Positions 1 through 64,000 of a stretch of 64,000 nt of DNA are shown here, in pieces. A program made the translations under genes and the position numbers. The stretch lies in sequence record SRR20825010_130; one strand, written 5' to 3'. The first letter of the stretch is position 1. Each line of letters begins with the position of its first letter. The notes below the pieces were generated by a model that was not told the origin of the DNA, did no database searches, and saw only the letters and a program-made list of their open reading frames with translations.

Positions 1-131
1 TTCAAACACCAAGCCCCAGAGGGGCGGCCTGAATACATGGAAACTGAGAAGGAATATAAAGCCATCATTCCATAAAAAAAGCAAAGCTCTGGTTGCGTAG
101 AGCTCGTTAGCCAAACTTGATATACGGTACA

Positions 132-168
132 AAAAATGAGCTGCCTTAATCAAAGCAGCTCATTTTTT
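132..168. terminator. Bidirectional intrinsic terminator
   Basis: aaaaaatgagctgcctt-aatc-aaagcagctcatttttt hairpin with A and T tails, just downstream of ORF 195..719. Confidence 0.75.
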
Positions 169-194
169 ATGTTAAAATAGCATTTACTAAAAAA

Positions 195-719
195 TCAACT
201 TCCAGTACTTTGCCTAATCTTGGTAATAATATTTGTGCTAGGGTTGTATTCAACAACAATTACAGATTCACTCAGCCCAAACCTCAGAACAACCCCATCG
301 TTATTATGGTTTACCCGATTCGCATAAGAATTTGGAAAAGCTGATTGTAGTGTGTTTATATTTTCACCAGGTTTGATGTACACCAAATGACCTACCTTAC
401 CAATATAGAAAAGGTTACTATAAATTTTGAATAGTCTTAAACCACTATCTTCGAAGGTAAACGTTACATCGTTGCCATAATGGTATTCAGTTACCGTAAT
501 ATCCTCCATTTCCCAGTACTTAGTGTTGGTACTCGAATACGAGCCAAAAGCCGTAACCATATCTTGTGCGGTACTGCCATAAGTAATATTATTGGTCATT
601 GCCAACCCAGTTTTTCTGATTATTACATGGGTTGGGTCTATTACATCATCAGTAACAGACTGAGAAAATGCCTCAAATGTTGGCAAGAGAATGAATAAAA
701 TGATAATTATATTTTTCAC
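195..719 (-). CDS. Hypothetical secreted protein
   Basis: 174-aa ORF with N-terminal signal peptide (MKNIIIILFILLPTFEAFSQ); no recognised domain. Confidence 0.7.
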   Translation of the reverse strand: MKNIIIILFILLPTFEAFSQSVTDDVIDPTHVIIRKTGLAMTNNITYGSTAQDMVTAFGSYSSTNTKYWEMEDITVTEYHYGNDVTFTFEDSGLRLFKIYSNLFYIGKVGHLVYIKPGENINTLQSAFPNSYANRVNHNNDGVVLRFGLSESVIVVEYNPSTNIITKIRQSTGS

Positions 720-918
720 GGTTGCTTTTTAATTGTTACTGTTCGGGAGCTTTCTTCTTAACACGGACAAGTTTATGTGGTTCTAATTTCGTTTTTAAAA
801 GTAGAAAGTCAAGAATTGTATTGGTCGGGTGGAGCACCTTTGGCCAAACGAATTTCGGAATAAAGGAACTAATGTGTTAACGGAGGCCTTCCTCTTATTA
901 ATATTTTTAATTTTGTCC

Positions 919-1620
919 GTGAACGAACAGGTGAGGCCGAACATCAAAGTAGTAATACCCGCTTACAACGAAGAGCAATCTATCGCGCATGTGATTTCTG
1001 ATATTCCAAAAGACTGGGTGAAGGAAATTATTGTGGTGAACAACGGTTCTACCGATAAGACTGCTGAAGTCGCTGCAAACGCGGGTGCTACCGTACTTCA
1101 TCAGCCCAAAGCGGGATATGGAAATGCTTGCTTAATGGGCATTGAATACTTAAAAGACCCAAGCAAAAGCCCCGATATTTTGGTGTTTATGGATGGCGAT
1201 TATTCCGACTATCCACAACAATTACCAGAAGTTGCAGGGCCTATTGTAAAAGGTGAAGCAGATTTCGTAATTGGCTCTAGGGCTTTGGGAAATCGTGAAG
1301 GAGGCTCAATGACCTTTCCACAAGTATTTGGGAATTGGCTGGCCACTTCGATGATGAAATGGTTTTATAAAGTTAATTATACCGACCTTGGCCCTTTCCG
1401 CGCCATCGCATTTCCTCAATTGGTGGCGCTCGACATGAAGGACAAAACCTACGGTTGGACGGTAGAGATGCAATTGAAGGCCGCAAAGCAGAAATTACGA
1501 ATAACAGAAGTGCCGGTAAACTATAAAAAGCGAATTGGGGTTAGCAAGGTGTCTGGTACTGTAAAAGGCACCGTAATGGCAGGCTATAAGATTATCTTTA
1601 CCATATTTAAATACCTATAA
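919..1620 (+). CDS. Glycosyltransferase family 2 (DPM synthase-like)
   Basis: VVIPAYNEE, VVNNGSTD, FMDGD motifs; start moved to GTG 919 downstream of a TAATTTTG promoter-like motif (ORF track 829). Confidence 0.9.
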   Translation: MNEQVRPNIKVVIPAYNEEQSIAHVISDIPKDWVKEIIVVNNGSTDKTAEVAANAGATVLHQPKAGYGNACLMGIEYLKDPSKSPDILVFMDGDYSDYPQQLPEVAGPIVKGEADFVIGSRALGNREGGSMTFPQVFGNWLATSMMKWFYKVNYTDLGPFRAIAFPQLVALDMKDKTYGWTVEMQLKAAKQKLRITEVPVNYKKRIGVSKVSGTVKGTVMAGYKIIFTIFKYL

Positions 1621-3108
1621 ATGTATTGGCTGGAGCTGATCATATTAACATTATACACTGGAGCGCTGTCGTTTATTTTTGTCTACAGCATTTCACAGCT
1701 GAACCTTGTTTACAAGTATCGCAAGGCGAAAAGAAAGAACTTACTTCCTCAAACCCCAATCATCCCTGCCGACTATCAGCATCCAGTTGTTACAGTTCAA
1801 TTACCCGTTTACAACGAATTGTATGTAGTGGAAAGGCTGATCGATGCCGTAGCCTCACTCGATTGGCCAAAAGAAAAACTGGAAATTCAAGTGTTGGACG
1901 ATTCCAATGACGAGACCGTTGATTTGATCGCAGCGAAAGTAGACGATTGGCAAACCAAAGGAATTGACATTACACAAGTGAGAAGGCCCGAACGCAAAGG
2001 CTTTAAGGCAGGTGCTTTGCAATATGGAATGAAGATCGCCAAAGGGGAATTCATTGCTATTTTTGATTCGGATTTTGTTCCAGAAAAAGACTTCCTGAAA
2101 AATACAGTGCCACACTTTGCGCATGACGAAAAAATTGGAGTGGTCCAAAGTCGTTGGGGGCACATCAATGAGAATTACTCCATGCTGACCAAACTCCAGG
2201 CCTTTGGCTTGAACACACATTTCTTCGTAGAACAAAATGGCCGTTCAAGCGGAGGGCACTTCCTTAACTTTAACGGAACTGCTGGCGTATGGAGAAAAAC
2301 CTGTATTACTGATGCTGGAGGCTGGAAAGCCGATACGCTAACCGAAGATTTAGATTTGAGTTACCGTGCCCAACTTAAGGGCTGGCAAATTTTCTATGTG
2401 TCGAATACTGTGGCTCCTGCGGAACTTCCTGCGGCCATGAGCGCTATAAAATCACAGCAATACCGCTGGACAAAAGGAGCGGCTGAAACCAGCAAAAAGC
2501 TGCTTCCACAAGTACTTCGCTCTAACCTTTCTTTCGGAACGAAATTTCATGCGGCTTTCCATTTATTGAACTCTGCAATTTTCATTTGCATCGTGGTGAC
2601 GGCCATGCTGAGTGTACCTGTTTTGTTCATTCGTAACCTATCCACAGGCTGGGTAACCCTGCTGAATATTTCTAGTATTTTCTTATTGGGTTATATCTTC
2701 TTGGTCATTTTCTATTGGAATGGTTTTAAAGAAAAGCGCGAAGGTTTCTGGAAAACGTTGAAAGACTTTGTACCTCAAATGTTCATGCTGCTTTCAGTCT
2801 TTCTAGGCTTAAGCTTCCATAATGCTGTGGCCGTTTTTGAAGGTTGGATTGGAAAGAAAACCCCTTTTGTACGTACCCCAAAATTCAACATTACAAGTAA
2901 AAAAGAGGGTTGGAAAGGCAACAAATACTTTGTGAAGAAAATCAATCCGCTAACCGTGGTAGAAGGCTTGCTTTCGCTCTATTTTATGGCGGGTTTGGGC
3001 TTGGCCTTTTACTTTCAGGATTTTGCTTTACTCCCTTTTCATATTTTGCTTAGCTTAGGCTTTCTGTTGGTATTCTATTATACCGTGCAGCATACGCGAA
3101 ATGCCTGA
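1621..3108 (+). CDS. Membrane GT2 glycosyltransferase (cellulose synthase/CslA-like)
   Basis: VTVQLPVYNE, DDS, GFKAGAL, FDSD, TEDLD, QQYRW motifs; C-terminal TM helices. Confidence 0.92.
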   Translation: MYWLELIILTLYTGALSFIFVYSISQLNLVYKYRKAKRKNLLPQTPIIPADYQHPVVTVQLPVYNELYVVERLIDAVASLDWPKEKLEIQVLDDSNDETVDLIAAKVDDWQTKGIDITQVRRPERKGFKAGALQYGMKIAKGEFIAIFDSDFVPEKDFLKNTVPHFAHDEKIGVVQSRWGHINENYSMLTKLQAFGLNTHFFVEQNGRSSGGHFLNFNGTAGVWRKTCITDAGGWKADTLTEDLDLSYRAQLKGWQIFYVSNTVAPAELPAAMSAIKSQQYRWTKGAAETSKKLLPQVLRSNLSFGTKFHAAFHLLNSAIFICIVVTAMLSVPVLFIRNLSTGWVTLLNISSIFLLGYIFLVIFYWNGFKEKREGFWKTLKDFVPQMFMLLSVFLGLSFHNAVAVFEGWIGKKTPFVRTPKFNITSKKEGWKGNKYFVKKINPLTVVEGLLSLYFMAGLGLAFYFQDFALLPFHILLSLGFLLVFYYTVQHTRNA

Positions 3109-4408
3109 AAACAATAACCGACTTTCATTTGCCTACATTCTATATGCTCTGCTCATTCTTGTGGCGGGCTATTACTTAGATCGTGCGCTGACCATTCCCT
3201 TGCTATCGTCCTTCATGTTGATGGCCGCAGCCATGATTTACATTATGCGCTGCACGCAAGAACGAGAGGCAGATTTGCCCTTTTACTGGGCCATGTTGCT
3301 TCGGCTGCTTTTGCTCTTTTCCATTCCTGGTTTGTCTGATGATGTGTACCGTTTTATTTGGGATGGCCGATTGCTGACGCAAATGGTCGATCCATATAAA
3401 GAGCTCCCTACCACATATTTAGTGCAAGGCATCGAAGGCATTAATATTGGTTTATTTGCCAAGCTTAATTCCCCCGAATATTTCTCGGTGTATCCGCCTT
3501 TCAATCAGGTGTTTTTCTTCCTGTCTGCTTTGCTTAGCCCGGGTTCAGAATTTTGGTCTATTGTTATTTTACGCGTGATCATTCTGGCCTTTGAGTTTGG
3601 AAATATTCGTTTGATCAGAAAGCTATTGCGCCATTACGGTTTGCCTGAAAGGTATGGCCTTTTCTATGCGCTTAACCCCATGGTAATTCTGGAACTCACA
3701 GGCAATTTGCATTTCGAAGCCATCATGATTTTCTTCTTGCTTTTGGCCTTGTGGAATTATGAACAGAAGAAGTTTCATCAGTCGGCCATTTGGTTTGGGC
3801 TCTCAGTAGCAACAAAGTTTTTACCGCTGATTTTCCTTCCCCTGCTGATCCGAAAAATTGGCTTTAAGAAGACCATGATCTACGGCCTTATTGTGGCTGG
3901 AGTGCTTATTATTTCTTTCCTTCCATTGATCAACACGGCTCATATTTGGGCGATAAAAGACAGTTTAGAGCTTTATTTCCAGAAATTCGAATTCAATGGC
4001 AGCATCTATTATTTAGCACGTTGGTATGGTTTTGAAACCGAGGGACACAACATCATAGCGCAATCGGGAAAATGGATGATGGCGGCTACATTTATTGGTA
4101 TTGTGTTGTATTCCCTTTTGCCGTCAAAAAAAGAACTGCCTGTACGAATGCTCTGGGTTTGGACGATCTATTTGCTCTTCGCCACCACAGTGCATCCATG
4201 GTACGCCATTCCTTTGCTGGCCATTAGTGTGTTTACCGAAAAGCGATTTGCCTTTTTATGGACACTGCTCATTTTCTTTACCTACGCCAACTACCTTGGG
4301 GGTGAATATTTTGAATGGATTGAAATCGTAATTATTGAATACAGTGTAGTTGCTATTTTTGCGATTTATGAAGCCACAGGCCGCTCATTGCAAAGGTGGT
4401 TTTTTTGA
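3101..4408 (+). CDS. Polytopic GT-C glycosyltransferase (GT87/mannosyltransferase-like)
   Basis: SDDVYRFIWDG, YPP, HPWY motifs and many TM segments; overlaps upstream stop. Confidence 0.8.
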   Translation: MPENNNRLSFAYILYALLILVAGYYLDRALTIPLLSSFMLMAAAMIYIMRCTQEREADLPFYWAMLLRLLLLFSIPGLSDDVYRFIWDGRLLTQMVDPYKELPTTYLVQGIEGINIGLFAKLNSPEYFSVYPPFNQVFFFLSALLSPGSEFWSIVILRVIILAFEFGNIRLIRKLLRHYGLPERYGLFYALNPMVILELTGNLHFEAIMIFFLLLALWNYEQKKFHQSAIWFGLSVATKFLPLIFLPLLIRKIGFKKTMIYGLIVAGVLIISFLPLINTAHIWAIKDSLELYFQKFEFNGSIYYLARWYGFETEGHNIIAQSGKWMMAATFIGIVLYSLLPSKKELPVRMLWVWTIYLLFATTVHPWYAIPLLAISVFTEKRFAFLWTLLIFFTYANYLGGEYFEWIEIVIIEYSVVAIFAIYEATGRSLQRWFF

Positions 4409-4434
4409 CGCCAAGGATTACTAAATTGGCATCA

Positions 4435-5286
4435 ATGTTCAGGCACCTTTCCCTCATTTGTGTTTTTCTTTTGCTTAGTTTCTTGGCCAAAGGTCAAGAG
4501 GGTTTTAGGGTGATTATGTCTTCTGGAAAAAACTACAAAAAGACGGAAAAGGGGTATTTTGAACTAAAAAACGGAACACCTCTGAGCAAAAAAGATCAGA
4601 TTGAAGTGCTACCCAACGGCTTGGTCATTTTGATGGATAGTGAAGGGCGGTTATTAGAAATTGAACTCGAAGGCCAGTATAATATGGCCACGCTTGATCT
4701 TACAGGGCTTTCCTCTCCTTCAGCATTGATTTATGAGGAATGGGAGAGGTTTTATAACCCAAAGCGAACCTTAGAAGCTTGGCCCCCGAACAACTACATT
4801 AAAGAACCATCGAGCTTTGTTGACCTCCACCTGAATTTCCCTTCTTCAACAGAAGTATACGGAAGGTACATTCAACTTGATTGGGCAGACATTAATGATC
4901 AATATCAAGTAAGGTTTTGGAGCGAATATGATAAGATTTTTGAAACTCACGATGTTGATTCTACTCAATTCAAGATTGACCTTCTGAGCAGTAGCTTGGC
5001 ATTTAAAGACATCTTTGGGGTGGAAGTATTTGCCAAGAACAGTAAAAGATCTACAGGAGTATATTTCTTAGATAAGCTTTCTCCGCCCGACAAAGAATTG
5101 CTCGATCAAGCTTTCCGTATTTTTCCTGATGAAGCGACTATGCTGACAGAATTGACCAAGGCCATAATGCTTGAAAATAGAGGCTTATTTGCCGATGCGG
5201 CCACGGCCTATCAAAACCTCATTAAGCAATACGGTGACTTGATGATTCCTTTCTATCAGTCTTATTTAGATCGGTTTGGATATTAA
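4435..5286 (+). CDS. Hypothetical secreted protein
   Basis: Signal peptide from ATG 4435 (MFRHLSLICVFLLLSFLAKGQ); ORF track starts at 4396. Confidence 0.7.
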   Translation: MFRHLSLICVFLLLSFLAKGQEGFRVIMSSGKNYKKTEKGYFELKNGTPLSKKDQIEVLPNGLVILMDSEGRLLEIELEGQYNMATLDLTGLSSPSALIYEEWERFYNPKRTLEAWPPNNYIKEPSSFVDLHLNFPSSTEVYGRYIQLDWADINDQYQVRFWSEYDKIFETHDVDSTQFKIDLLSSSLAFKDIFGVEVFAKNSKRSTGVYFLDKLSPPDKELLDQAFRIFPDEATMLTELTKAIMLENRGLFADAATAYQNLIKQYGDLMIPFYQSYLDRFGY

Positions 5287-5327
5287 GCTATTTTAGGGCT
5301 AAACAGGTGCTTTCGTTAATTTATACA

Positions 5328-5402
5328 GGTCTGACCTTCGGTGCCGACCTTGGAATGGCCCTTCTGTAATCGGTTGGTACCGAAGCGCAGACCGTTCCCT
5401 AA
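5328..5402. repeat. REP-like imperfect inverted repeat
   Basis: ggtctgaccttcggtgccgacc ... ggttggtaccgaagcgcagacc, about 22-bp arms, at the left edge of the accessory island. Confidence 0.5.
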
Positions 5403-5612
5403 AAGAAGATTGAGATTGCTTAACGTATTCTATAATTCATAGATGAAATTCTCTATGGAGAATTAATTCACCGAAAGCTCCGAAACATCGCACTACGCAA
5501 ATTCAATGATTTCCTTATCTCGCTTGTCCATTTCTTTAAATTATAGCTCACTCAGATAATGTTTATAGATCAAGACAGGAAGGTTTTAAGCTTGAAATGT
5601 TTTTCAGATGAG

Positions 5613-5729
5613 CTACAACGTCCAACTATCATCCCTGAGCTGGACTTTTCAAATTTCTACTAAAGTATCCGATTGCACTGGCCTTTGCAAATGCCTCAGG
5701 TTGCTCATGGATGATAGTGTTTGTTAGAT
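5613..5729 (-). repeat. attC-like recombination site (Abi cassette)
   Basis: Minus strand: ATCTAAC just after the Abi stop, arms actatcatccatgagc / gctcagggatgatagt (15/16 complementary), ending GTTGTAG. Confidence 0.85.
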
Positions 5730-5732
5730 GCT

Positions 5733-6413
5733 CTAAATGTTGTTTATCTGATCGATTTTTGTGTTAATTCCGTTGAAATATTCAGCATAAGTTGATAAAT
5801 CTGAGTCAATCCAAGAAAGCATTTCAAATATTTCATCGCGTATATCTTCAGCCTGACTAAAGTCGATGTTCGGGCCGTTGAAGCAAATAGGTTCATTGTG
5901 ATATACACGATTTCTAAATTCTCTTATCCTATTTAATTTCTGAGAGATGACGCTTCTATTTACGTTATTAGGTTTGTTCGGAAAGCAATGGATTATAACT
6001 CCTCCAATTAATCTGTAATGATGAGTTTCGAATAATGATGTCCAAAACCCAAATGATTGTTCAGATATGACCTTCCCAGAAGAAATAGCACCTCCTTTTC
6101 TTCTTATTGTTCTTTCGGCCTTTTCCACGGAATTTTTCAAAAAGAATTTTGAGTGCCTTAGTGAATTATCGTTCATAAACCCGTGTTTTTCCGAAACTAT
6201 CCAATTAGGGTTGGCAAAATGCGAGGTGATTTGGTAATTCACGGTATTCCGTATGAAAATTTCGAAAAGGTTGAGGATTGGATAAAAAGCTTGACTTACT
6301 CTGAGATTAATTCTGTAAAGTTGTTGAGCCTTAGATTTGGAATTCCCAGCGGCTATCAAAAACCTCTGGATTCTTGGTTGCGAGATAAAATATTCAAGTT
6401 TGCTGTATTCCAA
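5733..6413 (-). CDS. Abi-like (Abi_2/AbiF-AbiD family) HEPN RNase
   Basis: LFEIFIRN, SFGFWTSLF, RNRVYHNEPI (Rx4H) motifs. Confidence 0.85.
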   Translation of the reverse strand: MEYSKLEYFISQPRIQRFLIAAGNSKSKAQQLYRINLRVSQAFYPILNLFEIFIRNTVNYQITSHFANPNWIVSEKHGFMNDNSLRHSKFFLKNSVEKAERTIRRKGGAISSGKVISEQSFGFWTSLFETHHYRLIGGVIIHCFPNKPNNVNRSVISQKLNRIREFRNRVYHNEPICFNGPNIDFSQAEDIRDEIFEMLSWIDSDLSTYAEYFNGINTKIDQINNI

Positions 6414-6465
6414 ATTTTAGAGAATTAAGTAACAAAATGTAAATAGAGGTCGTATATTTACATCG

Positions 6466-6545
6466 TAATGCTTGATCAAGCCTCTTCCTTTGGAACGTAA
6501 TCAAGTTTAAGAAATCAGCCTCTGAGAAATCAGGGGCTTTTTTAT
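6466..6545 (+). ncRNA. Candidate small RNA divergent from the Abi gene (possible RNA antitoxin)
   Basis: TATATTTA -7-like motif at 6453, hairpin cttgat..ttcc-ttt-ggaa..atcaag, then terminator agcctctga-gaaa-tcaggggct-tttttt; no ORF. Confidence 0.5.
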
Positions 6546-6562
6546 TGCGTTTCTACGACTGC

Positions 6563-6693
6563 ATCTAACGTTTAGTATATGAAAAGTAGGCGATTACAAA
6601 ACTCTAAACTTTCGAGTAAGCACAAATTTTGATACGAGCCTAAAGCCTTGATTTTACTACAGTTCCGCCTATTTTTTATATACATTGTTGTGT
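6563..6693 (-). repeat. attC-like recombination site (1146-aa cassette)
   Basis: Minus strand: ACACAAC-aatgtatataaaaaataggcgg ... cgcctacttttcatatactaaac-GTTAGAT; starts 16 nt after the stop. Confidence 0.85.
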
Positions 6694-6709
6694 TTTCGTG
6701 CTTTTTTAA

Positions 6710-9700
6710 TTAGTTATTGCTCTGGAAATCAAATCCAATATCTTTAAATCGGTCGATTTTATCTTGTGACAAATTCCCTTGTTTAAAATGTCGTTTTTGG
6801 GCATTGAACCAATTGTTAAGTGATTGATAAAACTTTGTTGAAGGAACCTTAAAATGACCAAGTTCTTTATTGAAAGCATCTAGCTCTTTGAGTTTCACTT
6901 CGAAGCTTACATCTTGTGGAAACCAAATAAATTCAAGTTTTTCAAGTAGTTCAATTTTATCCTGCTTTAATATTTTATTTCTGTAGTTCTGTCTTTGTTT
7001 AAAGCACCATGTACCTAAATATGGGTTTTCGGGAAATATGACAGGAATGTTAGAGCTACCATTTTTTTCATAATGCTCTTTAAGTAAAGTATACATGTTT
7101 AACCATTGCGTTTCATTAGGATTCCAATCAAAACCTATTTCATCTAGTTTTTCAACTTGCTGTTTTGATAAACTCTCCTTAATTGCACGTTGTCTCACAA
7201 CCCATGTACCAAGGGCAACATCTTTATACTTTGTTCTTGCAGGTACATCAGTAGTTGAGTTGCTCAATTTATATTGTACTAATAAACCGTAATTCTTTAA
7301 CCACTCCTTGTAAAAATTCTCTCTTCTAGCTGCAATGCCATTATCGCCTGATATAGTTTTTGCTCTGGTTCTCTTTTTTGATTTTCTCTTCGGTTTCTCT
7401 TCTTGGGAGCTTTTTTCAAATGATGCAGGGAAACCCGATTTTACCCAGTGGTTAAACCTAGCCCATGCAATAAGTTTAGTTGAATAAACTGTTCTAGTGC
7501 CTATAGATTTTGATTCACCAAAAAAATTGGGATACATTTCCATGAATTGTGCTGACGTACATGGAGATAGTGCGTAAACATCATGCACAAATTTCACTTT
7601 ATCTAACTGCAGAGATATTGTTGAGAGCTTTTTATAAAACTCATCTTTTGTTTTTAAAGCATGAAATGATTTGCCTAATGTGGTAAGTTGAAAAATCCCC
7701 TTTTTAAGCTCAATTATTTTCAAAATCCTAAAATCACGCAGAAACTCTTTATCAGCTTCTTTTACATCTAAGCCACTTTCGATAAAAACATTAAACATGT
7801 CAAAAGAGATAAAGGGATTGCTTCTTAGAAAAATCGTTTCCTTTTCCTTATCAAAGTTCTTTAATGCTTTCCCTTTTTGAGGTTCTACTATCTTGTGGCT
7901 AATGTCCAAGTCTAAGAACTTGAGCCAGTTAGCGAAATTGTTAGAATAGGTTCTCCAAGTCTTCTCTTTATGAGAAACACTCTTAAATATTTCTTGCAGA
8001 ATCTCTGAAATTTGAGAAATTTCAATCTGCTTAGTATCTAGCTCGGTTAATTTAGAGTAGGTTGAAAATTCTAACACCTTCTGTTTAATCAAGTGTTTGA
8101 AAGTAGTTTCTGTAATTTTCAACTTATCGGGAACCATGTAGATATCCTTACCAGGAACTTTCTTTACTAATTCGAAATTCCTTAACTCGATTAGTATATT
8201 CCCCAACGTTCCTTCTCCTATTCTTTTGTCCTGATTTTCAAGTAATGTTTTAAAACTTTGCTGTCTAGACTTTCTGAACGACAAAAAGACATCCATGCAT
8301 GCCTGTGCGCCTTGTTTAAATATGTAACCCCGCCTTATTAGGGGGATTTTGCCGCTTACTATGTAGTCTCTAAAAATGTCCCAATAAACGTTGTAATTAA
8401 AGCCTGAACGAATAATTAGACGTTTGTCAATAAGTGATTTAATCTCTTTGGATAATTTGTATTCAGTTATATCATTTTCATCAAATAGATTACCAGAGGC
8501 AGCTTTATTGGCCACAAGTTCAAGTGCTTTTTGTTCTTTCTGGACAACGTTTGACAAATCTGATTCGAACAATGTCTTGATGTTAAGATTATCATCAATT
8601 AAATCTTCAATGCTTTGTCCATTTTTTATTTGCTCGAATATGTGAATGCAAAGTTTCTTAATAAGCCATGGAAAGCCCTGACTGTTTTCAATTAGTCTGT
8701 TCTTTAAATCACTGCTTAATGCAATAGAGGAGTACTCTTTTACGGATTTCTCAAGCTGTTTTAGAATTCCATTGGTCTCATTTACTCCAAATTCGGGGAC
8801 AATAAATTCTAGTGATTGTTCTTTCGCCTGCTGAAACCAACCATATGAAGGTATATCTGGCTGAATGTAAAATTCAGACTTCCATGAAAAACCAACTAAT
8901 AAGTTCGTTTTACTTTCACTAACATCAGACAGAAATTTGTAGAAGTATTTGAAGATATCAGTTTTTCTAAAAACATCTTCAAATTGGTCAAATATGATAA
9001 TTAGTAGCTTATCCGATTTTTCTAAATAGTCAAGATATGACCTAACAAAATCTGAATCTAATAAACTAAAATTAGAGGTAAATTTTATATCTGAATAATC
9101 GAGGTCTTTACTTTCTATAAAACCTGATTCAAACGTTCTTTGGATAGTTTTTTGAAAAGCTTTCGCAACAAAGTTCTCGGTAATCGCACTGCGACAATCA
9201 AAAGCCACAGTGTGAAATCGTCTATTGTAATAATTTGTTTCACATGTTCCTTTTATTGCGTTTATAAGAGAACTTTTACCCCAACCAGAATTACCTTTTA
9301 AATAAAAAGCCCTTTTGTTTGTTTCCTTAGCTCTGATGCGTCTAAAAAAATTGAACAATTCAGATTTTAGAGTGTCCCTACCTACAAAATAATTAAAATG
9401 TGCAGGTTTGTAATCAAACCAGTCATCTCCAGATTGAACTTCTGCGACTATCTCAAAATCATCGAGTCTATTTGTTTTTTCTTCAGCACCTACTATATTA
9501 TTGGTGGTTGACTTTAGCTCTAATTTTTGTACTTCGGGGATTTTAGCCAGAATAGACTCAAGCTTAGTTATATCTTTAATTGATTTTCCAGATTGGGCAT
9601 CGAATACGTAAAAATAGGTCGGATAAGCAAGACTGTCTTGTCCAATATAAACTTGATAGTCACCTAAGTATGAGATAATAAGAAATTGTTGAGTGATATC

Positions 9701-10150
9701 TCCTAAAGTTCGATAATCAATACTTTTTATTTTTCCTGAATCCTTTAATAACTCTATGACCATTTCAGGCCCATAAAATGTAACGTTTTTGAAGAGTTCG
9801 TTTATGGTGAACTCTTCATTTTTCAAACCTGACGCCTGCTTATCAAGTTCTACTGTGTGTATAAAATATGCATGGTCTGGCTTTTTTGTCAATACATTGA
9901 AACCAAAGTTTTTTATCTCGGTGGATAGTACTTTTTCCTTCGCCTTACATTCTACGTAAAGACTTTTTCTGTCATATTTGTGTTTAGCAATTAAATCAAT
10001 TTCTAAACCCGTGAATTGAACGTTTGGAGAAATCTCATATTTCTGAAGTTCTAAAACACTTCTTACCAATCTTTCGAAACAATTGCCTTTTTCAAGGCTC
10101 TCCATTCCTTTAGTCGACTTCTGCGGTATGACGATGATTTTGCTATTCAT
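6710..10150 (-). CDS. Restriction endonuclease-like + STAND P-loop NTPase + 3 helicase-associated (HA) repeats; candidate defence protein
   Basis: N-terminal EIDLIAK..VECKAK; Walker A GNSGWGKSS, Walker B IIIFDQFE; three C-terminal W..LGTW..RQR..L..IGF.W repeats. Confidence 0.8.
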   Translation of the reverse strand: MNSKIIVIPQKSTKGMESLEKGNCFERLVRSVLELQKYEISPNVQFTGLEIDLIAKHKYDRKSLYVECKAKEKVLSTEIKNFGFNVLTKKPDHAYFIHTVELDKQASGLKNEEFTINELFKNVTFYGPEMVIELLKDSGKIKSIDYRTLGDITQQFLIISYLGDYQVYIGQDSLAYPTYFYVFDAQSGKSIKDITKLESILAKIPEVQKLELKSTTNNIVGAEEKTNRLDDFEIVAEVQSGDDWFDYKPAHFNYFVGRDTLKSELFNFFRRIRAKETNKRAFYLKGNSGWGKSSLINAIKGTCETNYYNRRFHTVAFDCRSAITENFVAKAFQKTIQRTFESGFIESKDLDYSDIKFTSNFSLLDSDFVRSYLDYLEKSDKLLIIIFDQFEDVFRKTDIFKYFYKFLSDVSESKTNLLVGFSWKSEFYIQPDIPSYGWFQQAKEQSLEFIVPEFGVNETNGILKQLEKSVKEYSSIALSSDLKNRLIENSQGFPWLIKKLCIHIFEQIKNGQSIEDLIDDNLNIKTLFESDLSNVVQKEQKALELVANKAASGNLFDENDITEYKLSKEIKSLIDKRLIIRSGFNYNVYWDIFRDYIVSGKIPLIRRGYIFKQGAQACMDVFLSFRKSRQQSFKTLLENQDKRIGEGTLGNILIELRNFELVKKVPGKDIYMVPDKLKITETTFKHLIKQKVLEFSTYSKLTELDTKQIEISQISEILQEIFKSVSHKEKTWRTYSNNFANWLKFLDLDISHKIVEPQKGKALKNFDKEKETIFLRSNPFISFDMFNVFIESGLDVKEADKEFLRDFRILKIIELKKGIFQLTTLGKSFHALKTKDEFYKKLSTISLQLDKVKFVHDVYALSPCTSAQFMEMYPNFFGESKSIGTRTVYSTKLIAWARFNHWVKSGFPASFEKSSQEEKPKRKSKKRTRAKTISGDNGIAARRENFYKEWLKNYGLLVQYKLSNSTTDVPARTKYKDVALGTWVVRQRAIKESLSKQQVEKLDEIGFDWNPNETQWLNMYTLLKEHYEKNGSSNIPVIFPENPYLGTWCFKQRQNYRNKILKQDKIELLEKLEFIWFPQDVSFEVKLKELDAFNKELGHFKVPSTKFYQSLNNWFNAQKRHFKQGNLSQDKIDRFKDIGFDFQSNN

Positions 10151-10606
10151 TTCATTTTTTAATATTCAACTTCCCACAACTTAAATCCAGCTATAGGATA
10201 GGCAATTCAATTTTTCCCGAGTACACATTGATATATTATGCACAATCGTTTTTTGCATGAAACACAACGTTAGCTATCGATCACAAACGTGGCGTATAGC
10301 AATATATAATTGTTACAAAGTGAGCGTTAGCACCCCAATATGGTGTGCTATACGCACCTTTTAACAAGCAATAAGTTTAGTGAAATTAACTGATAGAACA
10401 GCAATATTTGTTGTCTATTTAGCATTTAAAAATCCACGAAGCTGCAGTTAGGCAACCTTATAAAACGCTAAATCCTTTGTGGTTATTCATCCGCAAATTT
10501 GCTTCTCTTAGGCGCTTACGCTCCGATAATCGTGAGCTGATTCGCAACGCTTGCGCCAGAGCTTTCTCGGGTGGGAGGTACAGTTCGAGCAAAAAAGTAG
10601 CAGCTA

Positions 10607-11728
10607 CTAAACAGCAAGCTCGTAAGTGATGTGCTTTTTCCCTGGCACTGCGCCTAATGCTTTATGAATAGCAATCATTTTATCATTGAAATCGCCTACC
10701 CAAGAGAGTTCGCCTTCTACATAATGACTTTTCATGGCGCCTTCAAAGCATTTGTAAACCAAGACGGATTCTAACCCAGTATTTTGGAATTTCGGGTGTG
10801 TACCCATCGCCCAAACCCTGAGTCTAGTGATTGTCTTTTTCCTCTTCAACATTACAAATCGCAGCTTGTTCCAAAGGTTGATTTTACCCTTAAAGTGCTT
10901 TAGGATTTGATTTACATCGGGAAGCACCAAAACGAAACTAGCGGGTTGCCCATCAACATAAGCAAACCAAATATAGTTGGGGTCGTAGAATGGCTTTACT
11001 TTCTTGAAAGTCTCTTTTACGTACTCCTTTTTAATGGGTGTGAAGTTCTCGTGATGTGCCCAAGCCGCATTATAAATTTCCATGAAATCTTCGGCACATT
11101 CATCAAACCTATTGGCATCCAGTGGCCTTAAAGTAAGGTTGGGCTTTTTTGTAATTGCATACTCTGCAATTTTCACAAAGCGCTCTGGCAAACCATCCGT
11201 TATGTTGAGGTGATTCGTCAGTTGCTCCATCTTCTTTTCGAAACCATAGGCTTCAAAAAAATCACGGTAATAAGGTGGGTTATACACCATGCCGTTCGAT
11301 GGGTGCGTAAAGCCTTCCACCAAAAGGCCCCAGAAAGAATCATTCTCGCCAAAATTAATCGGCCCTTGAATCGTATTCACCTTTCGTTCAACCAACCATT
11401 TTTTGGCGGTATCAAAAATTTTAAAGGCTATGGATTTATCATTAATGGACTCAAAAAAGCCAATACCGCCAATGCGTTGAGCACCAAAGTTAGCTTTGTT
11501 CTCATTAATAAAAGCAGCAATTCTGCCAATCAGGTTTCCCTTATCATCTTTAAAAACCCAACGCGCGGCCTCTCCATTTTGAAAGAACACGTTTTCTTTC
11601 GGGTCAAAAATATTATTGATTTCCTGATCCAAAGGGCATACCCATACCGGATCGTTTTTGTAGATAACTCTGGCCACGTCCAGAAAATCCTTCTTATCTT
11701 TTTTACTCTTAACCTCGATGATTTGCAT
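10607..11728 (-). CDS. GNAT-like acyltransferase (YghO/bacterial ceramide synthase-like family)
   Basis: GRIAAF, GFFE, GLLVEGF, YNPPYY, ELSWV..FN..M motifs. Confidence 0.65.
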   Translation of the reverse strand: MQIIEVKSKKDKKDFLDVARVIYKNDPVWVCPLDQEINNIFDPKENVFFQNGEAARWVFKDDKGNLIGRIAAFINENKANFGAQRIGGIGFFESINDKSIAFKIFDTAKKWLVERKVNTIQGPINFGENDSFWGLLVEGFTHPSNGMVYNPPYYRDFFEAYGFEKKMEQLTNHLNITDGLPERFVKIAEYAITKKPNLTLRPLDANRFDECAEDFMEIYNAAWAHHENFTPIKKEYVKETFKKVKPFYDPNYIWFAYVDGQPASFVLVLPDVNQILKHFKGKINLWNKLRFVMLKRKKTITRLRVWAMGTHPKFQNTGLESVLVYKCFEGAMKSHYVEGELSWVGDFNDKMIAIHKALGAVPGKKHITYELAV

Positions 11729-11810
11729 TGACCTAAGCTTATCCCTGATTGTTACAAAGAAATCTGTTATTTAGTTCTGGTTAAAATCTTTAAGCGTTTT
11801 TTTCAACCGC

Positions 11811-13928
11811 TCACTCTTCCATCAACTTTAGAAGAATTTCCTGAGCCGCTTTCGCAATTACTGTACCTGGACCAAAAATGGCCGCAGCTCCAGCTTCTCT
11901 CAGAAAATCGTAATCGGCAGGAGGAATTACACCACCTGCAATGACCATAATGTCTTCACGGCCTAGACGCTTTAATTCGGCAATAAGTTGTGGAATTAAG
12001 GTTTTATGTCCCGCTGCCAAACTCGAAGCGCCAATCATGTGCACATCGTTTTCGGCTGCTTGAAGTGCCGTTTCTTCTGGGGTTTGAAAAAGTGGCCCTA
12101 TGTCCACATCAAAACCCAAATCGGCAAAGCTCGTGGCAATTACTTTAGCACCACGGTCATGGCCATCTTGTCCCATCTTCGCCACCATAATTCGTGGTCT
12201 TCGACCATCCATTTCGGCAAACTTATCCGCCAGCTCTCTGGCCTTTTTAAAGTCTTCGTTGTCTTTCACTTCATTTGAATATACACCAGAAATTGATCTG
12301 ATCACAGCTTTATGTCTTCCAAAAACATTTTCTAAAGCTGTAGAAATTTCCCCTAAAGAAGCCCTCAGCCTAGCGGCATCCACCGCCAGCTCAAGCAAAT
12401 TGCCTTCGCCAGAACGAGCGGCATCTTCTAATGCCTTTAGGCTCGCTTCTACTTTTTCCGTATCTCTGTTGGCTTTCAAAACCGCCAGTCTTTCCAATTG
12501 CGATTTTCTTACCGAAGCATTATCCACTTCCAGTAAATCGAAATCTAAAGCTTCATCTACCTGATACTGGTTTACGCCTACAATAATGTCTTTTCCAGAA
12601 TCAATTCGGGCTTGTTTACGGGCAGCGGCTTCTTCTATTTTCATTTTCGGAAGGCCTTGTTCAATGGCTTTGGCCATTCCACCTAACTCTTCCACCTCTT
12701 CAATCAGTTCCCAAGCCTTTTTCACCAACTCTTCGGTAAGGTATTCCACATAATAAGAACCTCCCCATGGATCGACCACTTTAGTAATGTCGGTTTCTTG
12801 CTGAAGGTAGATTTGTGTGTTTCTGGCAATCTTGGCCGAGAAGTCGGTAGGCAGGGCAATGGCCTCATCTAAGGCATTGGTGTGCAATGATTGCGTATGA
12901 CCAAGCACGGCAGCCATGGCCTCTACACAAGTTCTTGTAACGTTGTTGAAGGGGTCTTGCTCAGTTAAACTCCAACCTGAAGTTTGGCTGTGCGTTCTTA
13001 ACGCCATTGATTTCTCGTTCTTTGGATTGAACTGCTTCACGATTTTAGCCCAAAGCAAACGACCCGCACGCATTTTAGCAATCTCCATAAAGTGGTTCAT
13101 GCCAATTCCCCAGAAAAAAGAAAGGCGTGGAGCGAAGGTATCAATATCCATCCCTGCGTTAATACCTGTGCGGATGTACTCTAAACCATCGGCTAGTGTA
13201 TAAGCCAATTCTATATGCGCTGGGGCACCTGCCTCGTGCATATGGTATCCCGAAATACTAATCGAATTAAATCGAGGCATATTTTTCGAAGTGTACTCGA
13301 AAATATCGCCAATAATTTTCATGGAAGGCAAGGGCGGATAGATATAAGTATTCCGCACCATAAATTCTTTCAGAATGTCATTTTGGATGGTTCCGCTCAA
13401 CTCCTCTTTCGCCACACCTTGTTCTTCTGCAGCTGCAATATAAAAAGCCATAATGGGCAATACCGCCCCATTCATGGTCATGGAAACCGACATTTTATCG
13501 AGCGGAATTTGGTCGAAAAGGAGCTTCATGTCCAAGATGGAATCAATTGCCACTCCTGCTTTTCCCACATCACCCACCACGCGCGGATGATCAGAATCAT
13601 AACCTCGGTGGGTTGCTAAATCAAAAGCCACAGACAAGCCTTTTTGGCCTGCGGCCAAATTTCTTCTGTAAAAAGCATTTGATTCTTCAGCCGTTGAAAA
13701 TCCGGCATATTGACGAATGGTCCATGGGCGTTGGGTGTACATTGAAGCGTATGGGCCTCGCAAGTAAGGAGGGGTTCCTGCCTCGAATTTTAAGTGCTCG
13801 GCATCTTTAATTTCGGAAAAAGAAACGCTTGAAGGCACCTCAATTCCTTCTGCTGTTTTCCAGTTTTCAGCAGCCTTAGTTTGGGTACTTTCAGCCGAGA
13901 TGTTGAGTGGTTTTAGTGTCGGTCTCAT
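11811..13928 (-). CDS. scpA: Methylmalonyl-CoA mutase large subunit
   Basis: [18 protein letters not shown]12-binding GQDGHDRG motif. Confidence 0.97.
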
Positions 13929-13937
13929 AATTTCGGA

Positions 13938-15074
13938 TTAAAGGGCTAAAGCGTTAATGTCTGTTTCAGAAAGGTTTTTCAACCCTCCTCTTTCTTCAAT
14001 TTGTTGGAGAATGACCCAACTTTTCTCTACCAATTGAGCAGTTAATGATTCTATATAATAAGAGCCAGCAGATGGGTCGAGGGTTTTGTCCAAATACGAT
14101 TCGTCTTTAAGAATGGTAGAAATGTTTCTTGCAATGCGTTCGCCTTGGGCAGGGTTTTTCGGAAACAAATGATGGAAAGGTTGAACGATCACCGCATCAG
14201 TACCTCCCATAATGGCAGTCATGGCTTCCGTGGTTGCTCGCAATAAATAATTGTAATCATCTTTAGTGGGCTCATTCCACTGTCCAGAGCTTGAAGAAAT
14301 TTGAATGTCGTTCAGTGCTAGTTCAAAGCCATATGAATTGGCCAGCTGCGCGACCAGAACCCTTAAAGCACGGTGACGGGCAATTTCTAAAAAGTAAGAT
14401 TCGCCAACATTCAGGTTAAACTGCAATTGCTTAAACCAAGTTTGAACCTCTTCAGTTGTAGTGGTATTGGCATCAACAACATCGATAGTTTTTGCAAGAA
14501 GAACAGCCAAGCCTAGACTTGCATTTTCATTTTTTTCTTCTGAAACGAAAAACCTGAAATTGGGCAGTTTATTTAAGAAAGGTATCTCTTTGGAACTGAT
14601 AAAGCCTCTGACTTCATTTTCATCAATACTGTTTGCTTTTACATAAGCTTCAAATGCACCCATCAACGACTGAGCTCCATTTTCTATTTCCAATCCAATA
14701 TGGCAGTAATTGAGCAGCACATCGTTGAGCAGCAGATTGAAGTTCGGAACTGATTTTAATTGAAAGAAGATTCCAGTAGCACCACTGTTTAGGGCCAAAA
14801 GTGCCTTTTCGTTGGCTTCTTTTTCTGTCTCCACCGCAATCACTTGGTAGTTAACCCAATTTCTGACGCCCAAAGCTTCGGCCTGTTGATTAGGGATTTG
14901 CAATTGAGGCAAAAAACTCGGTAAATCTTCTTCAGTATAAAAAGGTTTCCCCTCCACACCAGCAATTTTCCAATTGAGTTCTTCAATGGGTTTTCCCTTT
15001 AGTTCTTTAATGATTTGGTTCTGCCAAGCCTTGGATTCTGGCTTTTTAAAGTCATCGAAAAGTCTTTGCTCCAT
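13938..15074 (-). CDS. Methylmalonyl-CoA mutase small subunit
   Basis: YLLRATTEAMTAIMGG, RIARN, DPSAGSYYIE; upstream of the large subunit. Confidence 0.85.
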   Translation of the reverse strand: MEQRLFDDFKKPESKAWQNQIIKELKGKPIEELNWKIAGVEGKPFYTEEDLPSFLPQLQIPNQQAEALGVRNWVNYQVIAVETEKEANEKALLALNSGATGIFFQLKSVPNFNLLLNDVLLNYCHIGLEIENGAQSLMGAFEAYVKANSIDENEVRGFISSKEIPFLNKLPNFRFFVSEEKNENASLGLAVLLAKTIDVVDANTTTTEEVQTWFKQLQFNLNVGESYFLEIARHRALRVLVAQLANSYGFELALNDIQISSSSGQWNEPTKDDYNYLLRATTEAMTAIMGGTDAVIVQPFHHLFPKNPAQGERIARNISTILKDESYLDKTLDPSAGSYYIESLTAQLVEKSWVILQQIEERGGLKNLSETDINALAL

Positions 15075-15340
15075 ACTCCTTCAGTTTATGACACGAAAAT
15101 AAGGGATTTCAAATCGCCATGCTGATTTAAAGTGAAATTCGACCTTATAAACTGGATTTTTCAACCGATATGTGCCATTCAACAGGTAATGAGGCACATA
15201 GCTGACACCCCCCGTTTTAAGGGCCAAATTATTTTCACCTCTCTTATGAATTCGCCTTTCATGTTCGTCTTATTTTTATCATTTTTGTCGTCCCCCAAAA
15301 ATCACTTGGGGATTTTTTATCCAGTTTGCATAATCAATTG

Positions 15341-16756
15341 ATGGTGAAAGATTGCGTATCGGTTTGGGAAGACTGTCTCCGATTTATTAGGAGTCAGGTG
15401 GGCGACCAAAGTTTTAAAACTTGGTTTGAGCCTATCTTCCCGCTTAAACTGAATGAAGGCATTCTCACCATTCAGGTACCTAGCCAGTTTTTCTACGAGT
15501 ATTTAGAAGAACACTATGTGCAGCTGCTACGGCAGGTGATTCATACTGAACTTGGTCCACAGGGTCGACTTGAATATTCTGTCATTGTGGACAGTGGTAG
15601 TGCTCAGAATCAAGCTTATTCTGTTACGCTTCCAAACCAAACACCAAAGAATAAATGGGAGCAAGATAAGCCGGCAAAAATTCATAGCCCCTTTGATATG
15701 CCTTCTGTAGAGGAAGAGTTTAGACACTCTAACCTCAACCCAAATTACGATTTCGAAAATTATATTGAGGGAGACTGTAACCGTTTGGCGAGATCTGCTG
15801 GTATTGCCGTAGCCGAAAAACCTGGCGTTACTTCTTTTAATCCACTGATGGTATATGGCGGAGTTGGTTTGGGAAAAACCCACTTGATTCAGTCCATTGG
15901 AAATAAAATTAGAAGAGATGATAAAAAACATTTTGTGCTTTATGTGTCTTCTGAAAAATTTACTACTCAGTTTACGGATGCGATTAAGAACAACAGCATT
16001 CAGAGCTTTACCAACTTCTATTTACAAGTAGATACTTTGATTATAGATGACGTGCAGTTCTTCTCGGGTAAAGAGAAAACACAAGAAATGTTCTTCCACA
16101 TTTTCAATCATTTGCACCAAAGTGGTAAGCAAATCATTATGTCTAGCGACAGGCCGCCAAGAGATTTGAAAGGCTTGCAAGACCGATTGCTATCGAGGTT
16201 CAAATGGGGGCTTACGGCAGATTTGCAGATGCCTGATTTTGAAACCAGAATTGCCATTATCTCCAGAAAAATGGAATCGGACGGAATCTATATTCCTGAT
16301 GATGTAGTGGAGTATTTGGCCTACAGTGTTGATACAAACGTGCGTGAATTAGAGGGCGTTTTGATTTCCCTAATTGCCCATGCAACACTGAACAAAGCAG
16401 AAATTAATTTAGAACTGGCCAAGCAAACACTGAAGAACATTGTTCACGACATCGAGTCGGAAGTGGGCGTTGATTACATCCAAAAGTCGGTGGGCGAATA
16501 CTTCCAGATTAGTGTGGAAGACTTAAAGGATAAAACCCGAAAGAAAGAGATAGTAATTGCACGACAAGTAGCAATGTACCTCTGCAAAGAATATACAAAC
16601 CACTCATTAAAATCTATTGGTTACCATTTTGGTGGTCGCGATCACTCTACCGTAATTCACGCAGTGCAATCTGTCAGTGATATGATTGAGATTGACACCA
16701 AGTTCTGCCATAGCATGGACGAACTCAAGAAGAAAATGAGAATGAAATCAGTATAA
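15341..16756 (+). CDS. dnaA: Chromosomal replication initiator DnaA
   Basis: FNPLMVYGGVGLGKTHL, IDDVQF, FGGRDHSTVIHA; ATG at 15341. Confidence 0.98.
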   Translation: MVKDCVSVWEDCLRFIRSQVGDQSFKTWFEPIFPLKLNEGILTIQVPSQFFYEYLEEHYVQLLRQVIHTELGPQGRLEYSVIVDSGSAQNQAYSVTLPNQTPKNKWEQDKPAKIHSPFDMPSVEEEFRHSNLNPNYDFENYIEGDCNRLARSAGIAVAEKPGVTSFNPLMVYGGVGLGKTHLIQSIGNKIRRDDKKHFVLYVSSEKFTTQFTDAIKNNSIQSFTNFYLQVDTLIIDDVQFFSGKEKTQEMFFHIFNHLHQSGKQIIMSSDRPPRDLKGLQDRLLSRFKWGLTADLQMPDFETRIAIISRKMESDGIYIPDDVVEYLAYSVDTNVRELEGVLISLIAHATLNKAEINLELAKQTLKNIVHDIESEVGVDYIQKSVGEYFQISVEDLKDKTRKKEIVIARQVAMYLCKEYTNHSLKSIGYHFGGRDHSTVIHAVQSVSDMIEIDTKFCHSMDELKKKMRMKSV

Positions 16757-16783
16757 AAAAGGGGCTTAAAGCCCCTTTTTTAT
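16754..16783. terminator. Bidirectional terminator between dnaA and htrA
   Basis: aaaaaaggggct-taa-agcccctttttt. Confidence 0.85.
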
Positions 16784-16801
16784 TACCCCTTCAATAAATG
16801 A

Positions 16802-18286
16802 TTATTGGAACCTATACCTCAGTGTATTCTGCCTTCCTTTAGCATCGAGAATATCCAATTGAATTCTTCCTGAATAGCGCTCTAGATAATTGGCGACTGC
16901 TGTTGGATCACCTGCCCATTTTTGGTTAATGGCTACAATAATATCTCCTTCTTTAATATCACTGAGCTTTCTCATAAAACCTGTGTCCTTGTTAATTTTG
17001 GTCACCTTCACTCCATATTTTAAACCATTCTTTTCCAGTTCCAATTGGGTGAGTTTTCTCATTTCGGCACCCAGAAAATCAGAGAAATGAATGTCTTCTT
17101 CATTAAGCCCAGATTGGCTGTCCAGGATATCCGTATTCCCCAAAACGTTTTCCAAGGTTACGTAGGTTTCTGCTACTCGCTGATTTCTTCTGTACTCTAC
17201 CAACACCTTATCCCCTGGTGACATATAAGTAAGTAATTCATCAAACGTAGATTTGCTATTGATGTGTTTTCCATTCAAGCTAAGGATCACATCACCTGCC
17301 TCGATCCCCGCTCTATCGGCTGCACTTTCTCTTTTAATCGACTGAACAAAAACTCCCTTTAAATCTTTTAGGTTCTCTCGTTTTGCTAGTTCTTCATTGA
17401 TTTCGGCCACATCTGCACCAGTATATGCCTTTTGCACATACTTGTACTTTTTCAAATCCTCCACCGCTTTCACCACAATATCAGAAGGCACGGCAAAACC
17501 ATAACCTGCATATGAACCCGTTTTAGAAATAATGGAAGAGTTGATGCCTACCAATTCACCATCCGTATTAACCAAAGCTCCACCGCTATTTCCTGGGTTA
17601 ATGGCCGCATCGGTTTGGATGTAAAGTTCTAGGGGGAAGTTCTCTCTTAAAGCTGCAGTTTCACTACCAATGGCACTTACGATTCCGGCCGTTACAGTCG
17701 AAGTCAAGTTAAACGGATTGCCCACAGCCAATACCCAATCTCCTATTCTTACCTCGGAACTCTTTCCAATTTCTACTGCTGGCAAGTCTTTTGCCTCGAT
17801 TTTGAGCACTGCCAAATCAAGGTTAGGGTCAGTGCCTACCAAAGTCGCTCGGTAGGTTCTTTTTTCGTGCATTACCTCAATTTCATCAGCCCCTTTAATT
17901 ACGTGATTGTTTGTAATGATATACCCATCTTTTGAGTAGATCACACCGGAACCCGATCCAATGGCCACCTCAGAACCAACCCCTTCACGCCCATAGATGT
18001 AATCATAGAAGGACATGCTTCTTCTGTTGCGCTGTAAGTTCTTAATGTAGACCACACTACGAATCGATTTATCGGCAGCCGTTCTAAAATCTGCTGGCGC
18101 CTCAAATGGTCGACTCGTCATTTCTTCATTTGACCGATCATCGGTATAACTCGCCTGCCTGAAATTAGCGGGTACCTCTCTAATAATTTCATTTACTTGA
18201 GCTGGGCTCAAGTATTGTTGGAAAACAAAGGCTCCGGCCAGTCCGGCCACAAAAGCCAGAAGAATCATCTTTGCTGCGCTTTTCAT
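16802..18286 (-). CDS. HtrA/DegQ family serine protease with PDZ domains
   Basis: TNNHV, DLAVLK, QTDAAINPGNSGG. Confidence 0.93.
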   Translation of the reverse strand: MKSAAKMILLAFVAGLAGAFVFQQYLSPAQVNEIIREVPANFRQASYTDDRSNEEMTSRPFEAPADFRTAADKSIRSVVYIKNLQRNRRSMSFYDYIYGREGVGSEVAIGSGSGVIYSKDGYIITNNHVIKGADEIEVMHEKRTYRATLVGTDPNLDLAVLKIEAKDLPAVEIGKSSEVRIGDWVLAVGNPFNLTSTVTAGIVSAIGSETAALRENFPLELYIQTDAAINPGNSGGALVNTDGELVGINSSIISKTGSYAGYGFAVPSDIVVKAVEDLKKYKYVQKAYTGADVAEINEELAKRENLKDLKGVFVQSIKRESAADRAGIEAGDVILSLNGKHINSKSTFDELLTYMSPGDKVLVEYRRNQRVAETYVTLENVLGNTDILDSQSGLNEEDIHFSDFLGAEMRKLTQLELEKNGLKYGVKVTKINKDTGFMRKLSDIKEGDIIVAINQKWAGDPTAVANYLERYSGRIQLDILDAKGRQNTLRYRFQ

Positions 18287-18504
18287 ATCTGTATCCTAAA
18301 TATTTATTTTATCTAAATTCGAAAAATGTAAGAGAGCAGAATGTAATTCAGGCTGAATTCTCTTTACACTATTCAAACATACGTAACACAGATATTGTTG
18401 GTAATCTGTCCATTGTTAATTAAGGTTAAAAGCCATTACCGATTCTATTGAGATTATTAGATTTCGGTGTTTTCAGCATTTCAAAAAACATATCTTTGCC
18501 TCTT

Positions 18505-20001
18505 ATGGGAATACGGTCAATACTTAGCAAACCTTTGGCAGCCTACATGGCAGCACAACAGCGTAAGTGGTCTTTGAACCCTAGCGCATCTCAGGCCAAA
18601 GTTTTTAAGCAAAACATTAAAGCCGCAAGTCAAACGGTTTTTGGTAAAGACCATAATTTTGAAAGCATCAAAACCTACGATGATTTTAAGAAAAATGTAC
18701 CCATTCGCGATTACGAAGAGCTCAAACCTTATGTAGAAAAAATTCTTCAAGGCGAGGCCGATGTACTTTGGCCGGGCAAGCCCGCCTACTTTGCGAAAAC
18801 TTCAGGCACCACTTCGGGCACCAAGTACATTCCTATTACAAAAGACTCCATTCCCAACCACATAGGCAGTGCACGAGATGCGATACTAAGCTATGTGGCT
18901 GAAACTGGTAAATCGAAATTTCTCGACAACAAGTTGATCTTCTTATCGGGTAGTCCAGAAACTTATAAAACTGCCGGAATCAATACGGGAAGACTTTCAG
19001 GAATTGTAAATCACCATGTACCAAGCTATCTGCGCAGTAACCAAATGCCGAGTTATGAAACCAATTGCATTGAAGATTGGGAACAGAAATTAGACGCCAT
19101 TATTGACGAAACGCTCGATCAACCAATGAGCTTAATCTCTGGCATTCCACCTTGGGTACAAATGTATTTCGATCGTATTCAGGCCAGGACTGGAAAGAAG
19201 ATAAAAGACATTTTCCCTGAATTCGAACTCTTTATTTATGGTGGAGTAAACTTTGAGCCTTACCGCCAAAAGTTGTTCGAAACGATAGGAAAAGAGGTGG
19301 ATAGCATTGAGTTATACCCTGCTTCCGAAGGCTTTATTGCTTATCAGGATTCTCAAAAAGAAAAGGGCTTATTGCTACTCTTAAATAGCGGGATCTTCTT
19401 CGAGTTTGTGCCTGCCGATGAATATTTCAACGAAAACCCAACCCGTCTTTCCATTGACGATGTAGAACTGGACAAAAACTACGCGCTCATTATCAATAAC
19501 AATGCGGGGCTTTGGGGTTATTCCATTGGTGATACCATAAAATTTGTGTCGAAAGATCCGTATCGCATTGTGGTGTCGGGCCGAATCAAACATTTTATCT
19601 CTGCCTTTGGCGAACATGTAATTGGCGAAGAGGTAGAAAAAGCCATGCAATATGCGGTTGGACAACAGCCAGGAACTGAATTGGTGGAGTTTACTGTCGC
19701 GCCTAACGTAGCACCACAAAGCGGTTTGCCACTGCACGAATGGTACATAGAATTTGCCAATGAACCTTCTGATTTGGAGGCCTTTGAAAAAGACCTAAAT
19801 TTGCAGCTTCGAAAACTGAATTCTTACTACGATGATTTAATTTCGGGGAGCATTCTAAAAAATCTGGAAGTAAAACCATTGTCGCGCGATGCTTTCAGAA
19901 ATTACATGAAATCGCAGGGCAAGCTAGGTGGGCAAAATAAAGTACCTCGCCTTTCAAACGACCGTAAACTTGCGGATGCACTTTTACATTATCTGAAATA
20001 G
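18505..20001 (+). CDS. GH3 family acyl-adenylate/amido synthetase-like protein
   Basis: KTSGTTSGTKYIP, YPASEG, GGQNKVPRL; ATG 18505 follows a TATCTTTG promoter motif. Confidence 0.9.
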   Translation: MGIRSILSKPLAAYMAAQQRKWSLNPSASQAKVFKQNIKAASQTVFGKDHNFESIKTYDDFKKNVPIRDYEELKPYVEKILQGEADVLWPGKPAYFAKTSGTTSGTKYIPITKDSIPNHIGSARDAILSYVAETGKSKFLDNKLIFLSGSPETYKTAGINTGRLSGIVNHHVPSYLRSNQMPSYETNCIEDWEQKLDAIIDETLDQPMSLISGIPPWVQMYFDRIQARTGKKIKDIFPEFELFIYGGVNFEPYRQKLFETIGKEVDSIELYPASEGFIAYQDSQKEKGLLLLLNSGIFFEFVPADEYFNENPTRLSIDDVELDKNYALIINNNAGLWGYSIGDTIKFVSKDPYRIVVSGRIKHFISAFGEHVIGEEVEKAMQYAVGQQPGTELVEFTVAPNVAPQSGLPLHEWYIEFANEPSDLEAFEKDLNLQLRKLNSYYDDLISGSILKNLEVKPLSRDAFRNYMKSQGKLGGQNKVPRLSNDRKLADALLHYLK

Positions 20002-20012
20002 TTAAGCAATAC

Positions 20013-21176
20013 GTGGAAGAAATTAAGAAGAAGCACATTGCCATTTTGGGCTCAACTGGCTCTATCGGCACGCAAGCCTTAGCGGTGATTCAAGCCAATC
20101 CAGACCGTTTTCAGGTGGAAGTGCTTACTGCACAAAACAACTGCGATTTACTGATTGAACAGGCCATTGCCTTCAAACCCAATGCGGTGGTCATTGGTAA
20201 TGAAACTCACTACGACAAAGTTTTTGACGCTTTAGACCGCCTTGATATAAAGGTTTACGCTGGTGAAAACGCACTGTCATCTGTCGTGCAAATGGACAGC
20301 ATTGATTTGGTGCTTACTGCTTTGGTGGGTTATGCTGGGCTGAAACCTACCATAAAAGCCATTGAAAGCGGAAAGCCAATTGCCTTGGCCAATAAAGAAA
20401 CCATGGTCGTAGCGGGTGAACTGGTGACCGCCTTGGCCGAACAACATGGGGTGAATATTTACCCCGTAGACTCTGAGCATTCGGCTATTTTCCAGTGCTT
20501 AGTGGGAGAATTTCATAACCCCATCGAAAAAATCATTCTTACTGCCTCTGGCGGCCCCTTCCGAGGAAAGGACACCAACTTCCTTAAAACGGTAACGAAA
20601 GCGCAGGCCTTAAAACATCCAAATTGGGAGATGGGCGCAAAAATCACAATTGATTCTGCTTCATTGATGAACAAAGGGCTTGAGGTAATTGAAGCCAAGT
20701 GGCTCTTCAACCTAAAGCAAGAGCAGATTGAAGTCATTGTGCATCCGCAATCCATCATTCATTCGATTGTGCAGTTTGAAGACGGTAGCATGAAAGCACA
20801 AATGGGTTTACCCGATATGAAGCTGCCGATTCAGTTTGCCATGACTTACCCAGAACGCATTAAAACAGACTTTCCAAGATTCGATTTCTTGAATTATCCT
20901 GCCCTTACTTTTGAGCAGGCCGATACCAAGACTTTCCGTAACTTGGCCCTGGCATTTGAGGCCCTTAAACAAGGCGGAAACATGTCTTGTATACTAAATG
21001 CTGCCAATGAAGTGGCGGTAGAAAAATTCCTTAAAGATGAAATCAGCTTCCTAGGAATGTCCGATGTAGTTGAAGCTTGTATGCAAAAGGTATCTTTTGT
21101 TAAAAAGCCAACGTATGAGGACTATGTCTTTACCGATGAGGAGACGAGAAAAATAGCATTTGAACACATAATTTAA
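20013..21176 (+). CDS. dxr: 1-deoxy-D-xylulose-5-phosphate reductoisomerase
   Basis: LGSTGSIGTQ, LANKE, PVDSEH, HPNWEMG. Confidence 0.97.
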   Translation: MEEIKKKHIAILGSTGSIGTQALAVIQANPDRFQVEVLTAQNNCDLLIEQAIAFKPNAVVIGNETHYDKVFDALDRLDIKVYAGENALSSVVQMDSIDLVLTALVGYAGLKPTIKAIESGKPIALANKETMVVAGELVTALAEQHGVNIYPVDSEHSAIFQCLVGEFHNPIEKIILTASGGPFRGKDTNFLKTVTKAQALKHPNWEMGAKITIDSASLMNKGLEVIEAKWLFNLKQEQIEVIVHPQSIIHSIVQFEDGSMKAQMGLPDMKLPIQFAMTYPERIKTDFPRFDFLNYPALTFEQADTKTFRNLALAFEALKQGGNMSCILNAANEVAVEKFLKDEISFLGMSDVVEACMQKVSFVKKPTYEDYVFTDEETRKIAFEHII

Positions 21177-21179
21177 TTA

Positions 21180-22487
21180 ATGGAAACTATAGTACAGATT
21201 GCTCAGCTATTGCTGGCCCTATCAATTCTGGTAGGAATTCACGAAGCAGGCCACATGCTTGCCGCTCGTTTCTTTGGAATGAAAGTGGAGAAATTCTTCA
21301 TTGGTTTTCCTCCCACAATATTCAGTTTCAAAAAAGGAGATACAGAATACGGTTTAGGTGCTATTCCTCTTGGTGGCTTTGTTAAAATATCTGGGATGAT
21401 TGATGAATCCATGGATAAGGAGCAAATGAAACAAGAGCCTCAGCCTTGGGAATTTCGTTCTAAACCAGCTTGGCAACGTTTAATCGTTATGTTGGGCGGA
21501 ATTATCGTCAATGTAATTGCTGGTATTATTGCCTTTGTCATTCTTACCTACAACCAAGGTGAAGCTTATATTCCGGCCAAATTCACAAAGGATTACGGTG
21601 TGGTGGCTGGAGAAATTGCTCAAGAAGTTGGTTTCCAAACGGGTGATAAGGTCATCAAGGTCAACGGTGCCGATTATGACCGTTTTGGTGACATCGCCAG
21701 CGGAACAACTTTGCTCACCACCGATGGCTACTGGACCGTTGACCGTAACGGACAGCAACTTGATATTCCAATTCCAAAAGGCTTTTTGAACAACTTGAGT
21801 GATGAAGACTTCCAGTTGAAATTCTTAGAGCCAAGGCAGCCCTCAATAGTAGGTGGCCTTCAAAAAGGCTTTGATATTCCATTACAGGAAGGCGACAGAA
21901 TTTTAAAAGCCAATGGCGTTGAAGTTCAGTATTTTGACCAATTGAGGTCGGAAATGGAAAACTATGCGGGTCAAAATGTTGCCTTTTTAATCGAGAGAAA
22001 TGGTCAAGAAATGACGCTAAACCTTGATGTTAATGAGGAGACTCAAATAGGCATTGCATTGTCATCTCCTTTCGAAATAGACGAATACACTTTGGCCGAA
22101 GCCATTCCAAGAGGCACCTCTAAAGCATTTAGTGCCGTAATTCTTAATGCCAAGGCCATGGGCAAAATGTTCAAGTTCAATGGCGAAATGTCTGCTAGAA
22201 ATATGAGTGGCCCAATTGGTATCGTAAACATGTTCCCTAAAACTTGGGACTGGAATGCTTTCTGGGGAATCACAGGCTTTATTTCTATGGTATTGGCCTT
22301 TATGAACTTATTGCCAATTCCTGCATTGGATGGTGGACATGTAATGTTCCTACTTTTCGAAATGGTATCGGGTAAAGCACCTTCAGACAGGTTCCTTGAA
22401 AATGCCCAAAAAGTGGGAATGATCATTCTTCTTTTACTGATGGTATTTGTATTTGGAAATGATATTCTGAAGCTTTTCGGAATTTAA
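21180..22487 (+). CDS. rseP: RIP metalloprotease RseP
   Basis: HEAGH, NLLPIPALDGGH, PDZ region; follows dxr. Confidence 0.95.
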   Translation: METIVQIAQLLLALSILVGIHEAGHMLAARFFGMKVEKFFIGFPPTIFSFKKGDTEYGLGAIPLGGFVKISGMIDESMDKEQMKQEPQPWEFRSKPAWQRLIVMLGGIIVNVIAGIIAFVILTYNQGEAYIPAKFTKDYGVVAGEIAQEVGFQTGDKVIKVNGADYDRFGDIASGTTLLTTDGYWTVDRNGQQLDIPIPKGFLNNLSDEDFQLKFLEPRQPSIVGGLQKGFDIPLQEGDRILKANGVEVQYFDQLRSEMENYAGQNVAFLIERNGQEMTLNLDVNEETQIGIALSSPFEIDEYTLAEAIPRGTSKAFSAVILNAKAMGKMFKFNGEMSARNMSGPIGIVNMFPKTWDWNAFWGITGFISMVLAFMNLLPIPALDGGHVMFLLFEMVSGKAPSDRFLENAQKVGMIILLLLMVFVFGNDILKLFGI

Positions 22488-22509
22488 ACGGACCCAAAAT
22501 TTTAATAAA

Positions 22510-22539
22510 GAAGGTGCCTCAAAAGGGCACCTTTTTTTG
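22510..22539 (+). terminator. Intrinsic terminator after rseP
   Basis: aaggtgcct-caaa-agggcacc-ttttttt. Confidence 0.8.
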
Positions 22540-22735
22540 TGTCCATTTTTGGCAAAACCTGTTCAGATACAAAATGGATCAAGTCTAATTTAGATGAAGC
22601 AACGGTTAATCAAGAGAATATAAAAAGAGATATACATACAGTATTTTATATGTAAACATCATATAAATCAATATATTCACGGATGTCTGTCACATTTTTG
22701 ACTAAAGCATATGCTTAAGTGGTATTTACTACATT

Positions 22736-23731
22736 ATGGAATCACTTTTTACAAGAACTTATCGGTATCGGCAAAGAGAAAACAAGAATGAACTTGAAAA
22801 TTTCTGTACAGAAATACTTGCATTCAGTCTTGAAAATGACATCGAGTTCAAAGCCAACTTCCTTGAACTTCTCGGGATGAAATCCAATGAAGACATTCGT
22901 ATATCAACTCAACAATCATATGAGAACATCGGACGCCCCGATATAGAAATTACTGGCAGCAATATTCATGTAATTATTGAATGTAAAGTTAATGCGGAAG
23001 AACGAGAGAACCAGCTTAATGATTACTTAAGAATTTTTCAAACAAAGAAAAATCGTAAGAGACACCTTGTTTACCTAACGAAATTTTATCAACACAAATT
23101 TGTAAATGGAAAAGGAATAGAGTTTTCGAATATTACCTGGGTTGATATTAATTCATTGGCTCAAAAATCTAAGAATCCAATCATAAAAGAGTTTTCAGTA
23201 TTCCTAAACGAAAAGAACATAGCCATGGAAAAGAACTTTAAAAATATCGACCTACTAAGTTTAGAAAACATCTCGAATACAATTTCTAAGATGGACGAAG
23301 TTCTTGATTCTGTCAAGGAACATTTTTCTAAATCTTTTGGCAATCCATCTAAGGACTCATCAAGAAGTACACAACTTAAGTTGAACGCCTATTATAATTA
23401 TAAGCATATCGGCACACCATACAAGTACACTATAGATATTGGATTTCAATGGTGGTTTGGAGACAACATAACCTACCTAGCCCTCAGAATTTACATTCCT
23501 TTGAATCTTTCTACCACAGACCAACTAACCAAGTTTTTCAAAACTGAGCTAATTCCATTAGATTGGGAATTTGAAGAAGAGGAAAGTGGAAATATCATAG
23601 GGAAATACTTGAATGTAAACGAAATTACTGCTACAAGTGAAGAGCAAATTCCTGAAATGATAAAATTCTTAACTGGCAGAATTAACGAACTTTCAAATCT
23701 AATGAGCAAAAACTCCAAGTATTTTAAATAA
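22736..23731 (+). CDS. PD-(D/E)XK nuclease family protein
   Basis: GRPDIEI..IIECKV..QLNDY, HLVYLT, ITWVDI pattern. Confidence 0.75.
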   Translation: MESLFTRTYRYRQRENKNELENFCTEILAFSLENDIEFKANFLELLGMKSNEDIRISTQQSYENIGRPDIEITGSNIHVIIECKVNAEERENQLNDYLRIFQTKKNRKRHLVYLTKFYQHKFVNGKGIEFSNITWVDINSLAQKSKNPIIKEFSVFLNEKNIAMEKNFKNIDLLSLENISNTISKMDEVLDSVKEHFSKSFGNPSKDSSRSTQLKLNAYYNYKHIGTPYKYTIDIGFQWWFGDNITYLALRIYIPLNLSTTDQLTKFFKTELIPLDWEFEEEESGNIIGKYLNVNEITATSEEQIPEMIKFLTGRINELSNLMSKNSKYFK

Positions 23732-23733
23732 CC

Positions 23734-23882
23734 ATATAATAAATATATGAATGAATGGGGTTTCATCGGTCCAGTTATACTAGTTGGGTTAGAAATTTAG
23801 CTTTTAAAATAATGGAATGGCTACCACCGGTTGGAAAGGCTAATGCACACTAACCTACATTCATTTTAGCAACACGCTGGAT
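23734..23882 (+). repeat. Degenerate attC-like site
   Basis: ATATAAT after the stop, arms aatgaatggggtt / aacctacattcatt, ending acac-GCTGGAT 10 nt before the next ATG. Confidence 0.4.
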
Positions 23883-23892
23883 ATAAAAAAAA

Positions 23893-25182
23893 ATGATCAC
23901 AGTTGAATATTTATTACCGTTTGATACCCAAGATGGGGTTTGTAAAGATGTAAAATCTTTTAAATCATTATTAGGGTCTAACTCTAATTTCAAATTCAAG
24001 TCGGACAAGATTTTTTTTAAGAGCTCTTCCTACAGTTTTTCGGTGGAACAAACTGATGTCGTTGCCCAAAGTTGTTCAGTTTTCCATGTGACATTTGGTG
24101 TTAGCAGAACAACTGATAAATTTCGGGAAATGCTAAAGTCATTCAGAAAGACTGTTGGCTTGCACTTGCAAGATCGTATTCAGATTGTTTGGGATGGTGT
24201 TTCGTTCGAGTGGGCAAAAGAACTCTATCCAAAACTTTATCAAATCGAAAATTCGATGCGAAAGTTAATTAGCAAATTCATGCTGACTAAGCTTGGAATT
24301 GGTTGGCACAAATCAGCAATTCCAAAAGATGTCAAAGAGTCAATTAAGGACTCAAGTTATAAGCCAACCCATAGTATTCTTTATGAAGTGGATTTTATTC
24401 AGCTGGCAAATTTTCTATTCAAAGAGTATTCATTGAAAGATTCGTCAAAACTTCCATCAGTCCTGAATAGGATTGTCGAGAATGGTTTTGATGAAGATAA
24501 GAAGGAGGAAATATTAGAATATATACCCAAAAATAATTGGGATAGGTACTTCTCAGATCTAGTAAACCTTGAATCAGATCAACTAAGTAAAAAATGGGAA
24601 CTTCTTTACGATATTCGTATTAAGGTGGCCCACAATAAATCTATGACGCTGGAGCACTATGAAAAGGCGAAGGAATTGTGTTCTGAATTGGATGAAATTT
24701 TAAATGATACCCTTAAGCAGATAGATTCAATTGAAATTCCAGATAGTGAGAAGGAAAGTGTTTCACTAAAAACAATTGGAACGATTAACGAACCAACAAG
24801 GTATTTTGTGAACGAATATTTAGATTTAAATCAAGATTTAACTACTCGGCTCAACTTAATTTCAGATCAATATCCATTTTTAAAGGATCTTGAAAACCCT
24901 ATTTCCCTTTTTGCCAGTCAACCTGACTATCTCAACCTTGAATCAAGTCCAGAATTATTCAGCAATCTTTATACGATCGACTCATTTAAAAACAAAATAA
25001 TTAATGGAGACTCCTACTTGAACATATATGACTCATTAGACTCTGATATTTTCAAAACTACTCTAGACAGCTTTAATACCGCCTTTGACTTAGGGGACAT
25101 TTATTTAGGTAAAATAAATGAAGAAATAAATTTAACCCCAGATGGAGATATCTATTTATCTGATGAAAACGACATCTCATGA
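23893..25182 (+). CDS. HEPN domain protein (candidate RNase)
   Basis: IENSMRKLI and RIKVAHN (Rx4H) motifs. Confidence 0.75.
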   Translation: MITVEYLLPFDTQDGVCKDVKSFKSLLGSNSNFKFKSDKIFFKSSSYSFSVEQTDVVAQSCSVFHVTFGVSRTTDKFREMLKSFRKTVGLHLQDRIQIVWDGVSFEWAKELYPKLYQIENSMRKLISKFMLTKLGIGWHKSAIPKDVKESIKDSSYKPTHSILYEVDFIQLANFLFKEYSLKDSSKLPSVLNRIVENGFDEDKKEEILEYIPKNNWDRYFSDLVNLESDQLSKKWELLYDIRIKVAHNKSMTLEHYEKAKELCSELDEILNDTLKQIDSIEIPDSEKESVSLKTIGTINEPTRYFVNEYLDLNQDLTTRLNLISDQYPFLKDLENPISLFASQPDYLNLESSPELFSNLYTIDSFKNKIINGDSYLNIYDSLDSDIFKTTLDSFNTAFDLGDIYLGKINEEINLTPDGDIYLSDENDIS

Positions 25183-25291
25183 ACACTAAAAATGGATATG
25201 CGAACTAAACTAGATGAAATGAGAACTCAGAAGAGAAACCGTAGAGCTTTTAGGAACGAGGGAGTATACTCATTTTAATTGGACGTTAGAT
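25174..25291 (+). repeat. Partly degenerate attC-like site
   Basis: ATCTCAT-gaacactaaaaatg ... cattttaattggac-GTTAGAT; same aacact / ttggacGTT frame and near-identical length (118 vs 117 bp) as site 5613-5729. Confidence 0.65.
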
Positions 25292-25301
25292 ACCATTCAA
25301 A

Positions 25302-25970
25302 ATGAAAGCCAAAATCACGATAGCAAGAAATTCCGAGAAGATTCCAAAACATATCTCGGAAGTAGAGAATGGGATCAAATGCCATTGCACGTGCATTAGC
25401 TGTGGAGAGCCTCTAGTAGCAGCAAACAATGGGCATATTCAAGAACACCATTTTAGGCATCAATCTGAAACAAAATGTGACGGGTCTCCTGAATCCGCTT
25501 TACATCTTCTTGCAAAACGGATTATTGCAGAATCAACCAAAATCATAATTGACCGAGATAATCATTTTGAATATCAATCCACAAAAACAGAGGAACCAAT
25601 TGATGACATTAGACCCGACATTCAGATTATAGGTGAAAATGAAAAGTCATGGCTTATCGAAATTGTTGTAACACATTTCATCGATGAAATAAAACTTAAA
25701 AAAATAACATCTAAAAATCTAAACTGTCTTGAAATTGATCTGCAGGATGTTGACAGGCATATCAATCTTAACGATTTGAAAGACATTGTGATTAAAGAAT
25801 TGGATGTTAGAAAAGTCAAATCTAGAACTCAAGAACAGAACCTATTCGACTCACCAAAAAGTCAAACCAATCCATGTGTTTCGTATATTATTGGGGGAAT
25901 TCTTGTTTTCGTTTTCGGAAAAAAATTAATAAAAATGTTAACTAAGAAAACTAAACCTTTCAATTCCTGA
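25302..25970 (+). CDS. CoiA-like protein: Zn-binding N-terminus, PD-(D/E)XK nuclease, C-terminal hydrophobic helix
   Basis: CTCISCGEPL..HHFRH..C..ESALHLLAK, RPDI..IEIVVTH. Confidence 0.7.
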   Translation: MKAKITIARNSEKIPKHISEVENGIKCHCTCISCGEPLVAANNGHIQEHHFRHQSETKCDGSPESALHLLAKRIIAESTKIIIDRDNHFEYQSTKTEEPIDDIRPDIQIIGENEKSWLIEIVVTHFIDEIKLKKITSKNLNCLEIDLQDVDRHINLNDLKDIVIKELDVRKVKSRTQEQNLFDSPKSQTNPCVSYIIGGILVFVFGKKLIKMLTKKTKPFNS

Positions 25971-25977
25971 AAATAGC

Positions 25978-26016
25978 CCCACTCACCCTCAATTGCATCG
26001 AGGGTGCCGATAAAGT
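25978..26016. repeat. REP-like hairpin, copy A
   Basis: caccctcaat-tgc-atcgagggtg; homologous to copies at 28101 and 28477. Confidence 0.65.
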
Positions 26017-26070
26017 TGAGAAAACTGAGGACGGGTAAAGAAAAATTAACTAAGCGCAGCAAACACCAAA

Positions 26071-26760
26071 ATGAATATATACGGGACTACTGAGTTATCT
26101 TATCAGATAGAGCAATTAATAAAGGAGGAATCGGAGTTTATAATTTTTGTGTCTCCGTATTTAAAATTGACTCAACGACTAAAGGCTAAGATGAGTTCTG
26201 CCTTTGACAATATCGATCAGGTGATATTTTTATATCGTGAGAACAAACTGAATAGAACAGAGCAGGAATGGTTAGAAAAGCAACCAAAAATTGAGTTAAT
26301 CCCCATTGAAAACCTTCATGCAAAAATATATCTGAATCAACACAGATGCCTGGTAGCTTCAATGAACCTATATGAATACTCTCAGGTAAACAATCATGAA
26401 ATTGGAGTTGAGATAATAGAGAATGACAACCCAGATGAGTTTTTAAAAGTGCTCGAAGAAATCAATCTGATGCTATCTTCACAGAACTCTAAATTTGATT
26501 TTCAAAAAATTCTAGACTCCTATTTTAACTATTCTGTTGGCTCATTTTTCTACCACGCAACGCGAAAATTTGATTTGTATGGGATAAGGAAAGATGATGA
26601 ATACTTTATCAACTTCTGTAATTGGGCCAGACAAGTCGTTATTTTTAAATCACACGAACTCTATCAAGATAAAACAGCAATTCTAAGATCAACTAATTTA
26701 GGAAAGGAACGCTTTGAAATATTAAAAAGCGCAATCAGCAAAGAAGCATTAACCACCTAA
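26071..26760 (+). CDS. Phospholipase D superfamily (single HKD-type) nuclease-like protein
   Basis: VSPYL, LHAKIY, SMNL, NHEIG motifs. Confidence 0.8.
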   Translation: MNIYGTTELSYQIEQLIKEESEFIIFVSPYLKLTQRLKAKMSSAFDNIDQVIFLYRENKLNRTEQEWLEKQPKIELIPIENLHAKIYLNQHRCLVASMNLYEYSQVNNHEIGVEIIENDNPDEFLKVLEEINLMLSSQNSKFDFQKILDSYFNYSVGSFFYHATRKFDLYGIRKDDEYFINFCNWARQVVIFKSHELYQDKTAILRSTNLGKERFEILKSAISKEALTT

Positions 26761-26829
26761 AATAGCTCAGCCAAAAAAAGAGCTTTACCAACTTTGAGAA
26801 CATCTAAAGCAGTCTTTAAATAAAAGAAG

Positions 26830-27036
26830 ATGAAAAAATACGAATACAAATTATTGACCATAAGTGCGTTTCACTTAAGAAAGAATTCGTTTCAAGTTGA
26901 ATTGGAGGAAAAGTTTAAAGGCTGGGGCGATGAAGGGTGGGACTTAGTGAAAATGGAACCTGTGAATGGAGGAAGCTGGATTCACTGGGGAAGAACTAGC
27001 AAGTTTCTGGTGGTTTTCAAAAGAGAAAAGGTGTGA
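26830..27036 (+). CDS. DUF4177-like small protein
   Basis: MKKYEYK..WGDEGWDLV..VFKRE pattern. Confidence 0.75.
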   Translation: MKKYEYKLLTISAFHLRKNSFQVELEEKFKGWGDEGWDLVKMEPVNGGSWIHWGRTSKFLVVFKREKV

Positions 27037-27169
27037 ATTCTAGCGTTTTTAGGGCTTTCAACCCGCATTCGTCATAATTAGATATCTGTCAACAACTAAA
27101 CCATCTATTAAGTCGTTTTCATTATACGCCTAATATGTTTATATTTGTACGTACAATAAAGAGATTGCT

Positions 27170-27427
27170 ATGGATACAAAATTGACTTTAAAGCTTGACA
27201 AACAAGTGATTGACAAAGCAAAGGCATATGCTTCATCTCAAAAGAGAAGTCTTTCTCGCCTGATTGAATCCTACTTAAAAACATTAATTGATAAGGAAGA
27301 CGCCTCTTCACAAGACAATATTAAGATATCTCCCTTTGTGAAAAGCATGCAAACAGGAGTTAAAATACCTGCCGATTTAGATTATAAAAAAGACTACGGT
27401 GACCACCTCGCAGAGAAGTACAAATGA
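27170..27427 (+). CDS. RHH-type antitoxin (DUF6364-like)
   Basis: MDTKLTLKLDKQVIDKAKAYA..SLSRLIESYL; TATATTTG promoter upstream; overlaps the PIN gene. Confidence 0.8.
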   Translation: MDTKLTLKLDKQVIDKAKAYASSQKRSLSRLIESYLKTLIDKEDASSQDNIKISPFVKSMQTGVKIPADLDYKKDYGDHLAEKYK

Positions 27428-27849
27428 AAGACAGACTATTTCTAGACACCAATATCGTAATTGATTTATTGGGCGAACGCGCATCTTTATACGAATCTGC
27501 GGCAAAAATTGCAACACTTGCAGACAAAGGGAAAGTACAGATTATCGTCTCCGCTTTGACCTATTCCACAGTCTATTACATTCTCTCCAGGTATGAGAAG
27601 AATGAAGTTGTAAAAGAGAAAATGAGGAAACTCAAAGTAATTGCCGAAACTTCAGATTTAACGGACAAAATTATTGACCAAGGTCTTTCGTCAAAATTTG
27701 AAGATTTTGAAGATGCTTTACAATACTACTGCGCAATAAAAACCGAGTGTAATTTACTCATTACCCGAAATGGGAAAGATTTTAAAGCTTCAGAAATACC
27801 CGTTTTGACTCCAGATGAATATTTGAACAGTAGAAAAATAAGACCTTAG
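27424..27849 (+). CDS. PIN domain (VapC-like) toxin
   Basis: LFLDTNIVID, DFEDALQY, ITRNGKDF. Confidence 0.9.
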   Translation: MKDRLFLDTNIVIDLLGERASLYESAAKIATLADKGKVQIIVSALTYSTVYYILSRYEKNEVVKEKMRKLKVIAETSDLTDKIIDQGLSSKFEDFEDALQYYCAIKTECNLLITRNGKDFKASEIPVLTPDEYLNSRKIRP

Positions 27850-27852
27850 AAA

Positions 27853-28086
27853 ATGAATTTAGAAGCTCGAAAAATAGACGTTGTGCAGGATTCTTTAAGC
27901 AAGGAGGAGATTTCTCAACACGAAAAAACATTGAAAAAGGAGAAGAACTCTCCTGGCAAGAGAGGATTTGAACCGATGACTCAAGATGAATTGAAAAAAC
28001 GGGTTGACCAATCAGAATCTGATTTTCAAAACAATCGATTTAAAAGCAGTTCAGATCTTTTAGCCAGATATAAATGCAAATTTTAA
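27853..28086 (+). CDS. Small antitoxin-like (addiction module component) protein, possibly degenerate
   Basis: MNLEARKI..PMTQDELKKRVDQSESDF; no intact partner toxin downstream. Confidence 0.5.
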   Translation: MNLEARKIDVVQDSLSKEEISQHEKTLKKEKNSPGKRGFEPMTQDELKKRVDQSESDFQNNRFKSSSDLLARYKCKF

Positions 28087-28100
28087 GTCTGGAAGGCCCT

Positions 28101-28162
28101 AACTCCCCTCATCCTCGACTGCATCGAAGGTGGCCAATAAAGTCAGCTGAAACCGACAACTT
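28101..28162. repeat. REP-like hairpin, copy B
   Basis: aactcccctcatcctcgactgcatcgaaggtggccaataaagtcagctgaaaccgac; similar to copy C over about 60 bp. Confidence 0.7.
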
Positions 28163-28239
28163 AACCAATTGCATTGTACAGGCTAATCTCAAATAGTTTT
28201 GTTTAAGTTTGGTAAGGGGAGTTACAAATTAGAATTAGT

Positions 28240-28479
28240 ATGAACAGTGAAATACTGATATACCAAAACCAAGACGGCAACATCAAAATAGATGTTCGAT
28301 TAGAGAATGAAACCGTTTGGCTCACGCAAGAGCAAATGGCCTTGTTGTTTGGTAAAGCTAAGTCTACCATCAACGAGCATTTTCAAAATATCTATCAAGA
28401 AGGCTAACTTGAAAAAGAAGGTAATTTACAGAAATTCGGAAATTCCGAATTTCAGCAAAAAGCCCCCTATTACTACAAC
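28240..28479 (+). pseudogene. RhuM-family DNA-binding protein, 5' fragment with internal stop
   Basis: Translates MNSEILIYQNQDGNIKIDVRLENETVWLTQEQMALLFGKAKSTINEHFQNIYQEG*LEKEG..KAPYYYN, then breaks off at repeat copy C. Confidence 0.8.
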
Positions 28480-28538
28480 TCCCCTCATCCTCGATTGCAT
28501 CGAGGATGCCGTAGAAGTCGGTTTTAAACCGTTAACTC
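28477..28538. repeat. REP-like element, copy C (best preserved)
   Basis: Perfect hairpin catcctcgat-tgc-atcgaggatg followed by GTAG-aagtcggttttaaaccg. Confidence 0.7.
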
Positions 28539-28569
28539 ACTGGGCGAATTCTAATGCTTTTAGCCCTTG

Positions 28570-30555
28570 CTAATTCCCCCCTTCCTCTTGCGCTTCTCTA
28601 AAGATTTCAAACTCTACCCTGCGGTTCACCGCGCGGTCTTCATCCGTTTTCTCTTCTTTAACAATCGGTCTTTGACTACCGTAACCAATGGCATTAATAC
28701 GCTCAGCATCTACTCCGCCATCTACGATCCAAGTTTTGATGGATTGCGCTCGTTGTTGAGAAAGCCCCAAGTTCAACAGCGCATCTCCGCTGGAATCGGT
28801 ATGGCCAGACACATTCAATTTAAATGAGGGATGATCAATTAAAAAGTCGACCACTTTCTTCAAATCACTTACCATGTTGGGAAGAATATTTGACTTCCCG
28901 TTTTCAAATTCCAGAGAAGCGAATTCAATTTTACTCGCCACGCGCTCCACAATACCTTCATATTCGGTATCGCCATCCAGGAAAAACATTTTCTCTAAAC
29001 GGAAAAAATCATCTCCTTGAATCACCACCAAGTAATTTCTTTGATTGATCAAATCGAACTCAAAAGTCCCATCTTCTCTGGCAAATTTTGGGGCCACTTC
29101 CACGCCATCGTCCAAATCAATAATCGACACCACCATGTTTTGGGGGATTTTCCCTGTCACGCTTTGTATTCGTCCCATAAATCGGGTGGTGGCCAAAGGT
29201 TGCCCACCCATGGGTAAGGGAAAAGAAAAGAGGTCTAGATTCTTCATGCTCTTTTCCTCTGAGCGCGAGTAAAAAATATCTTTCGAGGCCTTGTCAATCG
29301 TAAAGTAAAACTCCGTTCCTGGCCCGTTCACCAAAGGCCCAATATTGATCGGTTCCGAAAAGTTAACTCCCTCTTTATAGGTTTTGTAGATGTCGTAATC
29401 CCCGAAATTCAACAAGTGACCGTTGCTACTAAAGTAAAGCACATTGTGTTCTGGATGATAAAAAGGACTTACTTCGTTCTGACGCGTATTGACAACGGGT
29501 CCTAAGTTCTGAGGCTGCGTCCATTTGTTTTGCTGGTCCTTATAAGTGTAATACAAATCGGCCAAGCCAAAACCGCCTTGGCGGTCAGATGAAAAATAGA
29601 GCGTGTCTTCCGTAGGCGAAAGCGTAGGGTGCGAATCCCAACCCTTTGAATTAATCAATTCCCCCATGTTTTTGGGTTCCGTCCAAAGGCTGTCGCCTTG
29701 AAAAACGGAAGTATACAAATCGCAATTGCCATAACTATCGGGCGCAGCGCAGCGCGAGAAGAAAATGGTTTTTCCATCTTTGGTCATTGCCGCAGAACCC
29801 TCGTTGTATTTGCTATTGATGGCTTCAAAAGGCTTGGCTTCTCCCCATCCATTTCCAGTACTCTGGGTTATAAAAATATCCTCATTGCTAATTACTTTAA
29901 TGCCCTCGTTGTGTGCATTCCTTTTGGAGGTGAATAATAAAATATCATCGCCTTTGGCCACGCCTGGCGCGTAGTCCTCAAATAAAGAATTGATTTGATT
30001 GCCCATGGTGGTAAGCACCCCGCGCGGAGGAATGAGCGTGTCCACCTGTCTTCGGTATTCCACCAGCTCGTAATAGTATTCCAATGGAACATAATGCTCC
30101 CTTTTATTGGGGTTGAGGGAATCGTATCGCGCGAGCACTTCTTCAATCGGAAGTCCCCTTCTATGGTGTTTCAGCACAAGGCTATAAAGCGGCCTGGCCT
30201 GATCTATGGTTCCGAAAACCTCGGTCAGTTTCGCCAACATCCAGAGGTAATAAGTTTGATAAGCGAAGTTCTGAATACCAAAATTGGACACATACTCCCT
30301 CAGTTCAGGGTACAGTTCCTTCCAGTTCTCCTCCCTATCCAGTTTATCAATTCTTTTAAGCTGCTTATCGTTGGTGTAAAGCCCAACCTTGTTTATATTT
30401 CTGAAAATGATGTCTGTAACTTCAACCGATACCGAATCAGAATTCAATTCTAAAAGCTCAGTTTTCTTGTTGTCTTTCTTCTTTTTGAAAAACTGCCCAT
30501 GTACTGTAGAACTACAGCACAACAGTACGACCGCAATGAGGAATATCGGTCTCAT
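28570..30555 (-). CDS. OmpA-family protein with PD40 beta-propeller repeats
   Basis: Signal peptide from ATG 30555, PD40 repeats (LYFSSDR, LYFSSNG), GHTDS..LSQQRA..NRRVEF. Confidence 0.9.
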   Translation of the reverse strand: MRPIFLIAVVLLCCSSTVHGQFFKKKKDNKKTELLELNSDSVSVEVTDIIFRNINKVGLYTNDKQLKRIDKLDREENWKELYPELREYVSNFGIQNFAYQTYYLWMLAKLTEVFGTIDQARPLYSLVLKHHRRGLPIEEVLARYDSLNPNKREHYVPLEYYYELVEYRRQVDTLIPPRGVLTTMGNQINSLFEDYAPGVAKGDDILLFTSKRNAHNEGIKVISNEDIFITQSTGNGWGEAKPFEAINSKYNEGSAAMTKDGKTIFFSRCAAPDSYGNCDLYTSVFQGDSLWTEPKNMGELINSKGWDSHPTLSPTEDTLYFSSDRQGGFGLADLYYTYKDQQNKWTQPQNLGPVVNTRQNEVSPFYHPEHNVLYFSSNGHLLNFGDYDIYKTYKEGVNFSEPINIGPLVNGPGTEFYFTIDKASKDIFYSRSEEKSMKNLDLFSFPLPMGGQPLATTRFMGRIQSVTGKIPQNMVVSIIDLDDGVEVAPKFAREDGTFEFDLINQRNYLVVIQGDDFFRLEKMFFLDGDTEYEGIVERVASKIEFASLEFENGKSNILPNMVSDLKKVVDFLIDHPSFKLNVSGHTDSSGDALLNLGLSQQRAQSIKTWIVDGGVDAERINAIGYGSQRPIVKEEKTDEDRAVNRRVEFEIFREAQEEGGN

Positions 30556-30722
30556 CTTTTTCAAGTGTTTTTTTGTCCTTTTTGGCAAAAGATGTACCAA
30601 AGAACGTGTATTTCGCCACAATTAAAAAACCGTTCATGACACTTTGCTGTTTGGCACACGGCTTGCAATTTAGGACGTCCAAATTTATTTAAGCACAAAC
30701 GTGTCATTCTGGCACTTTATAT

Positions 30723-33188
30723 ATGAAAATTAACAACCAAATGTTCGGATCCATGATGGCTAGCGATATCGATGACGATGAAGCTGGAGATCTTATTCAG
30801 GTAATTGGCGGTGAGGATGACGAGGAGTTAAACGAAGCCAACCAACCCGATGAATTACCGATTTTGGCAGTACGTAATACAGTATTATTTCCTGGGGTGC
30901 TGATCCCCATCACTGTAGGTCGCCAAAAATCCATCAAAGTGGTGAAGAATGCATATAAGGGAAACCGTCTTGTTGGGGTACTTGCCCAAGAAAACCCAAA
31001 GGTAGACGACCCTACACAAAAGGATCTTTTCAGGGTAGGAACAGTCGCCAAGATTGTGAAAATGTTGGTGTTGCCTGACGGAAATACCACCATTATCATT
31101 CAAGGGAAAAGCAGGTTCGAAGTAGAGGAATATACTTCCGATGCGCCTTACATGAAGGCCAAGGTGAAGTATTTGTCTGAGAACTTCCCAAAAAGACTGA
31201 GCAAGGAAGTAAAAGCACTGCTACAATCTGTGAGGGATGCGGCCAATAAGATTATGTCGCTCAATCCTGAAATTCCGAAAGAGGCACAAGTGGCCTTGGA
31301 CAACATAGATAAAACCAGTTTCTTGATTCATTTCCTTTGCAGCAACATTAATACGGAGGCCAAGGAAAAACAGAAACTTTTAGAAATCAACGATGGCGTT
31401 GAAAGGGCTACGGCTTTGCTTCAATACATGTTGAAAGAAGTGCAGTTGCTTGAACTAAAGCATGAAATACATAGCCGTGTGCATTCTGACATCGATCAGC
31501 AGCAGCGCGATTATTTCTTGCGTCAGCAAATGAAAGTATTGCAAGACGAACTGGGAGAAGATGGCCCAGAGCGTGAAGTGGAAGCACTTAGAAAAAAAGG
31601 AGAAAGCAAAAACTGGCCTGAAAAAGTCGGTACGCACTTTAACAAAGAGCTGGATAAAATCCTTCGGATGAACCCAATGGCAGCGGAATATCCGATTACC
31701 ATGAACTATGCCGAATTGATGACTGATCTGCCTTGGGGCGACTATTCTAAGGATAACTTAGACCTTAAGCGCGCAAAGAAAATTCTAGACAAAGATCACT
31801 TTGGTTTAGAAAAAGTAAAGGATAGAATTCTTGAATACTTGGCTGTTCTTAAGTTGAAAAACGACTTGAAAGGCCCAATACTTTGTTTGTATGGCCCTCC
31901 AGGAGTGGGTAAAACATCTCTAGGAAAAAGTATAGCCAAAGCCTTGAACCGCCAGTATGTCAGAATGTCTTTGGGTGGAATTCATGACGAAGCCGAAATT
32001 CGTGGACACCGTAAAACCTATGTGGGTGCCATGCCGGGCAAGGTGATCCAAAACATTAAGAAATCGAAAACTTCGAACCCAGTATTTGTACTGGACGAAA
32101 TTGATAAGGTAAACTCTAACTTCCGTGGTGATCCATCTTCCGCTTTGTTGGAAGTGCTTGACCCAGAGCAAAACGCAGAGTTTACTGACAATTACTTAGA
32201 GGTTGAATACGATCTTTCAAAGGTGTTATTTGTAGCGACAGCCAATTCATTGGATACCATTCAGCCAGCATTGCGCGACAGAATGGAAATCATTGAAGTG
32301 TCGGGTTACACGGTAGAAGAGAAAATGGAAATTGCCAAAAGGCACCTCGTTCCGAAGCAAAAAGAAGAACATGGCTTGAAGTCTACTGACTTGGTTTTCG
32401 ATAAAAAGACGATTCAGAAAATAGTGGATGAATACACACGTGAATCGGGAGTTCGGAACTTGGAAAGGAAGATTGGTTCTGTAGTACGAAGTGTTGCTAA
32501 ATCAATCGCTTTAGAAGAAGAGTATCCTAAAAAGGTGACCGCTGAGTTTATTGAAAAGGTGCTTGGCGGCCCAGTTTTCGACAAGGAAACTTACGATAAT
32601 AACGACCTAGCTGGCGTGGTCACCGGCTTGGCTTGGACCTCTGTTGGTGGTGAGATTCTTTTCATTGAAACCAATTTGAGCCGAGGAAAAGGCAAGTTGA
32701 CACTTTCTGGCCAGTTGGGAGATGTAATGAAAGAATCAGCAATGGCTGCCCTTTCTTACTTGAAATCAGAAGCGCATAAGTACGATATCGATTACCGAGT
32801 TTTCGATAAATACGATTTACATATTCACGTGCCTGCAGGTGCGGTGCCGAAGGATGGTCCTTCTGCGGGTATCACCATGCTCACTGCCATTACTTCGGTT
32901 TTTACACAGCGTAAAGTGAAGAACAAACTGGCTATGACAGGCGAAATTACTTTGCGTGGTAGGGTGTTGCCTGTGGGTGGAATCAAGGAGAAAATCCTTG
33001 CTGCGCGAAGGGCTGGAATCAAAGAATTGATCTTGAGTAAGAAGAATGAAAAAGACATTCTAGAAATTGACGAACGATACACCAAAGGCCTCACTGTTCA
33101 CTATGTTGAAACAGCTGAGGAGGTATTGGCAATGGCATTGATGAAGCAAAAAGTGAGCGATGCCATTGAATTAGTAGTAGAAGACTAA
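30723..33188 (+). CDS. lon: ATP-dependent Lon protease
   Basis: GPPGVGKTS, PKDGPSAG catalytic motif. Confidence 0.98.
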   Translation: MKINNQMFGSMMASDIDDDEAGDLIQVIGGEDDEELNEANQPDELPILAVRNTVLFPGVLIPITVGRQKSIKVVKNAYKGNRLVGVLAQENPKVDDPTQKDLFRVGTVAKIVKMLVLPDGNTTIIIQGKSRFEVEEYTSDAPYMKAKVKYLSENFPKRLSKEVKALLQSVRDAANKIMSLNPEIPKEAQVALDNIDKTSFLIHFLCSNINTEAKEKQKLLEINDGVERATALLQYMLKEVQLLELKHEIHSRVHSDIDQQQRDYFLRQQMKVLQDELGEDGPEREVEALRKKGESKNWPEKVGTHFNKELDKILRMNPMAAEYPITMNYAELMTDLPWGDYSKDNLDLKRAKKILDKDHFGLEKVKDRILEYLAVLKLKNDLKGPILCLYGPPGVGKTSLGKSIAKALNRQYVRMSLGGIHDEAEIRGHRKTYVGAMPGKVIQNIKKSKTSNPVFVLDEIDKVNSNFRGDPSSALLEVLDPEQNAEFTDNYLEVEYDLSKVLFVATANSLDTIQPALRDRMEIIEVSGYTVEEKMEIAKRHLVPKQKEEHGLKSTDLVFDKKTIQKIVDEYTRESGVRNLERKIGSVVRSVAKSIALEEEYPKKVTAEFIEKVLGGPVFDKETYDNNDLAGVVTGLAWTSVGGEILFIETNLSRGKGKLTLSGQLGDVMKESAMAALSYLKSEAHKYDIDYRVFDKYDLHIHVPAGAVPKDGPSAGITMLTAITSVFTQRKVKNKLAMTGEITLRGRVLPVGGIKEKILAARRAGIKELILSKKNEKDILEIDERYTKGLTVHYVETAEEVLAMALMKQKVSDAIELVVED

Positions 33189-33246
33189 AATTCAAACTAT
33201 TTTCAAGGGAAGAACTAGATTTCTTCCCTATTTAAATTCCAGAGTA

Positions 33247-34278
33247 TTGAAGCAAACCGTCCGTCTTGTTTTGGTTGTTGGGCTTTTCTTCCCTCAACTT
33301 CTCAGTGCCCAATTGGGCGGTCAGCGGGCTTTTGAATTCTTAAACCTACCCAACAGTGCTCGGCAAGCGGCTTTGGGTGGAGTGAACCTTACTTCGGGTT
33401 GGAAAGACCCTGGAATGTTGGCTTCAAACCCTTCTCTACTCAACAGCGAATGGCATAATCAACTGGTGATTGATAGGCTCGGTTACTTTGCCGATATCGG
33501 CCAAACATCCGTTACCTATGCCCGCGAAATTGAAAAAGCTGGAACTTGGGCAGCCAACCTTACTTACCTGAATTATGGCACTATTGAAAGCTATGATGAA
33601 AACGGTTTTCTGAATGGCGATTTTAGCGCTTCAGAATTCGTTTTTGGTTTAAGTCATTCCATGGCCTTTGGCCCTTTTCAGGCGGGATCGACATTGAAAA
33701 TAGTGGCTTCTGATTTAGGTTCATATAAGGCTTCTGCATTGCTAATGGATTTTGGAGGCACCTTCAAGCATCCAGAAAAAGACTTTACCGTTGGTTTAGT
33801 CGTAAAGAATCTAGGTGTGCTATTGAGCGACTATACCGAAGACAATCAAAGCCAATTGCCATTAGATATTCAATTGGGTACAACCTACAAACCAGAGTTT
33901 ATGCCCTTTCGGTTTTCGCTTACAGCTAGAAATTTAAATCGATCAGATGTGGTTTTTTTCGACCCAAAAGGAAATACACTCGTTGGAGCTACAGAAAAGG
34001 AACCGGGTTTTAGTGAAGAGGTGTTCCGAAGATTGGTTTTTGGAACAGAATTATTGCTGAGCGACAATTTTCAATTGCGCTTTGGCTACAATCATTTGTT
34101 GAGAAAAGAGCTCAAGCAAGCAGCCACATCGGGAGGCGCAGGCTTTTCGTTTGGACTGATGTTTAAAGTAAAAAGATTTGAATTTTCATATGCCAGAGCA
34201 CTTTATCACTCGGCAGGAGGAAGCAATAGTATACAATTGACCACCAATTTGAGTGGAATCGTAAAGAAAAAGAACTGA
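33247..34278 (+). CDS. porQ: Type IX secretion system outer-membrane protein PorQ
   Basis: FEFLNLPNSARQAALGG N-terminus, LRFGYNHLLRKEL, beta-barrel character. Confidence 0.8.
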   Translation: MKQTVRLVLVVGLFFPQLLSAQLGGQRAFEFLNLPNSARQAALGGVNLTSGWKDPGMLASNPSLLNSEWHNQLVIDRLGYFADIGQTSVTYAREIEKAGTWAANLTYLNYGTIESYDENGFLNGDFSASEFVFGLSHSMAFGPFQAGSTLKIVASDLGSYKASALLMDFGGTFKHPEKDFTVGLVVKNLGVLLSDYTEDNQSQLPLDIQLGTTYKPEFMPFRFSLTARNLNRSDVVFFDPKGNTLVGATEKEPGFSEEVFRRLVFGTELLLSDNFQLRFGYNHLLRKELKQAATSGGAGFSFGLMFKVKRFEFSYARALYHSAGGSNSIQLTTNLSGIVKKKN

Positions 34279-34279
34279 A

Positions 34280-35671
34280 ATGTTAGACGAAAGATATTTA
34301 ACCCCAAGGCAAATTGTTGCTGAACTAGATAAATACATTATTGGCCAAGCGGACGCTAAGAAAAACGTGGCTATTGCGTTGCGAAATCGCTGGAGAAGGA
34401 TGCACGTAAAGCCAGAAATGCAGCAAGAAATTGCTCCAAATAATATTCTTATGATTGGCGCAACAGGCGTGGGTAAAACAGAAATTGCCCGAAGACTGGC
34501 CAAAATTGCCGATGCTCCTTTTACCAAAGTAGAAGCTTCTAAATTTACGGAAGTAGGTTACGTAGGCCGCGATGTGGAAAGCATGGTGCGCGACTTGGTA
34601 GAGCAATCTGTGAACTTAGTGCGCCAATCTAAAAAAGAAGAAGTAAAAGGCAGGGCCGAACAAGCCGTTGAAGATGTGATTTTGGACGCGCTTATTCCCC
34701 CAATAAAAAACAATCGTCCTTCAGCCACTGTGGTTGAAAACGGAGAAGACTCCGAAAAAATGTCGGATGCGGAATTGAACGAAAGGACTCGTGAGCGTTT
34801 CCGTGAGAAAATCCGCTCTGGCGAAATTGACGACCGTAAAATAGAAATCAGTGTTACTTCTTCTGGCGGTGGCATGGGCATGGTTGGCGGTGGCATGGAC
34901 GAAGTTTCCATGATGAACCTTCAGGACATGCTGAGCAATGTAATGCCGAAGAAATCGAAAAAGCGCAAGGTGACCATTGGTGAAGCTAAAAAACTGCTTC
35001 TAGATGAAGAAAGTGCCAAGCTGATCGATATGGATGAAGTGAAAGAAGAAGCTATTCGCAAAGCGGAAAACACGGGCATTATCTTTATTGATGAGATTGA
35101 TAAAGTAGCTGGCAGTTCTAAAAAAGGCGGTGGCGGAGGTCCCGATGTAAGTCGCGAGGGTGTACAGCGAGACCTTTTACCAATTGTGGAAGGAAGTTCT
35201 GTAAGCACCAAGCACGGCATTATCAATACCGACCATATTTTATTTATCGCTGCTGGGGCATTTCATGTGGCCAAGCCATCCGATTTAATTCCTGAGTTGC
35301 AAGGGCGTTTCCCCATCCGTGTGGAGTTGAATAGCCTTACGCGTGATGATTTCTATAGAATTTTGAAAGAGCCAAAAAATGCGCTGACCAAACAATACGA
35401 AGCTTTGATGAATTCTGAAGATGTGTCTTTAGAATATACGGATGAGTCCTTAATGGAATTGGCAGACATTGCTTTTAAGGTTAACGAGGAAGTAGAAAAC
35501 ATTGGCGCCAGACGTTTGTACACGGTAATGAGCAAATTACTTAATGATATCCTTTTCGATATTCCTGAGAAAATTCCGAACAATGCCAAAGTGATAGTGA
35601 CTAAAGAATTGGTGCAAGAAAGACTTTCGGGCTTGGTACAAAGCAAAGACTTGAGCGAGTTTATGCTCTAA
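34280..35671 (+). CDS. hslU: ATP-dependent protease ATPase subunit HslU
   Basis: LTPRQIVAELDKYIIGQ, GATGVGKT, GVQRDLLP, ENIGARRL. Confidence 0.97.
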   Translation: MLDERYLTPRQIVAELDKYIIGQADAKKNVAIALRNRWRRMHVKPEMQQEIAPNNILMIGATGVGKTEIARRLAKIADAPFTKVEASKFTEVGYVGRDVESMVRDLVEQSVNLVRQSKKEEVKGRAEQAVEDVILDALIPPIKNNRPSATVVENGEDSEKMSDAELNERTRERFREKIRSGEIDDRKIEISVTSSGGGMGMVGGGMDEVSMMNLQDMLSNVMPKKSKKRKVTIGEAKKLLLDEESAKLIDMDEVKEEAIRKAENTGIIFIDEIDKVAGSSKKGGGGGPDVSREGVQRDLLPIVEGSSVSTKHGIINTDHILFIAAGAFHVAKPSDLIPELQGRFPIRVELNSLTRDDFYRILKEPKNALTKQYEALMNSEDVSLEYTDESLMELADIAFKVNEEVENIGARRLYTVMSKLLNDILFDIPEKIPNNAKVIVTKELVQERLSGLVQSKDLSEFML

Positions 35672-35710
35672 CTCATTTTGAATTACTAATTTCGCCCAAA
35701 ATAGAAGCAC

Positions 35711-37042
35711 ATGAAACTCTGGCAAAAGGAAACCCGCGTATCTGAAATTGTTGAACGATTTACCATTGGTCGCGACCTAGAGTTTGATATACATTTAGCA
35801 CCCTATGACGTATTGGGTTCTTTGGCCCATACCGAAATGTTGGCCAGCATTGGCTTGCTTACTCAAGAGGAAAAGGAGGCCATTCATGTGGAGCTGAAAA
35901 ACATTTTCAAGTCCATTCAAGCGGGAGAGTTCTCGATTGAAGAAGGGGTGGAAGACATTCATTCTCAAGTGGAATTTATCCTTACAGAACGACTGGGCGA
36001 TGTAGGCAAGAAAATCCATAGCGGTCGTTCGCGCAATGACCAAGTTTTGGTGGACATGAAGCTTTTCATGCGTTCCGAAATCAAGAATTTGGTGGAGGGT
36101 ACCAATAAGCTTTTTGATCGCTTAATGAATTTAAGCGACCAGCACAAAAACACCCTAATGCCGGGTTATACGCATATGCAAGTGGCCATGCCCTCCTCTT
36201 TCGGACTTTGGTTTGGTGCTTATGCCGAAAGCTTGGTGGACGACCTGTACACTTTGGAAGCGGCTTATAAAGTGGTCAATAAAAACCCGCTGGGTTCTGG
36301 TGCTGGCTTTGGTTCTTCTTTCCCTATAAATAGAAAAATGACTACGGAGCTTTTGGGCTTCGAAGACCTAAATTATAACGTGGTGTATGCCATGATGGGC
36401 CGAGGCAAGGCCGAACGTTCATTGGCGACTGGAATGGCAGCTGTGGCGGCTACTTTGGGCAAATTCGCCATGGATGTGTGTCTTTATATGGGCTCCGATT
36501 TTGGCTTTATCGGTTTCCCCGATGAACTGACCACGGGCTCCAGCATTATGCCGCATAAAAAGAACCCTGACGTTTTCGAACTAATGCGTGGCAAATGCAA
36601 TAAGCTACAAGCTGCGCCAAATGATATCGCCATGATGACTACCAATTTGCCAGTGGGTTATCACCGCGAAATGCAGTTGATCAAAGAGATCATTTTCCCT
36701 GTCATACAAGATTTAAAAGATTGTCTTTTCATGGCTGATTTTATGTTGGAGAAAATCACGATTAATGACCAACTCGTTCAGCAAGACAAATACAATTACC
36801 TGTTCACGGTAGAAGAAGTAAATCGCTTAGTACTTTCTGGAGTTCCGTTCAGAGATGCTTATAAGCAAGTAGGCATGGCCATTGAGCGAGGCGAGTTTAA
36901 GCCCGAACGCAGCGTGAACCATTCACACGAAGGCAGTATTGGCCAATTGAATCATGCAGAGATCAAAGCCATGATGAACAAAGCCACCGCCAACTTTAAC
37001 TTCCCTAAATGGGAAAAGGCTTTTGAGGGGTTGGTAGGTTAA
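35711..37042 (+). CDS. argH: Argininosuccinate lyase
   Basis: HSGRSRNDQ, GSSIMPHKKNPD. Confidence 0.96.
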   Translation: MKLWQKETRVSEIVERFTIGRDLEFDIHLAPYDVLGSLAHTEMLASIGLLTQEEKEAIHVELKNIFKSIQAGEFSIEEGVEDIHSQVEFILTERLGDVGKKIHSGRSRNDQVLVDMKLFMRSEIKNLVEGTNKLFDRLMNLSDQHKNTLMPGYTHMQVAMPSSFGLWFGAYAESLVDDLYTLEAAYKVVNKNPLGSGAGFGSSFPINRKMTTELLGFEDLNYNVVYAMMGRGKAERSLATGMAAVAATLGKFAMDVCLYMGSDFGFIGFPDELTTGSSIMPHKKNPDVFELMRGKCNKLQAAPNDIAMMTTNLPVGYHREMQLIKEIIFPVIQDLKDCLFMADFMLEKITINDQLVQQDKYNYLFTVEEVNRLVLSGVPFRDAYKQVGMAIERGEFKPERSVNHSHEGSIGQLNHAEIKAMMNKATANFNFPKWEKAFEGLVG

Positions 37043-37076
37043 AATAGTTTAGGGTTTAAAGTTCAAGTAGATACTC

Positions 37077-37410
37077 TCAACTTAGTCGTTCAAGTTGATA
37101 AACTAGTTCATCAATGTCATCTTGGATAATTGACCAGACTATTTCTAAATCAATACCAAAATAGTCGTGCACAATCCGATTTCTAAAACCACGCATTTTC
37201 GTCCACTCAATTTGCGGATTTAATGATTTAAAGTCGTCTTCAATTCTATTTGCCGCCTCACCTATGATTTCATAAATTCCGAATTACAGCATCAACTGTT
37301 TTGTCATCTGCGCCAAATTGATCAAAGCTCAATCCCTCTGTATACTTAATGATTTTCATTGCTGATTCCAGCATGTCTTGAATAAGAGCTGAGTTGTCCC
37401 GCTTAGACAT
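37077..37410 (-). pseudogene. HepT/DUF86 HEPN toxin, frameshifted
   Basis: MSKRDNSALIQDML..DAVIRN then a +1 shift (aatttatgaa) to EIIGEAANRI..FRNRIVHDYFG; span is 334 nt = 3n+1. Confidence 0.8.
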
Positions 37411-37693
37411 AAATCAAGTCGGGTTTTATCTTCTGAAAGTAGCGATCTTTTATTCCTTTTCTGGAAACAAGATCTACTTTGAAGCCTAAATAACTCTCTA
37501 GCTCTTCTGCTAAGAGAATAAAATCAGAACCGATTTTATCATTGAATTCTACGACCAGATCGAGGTCGCTATGATCATTTTGTTCATTTCGAGCGAAAGA
37601 ACCAAAAATGGCCAAGGACTGAATAGGATACTTTTTGAAAAGAAAAGTCTTTCTTTCCGCTAAGGCTGCCTTTATTTCAGTCAAGGATTTCAT
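37403..37693 (-). CDS. Minimal nucleotidyltransferase (MNT) antitoxin
   Basis: IFGSFARNEQNDHSDLDLVV, KVDLVS. Confidence 0.9.
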   Translation of the reverse strand: MKSLTEIKAALAERKTFLFKKYPIQSLAIFGSFARNEQNDHSDLDLVVEFNDKIGSDFILLAEELESYLGFKVDLVSRKGIKDRYFQKIKPDLIYV

Positions 37694-37742
37694 ATTTCAA
37701 ATATATTGATTCCTTGGGACATATTGAATTGGAAAAATACCC

Positions 37743-39017
37743 TTACTCGCTTACTTCAAACAAATCTGTGCTAGGCCAAGTTTTGATTTGCTTGAAAGAT
37801 TCGCGCATGGCCCAACGGCTGGTGCTCCAAAAGCTCCCTCTGCGCGGTGTGGTATTTGAGATCACCACCCATGAAACTCCATTCAAGTCGCGGGTAAGTA
37901 AGGCTGAGGTGCCTGAAAGTGTGCCGGTTCGCCACCAGTGCTCACCACTTACACTACGCCAGCCCAATGGCTGATTTACGCCTCCAACTCCCTTGATCAT
38001 TTTGTCCATGGAGTCTTTGCTTAAAATATCTTTGTAACGTTTAGAATAGCCATCTACCATTACGAGCAAGCGCATCATATCTATGGAGTTGGACACCCAT
38101 CCACCAGCAGGAGCAAGCATTTTCACATCATCTGCACCATAGGGCTTGTCTACCATTTTTCCAGAACCGTTATAGGCCAATTGCTTATTGTCGGGACTGT
38201 AGTCGTAGTATTTTACCTCATTCTTGAGTCTGTCGCTTTCGAAATTACCAGCAACCTTCATATGAGTAATTCCATTGGGTTTCAGAATATTTTTCTGAAC
38301 CCAGCCTTCATAGCTTTCACCCGTTTTTTCTTCTATAATTCTACCTAGCAAACTGTAACCGAAATTGGAATAATTGTAATGCGTACCGGGCGTATAAGGT
38401 AAATGACGGGTAATTACGAAGTGAATTACGTCATCAAAATCTATTGGGTAGGCCGCCTTATCCATTTTATGAATTTTGGCAGGAATAAACATAGGGTCAC
38501 CATAGGTAATCAAACTCCAACCAGCAGTATGGTTAAGCAAGTGTTTGACCTTTATTTTATAAACATTGCGGTTAGTAATTCCTTTGTATTTGGCTCCTTT
38601 CAGAATGCCGTTATCACCAAAAACGAAATCGTCTAAGCCAATTTTTCCATCATCTACCATTTTTAAAATGGCCGTAGCGGTCACCAATTTTGAAACACTT
38701 CCAATTCGAAACAGATGAGAAGGTTCAACGGGAATTTTATTGTCTTTGTCGGCATAGCCAAAACCCTTGGCATACACTAGTTTTTCGTTTTTGACTACCG
38801 CTACTGTAGCTCCAGTTAATTTAAGGCTGGCCAATAGTCCCTCAGCCATTTTATCTATTGGCGCTAAAGCAGGGTTATCAGAATCTTTATTGGTGAGTGC
38901 TCGCTTTGCCGGCTTATTTTCGGTTGAGATTTTGGGTTCTGAGGGAGACAGTGACAGCAAGGATACGAGAATACCCATGGTAAGAACAACCAAAATCACT
39001 TTGCCTTTATACTGCAT
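37743..39017 (-). CDS. Serine hydrolase (beta-lactamase/PBP-like family)
   Basis: FRIGSVSK (SxxK), LLNHTAG, YSNFGY. Confidence 0.9.
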   Translation of the reverse strand: MQYKGKVILVVLTMGILVSLLSLSPSEPKISTENKPAKRALTNKDSDNPALAPIDKMAEGLLASLKLTGATVAVVKNEKLVYAKGFGYADKDNKIPVEPSHLFRIGSVSKLVTATAILKMVDDGKIGLDDFVFGDNGILKGAKYKGITNRNVYKIKVKHLLNHTAGWSLITYGDPMFIPAKIHKMDKAAYPIDFDDVIHFVITRHLPYTPGTHYNYSNFGYSLLGRIIEEKTGESYEGWVQKNILKPNGITHMKVAGNFESDRLKNEVKYYDYSPDNKQLAYNGSGKMVDKPYGADDVKMLAPAGGWVSNSIDMMRLLVMVDGYSKRYKDILSKDSMDKMIKGVGGVNQPLGWRSVSGEHWWRTGTLSGTSALLTRDLNGVSWVVISNTTPRRGSFWSTSRWAMRESFKQIKTWPSTDLFEVSE

Positions 39018-39182
39018 ATATTAAGTAACGACCCTTTACGAAAAGCAATTATAAGAAAACTAAGGTTAAACGTAAAGGCCAATAGACAGTCTCTTTCAGT
39101 TAATCTAAAATGAGCCTCTTTTTTACGCTAATAATCGTATTCTCAGACGGTTTTAGAGGCTTGGGGTTTAATTTAGGAGTAG

Positions 39183-39956
39183 TTACTTTTCTGAAGCATC
39201 GTTCAAGCTCCATTGATAATCCATAAAATCAACACCCGCATTCTCGTTGATTTTTACTTCAGCATACTCGTTCAGGAATTGAATAAGGTTTTGCTCCTTT
39301 TTAAAGTCGCCACCAAACCAACTGAAGATTTTAGACAGCTCGATTTTGTCCTTCGTGATTTTATTTCGATCAGGATCATTAATAAAGGCTCTTGCTTGTT
39401 CGGCCAGTTGAGTTTCTAGCTTTTCCGCGGTAAAAGCTTCGGCCCTTAAAGCCGGGCAAGAAAAGGAAGCACAATTGATTGCGAAATGGATTCTAGGTTC
39501 TTCAAATTCCTTGCGAAGAATATCGTGCTCAACTCTATCCAAACTAAAGTCTTGCCCCCCAATCTTAAACCATTTCTTTGTCCACACGGTGTTGATTATT
39601 GGAATGCTTAGGGTTGGGTTTAAGTCCTTTATACTTTCGAGCGGATAATTGTCAATGATGAGCTTAACAGTAAAGGCATTGTAGACATTGACCCAATAAG
39701 CCAGTTTTTCATCATTTTCCCAGCTAGCCGCAGGAGGGTTGTTGCTTAGCAGACTAAGATAACTCTCAAATTTAACTTTTTCAGAAATGACTCCTTGGTA
39801 ATCTATAAAACCTTCTTTGTTAACATATTCTTTTAGCAGTTCATCCCAAACTTTATGATCTGGAGCAGGGCCATTTCCCACTACAGAGGCCTTGTCATTG
39901 GTACACGAAACCAATACAAATAAGGATAGCATAAATATTTTCTTCAAGGCTTTCAT
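39183..39956 (-). CDS. DUF547 domain lipoprotein
   Basis: Lipobox LVSC, LAYWVNVYNA, EPRIHFAINCASFSCP. Confidence 0.85.
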   Translation of the reverse strand: MKALKKIFMLSLFVLVSCTNDKASVVGNGPAPDHKVWDELLKEYVNKEGFIDYQGVISEKVKFESYLSLLSNNPPAASWENDEKLAYWVNVYNAFTVKLIIDNYPLESIKDLNPTLSIPIINTVWTKKWFKIGGQDFSLDRVEHDILRKEFEEPRIHFAINCASFSCPALRAEAFTAEKLETQLAEQARAFINDPDRNKITKDKIELSKIFSWFGGDFKKEQNLIQFLNEYAEVKINENAGVDFMDYQWSLNDASEK

Positions 39957-40038
39957 CTTGGAGTGCTTAGGTGCTTAACCCAAACTTGGTCTTACATGTT
40001 CCGTTTGTTTCAAGCTTATAGTTTGGTGAAGGTATTCT

Positions 40039-40743
40039 TTATAGCAAGTCTTGGAACCAGTAGATTACTTTTTCTTGTGTTTGGCTAGATAGATTGTATT
40101 CTTTTGGCACAACCTCTCCTTTTTCGAATGCCACGGGATGATCGAAGATTGGGCCATCAAAAACAAAGCTGTGGAACTCTCCATTTTCCCCACAAGGGTC
40201 TACGTTTTTCGGTAGCTCTTTAAGCAAATCATGGTCTATGATTTGGCCTGCGAACGATTTATCTAGCTTGCTACCGTCTACTGAAACCAGCATGGTTTTA
40301 AAACCTAAGTTGATGAATTCTCTTATTAATTCAGCCGTGTTCCTTTTCCAAAGCGGAAAGTACCCCTTGAAACCCACTTCAGCCAATCTCTTTTCTCTAT
40401 ACTCCTTTAAGTCTTCCAGAAAAATATCACCGAAGATGGAATAAGTAATGCCTTCCGCTTTAAAGCCTCCCATTTTCTCTGACATTAAGCGATCGTACTC
40501 TGGCATCGTCACTTCACCAGGAATGGACAGGATTGATAAAGGCAGACCAATGGCTTCTACCTGACGTTTCAGCAGATCTTTGTGTACTCCATGCATGGAA
40601 ATTCTTTCCAATTCGGCATTCAAGCTTGTCATTAGGGTAATTACCTCAAACTCCTTTTGTTGAAGAGTGTAATACAAAGCCAAAGCGCTGTCTTTTCCTC
40701 CACTCCAATTGAAAATTGCCCTTTCTCTATTCTGATTACCCAT
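40039..40743 (-). CDS. Dph6/DUF71-like PP-loop ATP pyrophosphatase
   Basis: WSGGKDS, FGDIFL, DPCGENGEFHSFV. Confidence 0.9.
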   Translation of the reverse strand: MGNQNRERAIFNWSGGKDSALALYYTLQQKEFEVITLMTSLNAELERISMHGVHKDLLKRQVEAIGLPLSILSIPGEVTMPEYDRLMSEKMGGFKAEGITYSIFGDIFLEDLKEYREKRLAEVGFKGYFPLWKRNTAELIREFINLGFKTMLVSVDGSKLDKSFAGQIIDHDLLKELPKNVDPCGENGEFHSFVFDGPIFDHPVAFEKGEVVPKEYNLSSQTQEKVIYWFQDLL

Positions 40744-40744
40744 T

Positions 40745-41443
40745 TTACTTTTCGTTTGATTTTTTAATTTCTAAAAATGAATAGCCATTATTCGACTGAA
40801 TTTCAAAGCCATCAATCAGTAGTGGTTGTTTATGCATTGGCCCATCAATCACCAAAGTGTGATATTCACCATTTTCACCACAAATGTCAATTTCTAAATT
40901 CTGAAAAACTTGGATGAGTTCTTCATCAATCACTTTGCCTAAAATGTTGGGTGCGAACTCGCTTCTGCATGAAACCACGAGCGCCTTTATGCCCAATTCT
41001 ATCATTTCAAAAACCAAGGCTTCTCTGTCTTCCTGCCAAAGTGGTAAAAGCGCTTTTAGCCCAGCTGCTTCGGAAACCCTTTCTTCCCATTCTCTATGAG
41101 ACTGAATATCGATATCGCCAAAAAGGGTATGGCTAAAAGGGTATTCTGTTTTGATCGCTCTTAGCTTTTCTATATAGTTGGCTTCATAATCTTTCCATGT
41201 ACTTTCAATAAATTCAATGGGCAAACCAATACATTCGGCTTGCGCTGTAAGTACTTCGCGAGGAATCCCATGCGATCTGGATCTTTCACCTAGCTCATTC
41301 ATTACATTGAAAAGCACCCTTGGTTTTGCACCAACCTGGAGGGCTCTATAAAATGCCAAATAGCTGTCCTTTCCTCCGCTCCAAGAACAAAGGAAAGAAC
41401 AGCTAAGGTTTAATGGAGTATCCTTCAAATTTTTAGAAAGCAC
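40745..41443 (-). CDS. Dph6/DUF71-like PP-loop ATP pyrophosphatase (second paralogue)
   Basis: SWSGGKDS, FGDIDI, DICGENGEYHTLV; exact start uncertain. Confidence 0.88.
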   Translation of the reverse strand: MLSKNLKDTPLNLSCSFLCSWSGGKDSYLAFYRALQVGAKPRVLFNVMNELGERSRSHGIPREVLTAQAECIGLPIEFIESTWKDYEANYIEKLRAIKTEYPFSHTLFGDIDIQSHREWEERVSEAAGLKALLPLWQEDREALVFEMIELGIKALVVSCRSEFAPNILGKVIDEELIQVFQNLEIDICGENGEYHTLVIDGPMHKQPLLIDGFEIQSNNGYSFLEIKKSNEK

Positions 41444-43313
41444 CTGTTACACCAATTGTAAAATTGGCCGGGCGAGTTGTAAATCCATAAACACCCACGA
41501 AATCTTCATCAAGAAGGTTGTTTACTGTTCCTGAGAAAATAACTGCTCCATCCAATACTTTGTGAGAGAATGATAGGTCGAGCATGTTATAGGCTTTCAT
41601 TTTTACCAAATAAGGATCAGAGAAAATGGCAGCTTCACGTTCGCCAAAACGAGTATAATTTACGCCAACACTTGTGTTTGTTGTGATGGCATAACGTGTG
41701 TTGAAGCCCAATTTTAAATCAGGAATTCTGTAAAATTGAGCCGGGTTACCAAATTGGTAAGAAGCTACATTTCCGCTCAAAGAAAGCGGTTCAATAATTT
41801 GCCACTGAAAATCAATTTCAAAACCTTCTATTTCCCTTGTTCCAGTCACGTTATCGTAACCTCCACCCACATAGTTTCCTCCATTATCAAATCGAGACAC
41901 AAAATCAATCGCGTTTTCTTCTTTACGAGTGAAGTACTCGGCATTAACCGTAAAGTTGCTGCCAAGGTAAAGCGATAACCCAAATTCTGTCGACTGGGTT
42001 TCTTGTGGCTCCAATGCCGTATTTCCGTAGAATGGGGCAAATAACTGGTACAAACTGGGCGAGATAAAGGCCGTAGAATAAGACCCGAAAGCCTTTAGTT
42101 TATTTTCACCACCGAGGTTGACTAAGTAAGAAGGGTTAAGGCTGTAAACGAAGTTTGAACCATACTCACTATTGATATTGAGCCTAGCGCCTGCGTTTAA
42201 AGTTAGCGCATCAGTTGCCTCTACGGCAAAGTTCAAATAAGGATCAATGTTCGTAGCATCAGGTTCTTCATCGCCAGCAAGGAATTTATAACCTTGGTAA
42301 TGGATCCCAACAATGGTCTTCACTCGGCTACTAAAAATATATTCGTTGGTCAAATCGGCTTGCGTATTTTCACCTTCACTTTTTGAAGGATAAGCCGAAA
42401 CGAAATCTCTTTTGATTTGATTATGGTTGAACTTCAACTGCAAATTCCCCTTGTTGTATTTAAACTTTGGGTTCAGCCCAAAACTCGTTTGCTTCAAAGT
42501 GAATTCATTATCAGCATCGGCAAAAGCTCCATCATCGTAATCCGATCTCAATTTCTCGTATGAGAAGTTCGCTCCTAAATTAAAGGCATCCGAAAAGTCA
42601 TAAGCAAATTTTGTTCTTCCCGAGTAGCGGTAAAAACCATCGTCACCGAAATCGGTAGCAGGATCATTGTCTTGGGCAGCTGAGATCCCTTCGCTGATAG
42701 CGAAAGCTCCTGCAACTAAATAGCTGAATTTTCCAGCCTTGCCTTGCACATCGGCATTGGTATTGGAAGTGCTAAATGAACCTATTGACTGAGAAAGAGT
42801 CACTTTTGGTTCTTCAGAAGTTGGTGCTTTCATTTTAATATTGATTACTCCAGCCGCAGCCCCCGTTCCATACAAAGTACTCGCTGCACCTTTCAGTACT
42901 TCTATATATTCAACGGCTTGTGCATTCAGCAACCTTAAGTCATAATCCATTGCAATACCAGAGGGGTCGTTGATCGGCAATCCGTCAATCAAAATCACAG
43001 TTTGAGCATTTCTGCCACCTCGTATATTATAATCTAAATTAGTGCCTGGTGTACCAAAAGCTCCATCTACATTAATCCCCGGTAGTTGGTTTATAAGGTC
43101 GGCCACTGTTCTTCCGGGCGAGTTTCTAATTTCATCTGCAGTAATTTTATATATCACTTTACCAGATTTTTCAATGGGTGTTTCAAACTTGTTGCCCGTT
43201 ACTACAACTCGGCCCAGGTCTCTTACCCGCCCTTTCTCTTGTGCAAATAGATTAAATGAAGCCGTCAAAATTGCCAGTGAAGCAATGCTTAATTTTCTAA
43301 AAATGGTCGTCAT
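41433..43313 (-). CDS. btuB: TonB-dependent receptor, probable vitamin B12 transporter
   Basis: VVVTG TonB box, plug motifs ILIDG and IEVLKG..LYG, C-terminal F; in a cobalamin-riboswitch operon. Confidence 0.8.
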   Translation of the reverse strand: MTTIFRKLSIASLAILTASFNLFAQEKGRVRDLGRVVVTGNKFETPIEKSGKVIYKITADEIRNSPGRTVADLINQLPGINVDGAFGTPGTNLDYNIRGGRNAQTVILIDGLPINDPSGIAMDYDLRLLNAQAVEYIEVLKGAASTLYGTGAAAGVINIKMKAPTSEEPKVTLSQSIGSFSTSNTNADVQGKAGKFSYLVAGAFAISEGISAAQDNDPATDFGDDGFYRYSGRTKFAYDFSDAFNLGANFSYEKLRSDYDDGAFADADNEFTLKQTSFGLNPKFKYNKGNLQLKFNHNQIKRDFVSAYPSKSEGENTQADLTNEYIFSSRVKTIVGIHYQGYKFLAGDEEPDATNIDPYLNFAVEATDALTLNAGARLNINSEYGSNFVYSLNPSYLVNLGGENKLKAFGSYSTAFISPSLYQLFAPFYGNTALEPQETQSTEFGLSLYLGSNFTVNAEYFTRKEENAIDFVSRFDNGGNYVGGGYDNVTGTREIEGFEIDFQWQIIEPLSLSGNVASYQFGNPAQFYRIPDLKLGFNTRYAITTNTSVGVNYTRFGEREAAIFSDPYLVKMKAYNMLDLSFSHKVLDGAVIFSGTVNNLLDEDFVGVYGFTTRPANFTIGVTGAF

Positions 43314-44320
43314 TGATTGTTTAATTGAATTAATAATTCTTGAATAGTTTTATAGGTAGTATCGTTGTAATTCAGGTGCCAAAGCGGTGCTTTAAGGCTA
43401 CCCGAAATTTTAATTTCTATGACCGAAGTAGCTTGAGTGACTTCGTAACCTGCCCTTTCCAAAGCACTTCTGGTCCAGCGCTTCAAGATCACATCACCTA
43501 CTAGCTTGACCTTCGTTTTCATATAGTTCGAAGTCCTTTTAAATGTCCCTAGTTCATAGTCGAATTGAATTTGATCTCGCTCAAAGGCTTCTTCCAATGC
43601 TCCGTTCAACACCAAGTCTTCAGGTAATCCTGAATCGATGGATTGGTTTTTATTGATAAGCCAAAGGTGATCGGCATTGGCCAAAGCCATATCTAATTCA
43701 TGTGTGGTGAGTAAAATGGCTTTGTCTTCCTTAAGCGCCAGTTCCCTCAGCAAATGGAAAATTTCCATCCGATTAGGCAAATCCAAATGAGCTGTGGGTT
43801 CATCTAAAAAGATCACTTTGGTGTCTTGGGCTAGCGTTCTAGCAATCATCACTTTTTGTCTTTCTCCATCACTCAATGCCCCAATATGTTTGTTAGCAAA
43901 CTCAAGGATACCCGTGGCTTCCATAGCCATGAAAATTATGTCCTTGTCTTCTTGACTCAGTGTTCCTAGCCAACTGGTGTATGGAAAGCGGCCTAAGGAA
44001 ACCAAAGCATAAACGGTTAAATTTCCAGGAGCAATTCTATCGGTAAGTACTAAACTCAATTGCTTTGAAAGGGATTTGGCATCAATGGATGGGATCGATT
44101 TTCCTTGCATGAAAACTTCACCTTCCAACGGTTTTTGAATGCCTCCAATGGTCCGCATCAAAGTAGATTTACCAGCGCCATTGGTGCCAAGCAAACAAGT
44201 AAGTTTCCCTTTTTCTAAAGACAAATTGAGATTTGACAAAACAGGTTTTACTGCCTTCTTCTCTTTATATCCTACCGTAAGGTTTTCTGTGCTTAGTATC
44301 TTTCTTGTATTGTTCATCAT
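43310..44320 (-). CDS. Cobalamin/iron-chelate ABC transporter ATPase
   Basis: GTNGAGKST, LSDGERQK, LDEPTAHLD. Confidence 0.92.
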   Translation of the reverse strand: MMNNTRKILSTENLTVGYKEKKAVKPVLSNLNLSLEKGKLTCLLGTNGAGKSTLMRTIGGIQKPLEGEVFMQGKSIPSIDAKSLSKQLSLVLTDRIAPGNLTVYALVSLGRFPYTSWLGTLSQEDKDIIFMAMEATGILEFANKHIGALSDGERQKVMIARTLAQDTKVIFLDEPTAHLDLPNRMEIFHLLRELALKEDKAILLTTHELDMALANADHLWLINKNQSIDSGLPEDLVLNGALEEAFERDQIQFDYELGTFKRTSNYMKTKVKLVGDVILKRWTRSALERAGYEVTQATSVIEIKISGSLKAPLWHLNYNDTTYKTIQELLIQLNNQ

Positions 44321-44327
44321 TCTACCT

Positions 44328-45386
44328 TTAAAAAGAAGCTTTTAGGTTCTTGCGTTTAACAATGATCCAGATGACGATGGGCGAACCAATGAGGGCCGTA
44401 ATGGCATTGATCGGCAACACTGTTTGGCTACCTGGTACTTGCGAAATAATGTCGCAGACCAGCATGAGGATTCCGCCTACCAGTGCACAGGTTGGAACTA
44501 GGGTTCGGTGATCGGAAGTATTCAAAAAACTGCGCGAAAGGTGTGGTACAGCAATACCCACAAAGCCGATAGGCCCACAAAAGCCTGTAACGGCTCCCGC
44601 CAAAATGCTGGTCGTAGCAATAATGGCCACTCTCGCCCACTTTACATTCAAGCCCATACTTTGCGCGTAATCTTCGCCCAAAAGCAGCGCGTTTAATGTT
44701 TTAGAAAGGAAGAAAGTCAGTACAACACCCGTCAGTACAATAGTGGCTAAAGCACCAAGTTGCTCGTTGGTAACGCCTCCCAAACTACCGAAAGTCCATA
44801 AAATGTATTCTTGAATTTGTTCGGGGTTACTGAAGAACTGCCAAATACTCACCACAGCAATGGTAATATTAGCCACCATCAAACCGACAATTAGCATGAC
44901 TACATTGTCTCTGATTTTGAAAGAAATACCCAGAATGAGTACCAGCACCAATGCAGCACCTAAAGTGGAAGCGATAATGATTAGCCAGCTTCCGTCTATA
45001 CCCAATTCACGAATAGAGAAAGTTGTGGTGACGGTACCAGCCGCTAACATAACAGCTGCCACACCCAAACTAGCCCCAGCAGTAATCCCCAAGACCGATG
45101 GCCCTGCGAGTGGGTTTCTGAAAAGTGTTTGCATTTGAAGACCTCCTAATGAAAGTGCAGCTCCCGCTAAAATTGCCGTCACCGCCCTTGGCAGCCTAAT
45201 TTTCAGGATAATTCCTTGCCAGCCCCTGTTGTCAATTTGTTGCCCTAAGAGTGTTTTGATCACATCGCCCACAGGAATTCGTACCGAACCCAAACCAATG
45301 TCGAGCAAGAAGAGAACAATGAGCATTAGCCCCAACAGGGTCAACAACTTCGCTCTAAGGCGTTTTCCTTGAGTGATTGCATTCAT
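44328..45386 (-). CDS. FecCD/BtuC family ABC permease
   Basis: IRLPRA, QTLFRNPLAGP, GPIGFVGIAVPH. Confidence 0.93.
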   Translation of the reverse strand: MNAITQGKRLRAKLLTLLGLMLIVLFLLDIGLGSVRIPVGDVIKTLLGQQIDNRGWQGIILKIRLPRAVTAILAGAALSLGGLQMQTLFRNPLAGPSVLGITAGASLGVAAVMLAAGTVTTTFSIRELGIDGSWLIIIASTLGAALVLVLILGISFKIRDNVVMLIVGLMVANITIAVVSIWQFFSNPEQIQEYILWTFGSLGGVTNEQLGALATIVLTGVVLTFFLSKTLNALLLGEDYAQSMGLNVKWARVAIIATTSILAGAVTGFCGPIGFVGIAVPHLSRSFLNTSDHRTLVPTCALVGGILMLVCDIISQVPGSQTVLPINAITALIGSPIVIWIIVKRKNLKASF

Positions 45387-45405
45387 AATAAAGGGATTTA
45401 ATAGC

Positions 45406-46599
45406 TTACTTCAGCTGATTGTAGTACACCAATTGGTGATCGGGGAGAAGCTCGGGGTGGAAGATTTTCACCACGTCCTTCAAAACAATGTGCGGTTCTA
45501 TTACACCAGTTTCGTAATAGTCGTTGCCACCGCCTTCGGTGTTTCTACCAAAGACATTATAGATGGTTCTGTTTTTATAGGATTTGAAATCCATATAGCG
45601 TGGGTCTCTTTCTCTAATGTTCTGCAAAGTGCTTGCGCCACCTGGCGCCACCCAGAAATCGGCTTTCAAGCCTATTTCATACACGGCCTCAAAGCTCAGC
45701 TTGATACTGCCAGTAGAATTATCGTCTTTCCAAGGGTAATCGGCCTTGGCTATTTTCAACACGTTGTAGGCAAAGCTCTTTCCGCCAGAAACCTGCCACG
45801 CATCCCCTTGAGCGATGCCTGTAATGGTCAACGGTGCGTCAGTTACTTTTTCGGCAATCAAGTCTAAAACGCTCTGAAACTCGGTTTCAATGGCGCTGAA
45901 CTTTTCGTTTACCAGCTTTTCCTTATTCAATAAAACAGCCAATAGTTTTACCCATTCGGCACGCCCCAATAAGTCCACTTCTTGCCAGTCTGCATTGAGT
46001 ACAACTGGAATATCCAAACGCTCAAGTTGTTGGAAAGATTCGTTTTGTGAGTTAGGGTAACCTACACCCAAAACCACATCGGCTTCCATATCAATAATGG
46101 TTTCGACATTCAGCGTTCCGGCAGGTTCTACTTCAATTATTTTTCCAGCATCTACCATTTCTATCACGGTAAGGTTGCTTACATACTCCTTTCGTTCTAT
46201 TCCTTTCAATTGATCAAAGGCATCGAGTATTTTGAACATTCCTAGGTGCGTAGTTGATAATGAAACTGCTTTCTCGACAGGAATAGAAATAATTGGCAAG
46301 TCAGTACCTTCTGGCGTTGGCGTTCCTTTCTGGACCAGAAGAAAACTCACAGTGTCGGCTACATCATTGTAATGCCTAAAAAGGTGGAGAGTTTTGTAGT
46401 TGTTATGGTATTCAATATCAAAGCCAATGGAATGATTGATTGAAACCCTTTCTGGAAAATAATCCTTCTTAGGATCGAAATCTGGAAAATCAGATTGATT
46501 TTTGGAGTTGGATTGGCAGGCCGAAAAGCCAACCGTTAAGAAACACAGCAGGGTATATACCGCCCAGCGATGCGCATTGCGTTTTTCAGTTTTCTTCAT
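45406..46599 (-). CDS. ABC substrate-binding lipoprotein (BtuF-like)
   Basis: Lipobox FSAC, LGRAEWVK; first gene after the riboswitch. Confidence 0.88.
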   Translation of the reverse strand: MKKTEKRNAHRWAVYTLLCFLTVGFSACQSNSKNQSDFPDFDPKKDYFPERVSINHSIGFDIEYHNNYKTLHLFRHYNDVADTVSFLLVQKGTPTPEGTDLPIISIPVEKAVSLSTTHLGMFKILDAFDQLKGIERKEYVSNLTVIEMVDAGKIIEVEPAGTLNVETIIDMEADVVLGVGYPNSQNESFQQLERLDIPVVLNADWQEVDLLGRAEWVKLLAVLLNKEKLVNEKFSAIETEFQSVLDLIAEKVTDAPLTITGIAQGDAWQVSGGKSFAYNVLKIAKADYPWKDDNSTGSIKLSFEAVYEIGLKADFWVAPGGASTLQNIRERDPRYMDFKSYKNRTIYNVFGRNTEGGGNDYYETGVIEPHIVLKDVVKIFHPELLPDHQLVYYNQLK

Positions 46600-46639
46600 G
46601 CTATAGCCCTTCCTCAGAGGGTGGTTTAGTTGAACTTTG

Positions 46640-46815
46640 CAATGGCAGGTCTTCTGACTCTCCTAATGTATTGCGCCTTCCCATTCCGAATTTCGAAACA
46701 GTGGCAAAGTGCAGTACACTTTTTTATAGGATTACAGCAGCTGGGACTGTCCGGGATTTACACCCGATTCCCTTTTAATTCTGAAAACCGAAGCTTTCAG
46801 GAAACCCTTGCGGTA
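46640..46815 (-). promoter_or_regulatory. Cobalamin riboswitch
   Basis: Minus strand AAAAGGGAATCGGGTGTAAATCCCGGACAGTCCCAGCTGCTGTAA..GCCACTG..GGGAAGGC..AGTCAGAAGACCTGCC (B12 box); TACATTTG promoter just upstream. Confidence 0.95.
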
Positions 46816-46886
46816 GCACAAATGTAGAGAATTAAATTTTGATTGGAAGAGTATAAATAGAATTATTGATTTAGAGCCTGATACAA

Positions 46887-46923
46887 CAAAAAAGCCTTCT
46901 CGAATAAATCGAGAAGGCTTTCA
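46887..46923. terminator. Intrinsic terminator after the FKBP gene
   Basis: aaaaaagccttctcga-ataaa-tcgagaaggctttt. Confidence 0.85.
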
Positions 46924-46943
46924 AAATCTTGGTATTCCAATAA

Positions 46944-47603
46944 TTACTCAATCTCAAGCAATTCAATTTCGAAGATTAAAGCAGCATTTGGAGGAATTGC
47001 TCCACTAATACCTCTATCGCCATAAGCTAAGTTAGATGGGATATACAATTCTATTTTTCCACCTATCTTCATCAGTTGAAGACCTTCGATCCATCCTTGA
47101 ATGAATTGACCCACTGGATAGGTAAGTGGTTCGCCACCAACAGAGCTATCGAATACAGTACCATCCAAAAGCTTACCAGTATAGTGGATAGTCACTGTGT
47201 CTTCAGCCTTAGGAGATGCGCCAGTTCCTTCTTGAACAACCTTGTATTGCAGCCCGCTGGCGGTAGTTTGCACACCTGCTTTGGTAGCATTTTCAGCTAA
47301 AAAAAGCTCGCCTTCTTCTTTTGCTCCTTCCATTGCTCTTTGCTGATCTGCAATTAGAATTTCTTGAGACTGGTCTAAAGTCATTTGAGCAGTATCAGTC
47401 AAAGCCTCTCTTACAGCGGCAGCAACCATATCTGCATCTAAAGTTTTATTCTGCTGTTTTAACATATCTGCAATCTGAACACCATAAGCATAGCTGAGAC
47501 TATCTTGTTGCGTTTTCATTTGTGCAATGCTACCATTGTCATTGCTGCATCCAATCGCGGTGGCCAAAATAATTACCAACCCAATAGAAAGTATGTTTTT
47601 CAT
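46944..47603 (-). CDS. FKBP-type peptidyl-prolyl isomerase lipoprotein
   Basis: SGLQYKV, HYTGKLLDGTVFDSS, IPSNLAYG. Confidence 0.95.
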   Translation of the reverse strand: MKNILSIGLVIILATAIGCSNDNGSIAQMKTQQDSLSYAYGVQIADMLKQQNKTLDADMVAAAVREALTDTAQMTLDQSQEILIADQQRAMEGAKEEGELFLAENATKAGVQTTASGLQYKVVQEGTGASPKAEDTVTIHYTGKLLDGTVFDSSVGGEPLTYPVGQFIQGWIEGLQLMKIGGKIELYIPSNLAYGDRGISGAIPPNAALIFEIELLEIE

Positions 47604-47714
47604 AATCGTTTAGTTTTTAAAGTCGGGTGCAAAGGTAAAAATTAAATACACGTTTAATAACCTAGCCCTAAACTCATTCAAGAATTGATTCAAACTTAAT
47701 TCTCAGCTTGATAA

Positions 47715-49442
47715 TTATTTATTGTAGAACAACCAGCTACTTTCGAAGTCCTTTTTTAAGCGTTGGTTGGTTAGAATAGCCCGTACCATTTCCACAGGCA
47801 TGCTGTTTTCTTTTAAAACGGCATCGTGAAACTCTTTAATGGTCATTTTGCCGCTATCGACTAACTCTTTCTTAAGCTCATAAAATTGTAGACCTCCTGT
47901 CATGTACGCCAATTGGTAAAGTGGTCCATAATTGCCTTCAAAAGAACGCCTCACTTCTCCTTCAGCATTTGCTCGCTCATGGCCCACCCTATCCACCAAG
48001 AAGTCGATGCATTGTTGAGGAGTCCACTCACCTAAGTGATAGTTGAGTGAAAAGATGATTCGTGCTGAACGGTGCATTCTCCAGAAAAGCATGCCTATGC
48101 GATCTTCTGGCGACTGCGGAAAATCCATATCCCAGAGCAACAGCTCCCAGTATAATGCCCAACCTTCTGTCCAAAAAGGAGTACCATAAGAACGATATTC
48201 CTTATTTCGGTTGTTCATAAAACCCTGAAGGTGATGACCCGCAATTAATTCGTGATGCACGGTGGCACGAGAGAAATGAGGGTTATTGCCTCTCATGCTC
48301 ATCAGTTTATCTTCATGGTTCATTTCATCAGTTGGGTAAGAAATTTGAAGTGTTTCACCCCCCAAAAAGAAAGGGCTGATCAACTGTCTTGCTGGAGAAA
48401 TCATGCTCATTCTCCAAGTTTCTTCTGCGATTGGGGGAATGGTAAGCAGGTTGTTCTTTTTCAAGAAATCCACTGACTCGTTATACAATTTTAACATGGC
48501 TTCTGGTTGGTGGCCTTCAGGCACGAAAGACATTTTCACCTTTTCTTGCGCGGCTCGCCAGTCATCGCCAAAGCCCATTTCTCTTGATGCTTTTAATAAT
48601 TCTGCATCTGCCCAAGCAAATTCTTTGTTGGCAATTTCTACCAATTGTTCTGGCGAATAAGGAATCATTTCATACTTCATCTGTCTGATGAGTTCTTCTC
48701 TACCAATTGGGTTTCCTATAATTCCGCTACCATCATCTTTCGGCAATGTAGATTTGTCGACTTGCGCACTCAGCACTTTTGAGTAATCATCCAAAGCCTT
48801 ATCTAAGACTTCATACGGTTTCGTAACCCACCAAGTAAACAGTGGATCGTAACCTTTGTAAAAATCATAAACACTATTCAATGCACGCTTTTGTCCACGA
48901 ATTGTTCTCTCTGCTCTCCGAGTTAGCTCTCTAGAAAAAGTCGGGTTCTCCTTTTTCAATTCAGAAGTGACCACTTTCAGTCTTTTGACGATGTCATTCA
49001 AGTCAGCCGCCACTTTTTCACTGTCTAGATGTAGTCCCCTTCTTCGTTTCTTTTCTAGTTCATAAAGAGATTTGGCTGGACTGATCCACCTCTTCAACTG
49101 GTTTACTTCCCTTTCTTCCACCAACAGATCGAATAGATTTTCGTCTATATATCGCTTCTGAAGCAGGTAATCCACCTGACCGCCCGTTGTTAGCTTATTA
49201 AAATTGAATTTCTCAAGCTTTGAGAGCTGATCCTTGAAAAAACTTTCAAAACGCAGCCTTCTTTCAGGTGAGTTTTCAATAGAATAAAAGCGGGAAAGGC
49301 TTCCATAATCGGCCCTTAGATTTACTGAAAAATCGTATAATTCAGTTACTCCTGATTGATTACCAGATTGCTGAGCGATAGTCAAGTGCCCAATTGTTAA
49401 AAATAGGCAAGCAATAAAAAATAACTTTGATAGCTTTTTCAT
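47715..49442 (-). CDS. DUF885 family protein (metallopeptidase-like)
   Basis: Signal peptide from ATG 49442; HELIAGHHLQ, EGWALY. Confidence 0.85.
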   Translation of the reverse strand: MKKLSKLFFIACLFLTIGHLTIAQQSGNQSGVTELYDFSVNLRADYGSLSRFYSIENSPERRLRFESFFKDQLSKLEKFNFNKLTTGGQVDYLLQKRYIDENLFDLLVEEREVNQLKRWISPAKSLYELEKKRRRGLHLDSEKVAADLNDIVKRLKVVTSELKKENPTFSRELTRRAERTIRGQKRALNSVYDFYKGYDPLFTWWVTKPYEVLDKALDDYSKVLSAQVDKSTLPKDDGSGIIGNPIGREELIRQMKYEMIPYSPEQLVEIANKEFAWADAELLKASREMGFGDDWRAAQEKVKMSFVPEGHQPEAMLKLYNESVDFLKKNNLLTIPPIAEETWRMSMISPARQLISPFFLGGETLQISYPTDEMNHEDKLMSMRGNNPHFSRATVHHELIAGHHLQGFMNNRNKEYRSYGTPFWTEGWALYWELLLWDMDFPQSPEDRIGMLFWRMHRSARIIFSLNYHLGEWTPQQCIDFLVDRVGHERANAEGEVRRSFEGNYGPLYQLAYMTGGLQFYELKKELVDSGKMTIKEFHDAVLKENSMPVEMVRAILTNQRLKKDFESSWLFYNK

Positions 49443-49569
49443 TTGTAGAATGAGTTTAATCAAAAGGCAAAAATAGAAGAGAAAACCGAAGTTCACTCCT
49501 GATGTTTCAGCGCAGTACAATTCTCATGATGAGTGGTTTGGAACATATTCTTGTACATTTTTTGGTAAG

Positions 49570-49992
49570 CTATTTTGGTCTGTCCATTAACTTCCCTTTC
49601 AACCTAATTAATTCTTCACTCTGCAAAGCATTAAAGAAATCTTGATAAAAGATAGAGTCTTGTTTTGAGGTATACATTAAGTTGTATTTAGTAGATGGTT
49701 CCGTAACTACAATAGCATCTACATTCCTTACTTTTCCCACCAATTCCAGATATTTTATTAGTGTAGTTATGCTCTGGCCTTCAATATTTAATTCTATACT
49801 ATCCATCAGCACTTTATCTGAACTACCATCAAAATAAGGCACCTGACTATAGGTTAATACACCATGCTGCGTTTCATGAATTATGGGTTCTCCACCAGAG
49901 AAAAATTTAAGAACTGAAAACACCAATACTCCTCCAATTAATAAGACAATACCAAATTTTGATATCCAATTAGGCATAAGTCGAGATTGCAT
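49570..49992 (-). CDS. Hypothetical membrane-anchored protein
   Basis: 140-aa ORF with an N-terminal TM helix. Confidence 0.6.
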   Translation of the reverse strand: MQSRLMPNWISKFGIVLLIGGVLVFSVLKFFSGGEPIIHETQHGVLTYSQVPYFDGSSDKVLMDSIELNIEGQSITTLIKYLELVGKVRNVDAIVVTEPSTKYNLMYTSKQDSIFYQDFFNALQSEELIRLKGKLMDRPK

Positions 49993-50034
49993 ACTTTGGA
50001 GTTAAAAGATACTTTACTAAAGTAAGGAAATATT

Positions 50035-50685
50035 CTACTTTCTAAAATACAAATCCATACCTTCTTGCGGCTGAATAGCAAGGACATTGGCGAGCACCAA
50101 CTTTATCAATGTCCGTGAAGCTATAAATTTCGATAAGTTTGCTGCCTTAGCATACTCCATAAGAGTAACAGTTTGGTTATTCTCTAAAAGCTCCATTAAC
50201 GCTCTTTCCTTTTCACCAAAAGTAAACTGCGTGTCCTTTGCTTTAACACGTCTTCTTAAAATTTCACGCATCTCTTTAGTCGCTTGAAGGCTTTGATCGC
50301 CAACCCTAACATAAGCCTTTCCTGTTTTTGAATTAGGATTATCTCTTAGCTGTAAAGGGGGCTTTTGACCTTTGTCAATTTCAAAAACAGCAATTCCTTT
50401 CTTTTCATTCAGTTTAATGATCTGAAAACGGTAATCGAGTTTTGGCCAAATCAAATTTTCTATAACTTGCTCCAACACAAATACTTCACCTTCTATATTA
50501 CGTGTGCCCAAAATAGCACCATCATCATCTACACCCAGTAGAAGTACCCCTCCTTGAGTATTAGCAAAAGCCACGAGTTCCTTCGCAATTTTATCCGGAA
50601 AGTTGGCCTTCTTCTTAAACTCAAGGTAAATGCCTTCTCCGTTTTTAGTGAACTCATTCAACCTTCGAGTATTCCAATTTTCCAT
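50035..50685 (-). CDS. AlbA_2/Schlafen-like domain protein with C-terminal HTH
   Basis: GEGIYLEFK, VAFANTQGGVLLLGVDDDG. Confidence 0.85.
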   Translation of the reverse strand: MENWNTRRLNEFTKNGEGIYLEFKKKANFPDKIAKELVAFANTQGGVLLLGVDDDGAILGTRNIEGEVFVLEQVIENLIWPKLDYRFQIIKLNEKKGIAVFEIDKGQKPPLQLRDNPNSKTGKAYVRVGDQSLQATKEMREILRRRVKAKDTQFTFGEKERALMELLENNQTVTLMEYAKAANLSKFIASRTLIKLVLANVLAIQPQEGMDLYFRK

Positions 50686-50785
50686 ACTTATTTAATCATA
50701 TTGTTTCTTCTCTCCATTAGGGTGAATTGTATTTTTGGAACCAAACCTTTGTCAAGCTGTGACTGAAAGTGAAGTTCCTAAAAAC

Positions 50786-50818
50786 AAAAAACGTCTCAAA
50801 ATAAATTGAGACGTTTTA
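50786..50818. terminator. Intrinsic terminator after the TPR gene
   Basis: aaaaacgtctcaa-aataaa-ttgagacgtttt. Confidence 0.75.
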
Positions 50819-50855
50819 AAGTGTGTGTATATATGTGTGTATATGGAATTCTAAT

Positions 50856-51890
50856 TTATCCTAGTAAGAAAGCGTAACCTTTAGTACGTCCTTTTTTACC
50901 TCTAATTAAAATGATGCATTCAATCATATCTCCTTCTGTAAGCCCCCTTATTGGTCTATCATTAAAGAAACGATATTGTTCACCATTATTCGGATTCAAA
51001 ACTTCTCCAAACTGTACTTGGCGCTTATCAACAAATGAACCATCAGGAACATTAGTACCTAAACCACCAGACTCATCACCTTCTGGCCTCGTAGTAGTTT
51101 CAACTACTATAACAGGGTTAGTTTCACCTAAACTCATCATTAGCCCAAATTTCTCCTTAAGTATCTCAAGGCTCTTCTCTTTATAAGAATCTCCTTTAAC
51201 GCTTAAGTCAACAAGGTTAGACAATGCTTCATCAGTTGATCCATCTTTCAAAAGAGTAAGTGCCAAATACCATTGTGCCTGCTCAGCATATTTTGAGTAA
51301 TTATTAAGAACAATGTTCAAATCATTTTTGGCAGCTTCGATATCTCCAGTCTCAATATGGGCAATACCCAAATAGAAATAATTGTCGGCATTCTTATCAG
51401 TTTCGACCAATTGAGCAAGCCCTCTTTCAGCCTCTTCATAGTTTCCTAAGTCATAAGCATAATAAGCCCTGTTTTTCAAATTTGTGAGGTCAACAGCCGT
51501 CCCTCTTTCAATACCCGATGCAATGTTAGTATAGGCCTCGTAATATTCTCCGAAAATTTTAGCTCCATTAACTTCTGATGTGCCGCTAAAGAGACCGAAG
51601 TAACTCAGTGACACAATCAAAAGCAGTGTAGCTGCAATCGAAATGTATTTTTTCATAGTGGTGTGGGTTTTAATTGTTTGACGTTTTTCAATTGAGGCTT
51701 CTTGGTTTTTCAAAGATTGAAGTACTTTAAGTTTTACTTCTTCTCTCATAATATTTTTAATGAGTTTTACTTCTTGAAATTCCAATTGAAATTCAGGATC
51801 ACTCTTTAACCTATCATCAAAGTCTAGCATCTCGCTTGTCTCGAGATTACCATTCAAATAAGCATCAATCAAATTTAAATTCTCTTTCAT
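50856..51890 (-). CDS. Single-TM TPR protein, probable anti-sigma factor
   Basis: LIDAYLNGNL N-terminus, TM helix, TPR (YFYLGIAH, AQWYLAL); directly after the ECF sigma. Confidence 0.75.
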   Translation of the reverse strand: MKENLNLIDAYLNGNLETSEMLDFDDRLKSDPEFQLEFQEVKLIKNIMREEVKLKVLQSLKNQEASIEKRQTIKTHTTMKKYISIAATLLLIVSLSYFGLFSGTSEVNGAKIFGEYYEAYTNIASGIERGTAVDLTNLKNRAYYAYDLGNYEEAERGLAQLVETDKNADNYFYLGIAHIETGDIEAAKNDLNIVLNNYSKYAEQAQWYLALTLLKDGSTDEALSNLVDLSVKGDSYKEKSLEILKEKFGLMMSLGETNPVIVVETTTRPEGDESGGLGTNVPDGSFVDKRQVQFGEVLNPNNGEQYRFFNDRPIRGLTEGDMIECIILIRGKKGRTKGYAFLLG

Positions 51891-51896
51891 CGGAAT

Positions 51897-52436
51897 TTAC
51901 TCTATTAGTTTCTTTATTCTTTGAATACACTTGTATTTCAAATTTTTTACAGTGTTTCCGCTACTATACCCCATTAATTCGGCAATCTCATCAGTGGAAA
52001 GCTTGTTGAAATAGAATAGCTCTAAAATTCGCTTACAAGGATCTCCCATCGAACTTATAACTTCTTTGACTTTGTCATACTTTTCGATTTTCTCTACTTC
52101 GAAATCATCGTCATCAACTATAAGATCATCATCATTAAATTTTCCTTGAAAAGTGATTTTGGTCTTCTTCCTTAAATCACCTAGTAACTTATTCTTTCCA
52201 ATAGAGTAGAGATAGGTCTTAATCCCAGCAGCATTCATTTCCTCAAAACTTCCATCTACGACATTTTCATAGAAAGACAAAATGGCATATTGATAAATAT
52301 CAACAGCTTGTTCTTGTGAACAATTATGAGTGTTTGTGATATACGCTATAAAGCTTTGCCTATAGTCAGAATAAATCTGTTCAAGTGCTTGCTGATCACC
52401 GCGTTTTAGTCTCACAATAAGACTGCTTTCGCTCAT
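51897..52436 (-). CDS. ECF RNA polymerase sigma factor
   Basis: Region 2 AVDIYQ..KTYLYSIGKN; region 4 EIAELMGYSS..VKNLKYKC. Confidence 0.9.
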   Translation of the reverse strand: MSESSLIVRLKRGDQQALEQIYSDYRQSFIAYITNTHNCSQEQAVDIYQYAILSFYENVVDGSFEEMNAAGIKTYLYSIGKNKLLGDLRKKTKITFQGKFNDDDLIVDDDDFEVEKIEKYDKVKEVISSMGDPCKRILELFYFNKLSTDEIAELMGYSSGNTVKNLKYKCIQRIKKLIE

Positions 52437-52447
52437 GCCTTCTCTTA

Positions 52448-52476
52448 TTAATGATTAAGAACCCCAAAGGTCACCC
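52448..52476 (-). promoter_or_regulatory. Putative ECF promoter GGGTGAC-N15-TCATTAA (sigma gene)
   Basis: Minus strand gggtgacctttggggttcttaatcattaa, ending 11 nt before the ATG. Confidence 0.6.
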
Positions 52477-52638
52477 TTGTAAAGTGATTTTTTTTATTTT
52501 TTTTGAAAAACCCCATCTTTTTAGCCCCAAATTAGGTAAATAACCTACCGCTGTTGCTCTACTGTATCCCTAAGGACTATAACTTTTTTCGATTTTAAAG
52601 TGATTTTTTTTGAAAATATAAAATTAATGATTTTTCGA

Positions 52639-52667
52639 GGGTGACATTTGCCATATTAAATCATTAA
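52639..52667 (+). promoter_or_regulatory. Putative ECF promoter GGGTGAC-N15-TCATTAA (response regulator)
   Basis: gggtgacatttgccatattaaatcattaa; identical boxes and spacing to the copy at 52448-52476. Confidence 0.6.
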
Positions 52668-52684
52668 AGCTATAAAGAGACATT

Positions 52685-53179
52685 TTGCAATTGAAAGGGA
52701 CATCATACTATTTAATAGACGATAAAATTCATTTGATGGAGGATCGGTTTTCTATTGAGCCTTCGTTTATTGTGAATCAGTCTGACTGGAAATTACTGGA
52801 AGGTATCAACATCCTGGTAGTTGACGACAACCCCATTAACCTAACCGTTGCAGACAAGACACTAGCCAAATTCGGAGGCACCTCTTTCAAATGCCTTAGC
52901 GCAGAAGAATCTCTAGTAGTTTTCAAGTCCAAACCAATTCAGCTAATTTTAATGGATCTACACATGCCTAGTATTGACGGATTTGCTGCTACTAGGTTAA
53001 TCAAAGAAACAAAAGAATTTAAAAAAAACCCAATTCCGATATTGGCATATACTACTTATAGCTACAATGATGTTAAACTTGAAATTGAAGATTGCGGCAT
53101 GAGTGGTTATATAGGAAAACCATTCACTCACATTCAGGTAATAGACACCATTCTAGAAGCTGTTGGTGTTCAGAAATAA
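52685..53179 (+). CDS. Stand-alone response regulator receiver domain
   Basis: ILVVDDN, LILMDLHMP, IGKPF; start uncertain. Confidence 0.85.
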   Translation: MQLKGTSYYLIDDKIHLMEDRFSIEPSFIVNQSDWKLLEGINILVVDDNPINLTVADKTLAKFGGTSFKCLSAEESLVVFKSKPIQLILMDLHMPSIDGFAATRLIKETKEFKKNPIPILAYTTYSYNDVKLEIEDCGMSGYIGKPFTHIQVIDTILEAVGVQK

Positions 53180-53275
53180 GATCTCCCTTTCTTTTTTTAT
53201 ATTCATTTGCTAGACTACCTTGGTTGGTAATTAGAACTTGTTACCCTATTTTTGGCGAAAACTACACCCATTGCC

Positions 53276-54550
53276 ATGCAAAGAGACCAACTCATTTTCG
53301 ATCTTATTAAAAAGGAATGTCACAGGCAAACCGAAGGGCTTGAATTAATTGCTTCGGAAAACTATGTATCTGACCAAGTCATGGAAGCCATGGGTTCGGT
53401 GCTGACGAATAAATATGCAGAAGGACTACCTGGCAAGAGATATTATGGTGGATGTGAGGTTGTAGATGAAGTAGAGTCATTGGCGATTTCAAGAATTAAG
53501 GAATTATTTGGAGCTGAGTGGGCCAATGTACAGCCACACTCAGGTGCACAAGCCAATGCTGCTGTAATGTTGGCATGCTTAAAGGCTGGAGACAAAATTC
53601 TAGGCTTTGACCTATCACATGGAGGTCATCTTACCCATGGTTCACCAGTAAATTTTTCTGGTAAATTATACCAACCATCTTTTTATGGGGTTGAACAAGA
53701 AACTGGATTAATTGACTGGGATAAAGTTGAGACCATTGCTTTAGAGCAAAGGCCAAAAATGATTATATGTGGTGCTTCTGCTTACAGTAGAGATTGGAAT
53801 TATGAACGTCTGCGTGAAATAGCTGACAAAATTGGAGCCCTTCTTTTGGCCGACATTTCTCATCCTTCTGGGTTAATTGCCAGGGGAATATTAAACGACC
53901 CATTAGAACATTGCCACATCGTTACAACTACCACGCATAAAACGCTTCGAGGGCCAAGAGGTGGTTTGATTATGATGGGTGAGGACTTCGAGAACCCCTG
54001 GGGAATAACAACTCCAAAAGGAGAGGTTAGAATGATGTCACAACTACTTGATTCTGGTGTTTTCCCTGGTACACAAGGTGGTCCATTGGAGCATGTAATT
54101 GCTGCCAAAGCTGTTTCTTTTGGAGAAGCATTAAGTGATCAATACATGGATTATATTCTTCAAGTGAAGAAAAATGCCCATGTAATGGCAAAAGCATTTA
54201 TGGATTCGGGTTATAAGATTATTTCTGGAGGAACTGATAATCACATGATGTTGATTGACCTTAGAAGTAAAGGGCTTACCGGAAAAATAGCCGAAGCTAC
54301 ATTAGGAAAGGCAGACATAACGATCAATAAAAACATGGTTCCATTTGATGACAAATCTCCATTTGTAACATCAGGAATGAGAATTGGTACCGCTGCAATT
54401 ACATCGCGAGGTTTAATTGAATCAGATATGGAACGAATCGTTGAAATGATCGATCAGGCTCTTTTGAGTCATGACAATGATTCAAAACTTAATTCAATTC
54501 GCTCTGATGTAAATTCATGGATGCGAGATTATCCACTTTTTCAGGCATAA
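53276..54550 (+). CDS. glyA: Serine hydroxymethyltransferase
   Basis: [35 protein letters not shown]. Confidence 0.98.
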
Positions 54551-54554
54551 TTAA

Positions 54555-55373
54555 TTGGCACTAGATCAGTTAAATGATAAAACCGAGATGGGTTTTTTAG
54601 ACCATCTTGAAGAACTAAGATGGCACTTGGTGAGATCTGTGATTGCTATTTTTGTTTTCACTCTCTTAGCATATCTGTCAACTGATTTCGTATGGGGCAC
54701 TGTTATTTTCGGCCCTACTCAACCTGACTTTTGGACATATAGAAAACTCTGTGAGCTTGGGCAAGTTATAGGCTCGCCTCAGCTTTGTATCGAGTCAATT
54801 CCCATTTCCTTTCAGAACAGAGAGATTGCGGGACAGTTTATGATGGATATTATGTCTTCAGCTGTTATTGGATTGATATTAGGTTTTCCTTACGTGTTTT
54901 GGGAAATTTGGAGGTTTATTAAGCCAGGTTTGAAGAGTACGGAAAAAAATGCCTCCAGAGGAGCAGTTTTGGTTGTATCGTTCCTTTTTATTCTAGGAGT
55001 GTCTTTTGGGTACTTCATTATCACTCCACTTTCTATAAATTTTCTAGCCAATTATAGTCTATCCGATCTGATCAAAAACGATATTGATATTAAGTCTATT
55101 GTGGGAATGTTGACAATGCTCACCTTGGCTTGTGGTTTTATGTTTCAACTGCCCGTGGTATCTTATTTTCTATCTAAGGCAGGTTTAGTTACGCCAGCAT
55201 TAATGAAAAGGTATAGAAAACACGCTTTAGTGGTTATACTTATACTATCAGCAATACTTACCCCCCCCGATGTAATGAGTCAGGTTTTAATTTCTTTACC
55301 AATTATAGTACTTTACGAGGTAAGTATTATCGTCTCGAGAAGAGTAGAAAAGAAAAGTCAGAAAAATCAATAA
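54555..55373 (+). CDS. tatC: Twin-arginine translocase TatC
   Basis: FLDHLEELRW, WRFIKPGL, LTPPD. Confidence 0.95.
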   Translation: MALDQLNDKTEMGFLDHLEELRWHLVRSVIAIFVFTLLAYLSTDFVWGTVIFGPTQPDFWTYRKLCELGQVIGSPQLCIESIPISFQNREIAGQFMMDIMSSAVIGLILGFPYVFWEIWRFIKPGLKSTEKNASRGAVLVVSFLFILGVSFGYFIITPLSINFLANYSLSDLIKNDIDIKSIVGMLTMLTLACGFMFQLPVVSYFLSKAGLVTPALMKRYRKHALVVILILSAILTPPDVMSQVLISLPIIVLYEVSIIVSRRVEKKSQKNQ

Positions 55374-55374
55374 A

Positions 55375-55806
55375 ATGAAGAATATAGGAATTGGTGGCGA
55401 CCACGCAGGTTACGAATACAAAAATGAAATCATACCTTATTTGGAGGCCTTAGGATTTAACGTGACAGACTTTGGGCCTAACTCGACAGATTCGGTAGAC
55501 TACCCAGACTACATCCATCCAATGGCCTCTCAAGTTGAAGCTGGTAAGCTGGATTTAGGGATTGCCATTTGCGGAAGCGGAAATGGTGTTTGCATGACCG
55601 CTAATAAACATCAGGGAATAAGAGCTGCCTTAACTTGGAATACAGAACTGGCTTCTTTGGCACGCCAACACAATAATGCAAATGTTGTTTGTATCCCTGC
55701 GCGATTTGTAGATTTAGACCTAGCAAAAAAAATGGCAAAAGTATTTCTTGAAACTGATTTTGAGGGAGGAAGACACCAAAAAAGAGTTGATAAAATCAAT
55801 TGCTAG
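55375..55806 (+). CDS. rpiB: Ribose-5-phosphate isomerase B
   Basis: DHAG, ICGSGNG, HNNANV, FEGGRH. Confidence 0.96.
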   Translation: MKNIGIGGDHAGYEYKNEIIPYLEALGFNVTDFGPNSTDSVDYPDYIHPMASQVEAGKLDLGIAICGSGNGVCMTANKHQGIRAALTWNTELASLARQHNNANVVCIPARFVDLDLAKKMAKVFLETDFEGGRHQKRVDKINC

Positions 55807-55818
55807 TTCACCCCATAA

Positions 55819-56871
55819 TCAAGGAGTGAAGAGAAAAGTAACTGAAGAGACAACCAGAAGAAGAAATACAATTTCCGCAACCCAACGTTTTCCTCTAGTC
55901 AGTAAAAACTGAGTGGAGAAAAAAGTCAAGGGGATAATTATGGTTTGCGCTGTCAATAATGTCAATTGATTATCTAATCTAAAGATCACCAAAGCGAAGA
56001 CCAACATCCATAACATCATTCTTTGTATCAAAATTTGATGATTTACAAGCCCCACCCCTTGAAAGCTTTGAGCTCCAGATAAAACACTCAGAAATAAAGG
56101 CAAACCAAAAATCAATAACAGTTCATTAATTACTCCGCTGTCCATTTCATTTATCTGAAACAGATCTGAAAAATAATATCCCAGAAAAGCAGCCCCTTGT
56201 CCGAAGTATAAATAATAAATCCAAAAGATAAGAAAACTAGAAACAAAGCCATATGTCATTAAGAAGTACCTTCGGACTAAAGTACCCGAATAGATGATGT
56301 AAATTACAATGGCGAAAATCAAGAAAATAAAGTATGGAGCATAACATAATGTGCCTAAGCCCAATAAGAACCCTGTAGTAAGAATATTCTCTTCTGACCC
56401 CCTAAACTTCAGATGAACAAGGATTTTATCCGTAGCTAATAGCAAAAAGGTATTGGCCATTAACGCTGGACTTAAGAACAAAAACTCTTGATTTGAGCTT
56501 AATATCAAGGCGTAAAGTATACCAGGCAAATAAGTGTTTTCTTCAAAAGCTGCATTCCTTTGAAGTGTCGAGTTAAAAATCAATGCTTGTATAAAAACAA
56601 GTATGGTTGACACCACAACGGACACCAACATTGAACTATTAAATAAAAATGTAAGTAGTCCGTAAAAAAAGACATACAATGGGCCAGCAGAAATGGAATT
56701 GAATATTACCACTCTTGGGTTTTCATTTAAAGCAGAACCCAGCAAATATGAGTTATCCAGAATAGTAGACTCTTCTAAGCCCATAATGAGCAGAATAACC
56801 CTAGTAATGATCAAAAAGGCAGCTATAAACAATAGCAAATAGGGATCGTTTTTTCTGAAGAATCGAAGCAA
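55819..56871 (-). CDS. Conserved polytopic membrane protein (DUF6427-like)
   Basis: 350-aa multi-TM ORF; no catalytic motif recognised. Confidence 0.65.
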   Translation of the reverse strand: MLRFFRKNDPYLLLFIAAFLIITRVILLIMGLEESTILDNSYLLGSALNENPRVVIFNSISAGPLYVFFYGLLTFLFNSSMLVSVVVSTILVFIQALIFNSTLQRNAAFEENTYLPGILYALILSSNQEFLFLSPALMANTFLLLATDKILVHLKFRGSEENILTTGFLLGLGTLCYAPYFIFLIFAIVIYIIYSGTLVRRYFLMTYGFVSSFLIFWIYYLYFGQGAAFLGYYFSDLFQINEMDSGVINELLLIFGLPLFLSVLSGAQSFQGVGLVNHQILIQRMMLWMLVFALVIFRLDNQLTLLTAQTIIIPLTFFSTQFLLTRGKRWVAEIVFLLLVVSSVTFLFTP

Positions 56872-56956
56872 TTTGAATGTTGTTACAATGAGTTGCTAAA
56901 ATAAGTCAAAAAAATGGCAGGAAGGAAAATAGATAAATTAATAAGATATTTGCATC

Positions 56957-57343
56957 ATGAACCAAAGCCAAAGTAAAAGACAGCTTAAATTTTCTAAACT
57001 CATTCAAAAAGAGATTAGCGAAATATTTCAAAAGGAACACTCAGCTAAATTCATCGGCTCATTGGTAACCGTATCTGATGTAAGTATGAGCCCTGATCTT
57101 GGTTTAGCCAGAATTTACCTCAGTATTTTCCCAGTGAAATCTTCTGAAAAAATTATGGAAGCAATAGAGGCATCCAAAAGCAAAATTCGTGGAAGCCTGG
57201 GAAGACGCATTGGTAAAGAAGTACGAATCGTTCCACATATTGCTTTCCATTCAGACAATACGGCTGAGGAAGCAGAGAAAATGGATCAAATCATCAACAA
57301 ACTGAATATCCCCCCTACTCCAAATAACGATACTGAAGAATAA
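56957..57343 (+). CDS. rbfA: Ribosome-binding factor A
   Basis: VTVSDVSMSPDLGLARIYLS, RIVPHIAF. Confidence 0.92.
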   Translation: MNQSQSKRQLKFSKLIQKEISEIFQKEHSAKFIGSLVTVSDVSMSPDLGLARIYLSIFPVKSSEKIMEAIEASKSKIRGSLGRRIGKEVRIVPHIAFHSDNTAEEAEKMDQIINKLNIPPTPNNDTEE

Positions 57344-57346
57344 ATT

Positions 57347-58573
57347 TTGAACCTCTCCAGTTTCATAGCAAAGCGTTATTTCGCTTCAAAGAAAAAAAAG
57401 AACTTCATACAGGTACTTTCATGGATTTCTGTGATTGGCGTGGCCATAGGCACAGCCGCCCTTATCGTTGTACTTTCAGTTTTCAACGGCCTTCAAGATT
57501 TTGTTCGCTCCATATACAACTCCTTTGATGCTCCTTTAACCATTCAAGCCTCGGTGGGGAAATCCTTTGTGATGACTCCCGAGCTACGGTCAAAAATTGA
57601 GACCATCGAGGGTATTAATGTAGTAACGGAAGTAATTGAAGACAACGCCCTGATCCTCTTTCAGGATCAGCAAGTCGTGGCTAAAATTAAGGGGGTTGAA
57701 AGCAACTATGCGACCGTAAATCGACTCGACTCTTTTTTAGTGCGTGGGAATATGAAGTTGAAAGAAAACAACATCAACTATGCAATTCTAGGAACAGGTG
57801 TGGCTTATGATTTAAGCCTTAGGCTTGATGTAAACCCCTATGGAATGCAGATCGTTTATCCCAAAAAGCTCAGACCTGGGGTGCCCGTTACTAATAGTTC
57901 AATCACTCGAAAAAGTATAGTCCCCGCTGCTATTTTCAATATTGAACCCGTTTATAATGAAAGCTATGTCTTTGTCCCATTGAGTTTCGCTCAAGAGTTA
58001 ATGGATTATGGGGAAAAACGGACTTCCGTAGAGCTTTACCTCAATGAAGGGGTAAGCATTAAGAAATTAAAAGAGCAAGTGGCAAATACACTCGGAAGTG
58101 ATTTCAAGGTCCTCAATAGCGATGAACTTCATTCTAGTTTATTAAAGGCCATAAAAATTGAAAAATTTTTCGCTTACATCACCCTCTCATTCATTATGGC
58201 TATTGCCTCTTTTAATATTTTCTTTACCCTTTCCATGCTGGCCATAGAAAAGAAGCGAGACATCTCCGTGTTGTACTCGTTTGGAGCTACCGCACAGTTT
58301 ATTCGCCAGATTTTCCTTAAGCAAGGTAGCATTATTTCTCTGGTAGGTTCCATCATCGGTTTATTAAGCGGCTTGGCCCTTTGCCTCCTACAACAACAAT
58401 TTGGTTTGGTGAGTATGGGAATGCAAAGTGCAGTAATGAATGCCTATCCCGTTAAATTGGAGTTAATGGATTTTATAATGGTAGGCTTTAGTATTTTTCT
58501 CATCACTGTTTTAATATCCTATCGCCCTGCAATTATTGCCTCACGGGTAGAAACCATTAAAAACCTCAATTGA
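57347..58573 (+). CDS. LolC/E-like (FtsX family) ABC permease
   Basis: IAKRYF, ALIVVLSVFNG, IEKKRDISVL. Confidence 0.88.
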   Translation: MNLSSFIAKRYFASKKKKNFIQVLSWISVIGVAIGTAALIVVLSVFNGLQDFVRSIYNSFDAPLTIQASVGKSFVMTPELRSKIETIEGINVVTEVIEDNALILFQDQQVVAKIKGVESNYATVNRLDSFLVRGNMKLKENNINYAILGTGVAYDLSLRLDVNPYGMQIVYPKKLRPGVPVTNSSITRKSIVPAAIFNIEPVYNESYVFVPLSFAQELMDYGEKRTSVELYLNEGVSIKKLKEQVANTLGSDFKVLNSDELHSSLLKAIKIEKFFAYITLSFIMAIASFNIFFTLSMLAIEKKRDISVLYSFGATAQFIRQIFLKQGSIISLVGSIIGLLSGLALCLLQQQFGLVSMGMQSAVMNAYPVKLELMDFIMVGFSIFLITVLISYRPAIIASRVETIKNLN

Positions 58574-58669
58574 TTTTCAAGTAGTTATATTTTTTACTCC
58601 GCTTTTTGTTCAATTTCGGCCAGCCCTTCTCAAATTAATAATTAATTTGCGGGTCGCATTTTTTTTGAA

Positions 58670-61600
58670 ATGAAGGTATCAACAGGCAAACCGTTCCAAT
58701 TAATCTATTCGCTTTTTCAGCACGAATACTTAGGCTATCTATTCGAATCCTTTGTAATTCAGTTGGATGACAAAGGGCGCTTAACTCTGCAACACCAAAA
58801 CATATCTTCAAAAAACGCGAAAGAATTTGGTGCCAAAATGGACGACCGAGACTTTGAGCTGATAAAGCTCATGGATCAAATGCAACAAGAAGCCATCACG
58901 CTTAAGTTCTACAAGAAAAAAATCAAACCCGCTGATTTCTTTTTCAAAGTATATGACAAAGAAAAAGGCGATGTAGAATTACAAAACACCATTGACCACT
59001 ACCTAGAGGTAAGGCGTTCGAGAATTCTCGATCTTATGGAAGGTAAAATGATTTTTGAAATGGGACGTGATGGTGAGCCTGCTTGGAGACAAATTCACTG
59101 GATGGAACAAAAAGCCAGCGTCCTTTTTCACTTCCGAAGAAATGAGGACAACACCCACTATTTCCCTACCATTAAACACAATGGTGAAAGATTAGAGTGG
59201 CAGTACAACGGTTCATTTCTCATCTGTAATCAGCCTGCTTGGTTGGTGGTAAACGATCAACTTTTCCGCTTCGAAAAAGGAGTGGACGGACCAAAGTTGA
59301 AACCCTTTCTCAATAAGAAGTTTGTTGTAATTCCTAGAAAAGTGGAAGCCACTTACTACGAGAAATTTGTTAGTAATTTGGTGGCTTCTTTCGATGTATA
59401 TGCCAAGGGTTTTGACATTAATACTGAAAGGCATGACCTGATTCCAGAAATTACCTTTTCCGAATTATCAACGGCTCAATCGGCAACTCCAGACCTTTTT
59501 GGATCAAGTAAAAGCAATGGAAAAGGGGATCCAGAACCTGCCAAATTGCTATTTAAAATTGGCTTTAAATATGGCCCATACACATTTCCATATGATGTAA
59601 ATGCCACTTCATCCGTGAAGTTAGAGCGTAAGGGAGAGGAATATATTTTCCATAAAGTAAAGCGAAATCTAGATGCTGAATTATGGATCATTAATAGATT
59701 GAGCGAGAAAGGTTTGGTGCTGAAAAATGGACGCCAGACCCTGACCCGTGGGGAAGGTTTTGCCTGGCTTTCAGAGAAAAAAGAATTTATTGACAACGAA
59801 GGCATTATTGTACGTCAAAGTGAAAAAGACAGCAAACGCTATTTTGTTGGTGAAGCCCATATTGACATCAAAGTGAATGAAAACATCGACTGGTTCGATA
59901 TTCACGCCATCATAAAATTCGGAGATTTTGAAATTCCCTTTGAGAAATTAAGAAAACTTATTTCAGGCAAAAAAAGGGAGATCATACTTCCAAACGGTGA
60001 AATCGCGGTAATTCCTGACGCTTGGTTTGTCAATTACGCTGAGCTTTTCGCCTTTATGAATCATGAAGGTGCGCCAAGACTTAAAAAGCATCACCTGTCA
60101 CTTATTCAAGATTTGCAGAATGGACAGCTGGCCCAAGTCAGCATGGACAGGAAGCTTAGACAGCTGGAAAATTTTGAAGAAATTGAAGATTTCACAATTC
60201 CACCAAGCTTTATTGGGGAGTTAAGGCCTTATCAAAAAGCGGGATACAACTGGATGCGTTTTCTTTCTAGCTATAACTTTGGGGGTTGCTTGGCAGATGA
60301 CATGGGTTTGGGTAAAACGGTCCAAACCTTGGCCATGCTTCAGTCAGAAAAAGACAAGGGAAAGAAGAATGCATCGCTATTAATCATGCCTACTTCCTTA
60401 ATTTACAACTGGGAAATTGAAGCGTCCAAATTTACCCCTGACCTAAAAGTATTGGTGTATTCAGGCTCTGGAAGGGACAAAGATGTGGCAAGTTTTGAAG
60501 GCTATGATTTGGTGCTTACTTCTTATGGCATCACAAGAATAGATATTGATATTCTAAAGGGCTACTACTTTAATTATGTGATTCTCGATGAGTCGCAGGC
60601 CATCAAAAACCCATCTTCCAACATTGCCAAATCCGTCCGTAAACTGAAATCTAAATACAGACTTATCCTGACAGGAACTCCACTTGAAAACAGCACTTTG
60701 GACTTATGGTCGCAAATGAGTTTTGTCAATCCTGGGCTATTAGGTACGGAGAGCTACTTTAAAGATGAGTTTCAAATACCAATTGAAAAGAAGCAAGACC
60801 AAGAAAAAGCCAAAAGGCTGAACGTGATTATTAAGCCCTTCATTTTAAGAAGGCAAAAATCGCAAGTGGCTAAGGACTTGCCAGAAAAGGTAGAAAATGT
60901 GAAATACAGCACAATGACTGCCCAGCAAGAAGAAAAGTATGAAGAGGTGAAGTCGTATTACAGAAATAAAATTCTGGACAACATAGAAAAAACGGGGGTT
61001 AAAAAGTCCCAACTTCTGCTATTGCAAGGCCTGACACAACTCAGGCAAATTGCCAACCACCCTAGAATGACGGACCCTGAATATACCGGTGATTCCGGGA
61101 AGCTGGAAGACGTAACTTATATGATTGAATCGGCCTTGAGTAAAGGCCATAAAATCCTCATTTTTAGTCAGTTCGTAAAACATCTATCTATAGTAAAAGA
61201 GTACTTTGATAATAAGGGGTTGAGTTATGCTTATTTGGATGGAGCTACAAAAAACAGACAAGAGCAAGTAGAGCTTTTTCAAGAAGACGAGAGCATCAGG
61301 CTATTTTTGATTTCTCTAAAAGCTGGTGGTGTGGGCTTAAACCTAACCCGTGCAGATTATGTGTTCTTACTTGACCCTTGGTGGAATCCTGCAATTGAAG
61401 CCCAAGCCGTGGATAGGGCTCATAGAATCGGGCAGAAGAACATAGTGTTCACCTATAAATTTATCACCCGGAATACGGTAGAAGAAAAAATTCTGGCCCT
61501 ACAACAAAATAAAATCAAGTTGGCTTCCGATTTAATTACTACGGAAGAAAGCTTTATCAAAAAGTTAGAGGCCAGCGATATCGCAAGCCTATTGAGTTAA
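58670..61600 (+). CDS. SNF2-family helicase
   Basis: LADDMGLGKT, LDESQAIKN, LTGTPLEN, QAVDRAHRIGQ. Confidence 0.95.
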   Translation: MKVSTGKPFQLIYSLFQHEYLGYLFESFVIQLDDKGRLTLQHQNISSKNAKEFGAKMDDRDFELIKLMDQMQQEAITLKFYKKKIKPADFFFKVYDKEKGDVELQNTIDHYLEVRRSRILDLMEGKMIFEMGRDGEPAWRQIHWMEQKASVLFHFRRNEDNTHYFPTIKHNGERLEWQYNGSFLICNQPAWLVVNDQLFRFEKGVDGPKLKPFLNKKFVVIPRKVEATYYEKFVSNLVASFDVYAKGFDINTERHDLIPEITFSELSTAQSATPDLFGSSKSNGKGDPEPAKLLFKIGFKYGPYTFPYDVNATSSVKLERKGEEYIFHKVKRNLDAELWIINRLSEKGLVLKNGRQTLTRGEGFAWLSEKKEFIDNEGIIVRQSEKDSKRYFVGEAHIDIKVNENIDWFDIHAIIKFGDFEIPFEKLRKLISGKKREIILPNGEIAVIPDAWFVNYAELFAFMNHEGAPRLKKHHLSLIQDLQNGQLAQVSMDRKLRQLENFEEIEDFTIPPSFIGELRPYQKAGYNWMRFLSSYNFGGCLADDMGLGKTVQTLAMLQSEKDKGKKNASLLIMPTSLIYNWEIEASKFTPDLKVLVYSGSGRDKDVASFEGYDLVLTSYGITRIDIDILKGYYFNYVILDESQAIKNPSSNIAKSVRKLKSKYRLILTGTPLENSTLDLWSQMSFVNPGLLGTESYFKDEFQIPIEKKQDQEKAKRLNVIIKPFILRRQKSQVAKDLPEKVENVKYSTMTAQQEEKYEEVKSYYRNKILDNIEKTGVKKSQLLLLQGLTQLRQIANHPRMTDPEYTGDSGKLEDVTYMIESALSKGHKILIFSQFVKHLSIVKEYFDNKGLSYAYLDGATKNRQEQVELFQEDESIRLFLISLKAGGVGLNLTRADYVFLLDPWWNPAIEAQAVDRAHRIGQKNIVFTYKFITRNTVEEKILALQQNKIKLASDLITTEESFIKKLEASDIASLLS

Positions 61601-61825
61601 TCTGATTTGCGCCCAAAACTGGATTAATAAACCAAATATTGCTGTCTCTAATTGTACTCATTTATATTAAATACCACTATAAGAGGAACTTTACATTTTT
61701 CAACTAAAAAGTCAATCCTTAGTGCATCCTTTTTGTTCATAACCCAGTATGCATAGGAATTGACATTCCTTTTGGAATACTCTCTTCATAAGTTAGTAAA
61801 AAAAAGATGTTGATAATTCGATTGA

Positions 61826-61859
61826 AAAGCGGGCGCAGAAGGTGCCCGCTATTTTTTTA
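61826..61859 (+). terminator. Intrinsic terminator upstream of radA
   Basis: agcgggcgc-agaag-gtgcccgct-attttttt. Confidence 0.7.
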
Positions 61860-61889
61860 TACTCCCTTTCCATTTAACTTGCCCATGGT

Positions 61890-63263
61890 ATGGCGAAGAT
61901 CAAATCTGTTTACGTTTGTCAAAATTGTGGGGTCCAATCTCCCAAGTGGGTAGGCAAGTGTAATTCCTGCAATGAATGGAATACATATGTTGAAGAGCAG
62001 GTAGGAGCACCTGAAAAAGAACTCACCAATTGGAGGGAAAAGGATTCAAAATCACCTACTTCAAAACCCATTCGCCTTAACGAAATAGAGAACAATAGTG
62101 AAAAACGAATTGTCACTTATGACAAAGAACTGAACCGCGTTTTAGGGGGAGGAATCGTGCTTGGTTCATTGGTGCTTATTGGTGGCGAACCAGGTATCGG
62201 CAAATCTACTTTAATGCTCCAATTGGCCCTTTCATCTAAGCGATTAAAAGTGCTTTACGTTTCTGGAGAAGAAAGCCAACAACAAATTAAAATGCGTGCA
62301 CAGCGTATCGGCCAATCGTCTGACAACTGTTTTATTCTGGCAGAAACTTCTACCCAACATATTTTCACCCAAATCAGAGAAATTCAACCCGATATTCTTG
62401 TTATAGATTCGATCCAAACATTACATACCCCAAGAATAGAATCGGCTGCCGGAAGCGTATCACAAGTGAGAGAATGTACTGCTGAACTGCTCAAATTTGC
62501 CAAAGAAAGTAATACCCCTGTTTTTCTAGTAGGCCACATTACCAAAGAAGGAAGTCTGGCTGGCCCTAAAGTATTGGAGCATATGGTAGACACTGTGCTT
62601 CAATTTGAAGGCGACAGGCATTTGGCTTATCGAATTTTACGTACCGTTAAAAATCGATTTGGTTCTACTTCTGAATTGGGTATTTACGAAATGCAGTCTA
62701 CTGGGCTTCGCGAAGTTTCAAACCCCTCTGAAATCCTTATTAGCCAACGCGAAGCAGACTCGCCTGGTGTAGCCATTGGCGCGTCCATAGAAGGCAATCG
62801 ACCACTTTTGATTGAGATTCAGTCACTAGTAAGCACCGCTTCGTATGGAACGCCTCAAAGAAGCTCTACTGGCTTTGACGCCAAAAGACTCAACATGCTG
62901 TTGGCTGTATTGGAAAAACGTGGTGGTTTTAGGCTCAGCAGCCAAGATGTATTTTTAAACGTGGCTGGTGGAATAAAAATCGAAGAACCAGCCATAGATC
63001 TTGCCGTTTGTGCCTCTTTGGTAAGCGGCTTACACGATGCCCCAATTTCAGATAAAACTGCCTTTGCTGCCGAGGTAGGCCTGGGGGGAGAAGTGAGAGC
63101 GGTCAATAGAATTGACAACCGAATTTCTGAAGCCGAAAAACTGGGCTTTACTGAAATATTTATTTCTAAGTACAATATGAAAGGGCTCGATCAGAAAAAG
63201 TACAAAATCAAAATCAGGCCTTTCAGTAGGCTTACCGATGTTTTTGAAGAGTTGTTGGGTTAA
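61890..63263 (+). CDS. radA: DNA repair protein RadA/Sms
   Basis: N-terminal C4 zinc finger, GEPGIGKST, KNRFG. Confidence 0.97.
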   Translation: MAKIKSVYVCQNCGVQSPKWVGKCNSCNEWNTYVEEQVGAPEKELTNWREKDSKSPTSKPIRLNEIENNSEKRIVTYDKELNRVLGGGIVLGSLVLIGGEPGIGKSTLMLQLALSSKRLKVLYVSGEESQQQIKMRAQRIGQSSDNCFILAETSTQHIFTQIREIQPDILVIDSIQTLHTPRIESAAGSVSQVRECTAELLKFAKESNTPVFLVGHITKEGSLAGPKVLEHMVDTVLQFEGDRHLAYRILRTVKNRFGSTSELGIYEMQSTGLREVSNPSEILISQREADSPGVAIGASIEGNRPLLIEIQSLVSTASYGTPQRSSTGFDAKRLNMLLAVLEKRGGFRLSSQDVFLNVAGGIKIEEPAIDLAVCASLVSGLHDAPISDKTAFAAEVGLGGEVRAVNRIDNRISEAEKLGFTEIFISKYNMKGLDQKKYKIKIRPFSRLTDVFEELLG

Positions 63264-64000
63264 GTTCTAAAATCAAAACCCGCATTTCCTTGAAGACCTC
63301 CCGTATGCAAAGCCATAATTACGGTTCCTTTTTCAAAGAAATCATTCCTAATCAAATCGAAAAGGCCGTAGAACATTTTACCTGTATATATAGGTTCTAA
63401 AGGAATATTATGAGCGCGCTCAAATTCCTGAATAAAACTGATCAAATCAGGTTTTACTTTGGCATAGCCGCCAAAATGATAATTTGTTTGAATTGACCAA
63501 TTATTGAGGGTTCCAGCCCCAATTTCCTGCAGAAGCGTGTGCACTTCATCTTTCAGAAAATCTCCTTTAAGTGCCGAAAAGCCTATTACATGTTTCATTC
63601 CTTTTAAGCCAGAAATCAACCCCGATACGGTTCCACCGGTCCCTACTGGGCAAGTAATCACATCAAATTCCTGATCCATCTCGCTGATGATTTCTGTACA
63701 ACCTATAATGGCCAGTCCATTGGTTCCGCCTTCGGGCAATACATAGCATTTACCAAATTGTACTTCAAGCTGTTTTAATACTTCAGTCTCACTTTTTCTT
63801 CGGTAAGTTTCCCTATTCATGTAATGCAAATACATTCCTTGCGATTGCGCAAAGCACAATGTTGGGTTCAGTGTTTCGTGTGCTTCGCCTCGAATGACAC
63901 CAATGGTTTTAAAGCCGAAACAAGCACCCGCTCCAGCTACCGCATAAATATGATTGGAAAAGGCACCCCCAAATGTCAAGAGCGTATCATGCCCCTCCAG
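63260..64000 (-). CDS. ACC deaminase/D-cysteine desulfhydrase family PLP enzyme (5' end outside the window)
   Basis: TFGGAFSNH, LPEGGTN, LEPIYTGK, HTGGLQG. Confidence 0.9.
   Translation of the reverse strand: MEGHDTLLTFGGAFSNHIYAVAGAGACFGFKTIGVIRGEAHETLNPTLCFAQSQGMYLHYMNRETYRRKSETEVLKQLEVQFGKCYVLPEGGTNGLAIIGCTEIISEMDQEFDVITCPVGTGGTVSGLISGLKGMKHVIGFSALKGDFLKDEVHTLLQEIGAGTLNNWSIQTNYHFGGYAKVKPDLISFIQEFERAHNIPLEPIYTGKMFYGLFDLIRNDFFEKGTVIMALHTGGLQGNAGFDFRT

Follow-up and report, generated by a model that had tools for sequence, protein, structure and literature searches.

In canonical integrons, strand choice is made through extrahelical bases that are read by a helix specific to the integrase IntI. 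Archaeal XerA resolves chromosome dimers at dif, and in the XerC/D-dependent dif modules of Acinetobacter plasmids, which are shuffled between replicons, the dif-like cores are short and conserved and their orientation alternates. In the software IntegronFinder, an integron is called from a tyrosine recombinase with the additional domain specific to IntI, for which the profiles are TIGR02249 and intI_Cterm. The attC sites are imperfect palindromes (R''-L''...L'-R') with RYYYAAC and GTTRRRY cores that lie 3' of each ORF, and, with recombination at G|TT, the first bases of a cassette pair with its own R''. A cluster of two or more neighbouring attC sites that has no integron integrase nearby constitutes a CALIN (Cury et al. 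2016, PMC4889954). For the Bacteroidetes, PMC9024848 describes surveys that at first found only integrases without cassettes; a single complete integron, that of Salinibacter, was added later.

Here we describe a locus in a window of 64,000 nt (the whole stretch of DNA that was analysed) from the chromosome of a Roseivirga, a marine member of the Bacteroidota. Positions 5457-10432 likely form a small satellite array belonging to an integron-like system by which Bacteroidota capture genes, presumably recombined in trans by a remote XerA/IntI-related enzyme. As in class 1 integrons and the chromosomal integron of Vibrio cholerae, a docking site is followed by co-oriented cassettes, each with a gene and an imperfect palindrome that runs 5' to 3' from AAC to GTT and is oriented in the same way to the ORF. 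The joints fall at the GTT core as they do in integrons (here within CGTT(R)), the cassette start complements its own end core, the sites keep their structure while varying in sequence, and the bottom strand folds better. With the Acinetobacter modules the array shares an organisation into separate gene modules that have recombinase sites as their borders and, presumably, shuffling by a Xer-type tyrosine recombinase; here, however, the palindromes are long and covarying, point in one orientation, are chromosomal and come with a docking site. The first-pass annotation had called the array CALIN-like. This fits its two sites about 1 kb apart, which are attC-like by a structure scan, and the lack of a recombinase in the window, but the array is not a bare attC cluster, as an attI-like site of its own and a conserved platform, not required of CALINs, stand at its head. 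The literature searched, supplementary files being outside its scope, held no account of such a system.

Results

All features described below lie on the minus strand, and genome-wide statements on relatives cover five Roseivirga genomes (G001-G005). The head of the array is a conserved platform of about 170 nt. Its core (10307-10432, query positions 175-300 of the platform search) is a repeat found dispersed upstream of attI-like sites, and the five genomes contain 19 copies of it, 3-4 per genome. The array sits at one of several such dispersed docking platforms, and the presence of several per genome distinguishes it from integrons. Many columns are invariant in the alignment of the 19 copies, for which RNAalifold gave no consensus fold, and no Rfam family was found at the platform. 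In a promoter scan, sigma-70-type matches were at chance level (19 vs 18.2). The GC content drops across the island.

Next to the platform, the putative attI-like docking site (10266-10300) is made up of a short palindrome (10294-10278), followed by ATAGCTAAC and then by the junction C|GTT at 10269/10268. Over the 19 copies this palindrome is 83% paired, with compensatory changes in 4 of 6 pairs. Sister loci are identical through ...CTAACGTTG and divergent past that point. The site in the window is 77% identical to the one found directly 3' of the recombinase gene of G001 (L089, 8246-8302).

Start and end cores had been proposed by the first-pass annotation at 10268-10255 (GTTGTGTTTCATGC) and 6701-6687 (GCACGAAAACACAAC) for cassette 1 and at 6569-6561 (GTTAGATGC) and 5731-5723 (GCATCTAAC) for cassette 2, all on the minus strand, and the four strings are indeed present there. 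Its further description of the end cores, as lying directly 3' of the stops (6710 and 5733) and each starting an imperfect palindrome that ends at the next GTT, was reproduced as well, including the core-to-core lengths of 131 and 117 nt. The core pair GTTAGAT/ATCTAAC matches GTTRRRY/RYYYAAC exactly; the cores ACACAAC and GTTGTAG deviate from this consensus, as had already been remarked. The complementary R box spans about 9-13 nt, whereas that of integrons has 7.

The first of the attC-like sites (6561-6701) runs from AAC at 6689-6687 to GTT at 6569-6567, with spacers of 3 and 5 nt and an 18-bp basal stem that shows covariation. The second (5608-5735), 970 nt apart from it, runs from AAC at 5725-5723 to GTT at 5619-5617, with spacers of 4 and 5 nt. 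The stems of both contain mismatches and no bulges. Hairpin 2 is stable when compared with shuffled sequences (z -3.3 and -2.8). Hairpin 1 is AT-rich and, over its full length, does not exceed shuffled sequences in stability (z +0.97 and +0.41); within it the 18-bp basal stem alone stands out. On the gene strand, no T-run terminator tails were found at the hairpins. A structure scan that required AAC, 12 or more net matches in the stem and a following GTT recovered both sites, and at this threshold it returned nothing from another 20 kb of the window or from a shuffled sequence; at a low threshold (score 18), the background in shuffles was 3 sites per 20 kb. In a cruder scan over all 64 kb of the window, a stem extension of at least 7 occurred only at these two sites. 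BLAST detected relatives of site 1 with 78-81% identity in G002 and G005 and with 71% identity in G003. A relative of site 2, 83% identical, stands at the end of a cassette of different content at a separate locus in G003 (L094). Site lengths in the attC-like family vary from 44 to 190 nt.

Across this family, 81% of the stem cells are paired, compared with 27-39% once the partner columns are shifted, and compensatory changes occur in 13 of the 18 stem pairs. Judged from these alignments, it is the structure of the sites and not their sequence that is conserved. A.C mismatches are conserved at two stem positions (in 6 and 7 sites) and correspond to G.T pairs on the opposite strand. The folding energy was lower on the bottom strand in 9 of 12 sites, and the 3' spacer was longer than the 5' spacer in 19/19 sites seen, some of which were read by eye. 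No extrahelical bases were consistent across the family; one site, L089c, has a single 1-nt bulge (read by eye). Asymmetric spacers and A.C/G.T positions are found in place of the extrahelical bases of integrons.

A cassette start that complements its own end core is the signature of a unit that was once circular and closed at that core. Such complementarity, extending at least 4 nt beyond GTT/AAC, was observed for 9 of the 11 cassettes tested, which came from the window locus and related loci, the two exceptions being the insert of L001 and the first unit of L095. The mean complementary run was 5.1 nt in own pairings as against 1.1 nt in 110 non-own pairings, and in a permutation test 0 of 100000 permutations reached the observed sum. 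Own-end complementarity was also read by eye in seven further cassettes (loci L108-L115).

By these features, the two anti-phage-type genes are to be read as mobile gene cassettes, each closed by a foldable attC-like site. Cassette 1 (6570-10268) consists of the start core, a 118-nt leader, the ORF (10150-6710) and attC-like site 1. It encodes a protein of 1146 aa with a REase-like N-terminus, an nSTAND1/AAA_16 NTPase and three HA domains (Pfam); homologues combine Mrr_cat and nSTAND1, and a protein from Algibacter (Flavobacteriaceae) is 83% identical. The protein gave no PADLOC match, and none of 201 genomes sampled from the same order yielded a match at E<=1e-20. Cassette 2 (5620-6569) likewise consists of the start core, a leader, an ORF (6413-5733) and attC-like site 2. 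Its product is a 226-aa Abi_2-type protein with a TTG start, which PADLOC matched to PD-T4-5 (E 4.7e-14 over residues 2-196) and AbiD (E 1.5e-4); with Pfam Abi_2 it scored 22.1 bits, under the cut-off of 25.6. A defence role of both candidate anti-phage genes is plausible. In sister species the cargo of the slot is partly non-defence, for example an SDR with AraC in L002. Past the last GTT lies a non-coding tail (5457-5616), a possible remnant of a further cassette, which is whole in L001, present in L006 only from 5555 and missing from L002, L004 and L005.

Comparison with sister loci and metagenomes revealed replacement of whole units. In L001, the place of cassette 1 is taken by 2177 bp of other sequence, and the joints lie at 10263 and 6570; the insert end reads ...GGCG|TTAGATGC at window position 6569, and cassette 2 follows with 98.5% identity, starting exactly at 6570/6569. 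L002 and L004 contain one different cassette each, with closing sites 78% and 70% identical to attC-like site 1. Cassette 2 is missing from both and from L005, from which the platform and all cassettes are missing. In L006 the attC-like sites of the units are missing or only half present. Among independent contigs from the runs X2, X3 and X7, one of X7 has 2190 other letters between 6570 and 10263, one of X3 matches 7229-10269 with 66 differences and is unlike the window beyond 10269, and X2 and X3 diverge at 6565. Cassette 1 was found about 98% identical at the DNA level in a sediment metagenome. In an unrelated context, a TARA ocean scaffold (L097) carries a copy that is 75% identical and has the same start and end cores; its closing hairpin is attC-like but different, with a stem shorter than that of cassette 1.

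The cassette reading put forward in the first-pass annotation predicts that homologues keep their flanks, that strain polymorphisms break at the GTT cores and that related sites exist elsewhere. The TARA copy keeps both cores and an attC-like hairpin, the polymorphisms of L001, L002, L004 and the contigs of X7 and X3 do break at these cores, and related sites occur beside a tyrosine recombinase in the nearest relative and at other loci. Break points coincide with cores in five independent comparisons, with the crossover placed within the shared CGTT(R) and the exact phosphodiester bond below the resolution of the joints. These comparisons show that cassettes come, go and replace one another as entire units, and that the joints fall within the common (C)GTT core. 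An invertible segment was considered and rejected: the flanking repeats are inverted, yet the variation observed is replacement and not inversion. The flank of the empty site in L005 has many small repeats and a 44-nt inverted segment, and exact insertion boundaries are not given by this comparison.

No recombinase homologue was detected in the 64-kb window. In relatives, the linked enzyme is a XerA/IntI-like tyrosine recombinase of 352 aa, for which VchIntIA (PDB 2a3v) is the best solved relative and NF040815 the top NCBIfam match (224 bits, cut-off 220). Its catalytic and SAM-like domains can be aligned over their full length with archaeal XerA (PDB 5hxy and 4a8e; NF040815). From integron integrases it differs by an 80-aa N-terminal extension, by a TIGR02249 score of 209.6 bits that is below the cut-off of 265, with model positions 181-240 skipped, and by the lack of a counterpart to the IntI-specific segment (residues 215-245 of VchIntIA). 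An IntI-like recombinase with an I2-type insertion, for which the first-pass annotation proposed to search, did not turn up: none of the five related genomes was over the TIGR02249 cut-off.

In G001 and G002 the attI-like site and cassettes lie directly 3' of the 352-aa gene. Integrons have attI beside a divergently transcribed intI with Pc, whereas here the recombinase gene has the attI-like site at its 3' end and points in the same direction as the cassettes. G003 retains only a fragment of the gene, followed by an attI-like site, the gene of G004 contains a stop codon, and for G005 the TIGR02249 search lists no comparably scoring match. Since all three keep platform copies despite a decayed or unfound recombinase, the arrays may be fossils. 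Unlike XerA, the enzyme is encoded by an accessory gene, which has variable cassettes for neighbours and of which 3 of the 5 relatives yielded only a decayed copy or none. A homologue at E<=1e-60 is present in 120 of 401 sampled Bacteroidota genomes, and the same layout of gene, docking site and cassette within 1.5 kb recurs in 6 of the 9 best foreign loci. The array is probably served by a distant recombinase without the integron-integrase hallmark, and an enzyme of the 352-aa type is probably the recombinase of these sites, to which it is assigned by adjacency alone. The proposal that the array is moved by a tyrosine recombinase encoded elsewhere agrees with this adjacency in relatives; the linked enzyme is, however, not a canonical IntI.

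Discussion

The array could in principle be an ordinary CALIN of a canonical integron, with a true IntI elsewhere in the genome or on a visiting element and the XerA/IntI-like gene a bystander. Its architecture and AAC/GTT cores match attC logic and GTTAGAT/ATCTAAC fits the consensus, but with 0/5 related genomes over the integrase cut-off and with sites that have no consistent extrahelical bases we consider this explanation very unlikely. The same attI-like site and attC family, moreover, follow the non-canonical recombinase in G001, G002 and 6/9 foreign loci, and IntegronFinder surveys report almost no integrons in the phylum (PMC9024848). It is also very unlikely that the units are moved by other machinery that uses hairpins or short cores, be it an IS200/IS605-type (HUH) transposase or XerC/D acting on dif-like sites as in Acinetobacter plasmids. 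An IS200-like ORF of 144 aa and REP-like palindromes do lie just upstream of the G001 recombinase, yet G002 is without an IS200-like gene at the same place; each genome does have two Xer-like genes, but the sites are long and sequence-variable with covarying stems, unlike conserved 28-bp dif-like cores. Co-orientation, own-end complementarity and a docking site beside one recombinase family throughout the phylum fit a dedicated system.

Breaks at cores in five independent comparisons, together with the same cassette and cores in the unrelated context of the TARA scaffold, speak against an ordinary variable defence island, in which the palindromes would be terminators or chance repeats and the content would have changed by homologous recombination or deletion. 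The GC dip over the island, the varied content of what is a hotspot locus and the ordinary stability of hairpin 1 would all be expected of such an island; the permutation result (0/100000), the covarying stems and the hairpins devoid of T-run tails on the gene strand would not, and we regard it as extremely improbable.

Read as an integron-like satellite array, the locus is laid out as a platform ending in an attI-like site, followed by two co-oriented cassettes. Each cassette comprises a gene and an imperfect palindrome with the order AAC, spacer, stem, loop, stem, longer spacer and GTT, and would be recombined in trans by a tyrosine recombinase that is related to XerA and IntI and whose gene lies elsewhere in the genome. 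The covariation suggests that the substrate of this recombinase is the palindrome's folded strand, and strand choice may be achieved through the asymmetric spacers and G.T wobble pairs formed only on the bottom strand. The chances are about even that the system as a whole is a distributed Bacteroidota integron, in which one helix-less XerA/IntI-like recombinase would serve several scattered platforms, folded sites would be known by spacer asymmetry and wobble pairs, and mainly anti-phage cassettes would be traded across orders.

Surveys of integrons depend on the IntI-specific domain and on a single attC model. The present locus follows the cassette logic of integrons at base-level resolution, with a linked enzyme that is without this domain. 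If the enzyme is confirmed, the IntI helix would be dispensable for cassette recombination and a second solution to strand choice would become accessible to experiment; marine and soil Bacteroidota would also prove to harbour mobile cassettes in large, hitherto unseen numbers, with anti-phage genes in many of them. The dispersed platforms may offer a means of predicting the places at which such genomes take in new genes. Finally, if the reading as a distributed integron is true, integron-type capture would be older and more plastic than the IntI lineage, and it would be common in a phylum that is listed as nearly integron-free.

Layout of the cassette array

On the minus strand, two units follow each other: cassette 1 (6570-10268), whose ORF at 10150-6710 encodes cargo 1 (1146 aa), and cassette 2 (5620-6569), whose ORF at 6413-5733 begins with TTG and encodes cargo 2 (226 aa). 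Both stop codons abut ...AAC, which is followed by a spacer of 3-4 nt, a stem arm, a loop, a second arm, a 5-nt spacer and GTT. The four core strings reported for these units in the first-pass annotation were all found on this strand, exactly where it had placed them. The GC content is 32-35% between 5500 and 10500, compared to 40-45% in the flanks. No tRNA gene was found in the 64-kb window, and the sole Rfam family at gathering score was a cobalamin riboswitch (46627-46824, minus strand, 101.8 bits), far from the array and unrelated to it. The leader of cassette 2 carries, on the strand opposite the cassettes, a strong terminator-like hairpin with a T-run (6517-6538, plus strand) that accompanies cassette 2 in the related locus L001 and could stop antisense transcription from the convergent gene at 4396-5286.

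The same locus in sister genomes and metagenomes

The flanking GNAT gene is 98% identical in a Roseivirga MAG (L001), 96% in R. echinicomitans (L002), 95% in R. seohaensis (L004) and 93% in R. ehrenbergii (L005). The window was therefore assigned to Roseivirga. The locus was compared with these relatives by blastn. In L001 the alignment runs to window position 10250, is interrupted by 2177 bp of different DNA and picks up again at 6570, where identity is 98.5%. L002 and L004 have one differing unit apiece (1955 and 755 bp), with a closing site related to hairpin 1 (78 and 70% identity); cassette 2 is missing from both. L005 has no cassettes, and the 350 bp upstream of them are also absent. Part of this stretch is present twice in L006, the locus of another sister species. 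The expectation that strain differences break at the GTT cores was borne out by base-by-base reading: the window, L001, L002 and L004 are identical until ...CGATAGCTAACGTTG and diverge beyond it. At the other boundary, the L001 insert terminates with ...GGCG immediately before TTAGATGC at window position 6569.

Further rearrangements were seen at this locus. In L006 the slot equivalent to the array (11267-14434) is occupied by two tandem copies of the conserved platform element, one followed by a DUF6088/AbiEii pair and the other by a GIY-YIG gene; the attC-like site of the last unit consists of the 5' half only, fused to window position 5555. Just outside the array lies a REP-like inverted repeat (5326-5393), at which L001 has about 96 extra bases (14898-14995) including a duplicated 22-nt segment. 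The empty site of L005 is full of similar small repeats, one 44-nt segment being 100% identical to L002 but inverted.

Public contigs from independent sequencing runs tell the same story of cassette exchange as the sister loci. A contig of run X7 bridges window positions 6570 and 10263 by 2190 other letters, and one of run X3 spans 7229-10269 with 66 differences and continues past 10269 with sequence unlike the window. Contigs of X2 and X3 diverge at position 6565. Summed contig depth in X3, made up of many short contigs over attC-like site 1, reached 86-139 over hairpin 1 (6462-6815), compared to about 7 over the gene. Hairpin-1-type sequence is therefore repeated in that sediment metagenome, where this type of attC-like site is common to many units.

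Cassette 1 could also be followed as a travelling unit. The TARA scaffold L097 codes for a protein 75% identical to cargo 1, in a unit that starts with GTTGTGTTTCAT... and ends with ...ACGAAAACACAAC AAT, a different, shorter stem and TAAAC GTT; its next gene differs and encodes an AIPR/AbiU-type protein. The closest named protein to cargo 1, at 83% identity, is from Algibacter, which belongs to another order.

Circle signature and folding of the sites

Nine of the 11 cassettes examined start, after GTT, with 4-7 nt complementary to their own end core, and these sequences differ per cassette. Mean complementarity of non-own start/end pairings (n = 110) was 1.1 nt, and the observed sum was reached in none of 100000 permutations. 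Two cassettes failed: the insert of L001 and, in L095, the first unit. When 11 sites were aligned, 81% of stem cells were paired, as compared to 27-39% with slid partner columns, and compensatory changes were present in 13 of 18 stem pairs. On the gene strand, two stem positions carry conserved A.C mismatches, in 6 and 7 sites, which become G.T pairs on the opposite strand. Of 12 sites, 9 had the lower folding energy on the non-gene strand and one was tied; site 2 of the window is an exception. All 19 sites seen, part of which were read by eye, have a longer spacer on the 3' than on the 5' side.

Platform and recombinase

The platform lies in the 350-bp stretch that separates cassette 1 from the GNAT gene. 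Its core (10307-10432, minus strand) occurs in 19 copies in five related genomes, 3-4 in each. In the alignment of the window with 18 copies, AACGTT at the junction is kept in 11 of 19 rows. A short palindrome by the junction covaries (83% paired, compensatory changes in 4 of 6 pairs); no overall fold was predicted for the platform. Conservation is very high in its upstream 100 nt, where many alignment columns are invariant, and no promoter could be assigned there; our guesses are a promoter or arm sites for the recombinase.

A recombinase homologue was absent from the 64-kb window, and no match exceeded the integron-integrase cut-off in the five related genomes. The best partial match there was an ORF of 352-354 aa in G001 and G002, with a copy interrupted by a stop codon in G004 and a fragment in G003. 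NCBIfam models place it with XerA/integron integrases, NF040815 scoring highest (224 bits, cut-off 220), followed by TIGR02249 (209.6, cut-off 265), XerD (184.6) and XerC (174.8); its Pfam domains are PF13495 and PF00589. VchIntIA, the best solved relative, aligned in two segments, with its residues 215-245 left without counterpart; archaeal XerA aligned end to end. The unmatched residues presumably hold the IntI-specific helix.

In G001 the recombinase gene is followed directly by a site that shares 77% identity with window 10312-10257. Three cassettes follow this attI-like site, with hairpins of the same family and starts that match their own ends; the layout in G002 is the same except for a different first gene. 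Immediately upstream of the G001 gene, an IS200-like ORF of 144 aa and REP-like palindromes were seen (6456-6890 of locus L089), both absent from the corresponding place in G002. A phylum-wide sample of 401 genomes yielded 120 with a homologue at E ≤ 1e-60. With 1.5 kb examined per locus, 6 of the 9 best foreign loci showed a docking site and a signature-bearing cassette; no such site was detected at the threshold used in L107, L111 and L114.

Cargo

Cargo 2 matched PD-T4-5 in PADLOC (E = 4.7e-14) and, weakly, AbiD. Cargo 1, which had no PADLOC match, combines nSTAND1/AAA_16 with three HA domains and a restriction-endonuclease-like N-terminus (weak PF18741 match, E = 0.0018); precomputed domains of its homologues include Mrr_cat. 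Other platforms carry GmrSD, PLD-like, PDC-S06, PDC-S42, Mrr-NACHT, GIY-YIG and AbiEi/AbiEii proteins, as well as SDR and AraC, MORN, DUF4386 and many proteins without family. PADLOC matches at E ≤ 1e-5 were obtained for 6 of 12 cargo proteins, a biased fraction as the 12, drawn from about 29 scanned with Pfam, were mostly chosen for suggestive domains.

Discussion

Our search of the literature found no published description of this integron-like system. The consulted parts of the IntegronFinder 2.0 paper credit Bacteroidetes earlier with In0 only and give one complete integron, in Salinibacter ruber (PMC9024848); the term CALIN was defined by Cury et al. 2016 (PMC4889954). In the sections available, PMC9668308, PMC8618304 and bioRxiv 2024.07.02.601686 mention Bacteroidota in passing only.

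The integron-like cassette array in the window is real, and comparison shows its cassette logic. The acting enzyme, a folded-strand mechanism and a defence function of the cargo are inferred.
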